From Myxococcales bacterium (GTDB taxonomy: Bacteria; Myxococcota_A; Polyangia; Polyangiales; DASUME01): 64,000 nucleotides of DNA. Position 1 is the first letter of the stretch. Each line of letters opens with the position of its first letter. Below, piece after piece: positions 1-64,000 of the stretch. The notes beneath the pieces were generated by a model. It did not search any database. It had not been told where the DNA came from and saw nothing but the letters and a program-made list of their open reading frames with translations. Made by a program: the position numbers and the translations under genes. The DNA is taken from assembly GCA_047601445.1 (NCBI GenBank), contig JASGJH010000001.1, forward strand, positions 992,001 to 1,056,000, written 5' to 3'.

Positions 1-1518
1 CGCGTCAACCAGGGCCTCTCGGATATTCACGGCCTGCCCGCGGGGGCCCACCTGGGCAAGCGCCTGCGCGAGCTCCTGCCCGGACTGGCGCCCGGCGTGG
101 AGAAGACACTGCAGGACGTGCTGAGTTCGGGCGAGGCTCGCACCATCGAGCTCTCCGGACGCACGGCATCGTCGGGCACGACGCGTACCTGGCTCGTGAA
201 CTGCGCGCCGGTTCGAGACGCCGACACGGACGTGGTCGGCGTGGCCGAGGTCGTGATGGACATCACGGAGCGCAAGCAGGCCGAGCACGAGACCCGCAAG
301 CTCGTGGAGGCGCTGCGGGCGGAGCGTGAGGTGTTCGACGTGGTTCACCGCGTGGGCCAGCGCCTGGCCGCGGAGCTCAACGTGGGGCGCTTGGCGCAAG
401 CGCTGGCCGACGCAGCTGCCCAACTGAGCAGCGCCGAGGTCTCCATCTTCGTGTACGCGTCGCAGGCCGGCGCCGCCCCGGCCGACTGCGCGCTCGCAGG
501 CAGCGAAGCCAAAACGCTCACCGGGCTGAACGCCGAAGCGTTGCTAAAAGTGTTGGCCAGCGTTACCAGCCCTGTCCGGCTCACCGGATTACGCCCCGCC
601 GAGCGCCCCGAGTTCGCCACCCAGCTAGCGGAGGCCCTCGCCAGCAGTGTGAAGTTCAAGAGCTTGATCGCGCTCCCCATCGTGCACCTGCGCGGCGCCA
701 CCAATGCCGCGCTGCTGGTCGGGCACCGTCAGCCCGCCATCTTCACCGAGCGCGATCAGAGCGTCCTGGCCGGCCTCTCCACGCAGGCCGCCATCGCCCT
801 CGAGAATGCGCGTCTCTACGGCGAAGCCGAGGGGCTGATCCGCGCGCTGGCCCAGAGTAACCGTGAGCTCGACCAGTTCGCTTACGTAGCGAGTCACGAC
901 TTGAAGGCTCCCCTGCGCGGCATCGCGAACATCGCCAACTGGCTCGAGGAGGATCTCGGCGAGGCCTTGCCCAAGCGCTCGCGCGAGCACCTGTTGCTGC
1001 TGCGCAACCGCGTCTCGCGCCTCGAGAACATGATCGGGGGTATCTTGCGCTATTCGCGCGCGGGACGCCGAGAGGTGGCGCGCGAGCGCGTGCCCGTGGG
1101 CGAGCTCGTGAACGAGGTGGTCACGCTGCTGGCGCCGCACGAGCAGGCCACGGTGAAGGTGGCAGGTGAGCTGCCGATTTTGCACACCGAGCGCGTGCCA
1201 CTGCAGCAGGTGTTCATGAACTTGATCGGCAACGCTCTCAAGTACGCCAAGCGTCCCGACGTCGTGGTGGAGGTCGGCTGTCGCGAAGTGGACGGCAAGC
1301 TCGAATTCTCCGTGCGCGACAACGGTCCTGGCATCGAGCCCGACGACCAACCGCACATCTGGGAGTTGTTCCAGGCGCGCTCGGCCGATAGTCAGAGTAG
1401 CGGCATCGGTCTGGCGGTGGTGCGCAAGACCGTGGAAGCCCGCGGCGGCCGAGCCTGGGTGGACTCCAAGCCCGGCCAGGGCTCCACGTTCTACTTCACC
1501 TGGTCCGTGGATGCCTGA
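1..1518 (+). CDS. PAS-GAF sensor histidine kinase (5'-truncated by the window edge)
   Basis: Frame is open from position 1. PAS/PAC end (GVAEVVMDITERK), GAF (FTERDQSVLAGLSTQAAIALENARLY), H-box ASHDLKAPL, N-box NLIGNALKY, G-boxes DNGPGI and GIGL. Confidence 0.92.
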   Translation, partial: RVNQGLSDIHGLPAGAHLGKRLRELLPGLAPGVEKTLQDVLSSGEARTIELSGRTASSGTTRTWLVNCAPVRDADTDVVGVAEVVMDITERKQAEHETRKLVEALRAEREVFDVVHRVGQRLAAELNVGRLAQALADAAAQLSSAEVSIFVYASQAGAAPADCALAGSEAKTLTGLNAEALLKVLASVTSPVRLTGLRPAERPEFATQLAEALASSVKFKSLIALPIVHLRGATNAALLVGHRQPAIFTERDQSVLAGLSTQAAIALENARLYGEAEGLIRALAQSNRELDQFAYVASHDLKAPLRGIANIANWLEEDLGEALPKRSREHLLLLRNRVSRLENMIGGILRYSRAGRREVARERVPVGELVNEVVTLLAPHEQATVKVAGELPILHTERVPLQQVFMNLIGNALKYAKRPDVVVEVGCREVDGKLEFSVRDNGPGIEPDDQPHIWELFQARSADSQSSGIGLAVVRKTVEARGGRAWVDSKPGQGSTFYFTWSVDA

Positions 1519-1527
1519 GGCCGCCGC

Positions 1528-1842
1528 TCAAGGAACGATGCCCACGCACTCGTCGAGGCAGTGAAAGGTCTTCTCGGTACAGGAGTCGTCGTCGCTCACG
1601 CAATCGGCGCAGTGATCGACTTTGCTCTCCCACTTGTCGTCTTCGAGCGCTTTGTCCACGCAGCTGTCGCGGCAGTCGTCGAGGTCGGTGTCGTCGTCGA
1701 TGCAGGTGTGGTAGGCGTCGCAGATGCCGCGGCAATCGAGGCGGTTGTCCACGCGGTCGACCGCGCCGTCATCACAACCAAAGGCGGTAGCGGCGAGCGC
1801 GAAGGTGAGCGCGCAGAGGCTAGTGCGAGACAAATAGCTCAT
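1528..1842 (-). CDS. Small Cys/Asp-rich lipoprotein
   Basis: AAGGAGAGG SD before ATG 1842; lipobox-like AFGC; repeated CxxxC/CxxC motifs typical of myxobacterial secreted proteins. Confidence 0.8.
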   Translation of the reverse strand: MSYLSRTSLCALTFALAATAFGCDDGAVDRVDNRLDCRGICDAYHTCIDDDTDLDDCRDSCVDKALEDDKWESKVDHCADCVSDDDSCTEKTFHCLDECVGIVP

Positions 1843-1894
1843 GGGTCCTCTCCTTGGGCGGTCAGCTGAACCGACCGCATTTGGAGAGGAGCAC

Positions 1895-1910
1895 TGCAAC
1901 GCACATGCCG
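1895..1910 (-). promoter_or_regulatory. Putative sigma54 (-24/-12) promoter of the Cys-rich lipoprotein gene
   Basis: Minus strand CGGCATGTGCGTTGCA = GG-N10-GC with TTGCA, 53 nt upstream of the ATG. Confidence 0.6.
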
Positions 1911-2049
1911 TAACGAGGACGCACTTCGAGCGAAGTTTTCCGCACGATCCAGCGGGTTTTTAGGGCACAAAACGGCGACTGCGCCTCAACGGGGCAATCA
2001 GCATCACCCCGCGGGCGCAGCCGCCGTGCTCGGATCCAGCGCGTGCGTG

Positions 2050-2313
2050 TCAGTGGCGCATGAGGCCGCGTCGGTGCGCGATGGCTTGATAGCCGAAGGT
2101 CAAGAGGATGGCGCCAGCGAGGGCCATCAAGAACCCAGCCGACTCTCCTTCGCGGTACATGCCGAGAGCACGCCCGACCATCGCTCCGACGAAGGAGCCG
2201 AGGACGCCGATGATCATCGACACCACCCAGCCCCCGGGCTCGCGGCCCGGGACGATCAGGCGAGCGAGGGCGCCGACGCCCAAGCCAAACAGCAAAAATA
2301 GAATGAGACTCAT
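2050..2313 (-). CDS. GlsB/YeaQ/YmgE (transglycosylase-associated) small membrane protein
   Basis: GLGVGALARLIVPG...IIGVLGSFVG pattern, three hydrophobic segments, GGAGG SD before ATG 2313. Confidence 0.88.
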   Translation of the reverse strand: MSLILFLLFGLGVGALARLIVPGREPGGWVVSMIIGVLGSFVGAMVGRALGMYREGESAGFLMALAGAILLTFGYQAIAHRRGLMRH

Positions 2314-2503
2314 TGCGATCCCTCCTGGAGTTGAATGCTTGTGAGCGAGTCTGCGTAGGGGACAGCAAGACTCGGACCACGTGCCGGCGCGTGCGCAGAT
2401 CGAAACGTCGGCCCCCCTCCAGGCCAGCGTTGCCCCCACGACCGCAAGGAAACACCAGGCGTGCACGAGAGCGCACTTGCCCTGCGCGAGATGTGCTTTC
2501 ACC

Positions 2504-3430
2504 ATGGCGGGCATGGCGGTCTTGATCACGGGGATTTGCGGCAGGCTCGGGCGCCTGGTGGCGCGCTCACTCCATCGCCACCGAGAGGTCATCGGCATCG
2601 ATCGCCGCGAGTTCGTCGGGCGACCCAAGGACGTCATCCATCACCGCGTGGACATTCGCCGCAAGAAGACGCGCGACGTCATCCGCGCCGGCGGTGTGGA
2701 CACCTTGATCCACCTGGGCACCATGCACGATCCCCGCGAGAGCGACGAGGAGCGACACTCGTGGAACGTGGCGGGCTTCCAGCATCTGCTCGAGTACGCG
2801 GCCAAGTACGGCATCAAGAAGGTGGTGGTGCTCTCCAGCGCCAACGTCTACGGACCGAACCCGGACAACCCGCAGTTCCTCAGCGAAGACGCCCCGCTCC
2901 TGGGGGCCCAGCGCTTCAGCGCCATCCGCGATCTGATGGAGGTCGATATGCTGGCGCAGAACTTCCTGTGGCGGCATCCGGAGATCGACACTGTGGTGCT
3001 CCGCCCGTGCCACATCCTGGGGCGCGTCCGTAATGCCCCCAGCAACTATCTCCGCTCCGAGCATCCCATCATGATCCTCGGCTTCGACCCGATGGTGCAG
3101 GTGGTGCACGAGCGCGACGTCCTGCGCGCCATCGAGCTGGCCCTCGAGCCAAACCGACGCGGCATCTACAACATCCGCGGCCCAGGCGAGCTGCCGCTCT
3201 CGCGGGCCTTTCAGATGATCGGCAAGCAGCCCGTGTTCTGGCCCGCCAGCGTGGCCAAGCGGGCGCTCAACGGGCTGTGGCGCTCGGGCATCACCAACTT
3301 CCCGGCCCCCGAGCTCGACCACGTTCGCTACGTGTGCATGGTCGACGACAGCCGCGCCCGCAGCGGCCTGGACTACGCGCACCAATACGATATCCAGCAG
3401 ACGCTGGAGGCCGTGTTCGAAGAGTGGTGA
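2504..3430 (+). CDS. NAD-dependent epimerase/dehydratase (extended SDR)
   Basis: VLITGICGRLG Rossmann motif, LSSANVYG, VVLRP, QVVHERDV. Start at 2504 or 2513. Confidence 0.85.
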   Translation: MAGMAVLITGICGRLGRLVARSLHRHREVIGIDRREFVGRPKDVIHHRVDIRRKKTRDVIRAGGVDTLIHLGTMHDPRESDEERHSWNVAGFQHLLEYAAKYGIKKVVVLSSANVYGPNPDNPQFLSEDAPLLGAQRFSAIRDLMEVDMLAQNFLWRHPEIDTVVLRPCHILGRVRNAPSNYLRSEHPIMILGFDPMVQVVHERDVLRAIELALEPNRRGIYNIRGPGELPLSRAFQMIGKQPVFWPASVAKRALNGLWRSGITNFPAPELDHVRYVCMVDDSRARSGLDYAHQYDIQQTLEAVFEEW

Positions 3431-3439
3431 GGCTCAGCC

Positions 3440-4219
3440 TCAGAGCCAGTATTCGGCGCCTTCGAGCGGAGTATGGTCGTGGCGGGTCGGACGGCCCACC
3501 ATGCGCGGCATCGGATCCTTGGGGCGGCCCCGCACGTGCCACTCGAAGTGGAGATGGGGCCCGCGCGTGATGCCGGTGACCCCGACCTCGCCGATGACCT
3601 GTCCACGCCGGACCTGCTGACCGGCGAACACGTAGTTCGAGCGCTGGTGGCAGTACGTGCTCATCGAGCCGTCCTTGTGCACCAGCATGACCATGTTGCC
3701 GTAGCCGTTCACGCCGTTGTCGGAGTAGGCGACGATTGCGTCGTTCACCGCGCGGACCAGCTCGCCCACGGGGGCGCCGATGTCCACGCCGTCGTGGCGC
3801 TTGTTGCGGCGCTGCTTGCGCACGTAGCCGAAGCCGCGGCCAAAGTGGCCGTTCTCCACGGGCCAGAGCAGCGTGGGCTTGGCCTGACCGGAGACGGCGT
3901 CGATCCACTCGGGCTTGGGGGCCTGGCCGAGCAGGTGCTGGGCCGTGCGCTGGTCGCCGAGGCCGAGGTCCGTGGCCACGTAGGCTTCTTCGCCGTAGGG
4001 CTCGGGGGTGCGACGAGGGCCGTCGCACATCTTCCATTTCGTGCCGTGGAAGTTCCGGCACTTGTTGGTCTCACGGGTGTTGGGAGCCCATGCGGTTGGC
4101 AGCGGGGTCTTCAGGGTCGGCTCGCGGTCGCTCGCCGAGACACCGACATCGGTTAGTACGCCCACACCTAGGATCGCTGCACATGCGATGAGGAAGCGGC
4201 CTACTACCGTGCGGTTCAT
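3440..4219 (-). CDS. Secreted M23 (LytM) metallopeptidase
   Basis: Signal peptide; intact HDGVD and HLH zinc ligands; GYGNMV. Confidence 0.9.
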   Translation of the reverse strand: MNRTVVGRFLIACAAILGVGVLTDVGVSASDREPTLKTPLPTAWAPNTRETNKCRNFHGTKWKMCDGPRRTPEPYGEEAYVATDLGLGDQRTAQHLLGQAPKPEWIDAVSGQAKPTLLWPVENGHFGRGFGYVRKQRRNKRHDGVDIGAPVGELVRAVNDAIVAYSDNGVNGYGNMVMLVHKDGSMSTYCHQRSNYVFAGQQVRRGQVIGEVGVTGITRGPHLHFEWHVRGRPKDPMPRMVGRPTRHDHTPLEGAEYWL

Positions 4220-4435
4220 GAACCCTCCCAGACAACGGAGAACCCATCGAGGCTTGCACGTGCGGTGTCGGGAAGAAAAGCAAAACCGGCGTTTGTTATG
4301 GAAAATTCATGGCCTGCTGTACGTCCGTTGTTGGGGGCGTGCGGACGTGTGCGAGGCCATGAGACACCCGAGTCTTCTCGAGCTTTGACGGGCAATCTCC
4401 GGGAATTACGTGTTTCCGTGGCCGGGCAGGGCGTC

Positions 4436-4987
4436 CTAAGGATCGCGCTCCACGAAGGTAGGTGAGAGCCCACCGGCGCGCCGAATTGCGTCGTACAGCA
4501 CGATGGAGACGGCGTTGCTGAGATTGAGGCTCCGCACGGCGCCCATGGTGGGGATACCCCACACCGAGGCAGGGTGCTGCTCCAGTAGCTCGTTCGGCAG
4601 CCCCACCGATTCGCGACCGAACACCAAGCAGTCGCCGGGGACGAGGGGGGCATCCAGGTAGCTGCGGGTGGCGTTGGCGCTGAAGAAGTGGAGCCTGCCA
4701 CCGGGGCGCGCTCCCTCGAAGGCCGCGAAGGTCTTGTGGACCCTCACATCGACCAGGTGCCAGTAGTCGAGGCCCGCCCGTCGAACGGCGCGCTCGTCGA
4801 GCGAGAAGCCAAGCGGCTCGACCAGGTGGAGGATGCTGCGGGTGGCGGCGCAGGTGCGGGCCACGCTGCCGGTGTTGGGCGGGATCTCGGGCTCGACCAG
4901 GCAGACCTGGAAAGGCTCGTCGACGCCTTTCGAACGAAGTTTGTCACCTTGGGGCACCGCCGTTCTTGGCACCTGTGCTTGACGCAT
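4436..4987 (-). CDS. trmL: tRNA (cytidine/uridine-34 2'-O)-methyltransferase
   Basis: PEIPPNTG, RRAGLDYW, FGRESVGL, RSLNLSN SPOUT motifs. Exact start uncertain. Confidence 0.92.
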   Translation of the reverse strand: MRQAQVPRTAVPQGDKLRSKGVDEPFQVCLVEPEIPPNTGSVARTCAATRSILHLVEPLGFSLDERAVRRAGLDYWHLVDVRVHKTFAAFEGARPGGRLHFFSANATRSYLDAPLVPGDCLVFGRESVGLPNELLEQHPASVWGIPTMGAVRSLNLSNAVSIVLYDAIRRAGGLSPTFVERDP

Positions 4988-5008
4988 TCAAGGGCGCTCC
5001 GATAGCCT
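4979..5008 (+). promoter_or_regulatory. sigma70-type promoter of the 5016 gene (probably leaderless)
   Basis: TTGACG-18 nt-TAGCCT, then 7 nt to GTG 5016. Confidence 0.55.
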
Positions 5009-5015
5009 TCGCCGC

Positions 5016-6044
5016 GTGTCCACAAGGTTTTTCTGGTTTGCTCTCGCTCTGCCGCTCCTGGGCCTCATCCCGCTTCGCAGCGCGCGAGCCGAGGACATGC
5101 AGCTCGCCCTTTCGCGATTGAGCCGAGGCGCCTGTCAGAACACGCTGAGCAATAGCAATCCCTTCGTGCTGCGTACCGGTGACGTCCAGACGCTGACCGA
5201 GGACAACGCTGCCTGGGCGCAGATCATGACTCAGCTCACGCCGGTGATTACGCCCGCTGTGCTGGCACCCGTGACCACCAGCGGTCCCAAGGGCTTCGAC
5301 GTGTCCTTCGAGACCAACGTCACCAAGATCAGCGACAACGCTTCCTACTGGGCGCGCGGCAGCCAGGGACACGGGCCCGAGTCGTACGAGACCTGCGACG
5401 GTCGCAACACGGACGTGAGCCCGCGCCTGACCTCGAATCGCCTGCACTTCACCAAGGCGCTGCCGCTCGGCTTTACGCTCGGTGCCACGGTAGGGCGCGT
5501 GTACAACACGGGGCTCTGGTTGGTCGGTGGCGACATCAAGCTGGCGCTCATCGAGGGCCTACGGCGCTGGCCCATGCCCGATGTGGCGGTGCGCGCGGCG
5601 GTAAACACCACGGTGGGCAGCGCGCAGTACACGCTCACCTCCGTGGCGGCCGACGTCATCCTCTCCAAGAACATCGTGACCGCCCGGGTGATGCAAATCT
5701 CGCCCTACGCAGGCGCGGGCATGGTGTTCTCGTTCGCGTCGAGCGAGCTGGTGGATCTGACGCCCAACGTCGACGCCGTGAAGTGCGCGGCGGGCACCGA
5801 TCCGGTGTGCAACAGCCAGGGGCTCGGGGCCTCGGCGGACGACATCGGACACGATCGCCCGTTCAAGGATCTCAAGCTCAAGCGCTACCGCGGCTTCGCG
5901 GGCCTGGCGATGCGCTACGAGCTGTTCACGCTGGCTGCCGAGTTCATCTTCGATCTGGTGCCGCCGCCCGACGCCGACAAGACCAATGGGAAGGGCACGC
6001 CACGTCAGTGGACGTTCAACGTGGCCCCGGGCCTCACGTTCTGA
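5016..6044 (+). CDS. Hypothetical exported protein, probable outer-membrane beta-barrel
   Basis: Signal peptide ending ARA; alternating-hydrophobic strands; C-terminal PGLTF. Confidence 0.65.
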   Translation: MSTRFFWFALALPLLGLIPLRSARAEDMQLALSRLSRGACQNTLSNSNPFVLRTGDVQTLTEDNAAWAQIMTQLTPVITPAVLAPVTTSGPKGFDVSFETNVTKISDNASYWARGSQGHGPESYETCDGRNTDVSPRLTSNRLHFTKALPLGFTLGATVGRVYNTGLWLVGGDIKLALIEGLRRWPMPDVAVRAAVNTTVGSAQYTLTSVAADVILSKNIVTARVMQISPYAGAGMVFSFASSELVDLTPNVDAVKCAAGTDPVCNSQGLGASADDIGHDRPFKDLKLKRYRGFAGLAMRYELFTLAAEFIFDLVPPPDADKTNGKGTPRQWTFNVAPGLTF

Positions 6045-6079
6045 GCCGCGCTCGCGGGCCCCTGTGGGGCCTTGCGAAC

Positions 6080-7192
6080 TCAACCCAGCAGCGACTCGAG
6101 CGGCACATAGGGCACGTCGGCCGTATGGGCGACGGGAGCGTAGGTGCATTTGCCATCCCAGGTGTTCACTCCCTTGGCGATGGCCGGGTTGCGCCGCACG
6201 GCTTCCTCCACCCCCAGACCACAGATGACTTCGGCCACGCGTGAGGTCACGTTCGTGAGGGCGAACGTGCTGGTGTAGGGCACGGCGCCGGGCATGTTGG
6301 GAACACAGTAGTGGACCACACCGTCGACGACGTAGGTTGGGTGGTCATGATCGGTAGGACGGCAGGTGGAGATGCAGCCGCCCTGATCGACGGCCACATC
6401 GACGACCACGGAGCCGTCTTCGATGTCAGCGAGCAGGCTCTCGTCGATGAGCGTGGGGGCCTTGGCGCCGGGGACCAAGACGGCGCCGATGATGAGATCG
6501 GCCTGCGTCACGGACTGCTCGATATTGGCAGGGTTGGAGTAGAGCGTCTCGATGGCGGCTCCGAACACGTCCTCGAGGTACGCCATGCGTTCGTGGCTGA
6601 CGTCGAGCACGGTGACCTGCGCGCCCATGCCGACGGCGATACGCGCGGCACTCGCACCGACGATCCCTCCCCCGAGGATGACTACGTGGCCGCGGCGGGT
6701 GCCGGGCACCCCGCCGAGCAGGAGTCCCTTGCCCCCGCGCTCGCGCTCCAGGTAGGTGGCCCCGACCTGCACGGCCATTCGGCCTGCCACTTCGCTCATG
6801 GGTTTGAGAAGGGGCAACGTGCCGTCGGGCCGCTGAATGGTCTCATAGGCCACCGAGCGTACGTCGGACTTGAGCAGGGCCTGAGTGAGCTGAGGCACGG
6901 CCGCCAAGTGCAGGTAGGTGAACAGCACGAGCCCGGGTCGGAAGAAGCCGTATTCATCCGGCAGTGGCTCCTTGACCTTCATCACCATTTGCGCGGCCCA
7001 GGCTTCCGCAGCGGTCTCGACCAGCTTCGCGCCCGAGCGCAAGAACTCCTCGTCCGAGATACCGGATCCCAAGCCCGCGCCGCGCTGGATCCGGACCTCG
7101 TGCCCGGCTCGAACCAACGCCTGCACACCGCCCGGGTTGATGCCCACGCGGTACTCGCGGGTTTTGATCTCGGTAGGAACGCCGACGATCAT
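6080..7192 (-). CDS. ald: Alanine dehydrogenase
   Basis: [60 protein letters not shown]. Confidence 0.97.
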
Positions 7193-7311
7193 GGATTGTC
7201 CTCCTCCTCTTAGTCTCTCACGGCCTCGAACTGGCGCGCCAGCCGGTCTCGAAGACTCGCGCACGCGACGCCCGCCAAAATAGGTGCGCCCCGTGTGCTA
7301 CACCGCGCGCG

Positions 7312-8334
7312 GTGACCCTCGTCCCCAAGGACCGCACGCGAAACTACGTGCTCATCGTCGTCGCTGTGGTGGCGCTAGTGGGTGCGGCGATCGCGTTAGC
7401 CTGGTTCTGGAGCGCACGGGCTACGTCGCCGACCTTGTGTGAGGCACTGCGCGGGGCGCGCGTCGCGAAGGTGTGGCTCGCGCCTCAGGCTCGCTTGAGC
7501 TGCGAGGGCGTGGCCACCGCGGAGGTGGCGGGGCTCCCGCTTGGGGCTGCGCTCCAAGGTTCCCCTGAGATGCAGGTCGCGCAGCTCCTCGCCGCCGAGA
7601 AGGCCGCGGCCATCGGTCTGGTGCCGGGGCGCGGCGGGCGAGGGGTGCTCGGGAAGCTCGCTAGCTTCCAGCATGTACCTGGCCTGCGGGGCATCGTCCT
7701 GTCGCCCGAGTTGGCGGTCTACGCTCCCTTCCGGGAGCTCACCCTGAGCGCCCGCGAAGCGGACGCGGTGGCCTACGTGGCCCGGGCGCTGTTCCGCGGC
7801 GCGCGCGAGCCCAGCGTGTCGTCGTTCCCAGTGAGCCTGCGCAAGGTCGAGCGGGTCGAGGTCATCGTGACCTTGAGTGAGAACGGGCGACCTCTGCTCT
7901 GGCGCTCCACGCGGGGGACCTCCATCGCGCGCGCGCTGCTCACTGCGACCCGCGTGGCTCGCGATCGCTGGCACGAGAGCTCTCAGAGCAAGGGCGGGCC
8001 CCTCGAGAAGCGCTTGCCATCGCTCGATGTGGAGGTGGGCATCCTGTCGGAAGACGGCACGCTGGCGAGTCTGTCACCAAGCTTCATCGATCAGGTCATC
8101 ACGCCCGGACACGGCATCGGCTTCGACTACCGTAATGGCTGGCACTATCTGTCGCCGGCGGACGTGGCGGTACGCGGCAAGGGGAAGCCTTTTGCTGCGC
8201 TTCAGGCGTTGCTTGCAGACCAGGGACTTCCCCCTACCACGCTCAAGGATCCCAACCTGCGGGTCTACCGCTTCGTGCCGCTGATGCTGGGCGTCTCGAA
8301 GGCACCGCTCGGGGGCGCCACGGCTGGAGACTGA
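7312..8334 (+). CDS. Membrane-anchored hypothetical protein with AMMECR1-like C-terminal half
   Basis: Single N-terminal TM; VIVTLSENG...ARDRW...LDVEVGIL...GHGIGF...GLP...VYRF spacing resembles AMMECR1. Confidence 0.6.
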   Translation: MTLVPKDRTRNYVLIVVAVVALVGAAIALAWFWSARATSPTLCEALRGARVAKVWLAPQARLSCEGVATAEVAGLPLGAALQGSPEMQVAQLLAAEKAAAIGLVPGRGGRGVLGKLASFQHVPGLRGIVLSPELAVYAPFRELTLSAREADAVAYVARALFRGAREPSVSSFPVSLRKVERVEVIVTLSENGRPLLWRSTRGTSIARALLTATRVARDRWHESSQSKGGPLEKRLPSLDVEVGILSEDGTLASLSPSFIDQVITPGHGIGFDYRNGWHYLSPADVAVRGKGKPFAALQALLADQGLPPTTLKDPNLRVYRFVPLMLGVSKAPLGGATAGD

Positions 8335-10418
8335 TCCGGGGCTCGAGCGTCGCTGCCTTCGGCCTCCGCACCCGACGGGAGCGCCGCGGGCAGCCGGACG
8401 GTGAACGTGCTGCCGTGGTTCTCGCGCGTGCGCACCAAGATTTCGCCGCCCGCCGCGCGCACGATGCGGCGCGAGATGGCGAGGCCCAGGCCCGTGCCCT
8501 TTTGCCGCGTGGTCACGAAGGGCTGAAACAGGTTGGCCAGCACTTGCTGCGGCACGCCTGGGCCGGTGTCGGTGACCTGCACCTCGACCCACGAGCGCTG
8601 CGTGCCTTCGAAGTCGGGGCCCTCGGAAAGGCTGGTCTCCACGCGCAGGGTGCCGCCGTGTTCGATGGCCTGGAGCGCGTTTTGGATCAGGTTGATGAGC
8701 ACCTGGCGCAGACGTTCGGGGTCGATGTGCACCGCTGGCAGGGAGCGCGCGAGCACCAACGAGCGCATGAGATCGAACTTGCTCACGTCGGCGGCCAGCA
8801 CCTGGGCAGTGCGCTCCACCACGGCGTTCACCTGGCAAAGGGACGAGAGCTCGTCGTGCGTTGGGTTGGCGTAGTCCAGGAAGGAGGTCACCACGCGATT
8901 GAGGCGATCGGCCTCCTCAACGATGATGTCCAGGAACTCGCGGCCGCTCTCTTCGATTTGGGGCGCCTCGTTGAGATACTGGGCGCTCGCCTTGATGGCG
9001 CCGAGCGGATTGCGGATCTCGTGCGCTAGTCCCGCGGCCATCTCGCCCATGGCGGCCAGACGGTCGCGCTCCTTCATGCGCTGGTACAGACGGGAGTTCT
9101 CGATGGCCGTGACCATCTGGTTGGCGAGTCCCGCCAGCAGTTGCACCTCTTCAGGGGCGAAGGCGTCGCGCAAGCGCTCGTCGCGCACGCACAGAAAGCC
9201 ATAGACCTCGCGCTCGCCCACGATGCCCACGCAGACCGAGGCCTGCATGGCGTCCAGGGTCTGGACCACCTCGTGTTGGGTCTCGGCCTCGCGATCCTTG
9301 CCGGAGTCGCGCAGGTCCTTGGCGTCGCGCTCGAGGGCCTCGATGACGAGGGCAGGGTGCTCGCGCAGGGCGTCGAGCAGCGGGCGCGCGGCGGCGAGCT
9401 CGAGACGCAGGAGCGGCGTGGGGCCGAGGTGTCCCGCCAAACGGTAGCCCCGCATGTCCGTGTCCACCAGGTAGAGGGCCGCGTGCGTGACGCGCCGCGA
9501 GCGCTCGAGCTCGTCCATCACGAGCCCAGGCAGGTGCTCGATCTCGAGTACGTGGGCGAGGCGCCGCCGCAACGTGTGAATTTCCTGGTCCAGATCGAAG
9601 CGCTCGCGGAACAAAAACTGGGAGATTTTCTGCTCCACCTTGAGCCGCAGTGGGTCGTAGACCAGGAGCACCACCACCGCGGCCGCCACCGCGTGCATGA
9701 AGAACTCGCCACCCGAGAAGGAGCGCAGGAGCCAGAACGCCGCGGCGAGCGTGAAGGAGAGGGCGGTGAGCACGCCCAAGCGCCCCGCGAGCTCGTACAG
9801 GTCGAGCAGGCGATAGCGCAGGATGGACTGGGAGAGGATGTACAGGAACACCAGCGTGAGAGCCGTGCCCACGGGCGGGATATCGAGGCCCACCAGGGGC
9901 AGGTAGTCCGCCGCCGTGAAGGTCGCCGCGAGCGCCCCCATCAACACCAAGAACCGCAGGCGTGCTCGCTCGAAGCGCGACGGCGCGCGCGTGGCCCGTT
10001 GCCAGAGCATGAGCAAGGTCGCCCCGAGCACGCTGAAGAGGTAGGCGAAGATGGCCGCGGCCAGGATGACGTCGGGTTGTTCGCTGACGAAGACCGCGAT
10101 TACCAGCAAGAGGCCCATCGAGAGCACGCCGCGCCACAGGAACGTATTCGCGCCTTCCCCGCGATCCACGAACAGACGCAAGAAGCCAGCGGCCGTGACC
10201 GGCAGCAGAATCGCGCACGCGAGGTTCACGCGACGCCATGCGAGCTCACTGCCAAAGACGTTGGCCGCAGAGGTGCTCAGGTACCACGCCGCCACCGAGA
10301 AGCAGAAGGCGCCAAAGCCCCACTGCACGCGGCTTGGGCGGGGGCGCAAAAGCACCGTGATGCCGATCGCGATGGCGATCAGTCCGGCCAGCAACGAAGT
10401 CTGGACGCGCAGCTCCAC
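8265..10418 (-). CDS. Multi-TM + GAF sensor histidine kinase
   Basis: About 8 TM segments, GAF domain, H-box LAHEIRNPL, NLIQNA, DTGPG, GTGLGL. Confidence 0.92.
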   Translation of the reverse strand: MELRVQTSLLAGLIAIAIGITVLLRPRPSRVQWGFGAFCFSVAAWYLSTSAANVFGSELAWRRVNLACAILLPVTAAGFLRLFVDRGEGANTFLWRGVLSMGLLLVIAVFVSEQPDVILAAAIFAYLFSVLGATLLMLWQRATRAPSRFERARLRFLVLMGALAATFTAADYLPLVGLDIPPVGTALTLVFLYILSQSILRYRLLDLYELAGRLGVLTALSFTLAAAFWLLRSFSGGEFFMHAVAAAVVVLLVYDPLRLKVEQKISQFLFRERFDLDQEIHTLRRRLAHVLEIEHLPGLVMDELERSRRVTHAALYLVDTDMRGYRLAGHLGPTPLLRLELAAARPLLDALREHPALVIEALERDAKDLRDSGKDREAETQHEVVQTLDAMQASVCVGIVGEREVYGFLCVRDERLRDAFAPEEVQLLAGLANQMVTAIENSRLYQRMKERDRLAAMGEMAAGLAHEIRNPLGAIKASAQYLNEAPQIEESGREFLDIIVEEADRLNRVVTSFLDYANPTHDELSSLCQVNAVVERTAQVLAADVSKFDLMRSLVLARSLPAVHIDPERLRQVLINLIQNALQAIEHGGTLRVETSLSEGPDFEGTQRSWVEVQVTDTGPGVPQQVLANLFQPFVTTRQKGTGLGLAISRRIVRAAGGEILVRTRENHGSTFTVRLPAALPSGAEAEGSDARAPDQSPAVAPPSGAFETPSISGTKR

Positions 10419-10486
10419 GGCGGGATTCTACCAGCGCGGGCCCGCGCATCGCGAAGGGCGCGTGGCCCGCAGCGCGCTCCGAGCCT

Positions 10487-11971
10487 TCAACGCCGGAAGT
10501 CCTCGATATCGAGGTTGTAGCGACGCAGCCAGCGATGGACCTGCATCCGCTCCTTGCCGAGTTCCCGGCCTACCGCAGCGATATTGCCTTGGTGACGCGT
10601 CAAGAGCTCGCGCAGCTCTTCCTCGCTGGGCGTCTCCCCGCGTGGCTTGGGCGGCGCTGCGGGCGCCGGTGCCGGTTTGCTCAGGCTCGGAGCCGACGAG
10701 GGGTCGCGATAGGTCTGGGCGGTGGCGGCCGTGGTGCTCGGGCCGAGGAGTCCCGCGTCCGCGGGCGTGCCGTGTCCGTCGAGCGCGCGGCGCACCGTCT
10801 CGGGCAGGTGCACCAGGTCGAGGGCCTGCCCTGCGCTCAGCGTGATGGCTACGCGAACCGCGCTCTCGAGCTCACGTACGTTGTAGGGCCAGTCGTAGTG
10901 CGCGATGGCCAGCATGAACGGGAAGCTTACCTCCGTGCCGGTCTTACTCAGGCGCGCCAAGAAGTGCAGCACGAGCAAGTAGAGGTCTTCGCGTCGCTCG
11001 CGCAGCGGAGGTAAGGTCACCGAGAGCTCGCGCAGGCGTGCCAGGAGGTCGCCGCGGAATTGTCCCTGGGCCACGCTAGCCTCGAGATCCCGGTGCGTCG
11101 CGCACACGACCCGCACGTCGACGCGCTCGGCCGTGGTCGCACCGAGCGGCAGGACTTCCTTCTCCTGCAGTACACGCAGCAGCTTGGCCTGGGCCTCGAG
11201 GGGCATGTCGCCGACTTCGTCCAGGAACAGCGTCCCGCCATGGGCGGCCCGCACGAGCCCGGGCTTGTCGGTGTTGGCTCCGCTGAAGGCGCCACGCCGG
11301 TAACCGAAGAGCTCACTCTCGATGAGGTTCGCGGGGAGGGCAGCGCAGTTGATGGCCTGAAAGGGACCCTTGCGGCTGCTCAGTCGATGAATCTCTCGTG
11401 CTACCAGCTCCTTGCCCGTGCCGCTCTCGCCGTGCACCACGACAGAGATGTTCGACTGGGCCACCTTGCCGATGCGGTCGATGATGGCGTCGATCTGATA
11501 GCCGCCCACCAACAGGGGACGCTCCACGCCATGGCTGAAGGGGCGTGCCTGCTGCACCACCGTGCCGTCGAGGCGATAGGCGCCATAGCCGTAGATGCCG
11601 TGCTCCACGAAGCGCAGCAGGGTGTCGCCGATACGCACCATGTCGTGCATGACCAGCGGCTGTTCCTTGACCCTGCGGCCGTTCACGAAGGTGCCGTTGG
11701 TCGACTGATTGTCTACTACCCAGACCCGTCGATCCGAACGTCGCTCGAAACGCGCGTGGTAGCGAGACACCGCGGCCTCCGGAATGGAGAGGGTGTTGTC
11801 GGACTCGCGACCCAGGGTCACCGTGGGCACGGCGAAGGGCACCGCCGAGGGCAAGTGCGCGTGAAGACGCGAGTACACCAGGGCCAGACCCGCGGTGGGA
11901 TCGGACACCGCATCGAAGCTCGGAATGCCTTCGACGGAGGTGGTCGTGCGCCCGCGGGTCGTGTTGTTCAT
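10487..11971 (-). CDS. FHA-domain sigma54 enhancer-binding protein
   Basis: FHA (LGRES, VSRYHA, STNGTFVNG); AAA+ GESGTGKE, GAFSGA, FLDEVGD; C-terminal HTH. Confidence 0.93.
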   Translation of the reverse strand: MNNTTRGRTTTSVEGIPSFDAVSDPTAGLALVYSRLHAHLPSAVPFAVPTVTLGRESDNTLSIPEAAVSRYHARFERRSDRRVWVVDNQSTNGTFVNGRRVKEQPLVMHDMVRIGDTLLRFVEHGIYGYGAYRLDGTVVQQARPFSHGVERPLLVGGYQIDAIIDRIGKVAQSNISVVVHGESGTGKELVAREIHRLSSRKGPFQAINCAALPANLIESELFGYRRGAFSGANTDKPGLVRAAHGGTLFLDEVGDMPLEAQAKLLRVLQEKEVLPLGATTAERVDVRVVCATHRDLEASVAQGQFRGDLLARLRELSVTLPPLRERREDLYLLVLHFLARLSKTGTEVSFPFMLAIAHYDWPYNVRELESAVRVAITLSAGQALDLVHLPETVRRALDGHGTPADAGLLGPSTTAATAQTYRDPSSAPSLSKPAPAPAAPPKPRGETPSEEELRELLTRHQGNIAAVGRELGKERMQVHRWLRRYNLDIEDFRR

Positions 11972-12070
11972 CGACGAACTCGGGTTGCCAAGGTGGGCCG
12001 AAGACTACCGCAGAACATCTCTATTGCCACGCTTCGGGGAGAGGGGTGGGGCAGGAGGTGTGGCTCCGGG

Positions 12071-13291
12071 TCAGCGACGTCTGCTCGCCGTGGCCGCCTG
12101 GAGCATCCGATGGCGCTCCAAAGTTCGCTTGAGACGGTCCACCAGGTCGGAGACTTCGAAGGGCTTGCGGACCCAGTCGTCGGGCTCGCCGCCGGGGACC
12201 AAGCGGGGAGCCTGGGCGGTGCCGGTGACCAGCATCGCGGCATGCACACTGCCGCGTCGGCGCAGTTGGGCCAGGAGCTCGTCGCCTCGGATGTCTCCCA
12301 GGGTCATGTCGATGAGAGCGACGTCGAAGGGGCCGGCATGGGTTCGGGCCTCCTCGGCGTTGCGGGCCGTGACGACCTTGGCCCCACGCAGGCTGAGGGC
12401 AGTGGCCATCATCTCGCGCAGCGCGTCGTCGTCGTCCACCACCAGCAGGGTCACGTCGAGGATCTGCGAGCCGCGCGGCGCTGCGTCCGAGCCGGAGGTA
12501 TCCCCTGGCGCGGGGCCTTCGAGCAGCGGGATCGCTCCCACGACCTCGCTGTTGCGCGCCGCGCGCGGCAGACGCACCCGGAAGGTTGCGCCCTGGCCGA
12601 CCCTGGAGCGCAGCAAGAGGTGCCCACCGAGCGCCTCCACCGCCTCGCGCACCAGGTGCAGCCCGATGCCGGTGCCGTTCTCCTTGGTGGTCACGTAAGG
12701 AGTGAAGATGCGGGCCTGGGCTACGTCGTCGAGACCCGGGCCTTGATCCGTAATTTCCAGCTCCATCCCCACGTCGTCGCCGCTCAGGGTGACGCTGACG
12801 GTGGTGTTGGGGGGACTCGCCTCGATGGCGTTCTTGACCAGGTTCCACAGCAAGCTGAACCAGTGTCCGCGCGCGCCCACCAGGTTCAGGCCGGGCTCGA
12901 TGGCCGTCACGAGATCGACGCGGGCTTGTCGGGCGGTGATGGACAGCAGCTGCACGAGCTCGGTGGTCAGCTGACTCACGTCGAGCACGCCGAGATCGTC
13001 GTCGGGGATGTCGCCGCGAGCCAGACGCAGCATGCGACGGGCCGCCTGCTCGGCGGTGCGCGCGCAGCTGGCGATCAAGGACAACGCCTGGAAGGGGTCG
13101 CTGCCCCCCGCGAGACCGAGGTCCGCCCAGCCGGCGATGGCAGCCACGGCGTTGGCAACCTCGTGGGCTACCGCCGCGGCGACATCGACGATGGGCGTGG
13201 TCTCGGAGAGCCGCTCCTGCGACTGCTCCTCCACGCCGCCTGGGGACGCTTCGCGCTCCATGCGGGAATCATGTTCCATGCGACTACACAA
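12071..13291 (-). CDS. Soluble hybrid histidine kinase-receiver
   Basis: AHEVAN H-box, NLVKNA, DQGPG, GTGIGL; receiver VVDDD, ALID, KPF. Start uncertain. Confidence 0.88.
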   Translation of the reverse strand: MCSRMEHDSRMEREASPGGVEEQSQERLSETTPIVDVAAAVAHEVANAVAAIAGWADLGLAGGSDPFQALSLIASCARTAEQAARRMLRLARGDIPDDDLGVLDVSQLTTELVQLLSITARQARVDLVTAIEPGLNLVGARGHWFSLLWNLVKNAIEASPPNTTVSVTLSGDDVGMELEITDQGPGLDDVAQARIFTPYVTTKENGTGIGLHLVREAVEALGGHLLLRSRVGQGATFRVRLPRAARNSEVVGAIPLLEGPAPGDTSGSDAAPRGSQILDVTLLVVDDDDALREMMATALSLRGAKVVTARNAEEARTHAGPFDVALIDMTLGDIRGDELLAQLRRRGSVHAAMLVTGTAQAPRLVPGGEPDDWVRKPFEVSDLVDRLKRTLERHRMLQAATASRRR

Positions 13292-13383
13292 TTACAATGA
13301 CGACGCAGCGGGTTCACGCGTGCTGGAGCCCGGCAAAACCGCGCGTGTGAGCAGTCATATCAGTCTGCTACAAGGACGCCCAC

Positions 13384-13689
13384 ATGTCCGCGCCTAAGAT
13401 CACACTCGACGAGGTTTATCGCGTTGCCCGGCTAGCCCGGCTCTCACCGAGCCCCGAGGAGGCCCAGGCCCTATGTCAGGACCTGAGTGCAATCCTCAAC
13501 TATGTCGCTCTCTTGGACGCCGTGGATACGAGCCAGGTGGAACCCACCGCCAACGCCGTGACGGAGGCCGCGGCGCTGCGCCCTGACCAACTCACGCCAA
13601 GCCTCGATCGCGAGCTCGCCCTCAGCCAGGCCCCGCGGGCCAATCAGGGCGGTTTTTCGGTGCCGAAGGTGCTGGAGGTGGAGTCGTGA
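13384..13689 (+). CDS. gatC: Asp/Glu-tRNA amidotransferase subunit C
   Basis: VARLARL, VEPT, FSVPKV; overlaps gatA start. Confidence 0.95.
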   Translation: MSAPKITLDEVYRVARLARLSPSPEEAQALCQDLSAILNYVALLDAVDTSQVEPTANAVTEAAALRPDQLTPSLDRELALSQAPRANQGGFSVPKVLEVES

Positions 13690-15152
13690 GCGACCCGACC
13701 GTGCTGACGGCCAGCCAAATCGCCGACCAGGTCCGCGGGGGCGCCGCTTCCGCTGTGGAGATCGCAGGCGCCTTCCTCGAGCGAACCGAGCGCTTCAACC
13801 CCGACCTCAACGCGCTGTTGCACGTGGCGCGCGAGTCGGCGTTGGCCGCCGCCGCTCGAGTGGATCAAAAGCGCGCCCGCGGCGAGTCCCTGGGCCGCCT
13901 CGCGGGTGTGCCCGTGATCGTCAAGGACAACATCTGCGTGCGCGGGATGCCCAACACCTGCGCCTCGAAGATCTTGGCCGGCTACGTGCCGCCCTACGAC
14001 GCCCACGTCACCGAGCGCTTGCATGCCGAGGACGCGGTGGTGATCGGCAAGGCCAACATGGACGAGTTCGCGATGGGCTCGTCCAACGAGAACTCCGCCT
14101 TCGGGCCCGTGAAGAACCCCTGGGACGTGCTGCGCGCCCCCGGTGGATCGTCGGGCGGCAGCGCAGCGGCGGCGGCGGCGCGCCTGGCGCCGTTGACCTT
14201 GGGCAGCGACACGGGGGGCTCGGTGCGACAGCCCGCGGCCTTCTGTGGCGTCACGGCCATCAAGCCCACCTACGGGCGCGTGTCCCGCTTTGGCTTGGTG
14301 GCATTCGCCTCGTCGCTCGACCAGGTCGGGCCCATCACGCGCGACGTCCGGGACTGCGCGCGGCTGCTGTCCGTGATCGCGGGTCCCGACGGGCGTGACG
14401 CGACCTGCGTGGCACGGCCTCCCGAGGACTACGAGGTGCACTGCGGCAAGCCCGTGCGCGGCATGCGCATCGGCGTCCTGAAGGGCCTCGCGCAGCAGGG
14501 CAACGACGCATCGGTCAACGCCGCCTTCGAGGCATCCATCGCGCAGTATCAGGCACTCGGGGCCCAGGTGGTGGAAGTCGAACTCCCGCACCTGCAACGC
14601 GCCGTCGCGACTTACTATCTGGTGGCGACCGCGGAGGCATCCTCCAACCTCGCTCGCTTCGATGGCATGCGATACGGCCTGCGCGTCAACGGCAAGGATC
14701 TCACCGCCACCTACGGGGCCACGCGCACGGCAGGCTTCGGTGCCGAGGTGAAGCGCCGCATCATGCTGGGAACCTACGCGCTTTCTGCTGGCTACTACGA
14801 GGCCTTCTATCTCAAGGCACAGAAGCTGCGGACGTTGATCAGCCAGGACTATGCGCGCGCGTTCGAGCTCTGCGACGTGATCGCGACGCCCACCTCCCCG
14901 GTGCCGGCCTTCAAGCTGGGCGAGAAGGTCAACGACCCGCTGGCGATGTATCTGGCCGACATCTACACGTTGCCGCCGAGCCTGGCGGGGATCCCTGCGC
15001 TTGCCACACCTGCGGGGTTCACCAGTGAGGGACTCCCGCTCGGCTTGCAGCTGGCCGCCCCGGTGTTCGAGGAGGGGCGCTTGATCGCGCTCGCGCACGC
15101 GCTCGAAGAGGCCAGCGGATTCGTGAAGAAAAGCCCGCCCGCATTCGCCTGA
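13686..15152 (+). CDS. gatA: Asp/Glu-tRNA amidotransferase subunit A
   Basis: KDN, GGSSGGS, GSDTGGSVRQPA, EVKRRIMLGT. Confidence 0.97.
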   Translation: MSDPTVLTASQIADQVRGGAASAVEIAGAFLERTERFNPDLNALLHVARESALAAAARVDQKRARGESLGRLAGVPVIVKDNICVRGMPNTCASKILAGYVPPYDAHVTERLHAEDAVVIGKANMDEFAMGSSNENSAFGPVKNPWDVLRAPGGSSGGSAAAAAARLAPLTLGSDTGGSVRQPAAFCGVTAIKPTYGRVSRFGLVAFASSLDQVGPITRDVRDCARLLSVIAGPDGRDATCVARPPEDYEVHCGKPVRGMRIGVLKGLAQQGNDASVNAAFEASIAQYQALGAQVVEVELPHLQRAVATYYLVATAEASSNLARFDGMRYGLRVNGKDLTATYGATRTAGFGAEVKRRIMLGTYALSAGYYEAFYLKAQKLRTLISQDYARAFELCDVIATPTSPVPAFKLGEKVNDPLAMYLADIYTLPPSLAGIPALATPAGFTSEGLPLGLQLAAPVFEEGRLIALAHALEEASGFVKKSPPAFA

Positions 15153-15205
15153 GGGGCGGGTTCGAGCGGGCTGCGGAAGCGGACACGGGGCGCTATAAAG
15201 GCCGC

Positions 15206-16669
15206 ATGCCCAGCGCATATGAAGCGGTGATCGGACTCGAGGTCCACGCCCAGCTGCTCACCAAGTCCAAGCTGTTCTGTGGTTGCGACACGTCCTTCGG
15301 CGCGGAGCCCAACACGCAGGTCTGTCCGGTGTGTCTCGGGTTGCCCGGAGCTCTCCCTGTGCCCAACGCGCAGGCCATCCACCTGGCCATGCGGGCGGGG
15401 CTGTCGCTCGGCTGCGAGATCGAGCGCAAGAGCCGCTTCGCGCGCAAAAATTACTTCTATCCGGATCTGGCCAAGGGCTATCAAATCTCGCAGTTCGAGC
15501 TCCCGCTCAACGGTCACGGCAAGCTCGTCATCGAGAGCGACGGCGTGGAGCGCGAGGTGAGCATCACGCGCATCCACGTCGAGGAAGACGCTGCCAAGAA
15601 CATCCACGGTGCGGGCGGCTCCAACGAGACGCTGGTGGATTTCAACCGTGCGGGCGTGGCGCTGATCGAGATCGTGGGCGGTCCGGATCTGCGTAGTTCG
15701 GCGGAAGCGGAGTCGTACCTGCGGCGCCTGCGCGAGGTGCTGCTGTTCGCGGGTGTGAACGACGGCAACCTCGAGGAAGGATCGTTCCGCTGCGACGCCA
15801 ACGTCTCCATCCGTCCGCGCGGCTCGGACAAGTTGGGCACGCGTACGGAGATCAAGAACATCAACTCGTTCCGCTTCGTGCGTAAGGCCATCGACTACGA
15901 GATCGAGCGCCAAGAGATCGTGATCTCGGGCGGCGGCAGCATCGTGCAGGAGACGCGCACCTGGAACGATAACCAGGGCAAGACCCTGAGCATGCGCAGC
16001 AAAGAGGACGCGCACGACTACCGCTACTTCCCGGACCCCGACTTGCCCCCGCTGGTGATCAGCGACGCGATGTTCGCGGCCGCCAAGGACAGCGTGCCCG
16101 AGCTGCCGAGGCAGGTGCGCGATCGCTGGCAGGCCGAGCTCGCGCTCACCGCCTACGATGCCACGGTGCTCAGCGCGCACCCCGAGCTCGCGCGTTTCTT
16201 CGAGCAGGCCGCCGAGGTGTGCCGGGAGAGGAGCGGCGACACCAAGCAGGGGGCCGCCAAGCGCGTGGCCAACTTCATTCAGGCCGAGGCGCTGCGCTAC
16301 ACGAACACCGAGGGCTTGCACGCCACCTTCCCGGCCACGGCCTCGCAGATCGGCTCACTCTGCGCGCTCGTCCACAAGGGCAGCATCAGCGGCAAGATGG
16401 CCAAGGACGTGTTCGAGACGATGCGCGAGAGCGGCAAGGATCCCGAGCTCATCGTGTCGGAGCAGGGCTTGGCTCAGGTCTCGGATACGGGTGCCATCGA
16501 GGGCGCGGTGCGCGAGGTGCTCGCCAAGAACGAGAAGCAGGTGGCGCAGTTCAAGGGCGGCAACGAGAAGCTCTTCGGGTTCTTCGTAGGGCAGGTGATG
16601 AAAGCCACCAAGGGCTCCGCCAACCCCACCTTGGTCAACGACGTGCTCAAGCGGTTGTTGTCCGAATGA
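15206..16669 (+). CDS. gatB: Asp/Glu-tRNA amidotransferase subunit B
   Basis: [38 protein letters not shown]. Confidence 0.97.
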
Positions 16670-17748
16670 GCATCCTCTCGCGCGAGCCCCTGTCGGGCGC
16701 GGACTACTTTGCTGTCGAGTACGACCCGCGGAGTCACGAGGTCGTGATGCTTGACCAGCGTCGCTTGCCGACCGAGGTGGTGTACCACCGCTATCGCAAG
16801 CCCGATGAGGTCGCCGTCGCCATCCGGGACATGGTGGTGCGGGGGGCGCCTGCCATCGGAATCGCCGCGGCCTACGCCCTGGCGCTTCAAGCGCACCTCG
16901 AGCGCGGGGCGCCTCAAGTGTTCTTGATGGCGAACGGCGTGGCGGGCCGAGTGCTCGGGCAGACGCGCCCGACCGCGGTGAACTTGGCCTGGGCCATCGG
17001 ACGCATGGCGCGCGCAGCGGGCGAGGCGGCGCAGCTGGACCCCGAAGCGCGCGCCCAGCGCATGCTGGCGGAGGCCGAGGCGATCCACCGGGAAGACGTC
17101 CTGGCCTGTCGCGAGATGGGGCGACTCGGCGCGAGCGAGGTGCCCGACGGGGCCACTATCCTCACGCATTGCAATGCGGGGGCGCTTGCCACCGGCGGCT
17201 ATGGCACGGCGCTCGGCGTGATCCGGGCGGCGCGCGAGGCGGGCAAGCGCGTGCGCGTGCTGGCGGACGAGACGCGGCCCTATTTGCAGGGCGCACGGCT
17301 CACGGCCTGGGAACTGCACCGCGATGGCATCGAGGTCGAGGTCATCACCGACAGCATGGCCGGGCACTTCTTCCAGCGGGGCGAGATTCAGTTCGTGGTG
17401 GTGGGTAGCGACCGCATCGCGAAGAACGGGGACGTCGCCAACAAGATCGGCACCTACGGGGTCGCGGTGTTGGCGCGCGCCCACGGTGTGCCCTTCACGG
17501 TGGCGGCACCCTGGAGCACGGTCGACCTGCGCACGCCCGATGGCGCGGCGATTCCCATTGAGGAGCGCTCGCGCGAGGAGGTCGTGCGTGTCGGAGGGGC
17601 ATTGTTGGTAAGCGAAGGCATCGGCGTGCGCCATCCCGCCTTCGACGTGACCCCTGCCGGACTGGTGGATGCGGTGTTCACGGAGCGCGGCGTGTTCCGG
17701 CCGAAAGCCGGGGAGACGCCGGAGCGCCTCCTTCCGCGATCGCCCTGA
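16666..17748 (+). CDS. mtnA: Methylthioribose-1-phosphate isomerase
   Basis: [61 protein letters not shown] overlap with gatB stop. Confidence 0.95.
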
Positions 17749-17762
17749 GCGGTGAAGAAAGC

Positions 17763-18821
17763 CTAGAGCCGCATCAGGGCCGCGCCCCAGTTCAAGCCGG
17801 CGCCGAGGGCCAGGAAACACAGCAGCTGACCCTGCTTGAGCTGACCGGAGCGGGAGAGCTCGTCGAACAGGATGGGGATGGTGGCACCCGAGGTGTTGCC
17901 ATAGCGGGCGATGTTCGAGGGAACGCGTGAGGGCTCGACCTTCAGCGCATCGACCACGGCCTGATTGATGCGGTCGTTGGCTTGGTGCGCCAGGAACCAG
18001 TCGACGGATCCGAGCGGGACCTCGTGGCGAGCGCAGAGCGCCCGCACCACTTGGGGGAGCTTTTGCACGGCGCCCTTGAAGAGGTCCTTGCCGCTCATGC
18101 GTGGAATGTAGTCCTCGTTCTTCACCATCTCGACCGTGAGGGCAGGGCGACGCCGAAAGCCACCCGCCTCGACACGCAGCGCACCATGGGCGCGGCCGTC
18201 CGAGTGCACCATGCAGCCGAGCAAGCCACCGCCAGGGACCTCGGACTTGCGCATGACGAGGGCGCCTGCACCGTCACCGAACAACACCGAGAGCCCGCGA
18301 TGACGGGTGGCCATCTCGTAGTCGGCCTCTTCCGCGCGGCCTTCCACGTCGCCCTCCAGCAGCTCCCAATCGCGCCAGGGCATGAAGCCCGCATGGGCTT
18401 CGGCACCGATCACCAGGACGTTGTGCGCAGCACCCGTGTTCACCAGCCCGTCCGCCACCTGGAAGCTGAAGGGCATGGCGGCGCACTGCTGACGCACGTC
18501 CAGTGCGGGCACCCCCGGGATGCCGAGCTTGGCACCCAGCAACGCCCCCGAGCCTGGAAAGACGTAGTCGGGGGTCATGGTGTTGAAGACGATGTAGTCG
18601 ATGTCTTCGGGCGCGATGCCGGCGGACTCGATGGCGCGCTGCGCTGCCGGGACCGCGAGATCGCTGGCACCTACGCCCTCGGGGGCGTAGTGGCGTTGCT
18701 CGATGCCGGAGCGTTGCTTGATCCAGTCGTGGTTGGTGTCCATCACGCGCGCGAGCGCTGCGTTGGTCACAGCTTTTTCGGGCGTATGGCGCCCCGAGCC
18801 GATGATCGTGATGCCGGGCAT
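17763..18821 (-). CDS. fabH: 3-oxoacyl-ACP synthase III family protein
   Basis: Cys-His-Asn triad: QQCA, AHQAN, YGNTSGA; FGDGAGA. Confidence 0.88.
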   Translation of the reverse strand: MPGITIIGSGRHTPEKAVTNAALARVMDTNHDWIKQRSGIEQRHYAPEGVGASDLAVPAAQRAIESAGIAPEDIDYIVFNTMTPDYVFPGSGALLGAKLGIPGVPALDVRQQCAAMPFSFQVADGLVNTGAAHNVLVIGAEAHAGFMPWRDWELLEGDVEGRAEEADYEMATRHRGLSVLFGDGAGALVMRKSEVPGGGLLGCMVHSDGRAHGALRVEAGGFRRRPALTVEMVKNEDYIPRMSGKDLFKGAVQKLPQVVRALCARHEVPLGSVDWFLAHQANDRINQAVVDALKVEPSRVPSNIARYGNTSGATIPILFDELSRSGQLKQGQLLCFLALGAGLNWGAALMRL

Positions 18822-18961
18822 GCAGGAACCCCGTTTCGTTCGCCGATCTGAGCGAAGAAACTAGCAGTGGGTTCGGCGGAAGTCGAAGTTGACGAGCGTA
18901 CGCGCAAGTTGCCAATGACTACATGGCGCGTGCACGTGTCGCGCTCGTCACACCCCCGACG

Positions 18962-20266
18962 TCACTTCATCTGTTCGTTGCGCCACTGATCTTCTGGGCG
19001 CTCACGCTTGCGGATGACGTGGAACTGCGGGCCATCGACCAGCACCTCGCAGGCGCGCGGTCGACTGTTGTAGTTGCTGCCCATGCTGGCTCCGTAGGCG
19101 CCCGCGCCGCGCAAGACGAGGAGGTCGCCGCGGTTCAAGCTCGGCAGGGCGCGGTCGAGGGCCAAGAAGTCGCCGCTCTCGCAGACGGGGCCCACCACGT
19201 CGGCGGGCGTGTGCGGGGCGTCGTGGGCGGCCGCGCGCACGGGCACGATCGCGTGGTAGGCGTCGTACAATGCGGGCCGGATGAGCTCGGTCATGGCGGC
19301 GTCCACGATGACGAAGCGTTTCTCCGCCTGTTCCTTCACGAAGATCACCTGCGTGAGGAGCACGCCGGCATCTCCGACGATGCAGCGACCGGGTTCGACG
19401 ATGAGCTGGAGGCCGAGCTCCGCCGCGCCGCCGCGCACGAGTCCCTCGCGGATGGCCGCGCCGAAGGCGCTGTAGGGCTCCGGCGCCTGCTCCTCGTCGC
19501 CGTAGGAGATGGGCCAGCCGCCGCCAGCGTCGATGGTGGTGAGCGGAGCGCCCGCGGCCTTGAACTCGACGGCGAGACGCGCCACGGCCTCCACCGCGTC
19601 GCGCATGGCGACCGAGCCGCCGATCAGCGAACCGATGTGCGAGGCGAGGCCTTCGAGGTGTAGGTGCGGGCTCTTGAGGATGCGCGGCAGCAGCTCGCGC
19701 GCGCTCTCGACCGCGATGCCGAACTTGCTCTTCTTGAGGCCGGTCGCGATGTAGGCGTGGGTCTTGGGATCCACGTTGGGATTGACGCGCAGCGCGATGG
19801 GGGCGGGGCGACCCATGCGAGCCGCGATGGCCTCCACGGCGTCGAGCTCGGGCGCGCTCTCCACGTGCAGCGAACGCACGCCCACGGCCAGGGCGCTCTC
19901 GATCTCTGCGTCCGTCTTGCCGACGCCGCTGAACACGATGCGTTCGGCCGGGATGCCCGCTTCGAGCGCGCGCGCGAGCTCGCCGCCCGACACGATGTCC
20001 GCGCCGCAGCCGAGCTTCCCCAGGCGCTTCAAGATGGCGAGGTTGCTGTTGGCCTTGACGGCGTAGCAAATCTGGTGAGGCGTGTGGGCGAGCGCCTGAT
20101 CGACCGTGTTGTAGGCCTGACGAATCGCGTTCCAGCTGTACACGTAGGTGGGCGAGCCGACTTCCTTGGCGATGCTCGCCAGGTCGACTGCCTCGCAGTG
20201 CAGCGCGCCGTTGCGATAGACGAAGAAACTGGACTCCGGAATCTTGGACACGGACTCACTCCTCAA
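18962..20266 (-). CDS. lysA: Diaminopimelate decarboxylase
   Basis: YAVKANSN, DIVSGGEL, HIGS, EPGR, GPVCESGD, GAYGASMGSNYNSRPR. Confidence 0.96.
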   Translation of the reverse strand: MRSESVSKIPESSFFVYRNGALHCEAVDLASIAKEVGSPTYVYSWNAIRQAYNTVDQALAHTPHQICYAVKANSNLAILKRLGKLGCGADIVSGGELARALEAGIPAERIVFSGVGKTDAEIESALAVGVRSLHVESAPELDAVEAIAARMGRPAPIALRVNPNVDPKTHAYIATGLKKSKFGIAVESARELLPRILKSPHLHLEGLASHIGSLIGGSVAMRDAVEAVARLAVEFKAAGAPLTTIDAGGGWPISYGDEEQAPEPYSAFGAAIREGLVRGGAAELGLQLIVEPGRCIVGDAGVLLTQVIFVKEQAEKRFVIVDAAMTELIRPALYDAYHAIVPVRAAAHDAPHTPADVVGPVCESGDFLALDRALPSLNRGDLLVLRGAGAYGASMGSNYNSRPRACEVLVDGPQFHVIRKRERPEDQWRNEQMK

Positions 20267-21654
20267 GCTGGGCGCCGCGCACTGAGGCGCGCATCGAGTT
20301 CAGAGAGCTGCGAAAGAACCTGGGCGCGCGCTGGGCCGCCGTAGACGTCGCGGCGTTCCACGATGGTCTCGGGATCGAGGGCCGCAAAGATGTCTTGCTC
20401 GAAGGAGGGATTCTCCTCGCGCAGCTGGGCCAGGCTGAGCTCGGCGAGCACCTTGCCCTCGCGCACCGCCTTGGCCACGAGCCGGCCGGCCACGTGATGG
20501 GCCTCGCGGAAGGGCACGCCCTTGGCGGCCAGGTAGTCGGCGATTTCCGTGGCGTCGAGGAAGCCCTCGCGCAGTGCCCGGCGCAGCGCGTCCGGGCGGA
20601 AGCGGGCTCCTTCCAGGGCGCCCGCCAAGACCTCGAGGCAGGCATCGACCGTGTCGAAGGCATCGAACACCGGAGGCTTGTCTTCCTGGAGGTCGCGGTT
20701 GTAGGCGAGCGGCAGACCCTTGAGCAGCACCAGCATGGTCACCAGGTCGCCCACCACGCGGCCGGTCTTGCCGCGCACGAGCTCCGCCATATCCGGGTTC
20801 TTCTTCTGCGGCATCATTGAGGAGCCGGTCGTGAAGGCGTCGCTCATCTGCATGAAGCCGAACTCCTGGGTGCTCCAGAGCACGAGCTCCTCGGAGATGC
20901 GCGAGAGGTGCACCGCGCAGTTGGCCAGAGCGCTCAGGGCCTCGACCAGGAAGTCGCGGTCGGCAGTGGCGTCGAGCGAGTTGCGCGTGGGACGCGCGAA
21001 GCCGAGCGCGCGCGCCGTCATGTCGCGATCGAGAGGGAACGTGGTGGCAGCCAGCGCACCCGAGCCGAGTGGGCACTCGTTCATGCGGCGGGCAGCGTCT
21101 TCGAGGCGACCCCGGTCGCGCTCGAGCATCTCGCTCCAGGCCAGGATGTGGTGGGCGAGCCGCACAGGCTGCGCGCGCTGAAGGTGCGTGTAGCCGGGCA
21201 TCAGGACGTCCACATTGGCGCGCGCCTGGACCGCCAGCACACGCTGCAGGGCGTCGATGCGGCCCATGGTCGCGTGACAGGCCTCGCGCGTCCACAAGCG
21301 CATGTCGGTGGCGACCTGGTCGTTGCGGCTGCGGCCCGTATGCAGACGGCCGCCTGCGGCACCGATGCGCTCGGTGAGCAAGGCTTCGATGTTCATGTGC
21401 ACGTCTTCGCGCGCGTCGTCCCAGCGCATCTCGCCGCGCTCGATCTCCCCGCGAATCACCTCGAGGCCGGCGCTGATTTGGGCGGCGTCCTCAGGCGAGA
21501 TCACGCCGCGGGCCGCGAGCATGGCCGCGTGCGCCTTGGAACCCCGAATGTCCTGATCTGCAAGACGCTTGTCCACCGCCACGCTGGCGCTGAACTTGGC
21601 CGCCACTTCGGCGGGCTCCTGCTCGAACCGTCCTCCCCAAGCCTTGTCTGACAT
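20263..21654 (-). CDS. argH: Argininosuccinate lyase
   Basis: WGGRF, HTGRSRNDQV, PGYTHLQRAQP, GSSMMPQKKNPD. Confidence 0.97.
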   Translation of the reverse strand: MSDKAWGGRFEQEPAEVAAKFSASVAVDKRLADQDIRGSKAHAAMLAARGVISPEDAAQISAGLEVIRGEIERGEMRWDDAREDVHMNIEALLTERIGAAGGRLHTGRSRNDQVATDMRLWTREACHATMGRIDALQRVLAVQARANVDVLMPGYTHLQRAQPVRLAHHILAWSEMLERDRGRLEDAARRMNECPLGSGALAATTFPLDRDMTARALGFARPTRNSLDATADRDFLVEALSALANCAVHLSRISEELVLWSTQEFGFMQMSDAFTTGSSMMPQKKNPDMAELVRGKTGRVVGDLVTMLVLLKGLPLAYNRDLQEDKPPVFDAFDTVDACLEVLAGALEGARFRPDALRRALREGFLDATEIADYLAAKGVPFREAHHVAGRLVAKAVREGKVLAELSLAQLREENPSFEQDIFAALDPETIVERRDVYGGPARAQVLSQLSELDARLSARRPA

Positions 21655-21715
21655 CGCGATCCTCGTCACCGGGAGCCGTCTCGACTCCTCGAAAAATAGC
21701 GGCGTTTGGCCGTTT

Positions 21716-23980
21716 TCAATTGCGCCGGAACAGACCCGACAGGGGGCCGCGCCCGACAACCCTGGGGCGGCTCGGGGTATTGCGCAAGATGCGCGCCGCT
21801 CCGGGCAGCGCCCAGGCGTCCAGGAGCAGCGAAATCGCCAGCACGAACACCGGATGCATCACGCAGAGAGCCGCCGCCGCGCCCAGCAAGCCGCCGCCGC
21901 CCAACGCCACCGTCAACGTCACCTGGGCGGCCCGCCTTGCTTGCTGCGCCACCACCAGGGCTTCGGCCGCGTCTCGCAGGTCGCCGGAGGCCACCGCCAC
22001 GTCACCCTCGAGCGCGCTGCCTGCGCCTTCGAGGGCCAGCGCGATGTCGGCGGCCGACAAGGTGAGCTCGTCCGCCGGCGCACGCCCGATCACCGCGACC
22101 ACGCCGCCGGCTTCACGCAAGCGGCCCACTTCCACCGCGCGCTCCTCGCTGGTGAGTTCGGCCTTCACGTGGGTGATATCGAGCGTACGCGCGAGCGCTT
22201 CGACGCTGGTGCGGTGGTCGCCCGAGAGCAGCACCACCTCCACGTCCAGGTCGATCAACCGCTGGACTGCGCCGCGCGCCTCGGGACGCACCGGATCTTC
22301 GAAGATCAGCAGTCCCTGGGCACGGCCCCCAAGAGACAAGAACAACACCGTGCGCCCTTCGGCCTCGGCGCGCTGCGCTTCGCGGTCGGCCACCGCCACG
22401 CTCACGCCCGAGTTCAGCAAGGACTGTCGATTGCCCAGCGCCAGGGCCCCCCCGCCATCCACCAAGCCTGTCACGCCGCGTCCGCGCGTGTATACCGCGC
22501 GCCGCAGGGGCTTGGGCTCGATGCCGCGCTCCTCGCCGAAGCGACGCACCGCGTCGGCCAGTGGGTGGGGCTCGGCCACTTGCTCGGCCCCCAATGCGAG
22601 CGCAGCCAGCTCACGGTGATCCTGATCGCGGTTGAGCGGGCTCACCTCCAGCAAGGTACACACGCCCTGGGTCACGGTGCCGTCGGTGCAGAGGGCGGCG
22701 GCCGTGACGCGACCGCTGCGTTCCATGGTCACCGCGTCGCGAAAGACCATGCCGCGCGAGGCGGCACGGGCGCTCGCCGAGACGAACGGCAAGGTGACCC
22801 CGCGCACCAGGGATAGCGCGGGAAAGGCCAGCAGTGCCGCGCCGAGGCCGCCGAGCGCCACCGCGAGGTCGCGGGCGAAGGCCAGCGCGAACAAGGTGGC
22901 GAGGGCGGCGTAGGCGATGCCCGCCGTGCGAGAACGCGCCCAGGCCGCGATGCGCGTGACCTGAGCCGAACCTGGCGCTCCGCCGAGGCCGAAGCTTACC
23001 GGGCGAAACAGGGCTCGCGCATCGCCCACGCGGGTGGCACTCACGCGCAGGGCGCCCTCGACCACGCGAGCGCCTGCGAGCAATGCATCGCCCGCGCGCC
23101 GTACGACCTTGTCGCTGGCGCCCGGGTGAGGCAGCACCTGCGCCTCACCGAAGGAGATCACGCCGTCGACGGGCACCACGTCGTCTGCACCGACCACGAC
23201 CTCGTCGCCCGCACGCAACGTGGCGGTGAGCGCGGCGGTGGAGGCCAGCGGATCGCCGAGCAGATCACTGGTGGCCAGGCGCGCTGCCAAGGGCACGCGG
23301 CTGCGCAGCTCGGTGACCAAGCGATCGATGGGCTCCTGGGCGCGCCGCGCCATGTACTCGCGCGCCCAGATCGTGAGCACGCCCAGAGCTGCGGCAGCGA
23401 ACCATGGCCCACGCGAGGGCGCCAGCAGCCCAGCCAGGCTGACCAGCGCGACACCGAGCGGTGCCGCGGACCAAGCGACCACCCCGACTTCGCTGCGTTG
23501 AACGCTGGAGGCCAGGGTCACCCATGCTCCGCAGGCCACCAACAACAGCGCTCCGCTCGCACCCGCGGCGGTGCCGGGCAAGAAGGCACAGCCGACCGCC
23601 AAACCGGTGAGCACCAGCGGCCAGGCGGAGAGAGGCGCAAGCGGCGGTGGAGGCGCGCGCTCCGGCGTCGGCTCCCGCACCAGGATCTGCACCAGTTCCT
23701 CACCGCGCTCACCCAGCGCGTGGTCGAGCATCATCGGGCGCACGGAAAGCGGGCGCGACGCGTCGGCTCGGCGATAGTTCTCCTGGCATTCGAAGCTGCA
23801 GAAGTAGCGCAGCCCACGGTCCAGCATGATGACGGCAGGGGCACGCAACGGATCAACGCCAGCCGAGCAAGCTGCACAGCTCACCGACGGTTCGTACGGC
23901 ATGCGCTCTGGCGCGCTTCGGACCTCGGGCTCCGACACCGGTCCTGCACTAGCAGGTGATCCCGGCTGTCTCCAGCTCAC
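21716..23980 (-). CDS. Degenerate P1B-type ATPase-like membrane protein with N-terminal YHS/TRASH domain
   Basis: P1B domain order retained (PVDG, HPLA, GRGV, SGD), but DKTGT reads CTDGT and TGE, CPC and GDGxND are absent. Confidence 0.85.
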   Translation of the reverse strand: MSWRQPGSPASAGPVSEPEVRSAPERMPYEPSVSCAACSAGVDPLRAPAVIMLDRGLRYFCSFECQENYRRADASRPLSVRPMMLDHALGERGEELVQILVREPTPERAPPPPLAPLSAWPLVLTGLAVGCAFLPGTAAGASGALLLVACGAWVTLASSVQRSEVGVVAWSAAPLGVALVSLAGLLAPSRGPWFAAAALGVLTIWAREYMARRAQEPIDRLVTELRSRVPLAARLATSDLLGDPLASTAALTATLRAGDEVVVGADDVVPVDGVISFGEAQVLPHPGASDKVVRRAGDALLAGARVVEGALRVSATRVGDARALFRPVSFGLGGAPGSAQVTRIAAWARSRTAGIAYAALATLFALAFARDLAVALGGLGAALLAFPALSLVRGVTLPFVSASARAASRGMVFRDAVTMERSGRVTAAALCTDGTVTQGVCTLLEVSPLNRDQDHRELAALALGAEQVAEPHPLADAVRRFGEERGIEPKPLRRAVYTRGRGVTGLVDGGGALALGNRQSLLNSGVSVAVADREAQRAEAEGRTVLFLSLGGRAQGLLIFEDPVRPEARGAVQRLIDLDVEVVLLSGDHRTSVEALARTLDITHVKAELTSEERAVEVGRLREAGGVVAVIGRAPADELTLSAADIALALEGAGSALEGDVAVASGDLRDAAEALVVAQQARRAAQVTLTVALGGGGLLGAAAALCVMHPVFVLAISLLLDAWALPGAARILRNTPSRPRVVGRGPLSGLFRRN

Positions 23981-25467
23981 GACCCCTGTTCGATGGCGTA
24001 GGGCACGCCCGTGTCCAGCAGCACGCTGGTTCCTTCACCTACACCGGCCAACACCCCGTGCCAGGCGCTGGGCAGCTCGGGCAGGGTCCAGAAGAACAGC
24101 CAGCGCGCGTCTCGCGGAGCGAGGTTCACGCAACCATGGCTGCGCGGGTGCCCAAAGCGCTCGTGCCAGAAGGCCGCGTGCAGCGCATAGCTACCGAGAA
24201 AGTACATGGTCCACGGGACGTCTTCGATGCTGTAGGGCCCGTCGGTGGCGAGATCGTCGGCCATCGTCGTGGTCACGTGCTTGGCGTGGAGACGAAAAAG
24301 TCCAGTCGGGGTCGCATGGTCCGGGAGGCCCGACGAGACCAACGTGGCGAACACCGGCACTTCACCTTCGTAAGCGGTCAGGGTCTGGCGATCGAGATCG
24401 ACCCGGATCCAGCGCTCGTTGCGCGGCACGAGCTTCGGCCGCGCCAGCTTGTCGACGATGCGAATGGCCGTGTCCCGCAGCAAGAGGCCATCTTTGGTCA
24501 CGAAGTAGCGTCGCCCGGCTTTGACTAGGGACTCTCCGGTCAGGGAGTGAGCGCTGTGTACGGGCCAGTCGCCCCCGACCTTAACCAGCTCCCCAGTGAC
24601 GGGGTCCTTGCGCAGGATGGGAGCTCCGCCGCGGTACACGAAAGCCATGGGCAAGCTGAAGCGCTCGCCCAGCGTGACCCCGAGCCCCTGCGGCTGCTTG
24701 GCCTCCACCAGCTGCTCGGCCCGCACGAGCCCGCCGCGCACCGTGCGGAAGAAGCGGCGTGCGTCCAGCGTGTCTTCGAGTTCGCGATCGACACTTACGT
24801 AGAAGCCCGGCTGCATGCGCATGCGGAGCAGAGACGGAAACAGTGGTACGCCGGCGTCGGCGTCCACGCCCGCGTCGCTCGGCAGGTTGGCCAGGGTCGC
24901 GTTGACGGCTTGCTCTTCCTGCACCGTCGGCAGGCGCAGGAACTGCGCAGGCTGACCCGCCACGACCTTGCGATAGGGATAGGGCAGCGGGTCCGAGAGC
25001 GCTGGGAGGAGCGGGCTGTCTTCATAGGCCGGCGCCCGGCTGTCGATGGCCACGCCGTCCCCGTTGCACACGAAGCCGCCGCCCGAGACCTCGAACCAAC
25101 CTCGCGCGCAATCGCGGCGCGAGATCTCTTCGCTGGCCCGGAAGCGAGCCCCGCGTCGCAAGTAGCCCACGGCGCGCGCGCCGCGCTTGGGCGCGTCGAA
25201 CACGTGAGCCATGTGATACGTCGTGACGCCAAAGGCCGGATAGCGCTTGGCCACATCGTCGGCCTCGCCCAACCAGGGACCCCGCGCGCGTCGCGCCGGC
25301 GCTTGCGCCGAGCTGGGAGGCGTCGGAGGCTCGAGCTCGGGTACCTCGGGGAGCGCCTCGCCGTCTTCGCTGGCCGCTTCCGCCGCCTCATCGACGACCG
25401 GATCGGACTCCAGCTCCACGCAGGACAGACAGGTGATGACGACCAGCAGAGCGAGCAACGAGCGCAC
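23977..25467 (-). CDS. L,D-transpeptidase family lipoprotein
   Basis: Lipobox-like CLSC; YkuD motif ALHAAFWH...SHGCVNL. Confidence 0.9.
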   Translation of the reverse strand: MRSLLALLVVITCLSCVELESDPVVDEAAEAASEDGEALPEVPELEPPTPPSSAQAPARRARGPWLGEADDVAKRYPAFGVTTYHMAHVFDAPKRGARAVGYLRRGARFRASEEISRRDCARGWFEVSGGGFVCNGDGVAIDSRAPAYEDSPLLPALSDPLPYPYRKVVAGQPAQFLRLPTVQEEQAVNATLANLPSDAGVDADAGVPLFPSLLRMRMQPGFYVSVDRELEDTLDARRFFRTVRGGLVRAEQLVEAKQPQGLGVTLGERFSLPMAFVYRGGAPILRKDPVTGELVKVGGDWPVHSAHSLTGESLVKAGRRYFVTKDGLLLRDTAIRIVDKLARPKLVPRNERWIRVDLDRQTLTAYEGEVPVFATLVSSGLPDHATPTGLFRLHAKHVTTTMADDLATDGPYSIEDVPWTMYFLGSYALHAAFWHERFGHPRSHGCVNLAPRDARWLFFWTLPELPSAWHGVLAGVGEGTSVLLDTGVPYAIEQGS

Positions 25468-25518
25468 CCTTAGCCGGTCGCATACTCGAGCCTGCGGCGT
25501 CCAGAAAGCGGCGAGCGC

Positions 25519-27456
25519 TCACTTGAGCTCCCAGTTCGCCCCGAAGAACCCGCGCGCGAGGGGTGGCTTGGTGGGCACCAGGCGCGGACGCTCGGCGGTG
25601 CTCGTCGCGTCGTAGATCACATAGTCGGGCACGAAGTCCGGCAGGTTGTGGCCGCGTCGTACCCCCTCCACGGTGGGGCCCGCGATCACCGTGACGTAGC
25701 GCTCGGGCGACTCCGGATTCGGGTAGATGAAGCGCGTGCCCACGCCCTTGCCCTCGTAGCGCTTGGCGCCCGCCACGACGCCCGTCGCGTCCACCTGGAT
25801 GGGCAGCTTTGGCAACAGCCGATCCAACACGCTGTTGTCACCCGGCGTCCCGTAGAGCACGAGGTGCGCATCGCGCACCATCTCCGGCGTCAGCGCGCTA
25901 TCGGCCACCACCTCCTGCTCGATCGTCCATGGCCACATCGGCCAGCCTTTGGACCCCTTCTTGGCCAGCTCTTGCAGCGCCTTCGCGTTCTCCGGCCGCT
26001 GGGTGCCGTACACGTGGATCATGCGCCCGTAGTAGGCGTCGGTCAGCGGTCCGCTCAGGCCAGGTCGCTTCACCAGGCCCTTGTCCTCCGGCACCCCGAG
26101 AGCCCACGCCGTCTCCAGCTTCACCAGGTGTACCCGGTGCCCGAGCCCGCTCGGATTGCCCTTGAACGCGCGCGTGCCGTCGACGTCGATGCTGAGCTCT
26201 CCCGTGCCCACCGGCGCATCCCGCAGGTCGATCGCGAAGGCGCGCGTGTTGCTCGTGGTGATCTCGAGCTTGCCCGGGCTCGCCTTGCCCACGAGGCGCG
26301 CCAGCTGGGGATAGTCCGCGATGCGGGTGACCTCGAGCCAGTGCTGCCTGGCGGCACGATAGTCGCCGCTCACCAGGTGGACCTCGGCCGGTGATTTCTG
26401 ACGCTTGATGGGCGCCAGGTCCTTGTAGATGTTGCCGTGGCGGTGCACCAGGTAGAGCAAGTCGTGGCCGGCCTCGAACCACTTGCTCTTGTGGGGAATC
26501 GTGGTGGCTGCGAGGCGCTCGTCCAGCGTGTGCACGTAGGCCGGCTTCATCGGCCCCGGGTCGTGGTCGCCGTGGTAGTAGCGGAAGTCGGTGTTGTACC
26601 AGTTCTCGGCGAGATCCATGGCGTTCCAGGGCCGCATCAGCTCGGCTTCCACGCCCTTCACGTTGCCTTCACCGGTGTACTGCGCCCAGCTCGGCGCGCC
26701 CGCGATGGCCTGAACCACGCTGAAGCGCGACGCGTGCCGCGTGCCGACGGCGTAGGCGCCGACCCCGCCGTTGGAGAGCCCGCTCAGCACCACACGATCG
26801 GCGTCCACGTTGTAGTGCCGCGAGATGTCGTCGATCACGTCGAGCACGTCCTGCTCGCCCATCCAACGCCAGAGCAGCTGCCCGTAGCCATCCGGCGCAG
26901 CCACGATCCAGGGCGGCGACCACTTGGGCTCGTAGCGGTCCCACAGGTGAAAGTCGTACTCCTTCCAATTCATGTTGTTCCCGAGCACCACGCCCAGGAA
27001 CAGGTTGCCGTTGGAGGAGCCCCCGTGAAGCACGATCATCAAGGGCCAGCTCTTGTCCGGCGTGTAGTCCGGCGGGACGTACACCGTATAGCCCTGGATT
27101 CGCGTGGAGATGGGCGAGCGATAGCCCCGACTCACGATGCGCCCGCGCTCCTTGGGGTAGGGGTCCTCCCCCTTGGCCACCATATCCAGATAGCTCTGAG
27201 CGCGCGCGCGCCACTCGGCCGACTGCGTCTTGTAGCTGTCCTCGATGCGGTCGCTGACGTCCAGCAGGTGGGCGATGCTGGTGAACACGCCGGGGGAAAT
27301 CGCGGGCTGGCTCTTCTGGAGCTCCTGAAGGCGCGCGCGCAGCGGGTCCGCGGGGGGGCCCGAATCCTCTGCGCGGAGGCTGTTGAAGGCCGAAAACAGA
27401 GCTGTCAGAGACAGCGTGGTCGCCAGAAGAACGCCTCGAATCGATGCCCGCCACAT
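25519..27456 (-). CDS. Secreted alpha/beta hydrolase (esterase/peptidase)
   Basis: Signal peptide; VLHGG oxyanion region, GLSNGG nucleophile, HGDHD, AGHD. Confidence 0.8.
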
Positions 27457-27562
27457 GGCCCGGCAGCCTACACCAAGGCCCCGTGCGAACGGAGGTTTCG
27501 GGAGCCTGGGGCGTGTGCTATCGCAGGCCGCGCACGGGCACTTTGGCGAGGAGAGCAGTCAG

Positions 27563-28975
<1,413 letters not shown>

Positions 28976-28978
28976 CGC

Positions 28979-30112
28979 GTGTCGATTCGCATCCGCGAGC
29001 ACCGGCCTGGGCGTGACATCGACGCCTTCATGCGGGTCCCCGAGATCCTGTACCAAGGCGATCCCGGCTTCGTGATGCCCCTGTACATGGAGCAGCGTGA
29101 CCGGCTTTCGCCGGCGAAGAACCCGTTCTTCGAGCACGCGGATGCGACGCTGTTTACGGCCTACCAGGATGGCAAGCTGGTGGGACGCATCAGCGCCCAG
29201 ATCGACCGCGAGCACCTGGCGCGTCACCACGACGGCGCAGGGTTCTACGGCTACTTCGATACCATCAATGACGTCCGCGTAGGCAAGGCCCTGATGGACG
29301 CGGCGGGTTCCTGGGTGCGCGCGCGCGGCATGAACACGCTGCGCGGCCCATTCTCGCTCTCCATCAACGAGGAAATGGGGACGTTGATCGAGGGCCAGGC
29401 CGAGCCGTCGATGCTGATGATGCCCTACCACCGTCCGTATCAGGACGAGATCACGATGGCGAGCGGGCTCGTCAAGTGTAAGGACGTGCTGAGCTGGAAG
29501 TACGTGGTCGGGGAGATCCCGAGGCGTGCCCTGGAGGCTCACGCCGAGGTCAAGGCCATGCCAGAGGTGCTCCTGCGCTCGGTGCGCTGGAGTCATCTGC
29601 TCGAGGACACCCGCATCATGCAGGATGTCTTCAACGACGCCTGGGCCGACAACTGGGGCTTCGTGCCCATGACCGGTCGAGAGGTCGAGAAGATGGCGGC
29701 CGACCTCAAGCTCATCCTCGACCAGAACATCGCGCTGATCGCGGAAATCCACGGGCGCCCTGTGGCAGTGGCGCTGGCGCTGCCGAACGTGAACGAGGCT
29801 GCCCGCGACATCCGGGGCAAGCTCACGCCGCTGGGCATCGCCAAGCTGGTCTATCGCCTCAAGGTGCAGCGCACGCGCAGCGCACGCCTGATCCTGCTCG
29901 GCATCCGCCGCGAGCTGCGCCACAAAAAGCGCTACGGCGGGCTGTCGGCGGCGCTCTACGTGGAGATCGCGAAACGCGGCGAGCGCGTGGGCTACACCTG
30001 GGGAGAGCTCGGCTGGACCCTTGAAGACAACCGTCCGGTGAACCTAGGAATCAAGATGATGGGCGGCGTACCCTACAAGCGCTATCGCCTGTACGAGAAG
30101 TCGCTGGCCTGA
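28979..30112 (+). CDS. YghO-like GNAT protein, candidate bacterial ceramide synthase
   Basis: 377 aa; NPFFEHA, GRISAQID, RGPFSLSINEEMG, FNDAWADNWGFVP, ELGWTLEDN, YKRYRLYEK. Confidence 0.75.
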   Translation: MSIRIREHRPGRDIDAFMRVPEILYQGDPGFVMPLYMEQRDRLSPAKNPFFEHADATLFTAYQDGKLVGRISAQIDREHLARHHDGAGFYGYFDTINDVRVGKALMDAAGSWVRARGMNTLRGPFSLSINEEMGTLIEGQAEPSMLMMPYHRPYQDEITMASGLVKCKDVLSWKYVVGEIPRRALEAHAEVKAMPEVLLRSVRWSHLLEDTRIMQDVFNDAWADNWGFVPMTGREVEKMAADLKLILDQNIALIAEIHGRPVAVALALPNVNEAARDIRGKLTPLGIAKLVYRLKVQRTRSARLILLGIRRELRHKKRYGGLSAALYVEIAKRGERVGYTWGELGWTLEDNRPVNLGIKMMGGVPYKRYRLYEKSLA

Positions 30113-30119
30113 GGTTCCC

Positions 30120-30545
30120 ATGCAGATCGCACGAATCATCCACGTACTCGGCAACATCCTGTGGCTCGGCGGTGGCGCGGTGGCCGCCTTTGCCATGGCC
30201 AATTTTGCGCTCGGTTCCAAGGAGAGCCGCGTAGGCGCCGCCCAGGTGGTGCGCAAGCTGGTGCTCTCGGTGGTCACGCCGGGGATGCTGCTGAGCTTTG
30301 CCGGCGGGCTCTACATGCTGCTCAGCTACTGGAGCGAGATCTACGCGAAGGCGCCCTGGATGCACATGAAGCTCACGGTCGGCCTGGTGGCTGCCGGCTT
30401 CTCGGGCGTGCTGTCGGGCAAGCTGCGGCGGGCTGCCGACGGGGCCGAAATCACGGGCAGCTCCATGCGCACTGCAGGCTGGGTGCTGCTTTTGAGCGCT
30501 GTCGCGGGCGTGGTGCTGGTGTTCACGCGCTTCGGCGGTCGCTGA
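30120..30545 (+). CDS. CopD/HemJ-like four-TM membrane protein
   Basis: IIHVLGNILWLGG and WMHMKL resemble the conserved His/Trp/Lys of HemJ/UPF0093. Confidence 0.65.
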   Translation: MQIARIIHVLGNILWLGGGAVAAFAMANFALGSKESRVGAAQVVRKLVLSVVTPGMLLSFAGGLYMLLSYWSEIYAKAPWMHMKLTVGLVAAGFSGVLSGKLRRAADGAEITGSSMRTAGWVLLLSAVAGVVLVFTRFGGR

Positions 30546-30664
30546 GCTTCTGCGAGCGCCGGTCCCGCTGGGGCTGCCGGGCAAACGTCGGAGACCGGAA
30601 GGGCAGCAGAGCAGCGCTCGCTGCGTGGGTGCGCGCTGGTCCAGCGCTTGCAGTCCACGACGGC

Positions 30665-31987
30665 ATGGAAGCCGATCGCCTGGAACCCTCGCATTGGACC
30701 GCGCGCTACGCACACAAGCTGGTGGATGTGCGGGAAGCCATCGCCAAGCTGCGCTCCCATAGCCGAATCTTCATCGGTTCCGGTGCCGCCCAGCCCTGCT
30801 CGTTGATGGATGGCCTGGTCGAGTACGGCACGGCCTTGCGCGGGGTCGAAGTCGTGCATCTGCTTACGCTGGGCGAGGCGCGCTACGTGCAGCCCGAGTT
30901 CAGCGAGCGCTTTCGCCACAAGGCCTTCTTCGTGGGCGCGAACGTGCGGGCGGCGGTACAGGAGGGCAGGGCGGACTTCATCCCGGTGTTCTTGTCGGAG
31001 ATTCCGGAGTTGATGCGCTCGGGACGTGTGCCCATCGACGTGGCGTTGATCCAGGTGAGCCCGCCGGACCGCAACGGCTACGTCAGTCTCGGGGTATCGG
31101 TCGACATCGTGCGCGCCGCCGCCGATCACGCCACGACCGTGATCGCCGAGGTCAACCCTCAGATGCCGCGTACCCATGGCGACTCGTTCATCCACGTCGA
31201 TCGCATCCATGCGCTGGTGCCCGTGAACCGCCCGCTGCTCGAGCAAGTAGGGGAACCGCCTGGCGAGATCGAGCGCGCCATCGCGGGGTACGTGGCGGGC
31301 CTGGTGCCGAACGGAGCCACCCTGCAGACCGGCATCGGCAAGATCCCGGACGCAGTCATGGGCGCCCTTTCGAACCACCAGGACCTCGGGATCCACACCG
31401 AGATGTTGTCCGACGGTGTCATGCGCCTGGCCAAGTCGGGCGTCATCAACGGCAACGAGAAGAGCCTGCTGCCGCGCAAGATCGTCACCTCCTTCGTGAT
31501 CGGCAGCCGCGCGCTCTACGAATGGGTCAACGACAACCCCGCGCTCTACTTTCGTCCTTCGGACTTCACGAACGACCCCTCGGTCATCGCACGCAACGAC
31601 AACATGGTATCAGTGAACTCGGCGCTCGCCGTCGACCTCACGGGCCAGGTCGCCTCCGATACGGTACGAGGCAAGTTCTTCTCGGGCATCGGCGGTCAGG
31701 TGGACTTCGTGCGCGGCGCCGGCAGGAGTCGAGGAGGCAAGTCGATCATCGCGCTGCCCTCCACGGCCAAGCAGGGCTCCGTGAGCCGCATTCAAGCCGC
31801 GTTCGAGGAGGGCGCCGGGGTGGTGACCAGCCGCGGCGACGTGCACTTCGTGGTCACGGAATATGGGGTCGCCGACCTCTGGGGACGCTCCGTACGCGAG
31901 CGCGCTCAAAGCCTGGTGCGAATCGCCCATCCGAGCTTTCGTGACGAGCTCCTGCGGGCCGCGCGAGAGAGGAAGTTCGTGAGCTGA
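30665..31987 (+). CDS. Acetyl-CoA hydrolase / 4-hydroxybutyrate CoA-transferase family
   Basis: LQTGIGKIPDAV, GIHTEM (catalytic Glu), SGIGGQVDFVRGA, VVTEYGVADL. Confidence 0.92.
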   Translation: MEADRLEPSHWTARYAHKLVDVREAIAKLRSHSRIFIGSGAAQPCSLMDGLVEYGTALRGVEVVHLLTLGEARYVQPEFSERFRHKAFFVGANVRAAVQEGRADFIPVFLSEIPELMRSGRVPIDVALIQVSPPDRNGYVSLGVSVDIVRAAADHATTVIAEVNPQMPRTHGDSFIHVDRIHALVPVNRPLLEQVGEPPGEIERAIAGYVAGLVPNGATLQTGIGKIPDAVMGALSNHQDLGIHTEMLSDGVMRLAKSGVINGNEKSLLPRKIVTSFVIGSRALYEWVNDNPALYFRPSDFTNDPSVIARNDNMVSVNSALAVDLTGQVASDTVRGKFFSGIGGQVDFVRGAGRSRGGKSIIALPSTAKQGSVSRIQAAFEEGAGVVTSRGDVHFVVTEYGVADLWGRSVRERAQSLVRIAHPSFRDELLRAARERKFVS

Positions 31988-32059
31988 GGTCCAGGACACG
32001 GACATCCGTGTCACGACAGCGAACGGCCTGGCGGTGTGGAACGCTCGCTCCGTGATCCG

Positions 32060-33454
32060 TCAGCGACATGGCCAGATTGCGGACTTGTATCGGTTCAAGA
32101 AGCAGGAACCGTTTTCGTAGGAGACAACCCAAGGGTCGTCCGGACAGATTCGAGCGGCGGTCGGTTTTTCCGTGAAGGTGCTGTTGCTTCCCTTGAAGAG
32201 AACGCACCCGCCGCTGCCTGCGGACTGGCAGGAGGCAAAGCGATCATTGTTCGCCCACTGGATGGTGGCGACATCGCACAGCTTCACTACGGGCTGAAAG
32301 AAGGGGTCCGGACTTGCTTGTCCGTCGCAGTTAAGATCGAAGCTCAAGAATCCAATCGGCGGAAAGCCGTAGCTTTGAGGAGGCGCATACGCAGGAGAGG
32401 TATCATTGCAGTCGGTGTCCTTCGGGCTGGTTGCATCGGGCTTGTGGGCAGTCCAGCCGCAAGGGTCCTTGGCAGGTAGAGTGCACGCCCGCTGGCTGCT
32501 GCCGTTGGCCAAGGCGTAACCATCGCCGTCGCAGTCCATGTACCAAACGGTCGCATCCACGGCGTCCGGCTCGTCGACCTCGCCGTCGCAGTCGTTGTCG
32601 ACGTGATCGTTGCAGTGTTCCGCCCCGGGAACGATCTGCGGCGCATTGCACCCGAGGCTACCGTCCGTCTGGCACGCGATCTGCCCCTCCCGCCTGCAGG
32701 CTCCCTTGAGCCCGTTGTTGCAGGCGTCGCCGAGATTCAGCGCGCGAGCCGCCTCAGTACAGCTGCCCCCGCAGACGTTGGTGGCGCCGTTGTCGAGCTG
32801 GCCGTCGCAGTCATTGTCCACGCCGTCGCATAGCTCTGCGTGAGTGGGGGAACGTGCCGGATTGGCGTCGTCGCAGTCGTCGCCGCGGGTGGACACCGCG
32901 GTGGGGGACGACGCGTCCAGGCTCCCAGCGTCCGAGCTCGCGAGGGGTATGCAACCCGACTGCAGCGCGCCCGCGCCAACGCCGTCCCCATCCTGATCGA
33001 GATAGAACCCGACCTCGGTCCCCTCGTCGACTCCTTGGTCGCAGTCGTCATCGTGCGAATTGCAGAGCTCTGCGGTGCCTTCGTCGACCTCCCCGTCGCA
33101 GTCGTCGTCCATATCGTTGCCACAGCTGTCGGGGGCGCCTGGACGGACCTGGTGGTCGTGGTCATCGCAATCTCCGACGCCCAGGCCCGCACAGACCGCA
33201 GGGGCCGTGGCAGGCGCGAAACCGTCGCCGTCCTCGTCTGCACAGTTCGGTGCGGGACCCGAGTCCATTCCCTCAGGACCGCCGTCCTCTGAAATCGCGT
33301 TTGCGGGACCCGCATCCGCGGCGCCCCGCGATTGCTCCGTAGGCTCACACGTCGTTCCATGCTTCACCGTCCCAGACGGACAAGCCGCCTCTGGAGCGCA
33401 TGCGACCATCCACAACAGCGCCAACGACGAAGCACTTCGAGCCGACGAATGCAT
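32060..33454 (-). CDS. Cys-rich lipoprotein with MopE-like (putative metal-binding) repeats
   Basis: Lipobox-like MVAC; repeated E-x-C-x2/3-DDDCDGxVDE and YxDxDGDG motifs. Start at 33454 or 33475. Confidence 0.8.
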   Translation of the reverse strand: MHSSARSASSLALLWMVACAPEAACPSGTVKHGTTCEPTEQSRGAADAGPANAISEDGGPEGMDSGPAPNCADEDGDGFAPATAPAVCAGLGVGDCDDHDHQVRPGAPDSCGNDMDDDCDGEVDEGTAELCNSHDDDCDQGVDEGTEVGFYLDQDGDGVGAGALQSGCIPLASSDAGSLDASSPTAVSTRGDDCDDANPARSPTHAELCDGVDNDCDGQLDNGATNVCGGSCTEAARALNLGDACNNGLKGACRREGQIACQTDGSLGCNAPQIVPGAEHCNDHVDNDCDGEVDEPDAVDATVWYMDCDGDGYALANGSSQRACTLPAKDPCGWTAHKPDATSPKDTDCNDTSPAYAPPQSYGFPPIGFLSFDLNCDGQASPDPFFQPVVKLCDVATIQWANNDRFASCQSAGSGGCVLFKGSNSTFTEKPTAARICPDDPWVVSYENGSCFLNRYKSAIWPCR

Positions 33455-33590
33455 AACCCACCAAGCCCAGGGCAAGCGGTTCAGAGATGGACGAACGCTG
33501 GCCGCGCGGGGGAGCGCAGCAGTGAGGTCCGTTGTTGAGGCGTGTCCTGATTCAAGTCAGTCATGGCGTCAAGGCTCGAAGCGGTTTTGA

Positions 33591-35921
33591 TCATGGCTTG
33601 GTTGACCCATCCGGCAGCACGGCTGGATCCCAGGCGTCCACCGAGAGCTTCCTGCCGTCACTCGTGACGCGAACGCCTCCGACGACATCGGTACGCAGCA
33701 CGTGCTGCGATGCACTCTGCAGTCGCTCCATCACGTCCGCGTGGGGATGACCGAAGCGGTTGGCTCGCCCGGCGCTGATCACGCTGAGCCAGGGCGAAAC
33801 CCGCGCGAGAAAGGCGGGCGTACTCGATGTCCGCGAGCCGTGGTGGCCTACCTTCAGGACGTCACTCGCGAGCGCTTCCGGGGTGCGTTCAACGAGTGAC
33901 GTTTCGGTGGCGTGCTCTGCATCGCCCATCAAGAGAAACGAGCGCTCGCCGTGGGTCAGCCGAATGACCCACGAGTTGTCATTGGCATCGAGCGCCTCGT
34001 CGAAGCCAGGGCACGGCGAAAGCACCCTGAGCGCCGCGCCGCCGAGCGGGAATGCCTGGCCACAGCGCTCGGCCGGTCTCACGATGCGCACGCCGCGCTC
34101 CAAGGCTCGCTTGAGGAGTTGCGTCGCCGCCCCGCTGCCGCCTTCGGCCTCTGCTTGGCCCGTGTCCCAGAGCTCGCCCACCTCCACCGCATCGAGCACC
34201 GCGAACAGCCCGCCATAGTGATCCGGGTGAGGGTGGCTCAGGATCACGGCGTCCAAGCGGCCAATGCGCCGGGCCCTGAGCAGGGGCACCACCGACTCGC
34301 TGCCAGGGTCGGGGCCGCCTTGCACGGCACCTCCGGCGTCCACCAGGGCCGCGCTGCCGCTGCCGCTCTCGATGAGGACGGCATCGCCCTGGCCCACATC
34401 GACGAACGTCACACGGAGCTCGTCCGACGAGAGCTCGTGTCGCAAGTGCCATTCGCAGGCGACGAAGCCTAGGCAGGCCAAGACGCTTGCCAGCAGCTTG
34501 GGGCGCAGCGAGAGGCCCGTGAGCCACACGAACGACAGTCCCGCGGCCAGGAGCCCCTGAGTCAACGTGAGCGGAGGAATGGTCAGGCCAGGGTCGAGGT
34601 TCGAACACACGCGCGACGCGTGCAGGAACGCTCCGCTTGCCGTCTCGAACGCCCAGCGTGTGCCCAGCGCATCGGACGCACCGCCGGCCGCAGCAAACAG
34701 CTGCGCCACCACCAGCGGAATCAGCACACCGCCGAGCGGCAAGAGCACCACGTTCGCCACGAGGGCGATGACGGAGGTGGTCCCAAAGCACAGACCGAGA
34801 AAGGGTGCGGTGGCCAGCCAGGCCCGTACGCTCTCCTTGAACGCACCACGGATGCCGCCCGAGCCGTGGGCGGCCGTGAGCAAGGCACCGGTGGCCAACA
34901 CCGACAGCACGAAGCCTGGATGCAACGCGTCGCGCGGCTCGTAGAGCGCGTGGAGCACCACCGCGAACGCCGACACGTGGAGCGCATTCGGTCGATAGCC
35001 GAGTGCGACCAGGCCGTAGAGCAACGAGCTCGTGAATGCAGAGCGCCAAGCGCTCGGCGCCCCGCCGCACGCCATGGCCACGAGCGGCGAGAGCGCGACC
35101 CCCAGGGCCGAGGCTGCCCGCCGCGCCTCGAACCACAAACCGAGCGGCGACCACAACCAGCAGAGCCGCAGTAAGCTGACCAGGGCGCCGGCCAGCACTG
35201 TCACGTGCATGCCTGACACGGCCAGCACGTGGGACACGCCCGCGTTGCGGATGGCGTCGTTCAGCTCGCTCGAGACGGCCATGCCTTCGCCCAGCAGGAG
35301 GGCCCTCGCGATGCCCGCGTGGGGCTCCGAGAGGCTCGCCACGAAGGCCCGACGAATCGCGCCGCGCAGCCGCATGACGTGGTCTGCGAGCCACGATGCC
35401 TGGTCGATGCGGACGGCGGCCGAGGACACCGCGCGTGCGCGCAGGGATACGCGGGCATCGGGCCAGGAGGCAGAGGGCAGGGGGTTACGGAACCTCGGTT
35501 GGCTCGAGACTTTGGCGAGCAGCGTGACGTGGGCCCCCACCGGGAGCTCGTTGTCCGTGGTGAGCGCGAGCCGCGGCTGGCCTTCGGGGCAGGTGTCTGG
35601 ATCGAGAGGTTTACACGCCAGGAGTCGAGCCTCGGACCAGCAGCCCTCGCCGCAACCGGTGCGCAGCACCTCGACACTCAGCCGCGCCACTCCGGTAGCC
35701 ACCGCGGGCTCGACCACTATCGCACCTTGTGCTCCAAGGAGCGCCATCCAGGCGCTGGTGGCGAGTCCGAGCAGGAGAGGCGGAAGCCATGGTCCCTGAG
35801 CCCCATAAGCGGCAAGCACCGCCGCCGCCCCGACGCCTGCACCCCATGCGAGTTCCAGGCCGTGGGACTCCCCCCAGACCAACCCGAGGAAGGAACACAG
35901 CATGACCAAGATCACCGGCAC
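33591..35921 (-). CDS. comEC: DNA uptake competence protein ComEC/Rec2
   Basis: HVLAVSGMHV competence motif; metallo-beta-lactamase DVGQGD, SHPHPDHYGG, KVGHHGS, NRFGHP. Confidence 0.93.
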   Translation of the reverse strand: MPVILVMLCSFLGLVWGESHGLELAWGAGVGAAAVLAAYGAQGPWLPPLLLGLATSAWMALLGAQGAIVVEPAVATGVARLSVEVLRTGCGEGCWSEARLLACKPLDPDTCPEGQPRLALTTDNELPVGAHVTLLAKVSSQPRFRNPLPSASWPDARVSLRARAVSSAAVRIDQASWLADHVMRLRGAIRRAFVASLSEPHAGIARALLLGEGMAVSSELNDAIRNAGVSHVLAVSGMHVTVLAGALVSLLRLCWLWSPLGLWFEARRAASALGVALSPLVAMACGGAPSAWRSAFTSSLLYGLVALGYRPNALHVSAFAVVLHALYEPRDALHPGFVLSVLATGALLTAAHGSGGIRGAFKESVRAWLATAPFLGLCFGTTSVIALVANVVLLPLGGVLIPLVVAQLFAAAGGASDALGTRWAFETASGAFLHASRVCSNLDPGLTIPPLTLTQGLLAAGLSFVWLTGLSLRPKLLASVLACLGFVACEWHLRHELSSDELRVTFVDVGQGDAVLIESGSGSAALVDAGGAVQGGPDPGSESVVPLLRARRIGRLDAVILSHPHPDHYGGLFAVLDAVEVGELWDTGQAEAEGGSGAATQLLKRALERGVRIVRPAERCGQAFPLGGAALRVLSPCPGFDEALDANDNSWVIRLTHGERSFLLMGDAEHATETSLVERTPEALASDVLKVGHHGSRTSSTPAFLARVSPWLSVISAGRANRFGHPHADVMERLQSASQHVLRTDVVGGVRVTSDGRKLSVDAWDPAVLPDGSTKP

Positions 35922-36064
35922 GAAGCCTTTTTAGGCAACGTTGGTTCCCGGTTGTTTTTGCGTGATTTCAGCTACTTGTGACACGTGTCCGGTGGTGACC
36001 GTCACACCCCGCCGGCGACCCGCATTTGACACGCCATAAAAACGCCATACATCTGGGGAGCGGC

Positions 36065-36095
36065 ATGACCCTTACGCACGCGTTAGGGTTAGGGT
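36065..36095 (+). promoter_or_regulatory. MerR-type promoter/operator
   Basis: ATGACC (36065-70), 19-nt spacer, TAGGGT (36090-95); palindrome ACCCTTACGC-AC-GCGTTAGGGT at 36068-36089 (one mismatch). Confidence 0.7.
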
Positions 36096-36102
36096 TGAGA
36101 AC

Positions 36103-36654
36103 ATGGCCATCACCCTTCCACTCAATAAGCAGTTCCACCCCGATCCCGAGGCAGCCTCGGATCGTTCGGAGCGGCTGAATACGTCGCTCTCGACCTTGCG
36201 AGTGGGAGACTTGGCCAAGCGCACGGGGAAAACCGTACGCGCACTGCACCTCTACGAAGAGCACGGTCTGCTCTCCCCCGCACAGCGCTCCAACGGCGGC
36301 TATCGCCTCTACAACCGCGCCTCTGAATTGCGCGTGCGCTGGATCGACAAGCTCCAGCAAATGGGCTTCTCCCTCAGCGACATCAAGCAGATCGTCAGCG
36401 ACGTCGACCGCAGCAAGAACGCGCCCGACGCCATGCAGCGGGTGCAGGACCTGTTTCGTGAAAAGCTGACTGAAACGCGCGAGCAGCTGCGCCGACTGTC
36501 TGCTCTGGAATCCGAGCTCAAGTCCAGCCTCGACTACCTCGAGGCATGCGACTCCTGCGACACCGAGGAGCTCCTCGGCGCCTGCACCGACTGTGCTCGC
36601 CACGCCTGCGAGCACAAGGCCCCCGATCTCGTGGCTGGCTTCCGCGTTCACTGA
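36103..36654 (+). CDS. MerR-family regulator with C-terminal CX2C-X8-CX2C-X4-C motif
   Basis: LRVGDLAKRTGKTVRALHLYEEHGLL...GGYRLY, MGFSLSDIK; Cys cluster at 36547-36609. Confidence 0.92.
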   Translation: MAITLPLNKQFHPDPEAASDRSERLNTSLSTLRVGDLAKRTGKTVRALHLYEEHGLLSPAQRSNGGYRLYNRASELRVRWIDKLQQMGFSLSDIKQIVSDVDRSKNAPDAMQRVQDLFREKLTETREQLRRLSALESELKSSLDYLEACDSCDTEELLGACTDCARHACEHKAPDLVAGFRVH

Positions 36655-36702
36655 GAACCGCGAAGCGCCACCTCGCACCCACCCTCCGAAAGGCTCTCCG
36701 TC

Positions 36703-37929
36703 ATGGCCCTGAAGCTACCCATCTACATGGACAACCACGCGACCACGCCGGTCGATCCGCGCGTGCTCGAGGCCATGATCCCGTATTTCACGCTCGATTT
36801 CGGCAACGCAGCCAGCCGCAACCACGCATTCGGCTGGAAGGCCGAGGAGGCGGTGGACTACGCCCGCGAGCAGATCGCCAAGCTCATCAACGCGAGCAGC
36901 GACAAAGAAATCGTGCTCACCTCGGGCGCCACCGAGAGCGACAACCTGGCGATCAAGGGCGTGGCCGAGTTCTACAAGGACAAGGGCAACCACATCATCA
37001 CCACGCGCACCGAGCACAAGGCCGTGCTCGACACCTGCAAGAAGCTCGAGAAGCAGGGCTACGAGATCACCTACCTCGACGTGGGTGAAGACGGTCTGAT
37101 CAAGCCCGAGCAGGTGGAAGCGGCGATCACGCCCAAGACCATCCTGGTCTCGGTGATGCTCGCGAACAACGAAGTCGGCTCGGTGCTGCCCATCGCGGAA
37201 ATCGGGCAGATCACGCGCAAGAAGGGCGTCCTCCTCCACACCGACGCCGTGCAGGGTGTGGGCAAGGTGGAGTTCGACGTCGAGAAGATGAACGTCGACC
37301 TGGCGAGCCTGTCGGCGCACAAGATGTACGGGCCCAAGGGCGTGGGCGCGCTCTACGTGCGGCGCCAAAAACCTCGCGTGCGCATCGTGGGACAAATGGA
37401 CGGTGGCGGACACGAGCGCGGGATGCGCTCGGGCACGCTCAACGTGCCGGGCATCGTGGGCTTCGGCAGGGCCGCGGACATCGCTGTGAAGGAGTGGCGC
37501 GACGATGCCACGCGCATCTTCGGGATGCGCCAGCGCCTGCGTCAGAAGCTGTTCTCCAGCCTCGACCTGATCCACCTCAACGGCGCGGACGATCCACACC
37601 GCCTGCCGGGCAACCTGAACGTCTCCTTCTCCTTCGTGGAGGGCGAGGCGATGATGATGGCGATCCGCGACGTCGCGGTGTCCTCGGGCAGCGCCTGCAC
37701 CAGCGCCAGCCTCGAGCCGAGCTACGTGCTGCGCGCCATGGGCGTCGACGAAGAGCTCGCGCACTCGTCCATCCGCTTCGGCATCGGCAAGTTCAACACG
37801 GACGAGGAGATCGATTACGTGGCCGATCTCGTGATCAGCTCCGTGCGCCGACTGCGCGAGATGTCTCCGCTCTACGAGATGCACAAGGAAGGCATCGATA
37901 TCAAATCCATCCAGTGGGCCGCCCACTGA
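36703..37929 (+). CDS. iscS: Cysteine desulfurase
   Basis: [42 protein letters not shown] end. Confidence 0.97.
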
Positions 37930-38007
37930 GCTACCCCCCTCGAGCCCAGAACACGTAGCAGAACACCCTCGCTCGCAGCCGCGAGAGAGCCGCAAAGGAA
38001 GACCGCC

Positions 38008-38418
38008 ATGGCTTACTCAGACAAGGTCATCGACCACTACGAAAATCCCCGCAACGTCGGCACCCTCGACAAGAGCGACGAATCGGTCGGCACCGGCTTG
38101 GTGGGAGCACCGGCGTGCGGCGACGTGATGCGCCTGCAGCTGCGCATCAACCCCGAAACCGACGTTATCGAGGACGCCAAGTTCAAGACTTTCGGTTGCG
38201 GCAGCGCCATCGCCTCTTCCTCGCTCGTCACTGAGTGGGTCAAGGGCAAGACGGTGGACGAGGCCATGAAGCTGAAGAACACCCAGATCGTGGAGGAGCT
38301 CAACCTGCCTCCCGTGAAGATCCATTGCTCCGTGTTGGCCGAGGACGCCATCAAGAGCGCCATCGCCGACTTCCGCAAGAAGCAAGCGGAGCGTAGAGCC
38401 GCCTCCGAATCAAAGTGA
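38008..38418 (+). CDS. iscU: Fe-S scaffold
   Basis: YSDKVIDHYENPRNVG, GAPACGD, FGCGSA, LPPVKIHC. Confidence 0.98.
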   Translation: MAYSDKVIDHYENPRNVGTLDKSDESVGTGLVGAPACGDVMRLQLRINPETDVIEDAKFKTFGCGSAIASSSLVTEWVKGKTVDEAMKLKNTQIVEELNLPPVKIHCSVLAEDAIKSAIADFRKKQAERRAASESK

Positions 38419-38426
38419 GTGAGGTC

Positions 38427-38864
38427 ATGTCTCAGCCAGAGCCACAGAAGGTCGAAGCGCGCGCGCCCGCGCGGGTCGAGGCCCAGGATCCGCTCGCGGG
38501 CATCGAGGCCTTGGTGCCCGAGAACGTCGAGGGCACGCCTGACATCCGCCTCACCAAGAAGGCGGTGGAGATGGCCAAGAAGTCCATCGAGCGCCGTGGT
38601 GTGCCCACGGAGGGGCTGCGGCTGGGCGTGAAGGGCGGCGGCTGTTCGGGCGTTTCCTATGCCATCGAGTTCGCGGACAAGATTCGCGGGCGCGACCACG
38701 TGTTCGAGTTTCTGGGGCTCAAGGTGGTGGTCGACCCCAAGAGCCTCATCTATCTGCGCGGTTCCATCCTCGACTACGAAGTCAAGCTCATGCAGCACGG
38801 CTTCAAGTTCCGGAACCCCAACGAGAAGGCCGGCTGCGGCTGCGGCGAGTCCTTCACCGTATAG
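38427..38864 (+). CDS. iscA: A-type Fe-S carrier
   Basis: GGGCSG, CGCGESF; ATG 38427 after GAGGT (alternative GTG 38415). Confidence 0.93.
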   Translation: MSQPEPQKVEARAPARVEAQDPLAGIEALVPENVEGTPDIRLTKKAVEMAKKSIERRGVPTEGLRLGVKGGGCSGVSYAIEFADKIRGRDHVFEFLGLKVVVDPKSLIYLRGSILDYEVKLMQHGFKFRNPNEKAGCGCGESFTV

Positions 38865-38972
38865 CCCGTCGAGGGCGGCACAAAGGCTGCAATCATGATC
38901 CTTCGTGAGCGCAGCGAACCTCGCGGAGGGGGTGGGGCCCGCGTGACCTCCCCGCTGAAACCAGGGGACAGC

Positions 38973-39500
38973 ATGGATGCCTTCGATGTGCTGGCGCTCA
39001 AGCCTGCCTTTGATCTCGACCCAAGCGAGCTCGAGCAGCGCTATCGCGACCTGCAGAAGCAACTCCATCCGGACAAGTTCGTGCAAGCGTCCGCGAGCGA
39101 GAAGCGCGTCAGCTTGAGTCGGGCGGTCGACGTCAACCAGGCCTACCGATCCCTGCGTGACGCGCTCAAGCGCGGTGAGATCTTGCTGACTCGTCTGTCG
39201 GGCGTTCAAGCCGGCGCGGAGACCACGGATCCGGGGCTCTTGATGGAGATCATGGAGCTGCGCGAAGGCCTGGCGGAGGCCAAGGGCGAGCGCAACGCGG
39301 CTGCCGTGAGTGCGCTCAAGGCCGACGTGCTCACACGGGAAGACGGCGCACTCGGCTCACTGAAGCAAGCCTTCCAGGTGCTCGAGCGAGGCCCGGACGG
39401 TGCGGCGCGCGCAGAAGCCCATCGCGCGCTGTCACGACTGCGCTATTACCGGCGCTTCCAGGAAGAAGTCGCGCGCTTCGAAGAGGAGACAGCGGAGTAA
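38973..39500 (+). CDS. hscB: J-domain co-chaperone
   Basis: LQKQLHPDKF, VNQAYRSL, LMEIMELRE. Confidence 0.92.
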   Translation: MDAFDVLALKPAFDLDPSELEQRYRDLQKQLHPDKFVQASASEKRVSLSRAVDVNQAYRSLRDALKRGEILLTRLSGVQAGAETTDPGLLMEIMELREGLAEAKGERNAAAVSALKADVLTREDGALGSLKQAFQVLERGPDGAARAEAHRALSRLRYYRRFQEEVARFEEETAE

Positions 39501-39503
39501 GTC

Positions 39504-41450
39504 ATGGCCCTGCTTCAGATACACGACCCTCAGGCACAGAAGACGCCGATCGGGATCGATCTGGGCACCACCAATAGCTTGATCGCCCACGTGACCGCCA
39601 CCGGCACGCCAGCGACCATCCTCGACTGCGACAACGAGGCCCTGGTGCCGTCGGTGGTGCACTACGGGAAGGATGGCCGGGTGTTGGTGGGCAAGGACGC
39701 GCTCGCGCTGGCCGAGAGCTTCCCCGAGGACACCATCATCAGCGTGAAGCGCTTCATGGGGCGCGGCGCGGGTGATCCGGAGACGCGCAAGCTCGGCCCG
39801 TATCGCTTCGCGACCAACGAAGGTCCCGTGGTGAAGCTCGACGTAGCCAAGTCACGCGTGGTGACCCCGGTGGAGGTGAGCGCGGAGATCCTCGCGTTTC
39901 TGCGCGAGCAGGCCGAGGACTCGCTGGGCGGGGTAGGGGGCGCGGTGATCACGGTGCCCGCGTACTTCGACGATGCTCAACGCCAGGCCACCAAGGACGC
40001 CGGACGCCTGGCCGGTCTCGACGTGCTGCGCCTGCTCAACGAGCCCACGGCCGCCGCGCTCGCGTACGGCCTCCAGGAGAAGCAGAACGGCACCTTCGCC
40101 GTGTACGATCTCGGAGGCGGGACCTTCGACGTGACCATCCTGTCGCTCGAGGACGGCGTCTTTCAGGTGCGCTCCACGGGCGGCGATAGTCAGCTCGGCG
40201 GCGACGACATCGACCGCGCTTTGGCCCACGTGTTCCTCGAGCAGATGGGTTACGACAGCGAGGCAGCCCTGCCGGCCAGCTTGGTGCGACACCTGATCCA
40301 GTCCGCCAAGGCGGTGAAGCACGCGCTCACCCACGCGGACAGCGTGGAGGCCGAGATCGAGCGCCCGGACGGCTCGACCTTCGTGCGTGGCGTGACCCGC
40401 GCAGAGCTCGACGCGCTGGTGAAGCCCCTGGCGCAGCGCACGGGTACCGCCTGCCGGCGTGCCCTCAGGGACGCTGGGTTCGAGGCCAAGGACCTCGACG
40501 GTGTGATCCTGGTGGGCGGGTCCACGCGGGTCCCGTTCATTCGCAACTACGTCAAGGAGCTGTTCGGCAAGGAGCCGCTCGACTCGCTCGATCCGGATCA
40601 GGTGGTCGCCCTGGGGGCCGCCATCCAAGCGGATTTGTTGGCGGGTACGGGACCCAAGCATGAGGTCCTCCTGCTCGACGTGATCCCGCTCTCCCTCGGC
40701 ATCGAGACCATGGGCGGCGTGGCGGAGAAAATCCTACCGCGCAACTCCCCCATCCCCGCGGCCCAGGCCCAGGAATTCACCACCTACGCCGACAACCAAA
40801 CCGGTTTCGAGCTCCACGTGGTGCAGGGCGAGCGCGAGCTGGCCCAGGACTGTCGTTCGCTGGCGCGCTTCACGCTCAAGGGCATCCCGCCCATGCCCGC
40901 AGGTCTGCCGCGGCTGCGCGTGACGTTTCGCGTGGACGCGGACGGCCTGCTCAAGGTGGAAGCCGAAGAGAAGACCACGGGCACGCGCCAGGAAGTCGAA
41001 GTGAAGCCGAGCTACGGGCTCACCGACGACGAGGTCGAGCGCATGTTGCTCGATGCCTACGAGCACGGTGAAGAAGATGTGAAGCTTCGGCGCTTGCGCG
41101 AGGAGCAGGTCGACGCGCAGCGCATCCTGGCGTCGCTCGAGCAGGCCATCGAACGCGACCGCGAGTTACTCACGGACGAGGAGGAGCGAGCGGATATCGA
41201 GGGCGCCATTCGGCGGCTCAAGCGCGCGTTGGCCGGCCAGGACTACGACGAGATCCACAATCGCATCGAAGACCTCGACCAAGCCTCGAAGGCCTTCGCC
41301 GGGCGCCGCATGGACCGCAGCATCGCCCAGGCGCTGGCCGGGCGCGCGGCCTCGCAACTTGAAGACGAAACCAAGACCGCGCGCGGGATCGAGCCCCACC
41401 TGGGGCACAGTCCGTCTTCCGACGACGGGCCCAGTTCGGAGAAGCACTGA
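39504..41450 (+). CDS. hscA: Fe-S Hsp70 chaperone
   Basis: MALLQI, GIDLGTTNS, DLGGGTFD, PLSLGIETMGG, VKPSYGLTD. Confidence 0.95.
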   Translation: MALLQIHDPQAQKTPIGIDLGTTNSLIAHVTATGTPATILDCDNEALVPSVVHYGKDGRVLVGKDALALAESFPEDTIISVKRFMGRGAGDPETRKLGPYRFATNEGPVVKLDVAKSRVVTPVEVSAEILAFLREQAEDSLGGVGGAVITVPAYFDDAQRQATKDAGRLAGLDVLRLLNEPTAAALAYGLQEKQNGTFAVYDLGGGTFDVTILSLEDGVFQVRSTGGDSQLGGDDIDRALAHVFLEQMGYDSEAALPASLVRHLIQSAKAVKHALTHADSVEAEIERPDGSTFVRGVTRAELDALVKPLAQRTGTACRRALRDAGFEAKDLDGVILVGGSTRVPFIRNYVKELFGKEPLDSLDPDQVVALGAAIQADLLAGTGPKHEVLLLDVIPLSLGIETMGGVAEKILPRNSPIPAAQAQEFTTYADNQTGFELHVVQGERELAQDCRSLARFTLKGIPPMPAGLPRLRVTFRVDADGLLKVEAEEKTTGTRQEVEVKPSYGLTDDEVERMLLDAYEHGEEDVKLRRLREEQVDAQRILASLEQAIERDRELLTDEEERADIEGAIRRLKRALAGQDYDEIHNRIEDLDQASKAFAGRRMDRSIAQALAGRAASQLEDETKTARGIEPHLGHSPSSDDGPSSEKH

Positions 41451-41815
41451 TGCCGAAAGTACGTTTCCTGCGGGAGAATCTCGAGGTCGAGATCGAACCT
41501 GGCCAAACCATCCTCGAAGCCGCCAAGAAGGCCGGCGCACCCGAGGGCGACCGCTGCGGTGGTGTTTGCGCTTGCTCCACCTGCCACGTCTACGTGACCA
41601 AGGGCTTCGACTCGCTCTCGGAGATCGAAGACGAAGAGTTCGACATCCTCGACAAGGCCTTCGATGTTCGCAGCACGAGCCGCCTCGGCTGTCAGGCCAA
41701 GGTGGAGGGCGACGGGGACATCGAGGTGGAAATCAGCGGCGAGAGTTTCCAGGCCTTCGTGGACGAGCACCCGGACCAGAAGGCCCGCGCTCTGGCCATG
41801 CGGCCCCCCAAGTGA
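41450..41815 (+). CDS. fdx: ISC-type 2Fe-2S ferredoxin
   Basis: CGGVCACSTCH...RLGCQ; TGATG coupling to hscA. Confidence 0.95.
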   Translation: MPKVRFLRENLEVEIEPGQTILEAAKKAGAPEGDRCGGVCACSTCHVYVTKGFDSLSEIEDEEFDILDKAFDVRSTSRLGCQAKVEGDGDIEVEISGESFQAFVDEHPDQKARALAMRPPK

Positions 41816-42027
41816 GCGTTGGGCACCTAGCGGGGACTCGCGGCGCGCACGCCGAGCCCCGAACGTCCCGGGACTGAGGGCTGGCGGCGGGACGGTTTCG
41901 GCTCCGGGCTGCCGCTGCAGCGCTCCCCGGGCCCCACGGGGCTGTCGAGAATGACGAGGATTTTCAGAGATCTAACCCGGCCGGGCTGGAACCTACGGCC
42001 AGTCCGCTCGATAAGCGCGACGACGAC

Positions 42028-42056
42028 TTGAACTTTCCGAGTCCATCCCGTAACTT
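42028..42056 (+). promoter_or_regulatory. sigma70 promoter of tRNA-Arg
   Basis: TTGAAC-17 nt-TAACTT followed by a GC-rich discriminator. Confidence 0.7.
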
Positions 42057-42067
42057 CCGCCGCCCAA

Positions 42068-42144
42068 GGGCGGTTAGCTCAGCTGGATAGAGCATCGGCC
42101 TCCGGAGCCGAGGGTCACAGGTTCGAATCTTGTACCGCCCGCCA
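42068..42144 (+). tRNA. tRNA-Arg(CCG)
   Basis: Acceptor GGGCGGT/ACCGCCC, D-arm GCTC/GAGC, anticodon stem TCGGC/GCCGA with CT-CCG-GA loop, TTCGAAT T-loop, encoded CCA. Confidence 0.97.
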
Positions 42145-42202
42145 GTCTTTTGAAGTTCGAAGCACGCGCTCCGGCGCGTGAGCAACACGAGGAACCCGCA
42201 AC

Positions 42203-42331
42203 ATGTACCTGCATATGCCCCGCAGCCAGAAGCGTGACCGCAAGGTCTCCAACCGTTACAGCGCCAAGCTCAAGGCGAAGAACCGCCGCCGGGTCAACCG
42301 TATGCAGGGCCGCCGCCTCTCCAAGGCCTGA
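42203..42331 (+). CDS. 42-aa Lys/Arg-rich small protein (not in the ORF track)
   Basis: GAGGA SD 9 nt upstream; MYLHMPRSQKRDRKVSNRYSAKLKAKNRRRVNRMQGRRLSKA; almost all codons end in G/C. Confidence 0.7.
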   Translation: MYLHMPRSQKRDRKVSNRYSAKLKAKNRRRVNRMQGRRLSKA

Positions 42332-42440
42332 GCAACGCTCCTCGCAAATGCGCGAGGTTTTCGTGGTTTAGCTCCCCTAAGTACGGGCTGACATCCCGCA
42401 ATCCTTGGGCCCTCGAGTCCATGGCGGTAGAGTCAGTGGG

Positions 42441-43283
42441 GTGAGCGAGAAATCCATCTTCGTCGTCAGCGACTCGACCGGTGAGACTGCCGAGCGAGTC
42501 GTGCGCGCTGCCTTGGTGCAGTTTCCGAGTCACCGCGCCCGTGTGCGGCTGTTCACGCGGATTCGCGACCGTGAGGCGGTCACCGACGTGGTGAAGCGGG
42601 CCGCCGAGGCCAAGGCCATGGTGGTGTACACCTTGGTGGGCAGCGAGCTCCGTCAGTACTGCTACGACCTGGCGTTGCAGCATGATGTCGAGGCGGTGGA
42701 CGTCATTGGGGCTTTGATCGGCAAGGTGAGCACCTTCCTGGGTGAGCTGCCACTGGGCGCCCCCACGCTCACGCAACCGCTCTCGGAGGAGTACTTCCGG
42801 CGCGTGGAGGCCATCGAGTTCGCCGTCAAAAGCGACGATGGCAAGGAGCCCCGCAACCTGCGGAAGTGCGACCTGGTGTTGGTCGGCGTGAGTCGCACCA
42901 GCAAGACGCCCCTCTCCACCTACCTGGCCGGGCGCGGACTCAAGGTGGCCAACGTGCCGCTCGTGCTGGGCGTGCCGCCGCCCGAAGAGCTACTCGAGGT
43001 GCACAGGGACCGGGTCGTCGGTCTTACCATCGAGATCGAACAGTTGATGGAGATCCGGATGGCCCGGCTACGCCAGCTAGGGATGCCCACGGACACCAAC
43101 TACGGGGCGCGTGCCCACATCCAGGAAGAGCTGGATTTTGCCCAGAAGATCTACGACGAACGCGGCTGGTTCGAGGTGGACGTGAGCGGGCGCGCCATCG
43201 AGGAGACGGCCACCATCATCCTCGAGCATTACAAGGAGCTCGACGAGGTGCGCGCAGGGGCCAACGCCTTGCTGCGAGCCTGA
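42441..43283 (+). CDS. ppsR: PEP synthase/PPDK regulatory protein (kinase-pyrophosphorylase)
   Basis: VVSDSTGETAE, YFRRVEAIEFAVKSDDG, GVSRTSKTPLS, AIEETA. Confidence 0.93.
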   Translation: MSEKSIFVVSDSTGETAERVVRAALVQFPSHRARVRLFTRIRDREAVTDVVKRAAEAKAMVVYTLVGSELRQYCYDLALQHDVEAVDVIGALIGKVSTFLGELPLGAPTLTQPLSEEYFRRVEAIEFAVKSDDGKEPRNLRKCDLVLVGVSRTSKTPLSTYLAGRGLKVANVPLVLGVPPPEELLEVHRDRVVGLTIEIEQLMEIRMARLRQLGMPTDTNYGARAHIQEELDFAQKIYDERGWFEVDVSGRAIEETATIILEHYKELDEVRAGANALLRA

Positions 43284-43307
43284 GGCTCGCGGTCCCATCC
43301 GGGAGCG

Positions 43308-43820
43308 TTAGGGGCGGGGTGCGTTCTTGCCGTACTGCTCGTGCATCGCGACGTAGAACTGGGCGAGGATGCCATCTGCCACACGCAAGCGTCGCCCGAG
43401 CTCCCGCGAGATGTTCATCAGCAGTAGGGCGTAGTCCTTGAGGTCGCGCCGGTAGAGCAGTCGTTCGACCTGCTCGGCGCCCATGCTGAGCAGCAGGCTG
43501 GGCGCCAGGGAACGCACGCTGGCCGAGCGAGGATGGACGTTGAGGATGGCCATCTCACCAAACCAGTCGCCCGGGCCGAGCATAGCCACGCGCACGTGGG
43601 TCTCGTCTTCGGCGTGCTTGATGACCTCGAGCTCGCCGTGAATCACGACGAACATCTCGGTGGAGGTCTCGCCCTCCCGGACGATCAGCGCTCCGGGTTC
43701 CACGCGTAGATGCGGCAGCTCTTTGGCGAGCACTTCGAGTCCGGCATCGGACACGCCGCCGAAGAGCCCGATGTCGCGGAGGGTGGCTGGAGTGATGGAA
43801 GGTCGGACAGTGTCTGCCAT
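43308..43820 (-). CDS. Stand-alone cyclic-nucleotide-binding protein
   Basis: IVREGE, FGEMAIL..HPRSASVR phosphate-binding cassette; no HTH. Confidence 0.85.
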   Translation of the reverse strand: MADTVRPSITPATLRDIGLFGGVSDAGLEVLAKELPHLRVEPGALIVREGETSTEMFVVIHGELEVIKHAEDETHVRVAMLGPGDWFGEMAILNVHPRSASVRSLAPSLLLSMGAEQVERLLYRRDLKDYALLLMNISRELGRRLRVADGILAQFYVAMHEQYGKNAPRP

Positions 43821-44058
43821 AAGACCTCGCGGTGATCGCTGCGCTGAACAGAGGCGGCGGCACTCACACGAGCACGATGCAGGCGTGGGTGTTGGCGCAA
43901 GCATGACAAAAGCTGCGCGTCAGGAACACAAAGAAGAGGCTCGGGACAACCGTGTGCAACACCCCGCAAGCAGGGGACAACGGCACGGGTTGGGTCTTAC
44001 CAGATTGTGAGAGACGGGCTACTATCCCAACAGGCATGCGCAGGCACGTCAGGTAGGA

Positions 44059-46362
44059 ATGGAGCTCCCTCGCGCATTCGGTCCATACACGCTGTTGAAG
44101 CGCCTCGCAGTCGGAGGCATGGCCGAGATCTACGTGGCCAAAACGGCGGGACTCGGAGGCTTCGAGAAGCTGGTCGCGCTCAAGCTAGTGCACCCCCATC
44201 TCTCGGCGGATCCGCACTTCGTTCGCATGCTCGTCGACGAGGCGAAGATCCTCGTTCTGCTCACCCACGCCAACGTGGCGCAGGTGTTCGACCTCGGCTG
44301 CATCGAGGGCACGTACTTCATCTCGATGGAGTACGTGGAGGGTCTGGATGTCCACGGTCTGCAGAAGGCGGCTGCCAAGGCGGCCGAGGAGCTGCCCATC
44401 CCCGTCTGCTGCTTCCTGGTGGCGGAGATGCTCAACGGCCTGGACTACGCCCACCGCAAGCGCGACGCCTCGGGTCGGCCGCTCAACATCGTCCATCGCG
44501 ACGTCTCGCCCCAGAACGTTCTGATCAGCAACGCCGGTGAGGTGAAGCTGGTCGATTTCGGTATCGCTAAGACCAGCCTGCGCGTCGAGGGCACCGAAGT
44601 CGGCGTGATCAAGGGGAAGTACTACTACATGTCCCCGGAGCAGGCGTGGGCCGACTCCATCGACCGGCGCAGCGACGTGTTCTCCACCGGCATCGTGCTC
44701 TACGAGATGCTGACCGGACGCATGTTGTACAACGCGCGCTCCATCCCCGAGCTCATCGGCAAGGTGCGTACGGCGGAGATCGCGCCTCCCACCAGCCTGC
44801 GGCCGGACATCCCGGAGGCCCTCTCCAAGATCGTGATGAAGGCCCTCGAGCGGGACGCCAACGCTCGCTACCAGAACGCGATCGATTTCTCCGAGGCGCT
44901 GCGCGACTACCTCTACGAGACCGCGCCGGCCTTCAACGCGAGTCGCCTCGCCCAGTACATGACCGGGTTGGTGGAGAAGGCGAGCCGCATCGAAGGAGCC
45001 GGAGCAGGGAAGGCTGATGCGACCGGTAAGCTGCGTGCCCTGACGCGCGAGGAGGTGCGCACCGAGAACAGCGTCATCTTCGCGCTCCAGCAGCCTGGGG
45101 GCGATACTCAGGTGGGCAGCTCCCGAGACGGGAAAGCGAGCGCCAACGGCCGCGCCGCCAACGGGCGGGTCCCGGCACCGCCACCGCGCATCTCAGCCTG
45201 GCCCCTGGAGGACACCGACGGTGGCAGCGAGCCGCTCACGGAGCGCGTGCGGGGCCCCCTGATCGCACGGGCTGCGGCCCACGTGTCGGCGGCGCCTCAG
45301 GTTCCCGCCGCGGTCGTAAGTCGAATCCCGCCGCCACCTGCCGCGTCCAGCATGTCGCCGCCAGCCGTCGGGAAGCTCCCGTCGTTTTCGGTGCCTCCAC
45401 CGCGGCCGGGGATCTCGATCCCGCCGCCACCCGTGCCGGGTGCTGCGGGCCTGTCGCTGCGTCCAGCTGCTCCGGCGGTGCCTTCGTTGCGTCCTCCGGT
45501 GCCCTCGCTGAGCGCTGCGCCGCGGTTGCCGCTGCCGCCTCCGCCGCGCATGGAGGAGGCCGCCGAACCCACGGGGCAGTATCGCCCGCGCCACCTGGTC
45601 GCAATGGCCTCGGTGCAGGCCGCGCCGAGCGTCGATGCTCTGCCTGGGGCGGTGCTTCCGGGGCGTTCGTCGACCGGGCCTTCCACGTTCAATCGCGTCG
45701 GCCCACCGCCTCCGATGCCTGCCCTCATGCCGCCTCCCGGCGACGAAGAGCAGCCCATCACGCCCATCCCGCCGTCGCCGCCCATCCCGGACTTCAGCGC
45801 CGACCACGGCTTTCAGCCCAACCGCTTCGGCCGCCGCACCTTTCAGGTGGTGGTCGGCGTGGCGGTGATGTTGTGCTGTTTGCTGGCTTTCAAGCTGGCC
45901 GGCGGAGCCCCTCGGCCTCCGCAGCTCGAGGTGGTATCGGTGCCCCAGGGCGCGCGCGTGCGGGTCGACGGCGCCGTGCAGACCGGGTTCACGCCGCTAC
46001 GTATCACCGGGCTCGAAGAGGGGCGGCACTACGCGCTGCGCGTGGAGCTACCTGGATACCTCCCCTGGGAAGCCAGCTACCAGGCCACGCCCGGGGCGGT
46101 GCAGCATATCGCGGTCCTGCAGCCGATCACGGGGGAGCTGCACGTCCTGTCCACCCCGCAAGGGGCCACCGTGTACCTGGATGACGCGGTCATCGGAAAG
46201 ACGCCGCTCACGATCTCCTCCTTGGCCGTGGGGCGCCGGGTGCGCCTGCGAGTGGCACACCCGGGTTACGCGGAAGCCAAGCGCGAGGTCTCCGTCACGG
46301 AGGCACAGCTCAAGCTCGTGGAGCGCTTCACGCTGACCCAGCCGCTCCACCCACGTCGCTGA
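44059..46362 (+). CDS. Membrane Ser/Thr kinase with Pro-rich linker and PEGA domains
   Basis: GGMAEIY, VALK, HRDVSPQN, DFG, YMSPEQ; TM segment; SVPQGA and STPQGA PEGA repeats. Confidence 0.94.
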   Translation: MELPRAFGPYTLLKRLAVGGMAEIYVAKTAGLGGFEKLVALKLVHPHLSADPHFVRMLVDEAKILVLLTHANVAQVFDLGCIEGTYFISMEYVEGLDVHGLQKAAAKAAEELPIPVCCFLVAEMLNGLDYAHRKRDASGRPLNIVHRDVSPQNVLISNAGEVKLVDFGIAKTSLRVEGTEVGVIKGKYYYMSPEQAWADSIDRRSDVFSTGIVLYEMLTGRMLYNARSIPELIGKVRTAEIAPPTSLRPDIPEALSKIVMKALERDANARYQNAIDFSEALRDYLYETAPAFNASRLAQYMTGLVEKASRIEGAGAGKADATGKLRALTREEVRTENSVIFALQQPGGDTQVGSSRDGKASANGRAANGRVPAPPPRISAWPLEDTDGGSEPLTERVRGPLIARAAAHVSAAPQVPAAVVSRIPPPPAASSMSPPAVGKLPSFSVPPPRPGISIPPPPVPGAAGLSLRPAAPAVPSLRPPVPSLSAAPRLPLPPPPRMEEAAEPTGQYRPRHLVAMASVQAAPSVDALPGAVLPGRSSTGPSTFNRVGPPPPMPALMPPPGDEEQPITPIPPSPPIPDFSADHGFQPNRFGRRTFQVVVGVAVMLCCLLAFKLAGGAPRPPQLEVVSVPQGARVRVDGAVQTGFTPLRITGLEEGRHYALRVELPGYLPWEASYQATPGAVQHIAVLQPITGELHVLSTPQGATVYLDDAVIGKTPLTISSLAVGRRVRLRVAHPGYAEAKREVSVTEAQLKLVERFTLTQPLHPRR

Positions 46363-46408
46363 GCGGGGCTCGGATCGCGGGCCGCGAAAAGTCACGACGG
46401 TCGGTCAC

Positions 46409-47269
46409 TCACGGGCGCGGGTCGTGACCGAGCTCGAGGTTGTCGATGAGCCGCGTGGCGCCTAGTCGCGCCGCCACCAGGATCACCTGCTGGTCGCGGC
46501 CTGTCTCGAGCGGCTCGAGGGTGTCGGGGTCGGCGGCCTCGATATAGTCGATGGAGTCGAAGGCCTTGGCTACCTGGTCACGTACCAGGCCGGCCAGCGT
46601 GTGCGGGGAGCGCTCTCCGCTGGCGTAGGCATCGTGGGCGGCACGCAGTCCTACCGCGATCGCCGCCGCGCGGGTGCGCAGCGCCGGCTCCAGGTAGCGG
46701 TTGCGCGAGGACATCGCGAGCCCGTCGGGTTCACGCACGATGGGCGCGCCGACCACGTCCACCGGCAAGTTCAGATCATTGGCCAGGCGCACCAGCAGTT
46801 TCCATTGCTGGTAGTCCTTGCGACCGAACACGGCCACGCAGGGCCCGACGGCCGTGAACAACTTGGTGACCACGGTGGCCACGCCGCGAAAGTGGGTGGG
46901 CCGAAACACGCCGTCGAAACGGGCACTCAGCTCCGGAACCTCGACCTGAGTCTGAAATCCCTTGGGGTACATCGCCTCGGGCGTGGGCGCGTACACGATG
47001 TCGACCCCGCGGGCCTGGCAGCGTTCGAGGTCGGCGTCGAAGGTGCGTGGGTAACGAGCCAAGTCTTCGGTCGGCCCGAACTGCAGCGGGTTCACGAAGA
47101 TGCTCATCACGCGCAGGTTCGCGCCACGACGTGTGCACTCGTCGACGAGGGACATATGACCGTCGTGGAGCGCGCCCATGGTGGGCACGAACCCAACCGT
47201 GGCACCGCGCTTGCGCTCGGTCTCGCAACGCGCGAACAGTGCACGCGGATCACGAATGATGTCGGTCAT
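46409..47269 (-). CDS. panC: Pantoate-beta-alanine ligase
   Basis: FVPTMGALHDGH, FVNPLQFG, FGRKDYQQ, GLAMSSRN, RLIDN. Confidence 0.97.
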   Translation of the reverse strand: MTDIIRDPRALFARCETERKRGATVGFVPTMGALHDGHMSLVDECTRRGANLRVMSIFVNPLQFGPTEDLARYPRTFDADLERCQARGVDIVYAPTPEAMYPKGFQTQVEVPELSARFDGVFRPTHFRGVATVVTKLFTAVGPCVAVFGRKDYQQWKLLVRLANDLNLPVDVVGAPIVREPDGLAMSSRNRYLEPALRTRAAAIAVGLRAAHDAYASGERSPHTLAGLVRDQVAKAFDSIDYIEAADPDTLEPLETGRDQQVILVAARLGATRLIDNLELGHDPRP

Positions 47270-47285
47270 AGGGGCAGTCGCTCGA

Positions 47286-48200
47286 TCAGTGCGTCGGCCC
47301 GTAGCCGGTGGGAGCGTTCACGGCGCTGGGGCGCGCGGCCTCCGGGTGGCGCTGCACGGTGCCGAAACTGTGCTCTTCGGCGGGGAACGCGCTGCTCTTG
47401 ACCTCTTCGCAGAAGGTCTGTGCAGCGGCTTTGCCCTGAGCATAAAACTCGGCGTAGCGCTTCACGAACTTGGGCCGCAGGTTGGGCGTGAGGCCCAGCA
47501 GATCGTAGCAAACCAAGACCTGGCCATCACAGTTGATGCCGGCGCCGATGCCGATGGTGGGAATCTCGAGTTCCGCCGTGATGCGGGCCGCGAGGTCCGA
47601 AGGAATGCCCTCCAGCACCAGAGCGAAGGCTCCCGCGTCGGCCACGGCGCGCGCATCGTCGAGCACGCGCTGCGCATCCTCGAGCGTCTTGCCCTGCACC
47701 CTGAAGCCACCCATCGCGTGAACGCTCTGGGGCAACAGGCCCACGTGGCCCATCACGGGAATGCCGATGCTCACCAGCTTGCGGATGGTCTCTGCGGCTT
47801 CGACGCCACCTTCGAGCTTCACCGCCTGCGCGCCGCCTTCGCTCAAGAAGCGCCCGGCGCTGCGCATGGCCTGCTCGAGTGACGGCTGCCAGCTCATGAA
47901 CGGCAGGTCGCCGACCACCATGGCGCGCCGCGCTCCGCGGGCGACCGATCGACAGTGATAGACCATCTCGTCGAGCGTGACCGGCAAGGTCGAATCCAGG
48001 CCCTGTACCACCATGCCCAGGGAGTCGCCCACCAGGAGCACGTCAGCCCCGCCCTCGTCCAGCATCTGGGCGAAGGTGGCGTCGTAGGCGGTGATCATGG
48101 CGATGCGTTCACCCCGCGTCTTCATCGCGCGAATGACGGGCACGGTGACGCGGGTCGGCTTGCTGGGGCGAGGCGGCTCGCCGCTCTGCTCGTGGGCCAT
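47286..48200 (-). CDS. panB: Ketopantoate hydroxymethyltransferase
   Basis: ITAYD, LVGDSLGMV, AVKLEGG, GHVGLLPQ, CDGQVLV. Confidence 0.97.
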   Translation of the reverse strand: MAHEQSGEPPRPSKPTRVTVPVIRAMKTRGERIAMITAYDATFAQMLDEGGADVLLVGDSLGMVVQGLDSTLPVTLDEMVYHCRSVARGARRAMVVGDLPFMSWQPSLEQAMRSAGRFLSEGGAQAVKLEGGVEAAETIRKLVSIGIPVMGHVGLLPQSVHAMGGFRVQGKTLEDAQRVLDDARAVADAGAFALVLEGIPSDLAARITAELEIPTIGIGAGINCDGQVLVCYDLLGLTPNLRPKFVKRYAEFYAQGKAAAQTFCEEVKSSAFPAEEHSFGTVQRHPEAARPSAVNAPTGYGPTH

Positions 48201-48328
48201 GTTGATCTCGGCTGCTTCCGTCGCGGCCGGGGCAACTCCCGGTCCACGCTTCCACGCACGGGACAATCTAGCGCACTCGAAGGCCCGCGAACAGCGCGCC
48301 GCCCAAGCTTTGCGCTAGCTCGAACGGC

Positions 48329-49540
48329 TCATTCTCGCGGCGTCAGGCCCTCCGCGCGGGTGCGCATGCGCTGGGCCTCGTCGGCGAGTCCGAGGGCGTC
48401 TAAAAGGCGTGCTGCTTCGCGGTGATAGGAGGCGTGATTGGCGTTGTCCGAGCCCTGACACAGCGCACGGTACAGGTCGGCCGCGCGGGTCAGGTTGGCC
48501 GCCTCCTCGTGGAGTTTTGCGAGGGCTGTTACAGCCTGCGGCGGGAAGTCCGTGTGTCCCCGCGCCCCTAGCTGATCCAACACGGCCTCCAGCGCCGCGA
48601 TGCCGCGCTCGCTCTCGCCCGCGTCCGCACAGGCCAGGCCCAGCTCCATCGTCACCGGCCACTCCACCGCCTTGTCCTCGAAGGTTCCGGCGCACATTTC
48701 GAGCACCTCGATGGCGTCGCGCGGGCGCTTGATGAGCCTCAGATAGTTCCCGAGGTCGAGCAGCGGACGGGGATCGTCTTCGAGCGCCGCGGCGGACGCC
48801 TCGAGTTCCGCGATGGCGGCCTCATGATCTCCGGCTTCGTGGGCGATGCGGGCCAGTTCGCGGTGGGCCACGAGGCGGGCGGCGCCGCCTTCTTCGGGAC
48901 CGATGCGGGCCAGGAAGGTGCGCAGGGCCTCGCGCGCGCCCGGATCATCGTTAAGGGCCAGACGTGCTCGGCCGAGCTCGAGCCATAGGTAACTCGGCTC
49001 CTTGGCGGTCTGGAGCAGGCGCTCCAGCAGCGGTAGGGCTTGCGCCGCGCGGTCATCCTCGAGGGCCAGCGCGGCTTGCAACAAGGGCTCACCGTAGGAC
49101 TCGAGTTCCTTGGCTTGCAAGGCCTCCCAGCTGCCCGTGATCAACGTGAGCCGCTCCTCTTCGCTCAGGGCAGCGGCCGGGCGGGCTTGTTCCTGAGCGT
49201 CCAGCTGCTCGAGCAAGCGCTGGGCCGCCGCCACGCGCTCTCGCACCTGGGGCGAGCGGGCGGTGTCGAGGGCATGTCGCAGCTCCTCCTCGGCCAGCTC
49301 GAGGTGACCGCCGTTGGCGAGGTTCTCGGCCTCCTTGATGCGCTTCTCAGCGATGCGGTCGCAGCTCGTGCTGGCTTTGGCGGCGGCCTGCTCGGCCAGT
49401 TCCCCCTGGCCATCCTTGCGGGCACGTTCCTCGGCGCGATCGAAGGCCAGCTTGGCTTCTCCAAAATCTCCGGCGGCGAACAGGGCCTCGGCGTCGGCCA
49501 ACAGTTCGCGTGCCTCCTTTTTGCGGAACATTCCGAACAT
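48329..49540 (-). CDS. TPR-repeat protein
   Basis: Repeated helical LG..A...A patterns; ATG 49540 lies 4 nt after the upstream stop. Confidence 0.8.
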   Translation of the reverse strand: MFGMFRKKEARELLADAEALFAAGDFGEAKLAFDRAEERARKDGQGELAEQAAAKASTSCDRIAEKRIKEAENLANGGHLELAEEELRHALDTARSPQVRERVAAAQRLLEQLDAQEQARPAAALSEEERLTLITGSWEALQAKELESYGEPLLQAALALEDDRAAQALPLLERLLQTAKEPSYLWLELGRARLALNDDPGAREALRTFLARIGPEEGGAARLVAHRELARIAHEAGDHEAAIAELEASAAALEDDPRPLLDLGNYLRLIKRPRDAIEVLEMCAGTFEDKAVEWPVTMELGLACADAGESERGIAALEAVLDQLGARGHTDFPPQAVTALAKLHEEAANLTRAADLYRALCQGSDNANHASYHREAARLLDALGLADEAQRMRTRAEGLTPRE

Positions 49541-49544
49541 AAGG

Positions 49545-50678
49545 TCAGTTGCCCTTTTCTTTCTTCTCTTTCGCCGCCAAGCGTTGCAGCGCCGCGGACT
49601 TGAGCGGCTGCGACACGTTGCGGCTGCGCGAGAGTGTCCTGAGCTCGTCGTCGCGCAAATGACCGATGAAGCGCAACGAGATCCCGACGGGGGTCTTGGG
49701 GTTGAACACCAAGCCGTTCTTGATCTCGTGGTTCTTGGTCCACTCACGCTTGTTTCCGGCGTAGCGAAGGATGTCCTCACCGACCTCCTTGCTGCGCACG
49801 ATGGGGACGACCTCGGTCTCCTGGATCGCAGGCGAAGAGATGGCGGCGTAGGCGACGGCTTTGTCCTTGTCGCGTACCAGGAACGCACGCGCCGAGGCGT
49901 TGCCGACCATGGCAAGGCGCAGCTTCTCGGCACTGCTCATGCCGCGGATCTTCATCATGAGCGGCAGGTAGCGTTCGCTGACCTCGTCGTTTTCCGCCTC
50001 TTCGTCCTCGCCGGCCTGCACGGCCTCGGGGTTGTCGTCGTCCTCCGCGAGAGCCTGGGCGAAATCGAGATCGGAGGGCAGGGGCTCCTCGGTGGCCTCC
50101 GGGATCAGCTGTCCCTTGATGGCCTCCACATGGGCCTGATACGTCGGAATATCGAGCACCACATGGTTGCGCGCCGCCAGCTCGATCAAGCGGTCGGCCG
50201 TCGACATGCGCGTGTTCTTGTTACGATACAGGGCTTCGATGATCTTGGGCGCCGCCAGCAGGCGCTGCTCGTTCACCGCGATGCGCTCGCTCACCTTCTC
50301 GGAGCAACGCAGGGCCAACCACTCCACCGTGCCCACGCTCGTCGCCGTGTTGGCAGCCACGCGCTCGGCCACGCTCTCGCGTTCACGAAAGTGCTCGGCC
50401 ATGCGGTCCAAGAACGACTCGGGCAGGGCTGCTTCGCTGGCCGGCAAGAGCACGTTGTCGGGCAGCCCGTCGAGCGTACCGCGCGCGCTCTTGGCCAGGG
50501 CTTCGTCCGGATCGACCGAGAGCTGAAGCAGCAGCATCACCTGGTCTTCGCCCTTCACGGGCACCATGCCGCGCGCTGCCATCATGCGCGCCGGGCCAGG
50601 CGCCCCCGGGTCGCAGAAGCGCTTGATAGACGGAGGCAGCTGGTCGGCTGGAAGCGGGAGTGGGGCAGGGCGAGCCAT
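49545..50678 (-). CDS. Hypothetical alpha-solenoid (HEAT/leucine-rich-variant-like) protein
   Basis: Typical coding bias; EKLRLAMVGN..ARAFLVRD, LVFNPKTP helical repeats; acidic linker. Confidence 0.75.
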   Translation of the reverse strand: MARPAPLPLPADQLPPSIKRFCDPGAPGPARMMAARGMVPVKGEDQVMLLLQLSVDPDEALAKSARGTLDGLPDNVLLPASEAALPESFLDRMAEHFRERESVAERVAANTATSVGTVEWLALRCSEKVSERIAVNEQRLLAAPKIIEALYRNKNTRMSTADRLIELAARNHVVLDIPTYQAHVEAIKGQLIPEATEEPLPSDLDFAQALAEDDDNPEAVQAGEDEEAENDEVSERYLPLMMKIRGMSSAEKLRLAMVGNASARAFLVRDKDKAVAYAAISSPAIQETEVVPIVRSKEVGEDILRYAGNKREWTKNHEIKNGLVFNPKTPVGISLRFIGHLRDDELRTLSRSRNVSQPLKSAALQRLAAKEKKEKGN

Positions 50679-50717
50679 GGGCGGCGGCTATTGTAGCGAG
50701 CCGTGGGCCGGCCATGG

Positions 50718-50825
50718 CGAACAGAGTGAGCCTACTACCGGAACCGAACAGAGTGAGCCTACCACCGGAACCGAACAGAGTGAGCCTACTACCGGAACCG
50801 AACAGAGTGAGCCTGCGCGCGGAAC
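50718..50825. repeat. Tandem repeat, 4 x 27 bp
   Basis: CGAACAGAGTGAGCCT-(ACTAC/ACCAC/ACTAC/GCGCG)-CGGAAC units at 50718, 50745, 50772, 50799. Confidence 0.95.
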
Positions 50826-50855
50826 CCGCGTGAACCGCGGGCCCGCAGCCGCGGC

Positions 50856-52169
<1,314 letters not shown>

Positions 52170-52330
52170 TGGCGAAGTCCTTTGATGGCCGCGGCGTAGC
52201 AAACCGTTGCCAGCAGGGCAAAACAACGATTCGCGCTTTAATTAGTCTGTGCTCAAGAGCCACACTAAGCGAGCGCAATGCGCACACCGGTGATGCTCAA
52301 ACAACACAGATCTGGGCCAAAAAGGGGGAC

Positions 52331-53302
52331 TTAGAGCCCTAGCCAGGGACGCGCGTCCTCGGTCTTGGTGCCGCGCCGGACCTCGAAGTAGATCGACCCC
52401 GTACCGGAAGTCCCAAGCCGAGCACTCTTGGAGACCTCGTCCCCAACTTGCACATCGACGCCGGCGAAGCCCCCGTACACCGTGTAGTAGCGGTCCCCGT
52501 GGTCCAGGATCACGAGCTGGCCATAGGAACCGTAACGATCCGAGAAGGCCACCCGACCTCCGGCTGCGGCCCGGACTGCGGCCCCGCGTTGGGTCGAGAA
52601 CTCGAGGCCAGGACCCCCGCTCTCGGCGCGCGTAGCCTCCTGGATGGCGGATGGGCCCGAGACCGGGAGCGCGAGCGCACCGCGCTGGTCCGCAAACCGA
52701 GGGCGCTCGGCCTCCCTGGTACCTACCACCGAGAGTCCGTAGTTCATGTGGTCTCCCTGTGGCGGCTCGGGTGCGCGCCGTGCGGGGGCGGCCGCGCCGA
52801 GCAGGTTCTGCTCGATCTGCTGCTGGATGGCGGCTGCTTGAGCACGCTCGAGGCTCGCCACGTCGCCGTCACGCTGGGCTACTTCGAGGGCCAGGGCCTG
52901 CTTCTCGCCACGTAGGCGGGTCAGTTCATGCTGAAGGCTCGCCACCCCCTCGAGGTCCGCGTGCACCATGCGCTCGAGGCGCTGCATGCGCGAGGCATGC
53001 CCCAACAGCCCTTCGAGTCCCCCGGTGATGGGCAGCATCCCGTTGCGTCCGAGTCGGTACAGTGCGCGCCCGTCGGCCGTGAGCCGCGCCTTGAGGGCGG
53101 GTTCCTTGGCTTCGAACTGCGTGAGTCGTGTGTCGACCTCTTCGGCGCGCGAGCGAGCCATGTCGGCCCGGGTTCGTGCCGTGCTCAGGCGGTCGCCCGT
53201 GATCAACGGCGCACTGTCTGCAACCGCCAGCGAGCTCACCGTCACCAGGGCCAACATCGAGAGGGTCGAGCCGGGAATATGTTTGGCGCGCGTCTGGGTC
53301 AC
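52331..53302 (-). CDS. envC: EnvC-like amidase activator (coiled coil + degenerate LytM)
   Basis: Coiled coil; M23 fold lacking HxxxD and HxH; GTGA overlap with ftsX stop. Confidence 0.8.
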   Translation of the reverse strand: MTQTRAKHIPGSTLSMLALVTVSSLAVADSAPLITGDRLSTARTRADMARSRAEEVDTRLTQFEAKEPALKARLTADGRALYRLGRNGMLPITGGLEGLLGHASRMQRLERMVHADLEGVASLQHELTRLRGEKQALALEVAQRDGDVASLERAQAAAIQQQIEQNLLGAAAPARRAPEPPQGDHMNYGLSVVGTREAERPRFADQRGALALPVSGPSAIQEATRAESGGPGLEFSTQRGAAVRAAAGGRVAFSDRYGSYGQLVILDHGDRYYTVYGGFAGVDVQVGDEVSKSARLGTSGTGSIYFEVRRGTKTEDARPWLGL

Positions 53303-54183
53303 ACCGACATGTACCTGCGGATGGAGAGGGCACTTCCGAGGGCTCCCGTCAGGGCCCCCGACACCAATACGCTCACCACCACGACGGGCGACAGGAAGCT
53401 CAGGCGCATCCCCAGCATGGGCACCAGGGCCGCGTTGATTTGCCCGCGCAACAGCAGGTAAGCGGTCAGCAGGAGCACCACCGAGACGAGGGCCGAGAGG
53501 AAGCCTTGCAGGGCACCCTCCACCACGAAGGGACCGCGCACGAAGCTGTCGGTCGCTCCGCACATCTTGAGCATCTCGATCTCGTCGCGTCGGCTGGCCA
53601 AGGCCAGGCGGATGGTGTTGGAGACCACCGCGAACACGCAGATCAGCACCAGGAGCCCCACGACCAGGGCGGCCGCGCGACCCGTGGTGAGCAAGCTGCT
53701 CAGCCGCTCGAACCAGCTGCGATAGGTGTCCACGTCGGCCACGGCCGTCTTGAACGCCGAGACTTGCGCAGCGACCTCCTGGATGCGGGCGTCGCTGGCG
53801 TCGGTCGCGAACTCCACCTCGAGCGAGGCTGGAAACACGTCGGCCGGGAGTCCTGTGAGGTCCGCGGCGTTCAAGCTCTCACGCAAGAAGCTCTCGCGTG
53901 CGGCAGCGGCGGAGAGGTGCTCGACCTGGGCCACCCCCGGCAGCGCCGAGAGCACGAGGCGCAGGCGATCGACGTCGGCGTTCTGGGCGTCGTCTCGGAG
54001 GTACACGCTCATGCGGTGCGTACGTCCCCAGCGCTCCGCGAAGCTACCCAGGTTCACCACCGCGAGGAGCAACGTCGACAAGCAGAGAAACGCCACCGTC
54101 AAACTCGAGATGGCCACTCCGTAGAGCTTGGCGTCCTCGCGCAGCCCGCGCTTTGCGCGTCGAAGCAACGACTTGAATTCCAT
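53299..54183 (-). CDS. ftsX: Cell-division permease FtsX
   Basis: SVYL, LPADVFPASLEV, NTIRLAL..RRDEIEMLKMCGAT..FVRGPF..EG. Confidence 0.93.
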   Translation of the reverse strand: MEFKSLLRRAKRGLREDAKLYGVAISSLTVAFLCLSTLLLAVVNLGSFAERWGRTHRMSVYLRDDAQNADVDRLRLVLSALPGVAQVEHLSAAAARESFLRESLNAADLTGLPADVFPASLEVEFATDASDARIQEVAAQVSAFKTAVADVDTYRSWFERLSSLLTTGRAAALVVGLLVLICVFAVVSNTIRLALASRRDEIEMLKMCGATDSFVRGPFVVEGALQGFLSALVSVVLLLTAYLLLRGQINAALVPMLGMRLSFLSPVVVVSVLVSGALTGALGSALSIRRYMSV

Positions 54184-54200
54184 CTCGCGTCGTCTCCCGC

Positions 54201-55013
54201 TCAGGCACTCACGCGCTTCACGCGCGCAGACCAGCCATTCAAGCCCTCGCGCGCCTCGGTCAGGCGACCGTCCTCCAGCACCAGGAGGCGATGGGGGCGG
54301 GTGGCGAGCAAAGTGTGATCGTGGGTCGCGAACAACACCGTCGTGCCGCTGCGGTTGATCTCTTCGAACAGCGTGAGGATGTCGAGGGCCAGGGTAGGGT
54401 CCAGGTTGCCCGTCGGTTCATCCGCGATGAGCAGCGCCGGCTCGCTCACGATGGCGCGAGCGATGGCCACGCGCTGTTGCTCTCCGCCCGACAGGTTGCC
54501 TGCGCGCTCTTCCCCGCGCCCGGCCAGGCCCACGCGCTCGAGGGCCTCCGCCACGCGCGAACGCACCAGGCGGGTCGGCAGCTCGAGGATCTCCAGGGCG
54601 ATCGCGACGTTCTCGAACACCGACCAGTGCGCGATGATCTTGAAGTCCTGGAACACCACGCCCATGTTGCGGCGCAGGTAGGGGATGGAGTCCTTGGTCA
54701 GGCGCGCGATGTCGCGCCCGCAGAAGTAGATGTGGCCCTCATCCACGGAGATCTTGCGGAAAATCAGCTGTAGCAGCGTGCTCTTGCCCGAGCCGCTGGG
54801 ACCCGTGATGAACACGAACTCGCCGCGCTCGATGGTGAGGTCGATGCCGCGCAAAGTGGGCGTCTCGCGCTGGAAGTACTTGTAGACGTCCTCCAGCACG
54901 AGGATCGGCTTGTCGACCGAGCTCGGGTCTGGACGCGCGCCAGCCCGGAAGAAGGCGAAAGGACGTACGACGCGCCGCGCCCCGCTGTCATCGCTTCTAC
55001 TCCTAGGAGCCAT
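54201..55013 (-). CDS. ftsE: Cell-division ATPase FtsE
   Basis: GPSGSGKST, IPYLRRNMGVVFQDF, LSGGEQQR, ADEPTGNLD; N-terminal extension. Confidence 0.93.
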   Translation of the reverse strand: MAPRSRSDDSGARRVVRPFAFFRAGARPDPSSVDKPILVLEDVYKYFQRETPTLRGIDLTIERGEFVFITGPSGSGKSTLLQLIFRKISVDEGHIYFCGRDIARLTKDSIPYLRRNMGVVFQDFKIIAHWSVFENVAIALEILELPTRLVRSRVAEALERVGLAGRGEERAGNLSGGEQQRVAIARAIVSEPALLIADEPTGNLDPTLALDILTLFEEINRSGTTVLFATHDHTLLATRPHRLLVLEDGRLTEAREGLNGWSARVKRVSA

Positions 55014-55086
55014 GGCGCCCACGGTGGCAGTGAACCCGTGTCCAGATCGAGAATTCGGCCCTTTTACGGGCCAGGATGCCCTGAAG

Positions 55087-56223
55087 CTAAGGTCGAGACA
55101 GTCCCAGGTGGGGGGTGGAGTCGGCCGCCCAGCTCCAGCGGAACACCTGGGAGAGCATGGGTTCGGCGAGTTTGCCGTGCGGGGAAAAGCCCCAGATGTC
55201 CTCCTGGGACACGTCATCGAGGTCCGCGTAGTAGCGCCACAGGAAAAAGCCGGCGAACCAGGGCTCGGGCAAGAACGTCTCGAACAGCGCCGAGAGGGCG
55301 CGCGCCTGCTCGTGTTCGTCGATGACGACGTTGGTCATCACGTCGGGCCAGATCCAGGGCTGAACGGCCGCGTTCTGGCGCGTGGTGTACCCAATCTCCA
55401 CGAACAGCACGGGCATCTGCAGACGCTCTGCGAAGCCGTGGATCTCCTCGCGGGCACGCGCGGCGCCGGCCAGGTAGTCCGTGTAGGTGGCGTTGTCGTG
55501 ATAGGCGAGGGGATAGAAGGCGTTGACTCCGATCAAGTCCAGCTGATCCCAGAACACCACGTTGTCGACTTCGTCCCAGTTGGCGCTGTAGGTGAGAAAG
55601 CCCGGAAAGCGCTGGCGCACGTCGCGGATGAGCCGGCTCCAGTACTCGGCGAAGCGGCCGCTCCACGACTTGCACTCGACTCCGATGGAGAAGCCATCCG
55701 CCCCGGCCTCGGCGGCGAGCTCCGCCCAACTCAGCACGAAGGCCCGGTAGGAAGCCTGATATGCGCGCCAGCCCTCCTCGGAGCCCGGGTCCATCTCGCC
55801 GCGCCAGCCCCCGGTCTCGACCCACAGATGAGGGATCAAGAGCACGCCCATGCCGCGGGCCTTGGCCTGGCGGATCATGCGTGCGACCGCAGCGCGGTTC
55901 TCCAGGTAGGGCGCTTCGAAGTCCATCAGAATGTCCGTGCTGGTCAGGCTCCACACGCGCCCGAAGGGCGTCACGCTGACCCAGGTCGAGCCCATGCGTT
56001 GAAGCTCGTCGAGCAGCGCTTCGCTCGAGGCGCTGCCATAGCCGCGACCCGGCCACTGGGAGCTCTCGATGGGCCCCACGGTGATGCCTCGAATGCCGCT
56101 TCGTCCACTGGCTCGCCAGCCCTCCGTACCCGGCGGCAAGGTGTGCCAGGCGGACGCGTGGGAGGCGCCCAGCAGGAAAGCCAGCCAGAGCGCGACGCCA
56201 GCGAACCTCAGACCCAACTGCAT
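55087..56223 (-). CDS. Secreted glycoside hydrolase (GH113-like TIM barrel)
   Basis: Signal peptide; PHLW, WRG, SIGVE, TYSANWD, GVNAFYPL, VEIGY. Confidence 0.78.
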   Translation of the reverse strand: MQLGLRFAGVALWLAFLLGASHASAWHTLPPGTEGWRASGRSGIRGITVGPIESSQWPGRGYGSASSEALLDELQRMGSTWVSVTPFGRVWSLTSTDILMDFEAPYLENRAAVARMIRQAKARGMGVLLIPHLWVETGGWRGEMDPGSEEGWRAYQASYRAFVLSWAELAAEAGADGFSIGVECKSWSGRFAEYWSRLIRDVRQRFPGFLTYSANWDEVDNVVFWDQLDLIGVNAFYPLAYHDNATYTDYLAGAARAREEIHGFAERLQMPVLFVEIGYTTRQNAAVQPWIWPDVMTNVVIDEHEQARALSALFETFLPEPWFAGFFLWRYYADLDDVSQEDIWGFSPHGKLAEPMLSQVFRWSWAADSTPHLGLSRP

Positions 56224-56233
56224 GGCCGCAGGT

Positions 56234-56656
56234 TTACTGCGCGCGCGGCAAGTCGACATCAATTTGCACGGTCTTGTCGTCCAGAAAGACGCTCACCGTG
56301 CGTGCCAGGTAGCCTTGCTTGGTGGCCTCGATGCGGCCGTTCACCGAGCGGGAGGTCACCGTGATGTCGTACTCGCCGTCGTCGTCCGTGTGACCATCGG
56401 CCGTCTCGAGCGTGTCGGACGTGAAAATCACATGGGCATTCTTGAGCCGGGCACCCGTGGCCTCGTCTCGGACGATTCCGCTGATCTTGCCGGCTTCCCC
56501 AACGTCTTCATTGTCTGCGCCGCACGAGCTCGTGAGCAGGAGCCCCGCCAGCGCGCCGAAGCGCAGGCCGGCGCCGAGTGGCCCGCGCGTGAGGAGCATC
56601 CAGGTGGGGCTCGGGCGCGCGAGAGAGCGTGCCGCCTCCAGCCTGGCGCGGCCCAT
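56234..56656 (-). CDS. Lipoprotein with carboxypeptidase-regulatory-like (Ig-like) domain
   Basis: LTSSC lipobox-like; ISGIVRD..TG..L, TDDDGEY, KQGY. Start at 56656 or 56599. Confidence 0.75.
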   Translation of the reverse strand: MGRARLEAARSLARPSPTWMLLTRGPLGAGLRFGALAGLLLTSSCGADNEDVGEAGKISGIVRDEATGARLKNAHVIFTSDTLETADGHTDDDGEYDITVTSRSVNGRIEATKQGYLARTVSVFLDDKTVQIDVDLPRAQ

Positions 56657-57246
56657 CAGGTGGTGCCCTTCTTCAGGGCGGAGAGCACAAGCTTGGCCAC
56701 CGACTTCAGCGTGTCGAATACGCCGACGCCCGTGGACGCCACGCCCTCGAACTCGGGCACGTTGGTGGGGTTCAGGAGCGACCGAAGCTCCTCCACCGGA
56801 GCGATGCCGGGCATGTCGCGCTTGTTGTACTGGATGACGTAGGGGAGCTTGTCGAGCGAGTAGCCCTGCTCGGCCAGGTTGGTGCGCAGGTTCTCGAGGG
56901 ACTCCACGTTGGCTTCCATGCGGGCAATCTGCGAGTCCGCCACGAAGACCACGCCGTCCACGCCCTTGAGGATGAGCTTGCGGCTAGCGTCGTAGAACAC
57001 CTGGCCGGGGACGGTATAGAGATGGAAGCGCGTCTTGAAACCCCGGATTTCGCCCAGCGCGAGCGGCAGGAAATCGAAGAACAGCGTGCGCTCGGTCTCG
57101 GTCGCGAGGGAGATCATCTTGCCCTTCGCGTCCGGATTCGTCTTGTTGTAGATGTACTGCAAGTTCGTGGTTTTCCCGCACAAGCCGGGACCGTAGTACA
57201 CGATCTTGCAGTTGATCTCGCGGGAGAGATAGTTGATGAAAGACAT
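56656..57246 (-). CDS. mglA: Gliding-motility/polarity small GTPase MglA
   Basis: [50 protein letters not shown]. Confidence 0.97.
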
Positions 57247-57275
57247 CGCTGCCCTGGCTCCTTAAAGTCCCGCGA

Positions 57276-57758
57276 TCAGTCGTTGAAAAGGTTGTCGATG
57301 TCGTCGTCGGTGATTTCGGCGAAGGGCGTCTGTCGAGCCGGATCATCGGCCTTCTTGATCAACGCTTCGAAAATACCGTTGAGCTGCTCGCAGGCCTTCT
57401 TCACGCGCAAGCGCACCAGGCCAAGGCTCGTCTTGTTGTCGAAGATCACCACCAGGATCACGCGATTGCCGACCAGCTGGATGTGAATGTTCGCCTTTTC
57501 GCCCTCGTGGAACTGCGTCGCGAATTCGTTCTCGCGCAGCAGCTTCGCGATGCCACCGGTGGCGGCGATGTTGCCGGCCGTGAGCGATGCGAGCGAGGTC
57601 GTGTCGATGTGCTCGGTTTCACCTGAGGCAGCGATCAGCTGCCCATTCTTGTCGATGATGAACACCACTTTGGAGTTCGCCGCCTGAACCAGAGCGTCGA
57701 CGATGCCCTGGATCTGGTTGAACTCCTCTTCGTACATCACCATCTGCGGATTGCTCAT
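57276..57758 (-). CDS. mglB: Roadblock-domain GAP MglB
   Basis: MVMYEEEF, DKNGQLIA, SLASLTAGNIAATGG, SLGLVRLRV, FAEITDDDIDNLF. Confidence 0.97.
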   Translation of the reverse strand: MSNPQMVMYEEEFNQIQGIVDALVQAANSKVVFIIDKNGQLIAASGETEHIDTTSLASLTAGNIAATGGIAKLLRENEFATQFHEGEKANIHIQLVGNRVILVVIFDNKTSLGLVRLRVKKACEQLNGIFEALIKKADDPARQTPFAEITDDDIDNLFND

Positions 57759-58114
57759 CGCCTCCTCCGGGCGGGTCGTCTGCCGAGCTCATTTCGCGTG
57801 CGGCGCGCACCTGTCATATGCGCGTCGCGCGCGGGCCGCGCTCTACTGCCAAGGTCCATCGAATGCACTCGGCACACATACCTTGGGCTGCTCTTCGCAC
57901 CCTCTGCGAAGGCAGCGCGCATTCTAGCTTTGCTATCAAAGCTCGCGTGCGCCGTAAAGTGATTGACGGTTCGAGCACTTACGAGTGAATCGTCAGAACG
58001 CCCCACACATCGAACGATAGCGCGACGCGTTGGGTCCGTGAACGGGGATCTGTACTTTTCGCTTCAGAAGGTCGCGCCGGGCGAAGGAGGCGGTTTCGCG
58101 ATAGCCTCGCGGGC

Positions 58115-59809
58115 GTGCGCTTTCTGCTCCGCCTCGCATACAACCTCCTGCGTCTGATCACCTGGCCCGTCTGGGGCTTGTTTCCACGGTTTCGCCGCAA
58201 GACGAGCGCCTGGGTGAGCCTGCGCATCCAGGGGGAGATCCAGGAACTCCCCCATTCCCGGGGACGCCTGCTGGAGCGTCTGACCAGTCGCCTGCGGCCC
58301 GCCCACCTCAGCGTCTTCGAGGTCCGGAAGCTAGCCCGCGCGATCGTCGAGGACCCAAACGCCCGGGGCTTGATCCTGACGTTGACGTCGGTCCGGGGCG
58401 GTTGGGCGACACTGGAGTCGCTGCGCCAGGTGCTGGTCGAGGTGCCGCGGGCTGGCAAACGGCTTGTGGTGGCGTTGCCCCAGGGGGCCGATCAGCGGGA
58501 GCTCTGGTTGGCTAGCGCGGGTGATCATGTGTGCGCCAGCGAGCCGGCCGCGTTCAGCGCGCTGGGACCGGTGGCGCAGCGTCCTTACTTGGCCGGTCTG
58601 CTCTCCAAGCTGGGCGTGCAGGTCCAGGTGTTCGCGCAGGGTGACTACAAGACGGCGGCCGAGTCCCTGGCCCGCGAGACGATGAGCGCGCCCGAGCGTG
58701 AGCAGCTCGGGGCGCTCTTGGCGACGATTCAGGGGCGCTGGCTGCGGGACATCGGGTCGCGGACGGGGGCCGAGCGGGCGGAGCAAGTCCTGCAGCAGGC
58801 CATGTTCGGTCCCCATGAGGCACTGCGCTTCGGCCTGGTGGACCGGGTCTGTTACGCGGACGAACTCGAGGCCGAACTCGAGCTCGACAAGGTTCCCGCC
58901 CGGGCTTTCCGGCCTTACCTGCGCGCCCAGGCACGCACGCTCTTCGTGCCGCTGACCCGCCCGCGCAAGCTGGTGGCGCTGGTGCGGCTGCACGGGGCCA
59001 TCGGTGCGACCCCGAATCCGCGCGGGATCTCCCTGGCCGCGACCCGGGGCTTGCTGCGCAAGCTGAGCGAGGATCCACGCGTGGTCGGCGTCGTGCTCCA
59101 TATCGACTCACCTGGTGGGTCGGCCGTGGTGAGTGATCTGTTGCACCGGGAAATCGTGCGGCTCGACGCGCGCAAGCCCGTGGTGGCCTGGATGGGCGAC
59201 GTCGCAGCCAGCGGGGGCTACTACTTGGCGGCAGCCGCGCGCTTCATCGTGGCGCGGCCAACCACCATTACAGGCTCCATCGGCGTCATCTCGGCGCGCC
59301 CGGTGGCCAGCGAGCTGATGGCGCGCTGGGGCGTTCGCAGTGAGGTCGTCAAGCTGGCCCCACACGCCGACCTACACAGTCTACGCGCGGCGGACGAGCG
59401 CGAGACCGCCATGATCCAGGCGGAGACCCGACGCTACTACGAGCGCTTCCTGGCCGTGGTGGCGGAGGGGCGAAAGCGCCCGCTCGCGGAGATCGAGGGC
59501 CTGGCGGGAGGGCGCATTTGGTCCGGGGCGGACGCCTTGGCCAACGGCTTGGTCGACCAGCTAGGTGGTTATGCCGAAGCCCGCGCCAAGCTCGACGAGC
59601 TGCTGGGAGAACAGGCCAAGCAGCTGCCGGAGCAGCCCGAGTTTTACGAGCCCCAGGTGCAACCCACGGGCTCCGACCAGATTGCCATTGAAGTGGAGCG
59701 CCTGCTCGGAGCCGCGCATGGGGCTGCGCCCAACCTGCTCTCACTGAGGGCGCTGCTTGAAGACGGGGAGCGCGTGCTCGCCTGGACTCCGCCGCTCGAC
59801 ATTTCCTGA
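58115..59809 (+). CDS. sppA: Signal peptide peptidase SppA (S49, tandem domains)
   Basis: GDYKTAAE, IDSPGGS, VAASGGYY, TGSIGV, GRIWSG. Confidence 0.88.
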   Translation: MRFLLRLAYNLLRLITWPVWGLFPRFRRKTSAWVSLRIQGEIQELPHSRGRLLERLTSRLRPAHLSVFEVRKLARAIVEDPNARGLILTLTSVRGGWATLESLRQVLVEVPRAGKRLVVALPQGADQRELWLASAGDHVCASEPAAFSALGPVAQRPYLAGLLSKLGVQVQVFAQGDYKTAAESLARETMSAPEREQLGALLATIQGRWLRDIGSRTGAERAEQVLQQAMFGPHEALRFGLVDRVCYADELEAELELDKVPARAFRPYLRAQARTLFVPLTRPRKLVALVRLHGAIGATPNPRGISLAATRGLLRKLSEDPRVVGVVLHIDSPGGSAVVSDLLHREIVRLDARKPVVAWMGDVAASGGYYLAAAARFIVARPTTITGSIGVISARPVASELMARWGVRSEVVKLAPHADLHSLRAADERETAMIQAETRRYYERFLAVVAEGRKRPLAEIEGLAGGRIWSGADALANGLVDQLGGYAEARAKLDELLGEQAKQLPEQPEFYEPQVQPTGSDQIAIEVERLLGAAHGAAPNLLSLRALLEDGERVLAWTPPLDIS

Positions 59810-59839
59810 GCGGCGGCTGGGTGGCGCCCCGGAAACGCC

Positions 59840-60388
59840 TCAGAGGTCGCCGAGGTCGTCGGTTCCGCCGCCGCCGCTGTTGTCGGAGTCGTCCGAGCTC
59901 TCGTCGCTCGAACCACCGCTGCTACCGCTGGACCCGTCGTCGCCATCGAGGTCGGGCTTGCGGTTGCGGGCGCGAATCGCCGTCCAGGGACCGCCATTGG
60001 TCTCCGAGTCGTCGGAGCCCCAGCGCCCGTCGATCTTCCAGGCCTTTTCAGCCTCGTCGTAGCTGACGCGGAAGTAGCCGTGGCCCTTGGACTCGGTCGG
60101 GCGGCCGACGATCAACTCGCGCTTCTGGGTCCATTCGAAGCGCATCAGGTCGCCATCCACGGTGCCCTGAACGCGCCCGGTCTTCTCTTCCTTGGCGTAC
60201 TTGCCAATGACCGTGGCCCCGTTCTGAACCATGTGCATCTCGCCGTACTGGGGCGAGAACCACACGCCCGAGAAGCTGCCGCCCTCCGGCATCGGCCCGG
60301 CGCGCAGCCCAGGGGCGCCGCCACCGCAGGCCGCCAAGAGCACGGCGTACAACAGACCGACGAGCGAAACACTGAGACGAGCTCGCAT
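59840..60388 (-). CDS. Hypothetical lipoprotein with acidic tail
   Basis: LAAC lipobox; beta-rich FSGVW...G.WG...GGPW core; D/S/G-rich C-terminus. Confidence 0.78.
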   Translation of the reverse strand: MRARLSVSLVGLLYAVLLAACGGGAPGLRAGPMPEGGSFSGVWFSPQYGEMHMVQNGATVIGKYAKEEKTGRVQGTVDGDLMRFEWTQKRELIVGRPTESKGHGYFRVSYDEAEKAWKIDGRWGSDDSETNGGPWTAIRARNRKPDLDGDDGSSGSSGGSSDESSDDSDNSGGGGTDDLGDL

Positions 60389-60576
60389 CCTGATCATTCC
60401 TCCGGCCGGGACCATAAACGAACGGGGCCCAAGGCAGCAATGCTCCTGAAGAGGACGACGTTGTACGGAGGGCACCCTCGATGCCCTTCAATGACGCCTT
60501 CCAGACCAGCAGCTCCCCATGTGACATCGCCAACCTGGAATGCTTGGCGCGCAGACACCCATGATAGGCTCGCTGC

Positions 60577-61947
60577 GTGGCGCAGGTTAACCCGCTCACT
60601 CGCGAAGTCCTGATCAAGCTCGTTTATTACGGCCCTGGTCTGTGTGGAAAAACAACGTCGCTGCAGAAGATCCACGCAGCTTCACCGCCGGAGACGCGCG
60701 GCAAGATCGTCTCGCTGGCGACGCCGGTGGATCGCACCCTGTACTTCGACTTCATGCCGCTGCGCGTGGGGCCGGTGCATGGGTACCCTGTGCGGCTCCA
60801 GCTTTTCACCGTGCCCGGGCAGGTCTACTTCAACGCGACCCGCAAGTTGGTGCTCACCAACGCCGACGGCGTCGTGTTCGTGGCCGACAGCCAGCGGGAG
60901 CGCCAGGACGCGAACCTGGAGAGCCTGCAGAACCTGGCGGCCAACCTGGCCGAGCAGGAGCGTTCGCTCGACGCCGTTCCGCACGTCCTCCAGTACAACA
61001 AGCGCGACCTCTCCAACATCCTCAGCGTGGCCGAGCTCGACGAGGGGCTCAACGAGTTCCGCGTGCCCTCCTTCGAGAGCTCCGCGGCGCGTGGCTTGGG
61101 CGTGCTCGACCCGCTCGACGAGCTGGTGCGCCTGGTCCTGCTCGACCTCGAAAAGCGTGCCGTATTCGGCGGCGATTCGAGCGGTTCGGAGACTCCGCGC
61201 TTCGAACAAGCGCAGGACGTACTGAGCGAGTCGGTCTCTCGCGCCAGCGAAGAGTGGCACATGTCGTCGGCGGAGCAGCAGCCCCTGCGCGCGGCGAGCG
61301 GCCTGCCCAGTCTGCCCCCCGTGCGCATGCGTGAACCCGAGCACGAGCGAGTCACCGAGGTGGACCTCGTCCACAACGTCCAGGAGCGCGCACGCGAGAC
61401 CCACGTGGTCGAACGCAGCCTGATGCCCCCGCGCAACTCCGCGCTTCCACGTCCCATCGCTTCCCACACCATTCCCGCACCCGCTCCGGTGCCGCTTCCC
61501 ACGCTTCGCACCCCGGCGCCCGCGCGTTTGCAGAGCCTCGAACCCCCGCGTCCGCCGCAGTTCGATGCGGTCTCCCACGTGCCACCCAAGTCGACGGGTC
61601 TTACCTGGTCGTTGCTCTTCGCGCGCCACCAGGGCCCGCAGGTTGCCCAGCTCGAGTCGGACCTCGAAATCGGGGATTTTCGCTCGGCCATCATGCGCTG
61701 CGACGCGCTCGCCGCCGAGATCCTGGCGGACGCCGCAGAGCTGCACGGGCTCGAGCAGGAGGAGCGCAAGCCGCTGCTCGTCGCCCTCAGTTTGGGTCTG
61801 CCCGCTGAGCGCTGGCGTTCGTTGAGAGCGGTGGTGCAGCGCGCACGTCAGGGGGCCGAGCTGAGCGAACTCGAAGCGCTCGAAGCTTACACGACCCTGA
61901 TCGAGATCAATCGCCTGCACCGAAGCGCGAGTCCGTCGCTGGATTGA
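60577..61947 (+). CDS. MglA-family GTPase with long C-terminal extension
   Basis: [36 protein letters not shown]; then Pro-rich linker and helical domain. Confidence 0.9.
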   Translation: MAQVNPLTREVLIKLVYYGPGLCGKTTSLQKIHAASPPETRGKIVSLATPVDRTLYFDFMPLRVGPVHGYPVRLQLFTVPGQVYFNATRKLVLTNADGVVFVADSQRERQDANLESLQNLAANLAEQERSLDAVPHVLQYNKRDLSNILSVAELDEGLNEFRVPSFESSAARGLGVLDPLDELVRLVLLDLEKRAVFGGDSSGSETPRFEQAQDVLSESVSRASEEWHMSSAEQQPLRAASGLPSLPPVRMREPEHERVTEVDLVHNVQERARETHVVERSLMPPRNSALPRPIASHTIPAPAPVPLPTLRTPAPARLQSLEPPRPPQFDAVSHVPPKSTGLTWSLLFARHQGPQVAQLESDLEIGDFRSAIMRCDALAAEILADAAELHGLEQEERKPLLVALSLGLPAERWRSLRAVVQRARQGAELSELEALEAYTTLIEINRLHRSASPSLD

Positions 61948-61956
61948 GCCCGAAGG

Positions 61957-62982
61957 TCACGGCTCGTCTTCGGGGAAGGGGCGTTCCTTGCGCTGGAGGT
62001 AGGCCAGCATGGCCAGGAACAGCGCCGCGGCGAACGTGAGCTTGACCCAGTAGGGGATCAAGGGAGCGTGCATTTGGCTGAGGGTCCCCTCGACGAGCCC
62101 TGCCACCACCAGCATCGGCATCCCTCCCAGGACCAGACGCACGGCCGTGCGAGCCTCCCGCGTGAGTGCAGCCTGCCGCGACCATGGTCCCGGCAACCAA
62201 AGGCCGCGCGAGAGCACGAATCCCGCGGCGCCTGCGATCATCACCACGGTCAGCTCGACCACCCCGTGCGGGAGGATCCAGGCCCAGAAGAAGAGCGCCT
62301 CGTGGCTACGGTGATATTGCGCGGCGAGGGCACCGATGGGGATGCCGTTCCAGAACAACACCCCTGCCGTACCCAGGCCGAACGTGACCCCGAGCGCGAA
62401 CACGAGGAACGTCACCTGGATGTTGTGGGTGAACAGAAAGCTCGAGAACACTGCGGAACGCCCCGCATCGTGCTCGCCTGCGATGCGCTCCCCTTCGATG
62501 CGTTCCGTCGGGGTCTGGTCCAGGTGCATGTCCGGAACCACCACGGCCAGCGCGTCGTTGTCGGTGGCCACCACCAGAGCGCCAACGAGGGCTCCGAGCG
62601 TCATCAGGGCCGCCGCCAACGCCACGAATCGCCACTCTCTGCGGACCAGCGCGGGGAACTCGTCCCACACGAAGTGCCAGGCCCGCCGCAGAGACTGGGA
62701 GCGCTCGGCGTATACCTGGCTGTACGCGCGGGCGACGAGGGTGTCGAGGTAGTCTGCTAGCGCAGCGTCCATCAGCTCCCCGCGCGCCACCAACAAGTCC
62801 GCGCACGTCGCGCGGTAGAGTCTGCCGAGCTCACGCACTTCGTGGAGCTTCAGCTCACGGGGACCATGGGCCTCATTGCGGGAGAGCAGTTCGCCGAGTC
62901 GCTTCCAGTCCTCGCTGCGCTTCTCCACGAAGCGGTCGACGTCACTGGATCCCAACGAGCCGCTGCCTGCGGCGGGAGGCAT
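61957..62982 (-). CDS. SpoIIM/DUF95 family membrane protein
   Basis: LGRLYR...DL, LFTHNIQV, ILPHGVVEL, AGLVEG. Confidence 0.88.
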   Translation of the reverse strand: MPPAAGSGSLGSSDVDRFVEKRSEDWKRLGELLSRNEAHGPRELKLHEVRELGRLYRATCADLLVARGELMDAALADYLDTLVARAYSQVYAERSQSLRRAWHFVWDEFPALVRREWRFVALAAALMTLGALVGALVVATDNDALAVVVPDMHLDQTPTERIEGERIAGEHDAGRSAVFSSFLFTHNIQVTFLVFALGVTFGLGTAGVLFWNGIPIGALAAQYHRSHEALFFWAWILPHGVVELTVVMIAGAAGFVLSRGLWLPGPWSRQAALTREARTAVRLVLGGMPMLVVAGLVEGTLSQMHAPLIPYWVKLTFAAALFLAMLAYLQRKERPFPEDEP

Positions 62983-62993
62983 GGACTGCGCGG

Positions 62994-63803
62994 ATGATGG
63001 GAAAGAGGAGGGGGGGCGCATCGGTTCACGTGGTAAGAGAGGACGTGGGCTCAGCCGCAGTCTACGAGATTGAGACGCCCGAGAACGTTCGCTTCCGCGT
63101 GGAGCGCGCCGGGCTCGCCTCGCGCGCGTTGGCCTGGGTCATCGACGTGGCGATGATGGCGGGCTTGCTCCAGGTGTCCTCGATGTTGCTCGCGCCACTC
63201 CAGTGGTTCTCCGGCAACGCGGCCTCCGCCCTGATCCTCGTGGCGAGCTTCCTCGTGCAATGGTGGTACAGCGCGGTCTGCGAGTGGAAGTTTGCCGGCC
63301 GCACCTGCGGTAAGTGGCTGGTCGGCATCGCCACCCGAGATCAAACGGGGCTCCGCATCACCTTCCTCCAGAGCCTGGTGCGCAACCTGCTCAGAATCGT
63401 GGACCTGTTGCCGGGCCTCTACGGTGTCGGTGCATTGGCTACCCTCGTCGACCCCCAGGGGCGACGACTTGGAGACCTCGCCGCGGGTACGGTCGTGGTC
63501 CGCGAGCGCCGGCTGCGTTTGCCTGCCCAACGTCTGCTCGACCTACTGTTGCCGGACCTACGTCTCTACCCCGAGCTGGCAGAAATCTCCCAGCGCCTGA
63601 ACCCGTACGAGCGGGAGGCCGTGCTCGCCCTGGCGGCCCAGCGAGACAGGTTGCCCCTGACGGTGCGCATCGAGCTCTTCGAGCGCCTGGCACAGCACTT
63701 GGGGCAGCGCTTCGGCTTCGAGCGGCCCTCGCACTTGAGCCCGGAAAAAGTCGTTCTCTACGTGTTTGCGGGACTGGCTCGGGGACGAACTCAGGAGTCG
63801 TAG
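62994..63803 (+). CDS. RDD family membrane protein
   Basis: IETPENV, RALAWVID, GRTCGK, RNLLRIVD, RRLGDLAAGTVVV. True start may be GTG 63045. Confidence 0.88.
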   Translation: MMGKRRGGASVHVVREDVGSAAVYEIETPENVRFRVERAGLASRALAWVIDVAMMAGLLQVSSMLLAPLQWFSGNAASALILVASFLVQWWYSAVCEWKFAGRTCGKWLVGIATRDQTGLRITFLQSLVRNLLRIVDLLPGLYGVGALATLVDPQGRRLGDLAAGTVVVRERRLRLPAQRLLDLLLPDLRLYPELAEISQRLNPYEREAVLALAAQRDRLPLTVRIELFERLAQHLGQRFGFERPSHLSPEKVVLYVFAGLARGRTQES

Positions 63804-64000
63804 TCGCAGAACACGATCGCACAGTTGCGGCGCTGGGAGGAGCGCACCCGCTGACACAGCTCGGCAAGGTCGTCGTCGACGTCCACCACCTCGCCTTCGG
63901 TGGCGCGTCCGGTGGCTTCGTCATACTTGCAGGCGTCGAGGGCAACCCATCGGCCGCGGAACTCATCCACGCACCGAATCTGCTCCCAAGACATCCTCTC
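63791..64000 (-). CDS. Small hypothetical protein (may start at 63994 or beyond the window)
   Basis: Good codon bias; RGRWVAL...EVVDVDDDLAEL; frame open to the edge. Confidence 0.6.
   Translation of the reverse strand, partial: ERMSWEQIRCVDEFRGRWVALDACKYDEATGRATEGEVVDVDDDLAELCQRVRSSQRRNCAIVFCDYDS

What the first reader, a model, noticed from the sequence alone, without database searches (positions are those of the whole stretch)
36065..41815. ISC Fe-S biogenesis operon headed by a Cys-rich MerR regulator instead of IscR
Seen: merR-iscS-iscU-iscA-hscB-hscA-fdx are co-oriented with short gaps (48 nt between merR and iscS), and no Rrf2/IscR gene is present. The MerR ends in CDSC-x8-CTDC-ARHA-C (36547-36609). 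Known: isc operons are normally headed by an Rrf2-family regulator; SoxR uses CX2CXCX5C for its 2Fe-2S cluster and CueR uses CX7C, so this motif matches neither. Inference: this may be an undescribed MerR-type Fe-S (or metal/redox) sensor controlling ISC expression, functionally replacing IscR.
Basis: partly seen in the sequence, partly recalled or inferred. Interest (0 to 1): 0.85.

Follow-up and report, generated by a model that had tools for sequence, protein, structure and literature searches.

The report
MerR-type switch for iron-sulfur assembly
The iron-sulfur-cluster assembly genes here begin with a MerR-family regulator gene with four conserved cysteines, and a matching DNA palindrome sits in front of these genes and, in relatives, in front of the alternative suf assembly genes, so it is likely an undescribed repressor that probably senses the clusters whose supply it controls.

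Summary
Observation confirmed, with one correction: four cysteines are conserved (C-x2-C-x8/9-C-x2-C, 80 of 80 genome loci), the fifth is not (46 of 80). The merR gene sits directly before iscS in 80 of 80 loci. A 24-bp palindrome (36067-36090) is the only strong site in this 9.5-Mb genome. It lies about 41 nt behind a conserved -35 box with a normal 16-17 nt spacer, which is repressor geometry, not the 19-bp MerR activator geometry. In six relatives that use SUF and lack iscU, the site stands before sufB (5 strong, 1 weak). In four metagenome loci the regulator itself heads suf genes. Suf operons of genomes without this MerR lack the site (0 of 30) and mostly carry an Rrf2 gene (26 of 30). 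Best reading: a homeostatic repressor that binds an Fe-S cluster, doing the job of IscR/RisR on a MerR scaffold. The ligand is untested: the spacing fits anamorsin's [2Fe-2S] motif but also RecR's zinc finger. I found no paper on it. This scan noted the same family before in at least 13 other genomes.

The parts
33591..35921 (-). comEC/rec2, divergent neighbour (conserved neighbour in many relatives, not part of the operon)
   Evidence: Pfam Competence + Lactamase_B; also upstream in many relatives
36026..36031 (+). predicted -35 box (TTGACA) of the operon promoter
   Evidence: sequence; TTGAC lies 36 nt or more before the operator in 74 of 124 loci
36048..36053 (+). predicted -10 box (TACATC), 16-nt spacer; lacks the last T of the consensus
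   Evidence: TA at spacer 17 in 46 and at 16 in 11 of 72 promoter-operator pairs; not reported by the strict scan
36067..36090 (.). 24-bp palindromic operator (10-4-10), predicted binding site of the MerR dimer, just downstream of the predicted start of transcription
   Evidence: 32.9 bits, best in the genome, with a matrix trained without this locus; next site 17.0; 15 bits or more in 116 of 124 loci
36091..36096 (+). extra copy of the right half-site end (AGGGTT), possibly a second register shifted by 6 bp
   Evidence: shifted site scores 9.1 bits; overlapping shifted sites in L117 and L127
36103..36654 (+). MerR-family regulator, 183 aa: variable N-terminal arm, winged HTH, long dimer helix, four-Cys loop, C-terminal PxLVAG helix
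36547..36594 (+). C149-x2-C152-x8-C161-x2-C164, predicted metal or Fe-S site
   Evidence: invariant in alignment A1; 80 of 80 loci; 116 of 120 homologues
36607..36609 (+). fifth Cys (C169), variable
   Evidence: 46 of 80 loci
36703..37929 (+). iscS cysteine desulfurase
   Evidence: NF010611 671 bits, cut-off 548; TIGR02006 637.5, just under 643.2
38008..38418 (+). iscU scaffold
   Evidence: TIGR01999 223.6 bits, cut-off 192.4
38415..38864 (+). iscA, A-type carrier (true start may be later)
   Evidence: TIGR00049 112.4 over cut-off; TIGR02011 IscA under cut-off
38895..39500 (+). hscB co-chaperone (likely start at the second Met, 38973)
   Evidence: TIGR00714 84.8 bits, cut-off 46.75
39504..41450 (+). 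hscA chaperone
   Evidence: TIGR01991 830.7 bits, cut-off 708.55
41450..41815 (+). fdx, 2Fe-2S ferredoxin
   Evidence: Pfam Fer2; TIGR02007 93.3, under cut-off 132.1
42068..42144 (+). tRNA-Arg(CCG) downstream of fdx; co-transcription untested
   Evidence: terminator-like site at 42340-42357

Best explanation
The first gene of this isc operon encodes a MerR-family protein with four conserved cysteines that likely binds the palindrome just behind its own promoter and likely represses the whole operon when it carries an iron-sulfur cluster, so that loss of the cluster would switch cluster assembly back on. Shown in sequence and by comparison: the operon, the family, the four Cys, the palindrome, its position, and its presence at suf operons where SUF is used. 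Predicted: a MerR-type dimer in which each Cys loop packs against the partner's DNA-binding domain. Inferred: that this protein binds this site (about 0.9), that it blocks RNA polymerase rather than twisting the promoter (about 0.8), and that the signal is an Fe-S cluster, [2Fe-2S] or [4Fe-4S], supplied by the operon's own products (about 0.7).
For: (1) Linkage: iscS directly follows in 80 of 80 genome loci, and the full order iscSUA-hscBA-fdx holds in 52 of 54 loci with enough sequence. Across the phylum it holds in 34 of 35 genomes examined. (2) Site: unique in this genome and present in 27 of 29 isc-linked loci from the phylum sample, one of which was also in the training set. Its half-site has the same register as, and 6 of 8 bases in common with, the E. 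coli SoxR dyad at soxS, so it looks like a MerR-family site. (3) Geometry: normal 16-17 nt spacer with the operator downstream, whereas the E. coli soxS and copA controls have the dyad inside a 19-nt spacer (PMC11672702 section 3.2.3). (4) The site follows the function, not the gene position. Of ten family-f52 genomes with the MerR, four have iscU and no sufB, and six have sufB and no iscU. Before sufB of those six the site scores 28.7, 28.5, 27.3, 19.1, 18.8 and 11.8 bits, with no Rrf2 or MerR gene in the loci. Thirty suf loci from genomes without this MerR score at most 5.9 bits, and 26 of them carry an Rrf2 gene with three or more Cys. (5) In metagenome loci L228, L229, L246 and L294 the regulator itself heads suf genes and carries the site. 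(6) Two of the four strong off-operon sites precede an A-type carrier and a cysteine synthase-JAB-ThiF cluster. (7) This genome has no SufBD match and no Rrf2 at the IscR cut-off. (8) A near-identical motif, CX2CX7CX2C, binds [2Fe-2S] in anamorsin (PMC8251831, passages). (9) Dimer model: score 0.60, best of 3 controls 0.00, runs agree in at least 82% of contacts, pLDDT at least 79. That mark was reached by 20 of 30 solved homodimers and 1 of 23 single chains. The pass probably reflects likeness to solved MerR dimers, and the ligand was not scored.
Against: No binding, ligand or expression data exist for this protein. RecR of this same genome has the identical C-x2-C-x8-C-x2-C spacing and uses it as a structural zinc finger (PMC12192639, passages). 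The Cys loop is the least confident part of the model (pLDDT 66-68). Canonical MerR proteins stay on DNA with or without ligand, which does not suit simple release from a repressor site. The -10 box is weak (final T in only 3 of 46 pairs at spacer 17), six loci have a site starting within -2 to 7 nt of a TTGAC, and this window itself admits a second, activator-type reading. More distant four-Cys MerR proteins are often not beside Fe-S genes: only 17 of 44 such metagenome loci have iscS next, and a sister clade and an f52 paralogue sit beside ribA/Lon-domain, queuosine-salvage or ECF-sigma genes. Three of the six suf genomes are one genus, and one (G136) has a three-Cys Rrf2 elsewhere. In this genome no site lies before the second A-type carrier, cysteine synthases or mrp.
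Confidence: 0.55

Rival explanations
1. The protein does repress isc/suf through the palindrome, but the four Cys hold zinc (structural, or a zinc/thiol redox switch), so the signal is oxidation, metal stress or a partner protein rather than the cluster.
For: Same spacing as RecR's C4 zinc finger, also right after a helix. Four-Cys relatives occur beside non-Fe-S genes.
Against: The spacer between the Cys pairs varies from about 6 to 12 residues in distant members. Site and gene track two unrelated Fe-S machines and alternate with three-Cys Rrf2 regulators, which suits a cluster sensor.
Confidence: 0.2
2. The four Cys bind a single iron ion (rubredoxin-like) and the protein senses free iron, repressing or de-repressing assembly genes accordingly.
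For: Two CxxC pairs are the usual single-metal ligand set (own knowledge). Iron is listed among signals of MerR proteins.
Against: No iron-uptake gene was found behind any of the four strong off-operon sites; the targets are assembly and sulfur-supply genes.
Confidence: 0.1
3. It works as a SoxR-like activator: it sits in the spacer of a second promoter (a -35-like hexamer at 36065-36070, 19 nt, a -10-like hexamer at 36090-36095) and twists it on when its cluster is oxidised.
For: The window sequence fits that geometry. SoxR is among the tied top structural matches (Z 12.7, rmsd 5.3, 116 aligned), and the half-sites resemble each other.
Against: Only 1 of 116 loci fits this reading, and that one is this window; the upstream TTGAC with a 16-17 nt spacer is what is conserved.
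Confidence: 0.08
4. The MerR only regulates itself or unrelated genes, and isc is controlled in trans by an Rrf2 protein or from a promoter inside merR.
For: Trans control by RisR is the rule in M. xanthus. This genome has three Rrf2 genes, one with three Cys.
Against: merR and iscS overlap or nearly touch in many relatives (gap -4 or -1 in 12 of 80). The RisR core GAC-N7-GTC is absent from 35921-36102. The three Rrf2 genes neighbour a cysteine synthase, a globin and a short-chain dehydrogenase. The site also stands before suf operons that have no merR beside them, and G150 gave no Rrf2 match.
Confidence: 0.05

Closest known systems
RisR (Rrf2 family, Myxococcus xanthus; PMC9973013)
   Same: Predicted job: one regulator with a site at both isc and suf promoters, acting as a repressor that blocks RNA polymerase; same phylum.
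   Different: Rrf2 fold with three Cys, encoded before suf, site GAC-N7-GTC. This protein is MerR-fold with four Cys, usually before iscS, with a 10-4-10 palindrome. The two alternate between lineages.
IscR (Rrf2 family, E. coli)
   Same: First gene of iscSUA-hscBA-fdx; predicted autoregulation and negative feedback.
   Different: Unrelated fold and ligand set (three Cys and one His in IscR); no iscX matched here.
SoxR (MerR family, [2Fe-2S]; TIGR01950; PDB 2zhh)
   Same: Same scaffold, four Cys starting with CxxC after the dimer helix, similar half-site and register.
   Different: Motif C-x2-C-x-C-x5-C against C-x2-C-x8-C-x2-C; longer dimer helix; 57.7 bits against a cut-off of 116.9; SoxR activates from a 19-bp spacer.
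CueR, ZntR, CadR, MerR (metal-efflux activators)
   Same: Fold and short C-terminal sensing loop; several database records carry the automatic name 'copper efflux regulator'.
   Different: All family cut-offs missed; no Cys at the start of the dimer helix; no efflux genes adjacent; promoter geometry differs.
MerR-type repressors GlnR and CarA
   Same: MerR-type HTH used for repression (named as repressors in the PDB titles; mechanism recalled).
   Different: No four-Cys loop; other signals (recalled).
Anamorsin M2 motif (CX2CX7CX2C) and RecR C4 zinc finger
   Same: Cys spacing, one binding [2Fe-2S] and one binding zinc.
   Different: No homology shown; no Pfam match to either among the 25 of 62 families listed. 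They only bracket what the motif can bind.

Membership tests
MerR family | N-terminal winged HTH followed by a long dimerisation helix | tested here: met
   Pfam MerR_1, MerR, MerR-DNA-bind; helix 79-121 in the model; the top structural matches are MerR proteins
MerR family | Homodimer with the C-terminal sensing loop against the partner subunit | tested here: met
   Predicted only: score 0.60 against best control 0.00, loop 121-133 in the interface; likely by likeness to solved dimers
Canonical MerR activators | Operator inside a 19-20 bp spacer between -35 and -10 | tested here: not met
   Spacer 16-17 nt in 57 of 72 pairs with the operator downstream; activator reading in 1 of 116; 6 loci with a site near the -35 box; controls
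SoxR | C-x2-C-x-C-x5-C motif and TIGR01950 cut-off | tested here: not met
SoxR | Bound [2Fe-2S] cluster | not testable with these tools
   The ligand is not scored
CueR/GolS | C-x7-C loop and TIGR02044 cut-off | tested here: not met
   63.2 bits against 147.4; alignment
ZntR/CadR/PbrR/MerR (divalent) | Cys at the N-terminal end of the dimer helix | tested here: not met
   SAPxAM consensus without Cys; cut-offs missed; feature from PMC11672702
IscR/RisR (Rrf2) | Rrf2 domain with three Cys | tested here: not met
   No Rrf2 match for this protein at E up to 1
Fe-S homeostasis repressors (works like IscR/RisR) | Encoded at the head of, and with a site before, Fe-S assembly operons | tested here: met
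Fe-S homeostasis repressors (works like IscR/RisR) | The cluster-bound form represses; the apo form does not | not testable with these tools
   Needs purified protein and mutants
ISC system | iscS, iscU, iscA, hscB, hscA, fdx in one cluster | tested here: met
   IscA and Fdx match below their specific cut-offs

The most novel reading that the evidence does not exclude
A widespread, unstudied MerR family is a true Fe-S homeostasis sensor: it binds a cluster through a CxxC-x8-CxxC site new to transcription factors, has given up DNA-twisting activation for cluster-gated repression, alternates with Rrf2 regulators across Myxococcota, and has been rewired from ISC to SUF when lineages switched machinery.
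Probability: 0.5. Interest if true: 0.78.

Novelty: new variant of a known kind. Interest (0 to 1): 0.63.

Why it matters
The described regulators of Fe-S assembly are Rrf2 proteins (IscR, RisR) or ArsR-like SufR (PMC9973013, Discussion part 1). A MerR-fold member would be a further independent recruitment, with a new cluster-binding motif. It would also show a SoxR-like scaffold working as a ligand-gated repressor. It gives a defined protein, a defined 24-bp site and a predicted regulon to test, corrects the automatic 'copper efflux regulator' name on many records, and offers a marker for how lineages switch between ISC and SUF.

Tried and rejected
My first reading, an activator-type promoter around the palindrome, was dropped after comparison. 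The strict sigma-70 scan found no promoter because the -10 box lacks its last T, and the repeat finder missed the palindrome. Antisense ORF 35968-36678 was rejected as a shadow (GC3 0.65 against 0.81). The second site in this genome (17.0 bits, between a sigma-54 activator and a kinase) is within the shuffle range of 13.5-27.3. A loose pattern search had much background: the reversed control matched in 21 of 50 genomes, and 6 matches were not listed. Of 16 off-operon places fetched, 12 scored 17 bits or less. No RNA holder was listed for the stretch, so start site and co-transcription stayed unchecked. Names and taxa for ten distant homologues could not be obtained, so the range outside Myxococcota is open; Atlas clusters were mostly Myxococcota, one Bacillota. 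No known fold was matched specifically to the Cys loop, which excludes nothing. The tree was the quick version only, with most deep forks open; no order of events is claimed. A class-level search around G055 found nothing in 10 genomes. The N-terminal LP[LIVF] motif showed no enrichment in Fe-S-motif ORFs. Literature searches listed no paper on this family; only listings were seen for those hits. Subscription papers, and the supplements and figshare data of PMC9973013, were not seen and could mention it.
Full report
Observation. [quoted passage not shown] The MerR ends in C149-x2-C152-x8-C161-x2-C164-x4-C169 at 36547-36609. It misses the cut-offs of ZntR, CueR, MerR, CadR and SoxR. The closest named relatives are labelled Polyangiales or Myxococcales. 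The genome is one contig of 9.5 Mb, 98.68% complete. It gave no SufBD match and has three Rrf2 genes. None reaches the IscR cut-off (best 107.9 against 207.55), and they lie beside a cysteine synthase, a globin and a short-chain dehydrogenase.

The family. A scan of genome contigs confirmed 324 relatives and returned the best 80. All 80 have C-x2/3-C-x8/9-C-x2-C and iscS directly downstream (gap -4 to 190 nt). The whole operon order holds in 52 of 54 loci with at least 5.6 kb of sequence, and the fifth Cys is present in 46 of 80. The four-Cys pattern is in 116 of the 120 best homologues and 114 of 149 new distant representatives; many of the 35 misses look truncated or frameshifted. In 151 genomes across the phylum, 37 have a full-length member (E below 1e-39) and 10 more have only a weaker sister form. 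I looked at 35 of the 37, and 34 have iscS next. The AlphaFold model (mean pLDDT 90.4; Cys loop 66-68) shows a winged HTH, a helix running up to the first Cys, and a short final helix. Structural matches are MerR proteins, with SoxR, TipA, TnrA and GlnR tied. A dimer model places the Cys loop against the partner's DNA-binding domain (score 0.60, best control 0.00, contacts agree in at least 82%, pLDDT at least 79; mark reached by 20 of 30 solved homodimers and 1 of 23 single chains; probably by likeness to solved MerR dimers; ligand unscored). Alignment A2 was filtered in part on the Cys pattern, so I do not count its invariant columns.

The site. A 10-4-10 palindrome lies at 36067-36090. A matrix from 70 unique sites of other loci scores it 32.9 bits. 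The next site in the genome scores 17.0, and three shuffles peaked at 13.5, 21.6 and 27.3. It reaches 15 bits in 116 of 124 unique merR-iscS loci (partly the training set) and 12 bits in 27 of 29 isc-linked loci from the phylum sample (one also in training). Its half-site shares register and 6 of 8 bases with the SoxR dyad at E. coli soxS, which is why I assign it to the MerR.

Geometry. Canonical MerR activators bind inside a 19-20 bp spacer (PMC11672702 section 3.2.3), as the soxS and copA controls show. Here the conserved element is TTGAC with TA after 17 nt (46 of 72 pairs) or 16 nt (11 of 72). The operator starts 36 nt or more behind it in 74 of 124 loci, over or upstream of the -35 box in 22, and over the -10 end or start region in 21 (categories overlap); 22 loci have two operators. 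These are positions that would block polymerase. Against this: the final T of the -10 box is rare (3 of 46), six loci have a site starting near the -35 box, and one of 116 loci fits an activator reading. By its sequence that one is this window.

The site follows the function. sufB was found in 6 of the 37 genomes with the MerR and in 84 of the 114 without (kin are not independent). All six belong to family f52. Among the ten f52 genomes with the MerR, four have iscU and no sufB, and six have sufB and no iscU. In five of those six the isc cluster remains as merR-iscS-iscA plus further chaperone-like genes where the contig allows, and two of them have also lost the site there. Within about 200 nt before sufB the site scores 28.7, 28.5, 27.3, 19.1, 18.8 and 11.8 bits, and no Rrf2 or MerR gene is in those loci; three of the six are one genus. 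The 30 best-scoring suf loci, all from genomes without the full-length MerR, score at most 5.9 bits within 1.5 kb, and 26 carry an Rrf2 gene with three or more Cys. Three of seven iscU loci from such genomes also do. In a partial metagenome scan (best 80 of 568 confirmed; 11 of 64 parts read), 44 loci have the four-Cys pattern. Of these, 17 have iscS next, and in L228, L229, L246 and L294 the gene heads suf genes with a site of 15-21 bits. Other distant members neighbour mrp/apbC, tusA or iscA, but several have no Fe-S neighbour that I could name. Of 16 off-operon places fetched, four scored above 20 bits: before an A-type carrier (divergent from a rhodanese-ThiF gene), a cysteine synthase-JAB-ThiF cluster, an ECF sigma factor and a Crp-family regulator. 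In this genome the predicted regulon is the isc operon alone.

Mechanism. Most likely the dimer binds the palindrome and blocks transcription of merR-iscSUA-hscBA-fdx when loaded with a cluster made by those gene products. Iron shortage or oxidation would strip the cluster and lift repression. Binding, direction and ligand are inferred. For the ligand, anamorsin's CX2CX7CX2C binds [2Fe-2S] in cells (PMC8251831, passages), while RecR, with the identical spacing in this genome, binds structural zinc (PMC12192639, passages). Sequence cannot decide between them. The alternation with three-Cys Rrf2 regulators and the move to suf favour a cluster. Because canonical MerR proteins do not leave DNA on ligand change, cluster-gated release is the weakest step.

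What is known. In M. xanthus the isc operon has no regulator gene; holo-RisR represses isc and suf by occlusion, and the main text never mentions MerR (PMC9973013: abstract, passages, Results part 1 of 3 and Discussion part 1 of 2 read). In the passages of the 2024 metallostasis review that I saw, SoxR is the only Fe-S MerR named (only the first half of that text is held). Six searches listed no paper on a MerR at isc or suf operons; closed-access papers and supplements were not covered. Earlier notes of this scan describe the same family in at least 13 other genomes. They are unchecked leads and not independent support; a word search for the suf link returned none.

Verdict. The feature is real and conserved. 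The protein is a MerR-family member but not a SoxR, CueR, ZntR, IscR or RisR. It most likely works like RisR/IscR. New variant of a known kind; interest 0.63.

Noticed in passing
window 42068-42144: tRNA-Arg(CCG) 252 nt behind fdx, same strand, before the only terminator-like site; the M. xanthus isc operon ends in a tRNA-Leu.
   Followed up: partly
window 36103-36130: The variable N-terminal arm starts with an LP[LIVF] motif in 92 of 120 close homologues, resembling the start of IscS; not enriched in Fe-S-motif ORFs of the genome (3 of 57 against 218 of 6214). Role unknown.
   Followed up: partly
L114, L118, L122, L124 (family f52); L190: A second four-Cys paralogue with its own copy of the site heads an ECF sigma factor gene, near queG in two genomes; in G136 the site stands before the ECF gene without the paralogue.
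   Followed up: partly
L115, L119, L121, L126, L132: isc clusters without iscU in SUF-using genomes, most with a strongly diverged, partial HscA match (29-35% identity): possibly an ISC remnant in decay or put to other use.
   Followed up: partly
L148-L152: A sister clade of four-Cys MerR with another recognition helix and no such site, beside ribA and Lon-domain genes or a queuosine salvage gene.
   Followed up: partly
L256, L262, L265, L266, L271, L272, L281, L284, L297: A distant clade with a CxxC-x8-CPxC tail and, in several loci, a related palindrome; tusA lies directly upstream in three loci.
   Followed up: partly
L192:2533: A strong site (34.1 bits) right behind a TTGACA promoter of a Crp-family regulator whose likely coding part has no Cys.
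   Followed up: partly
G000:C1:3965952-3967062: A SufS/CsdA-type desulfurase match in two frames (split near 3966690), a frameshift or an assembly error.
   Followed up: no
L001 and L307-L310: The Rrf2 beside cysteine synthase in this genome has a single Cys, while similar proteins in G136 and G126 keep three.
   Followed up: no
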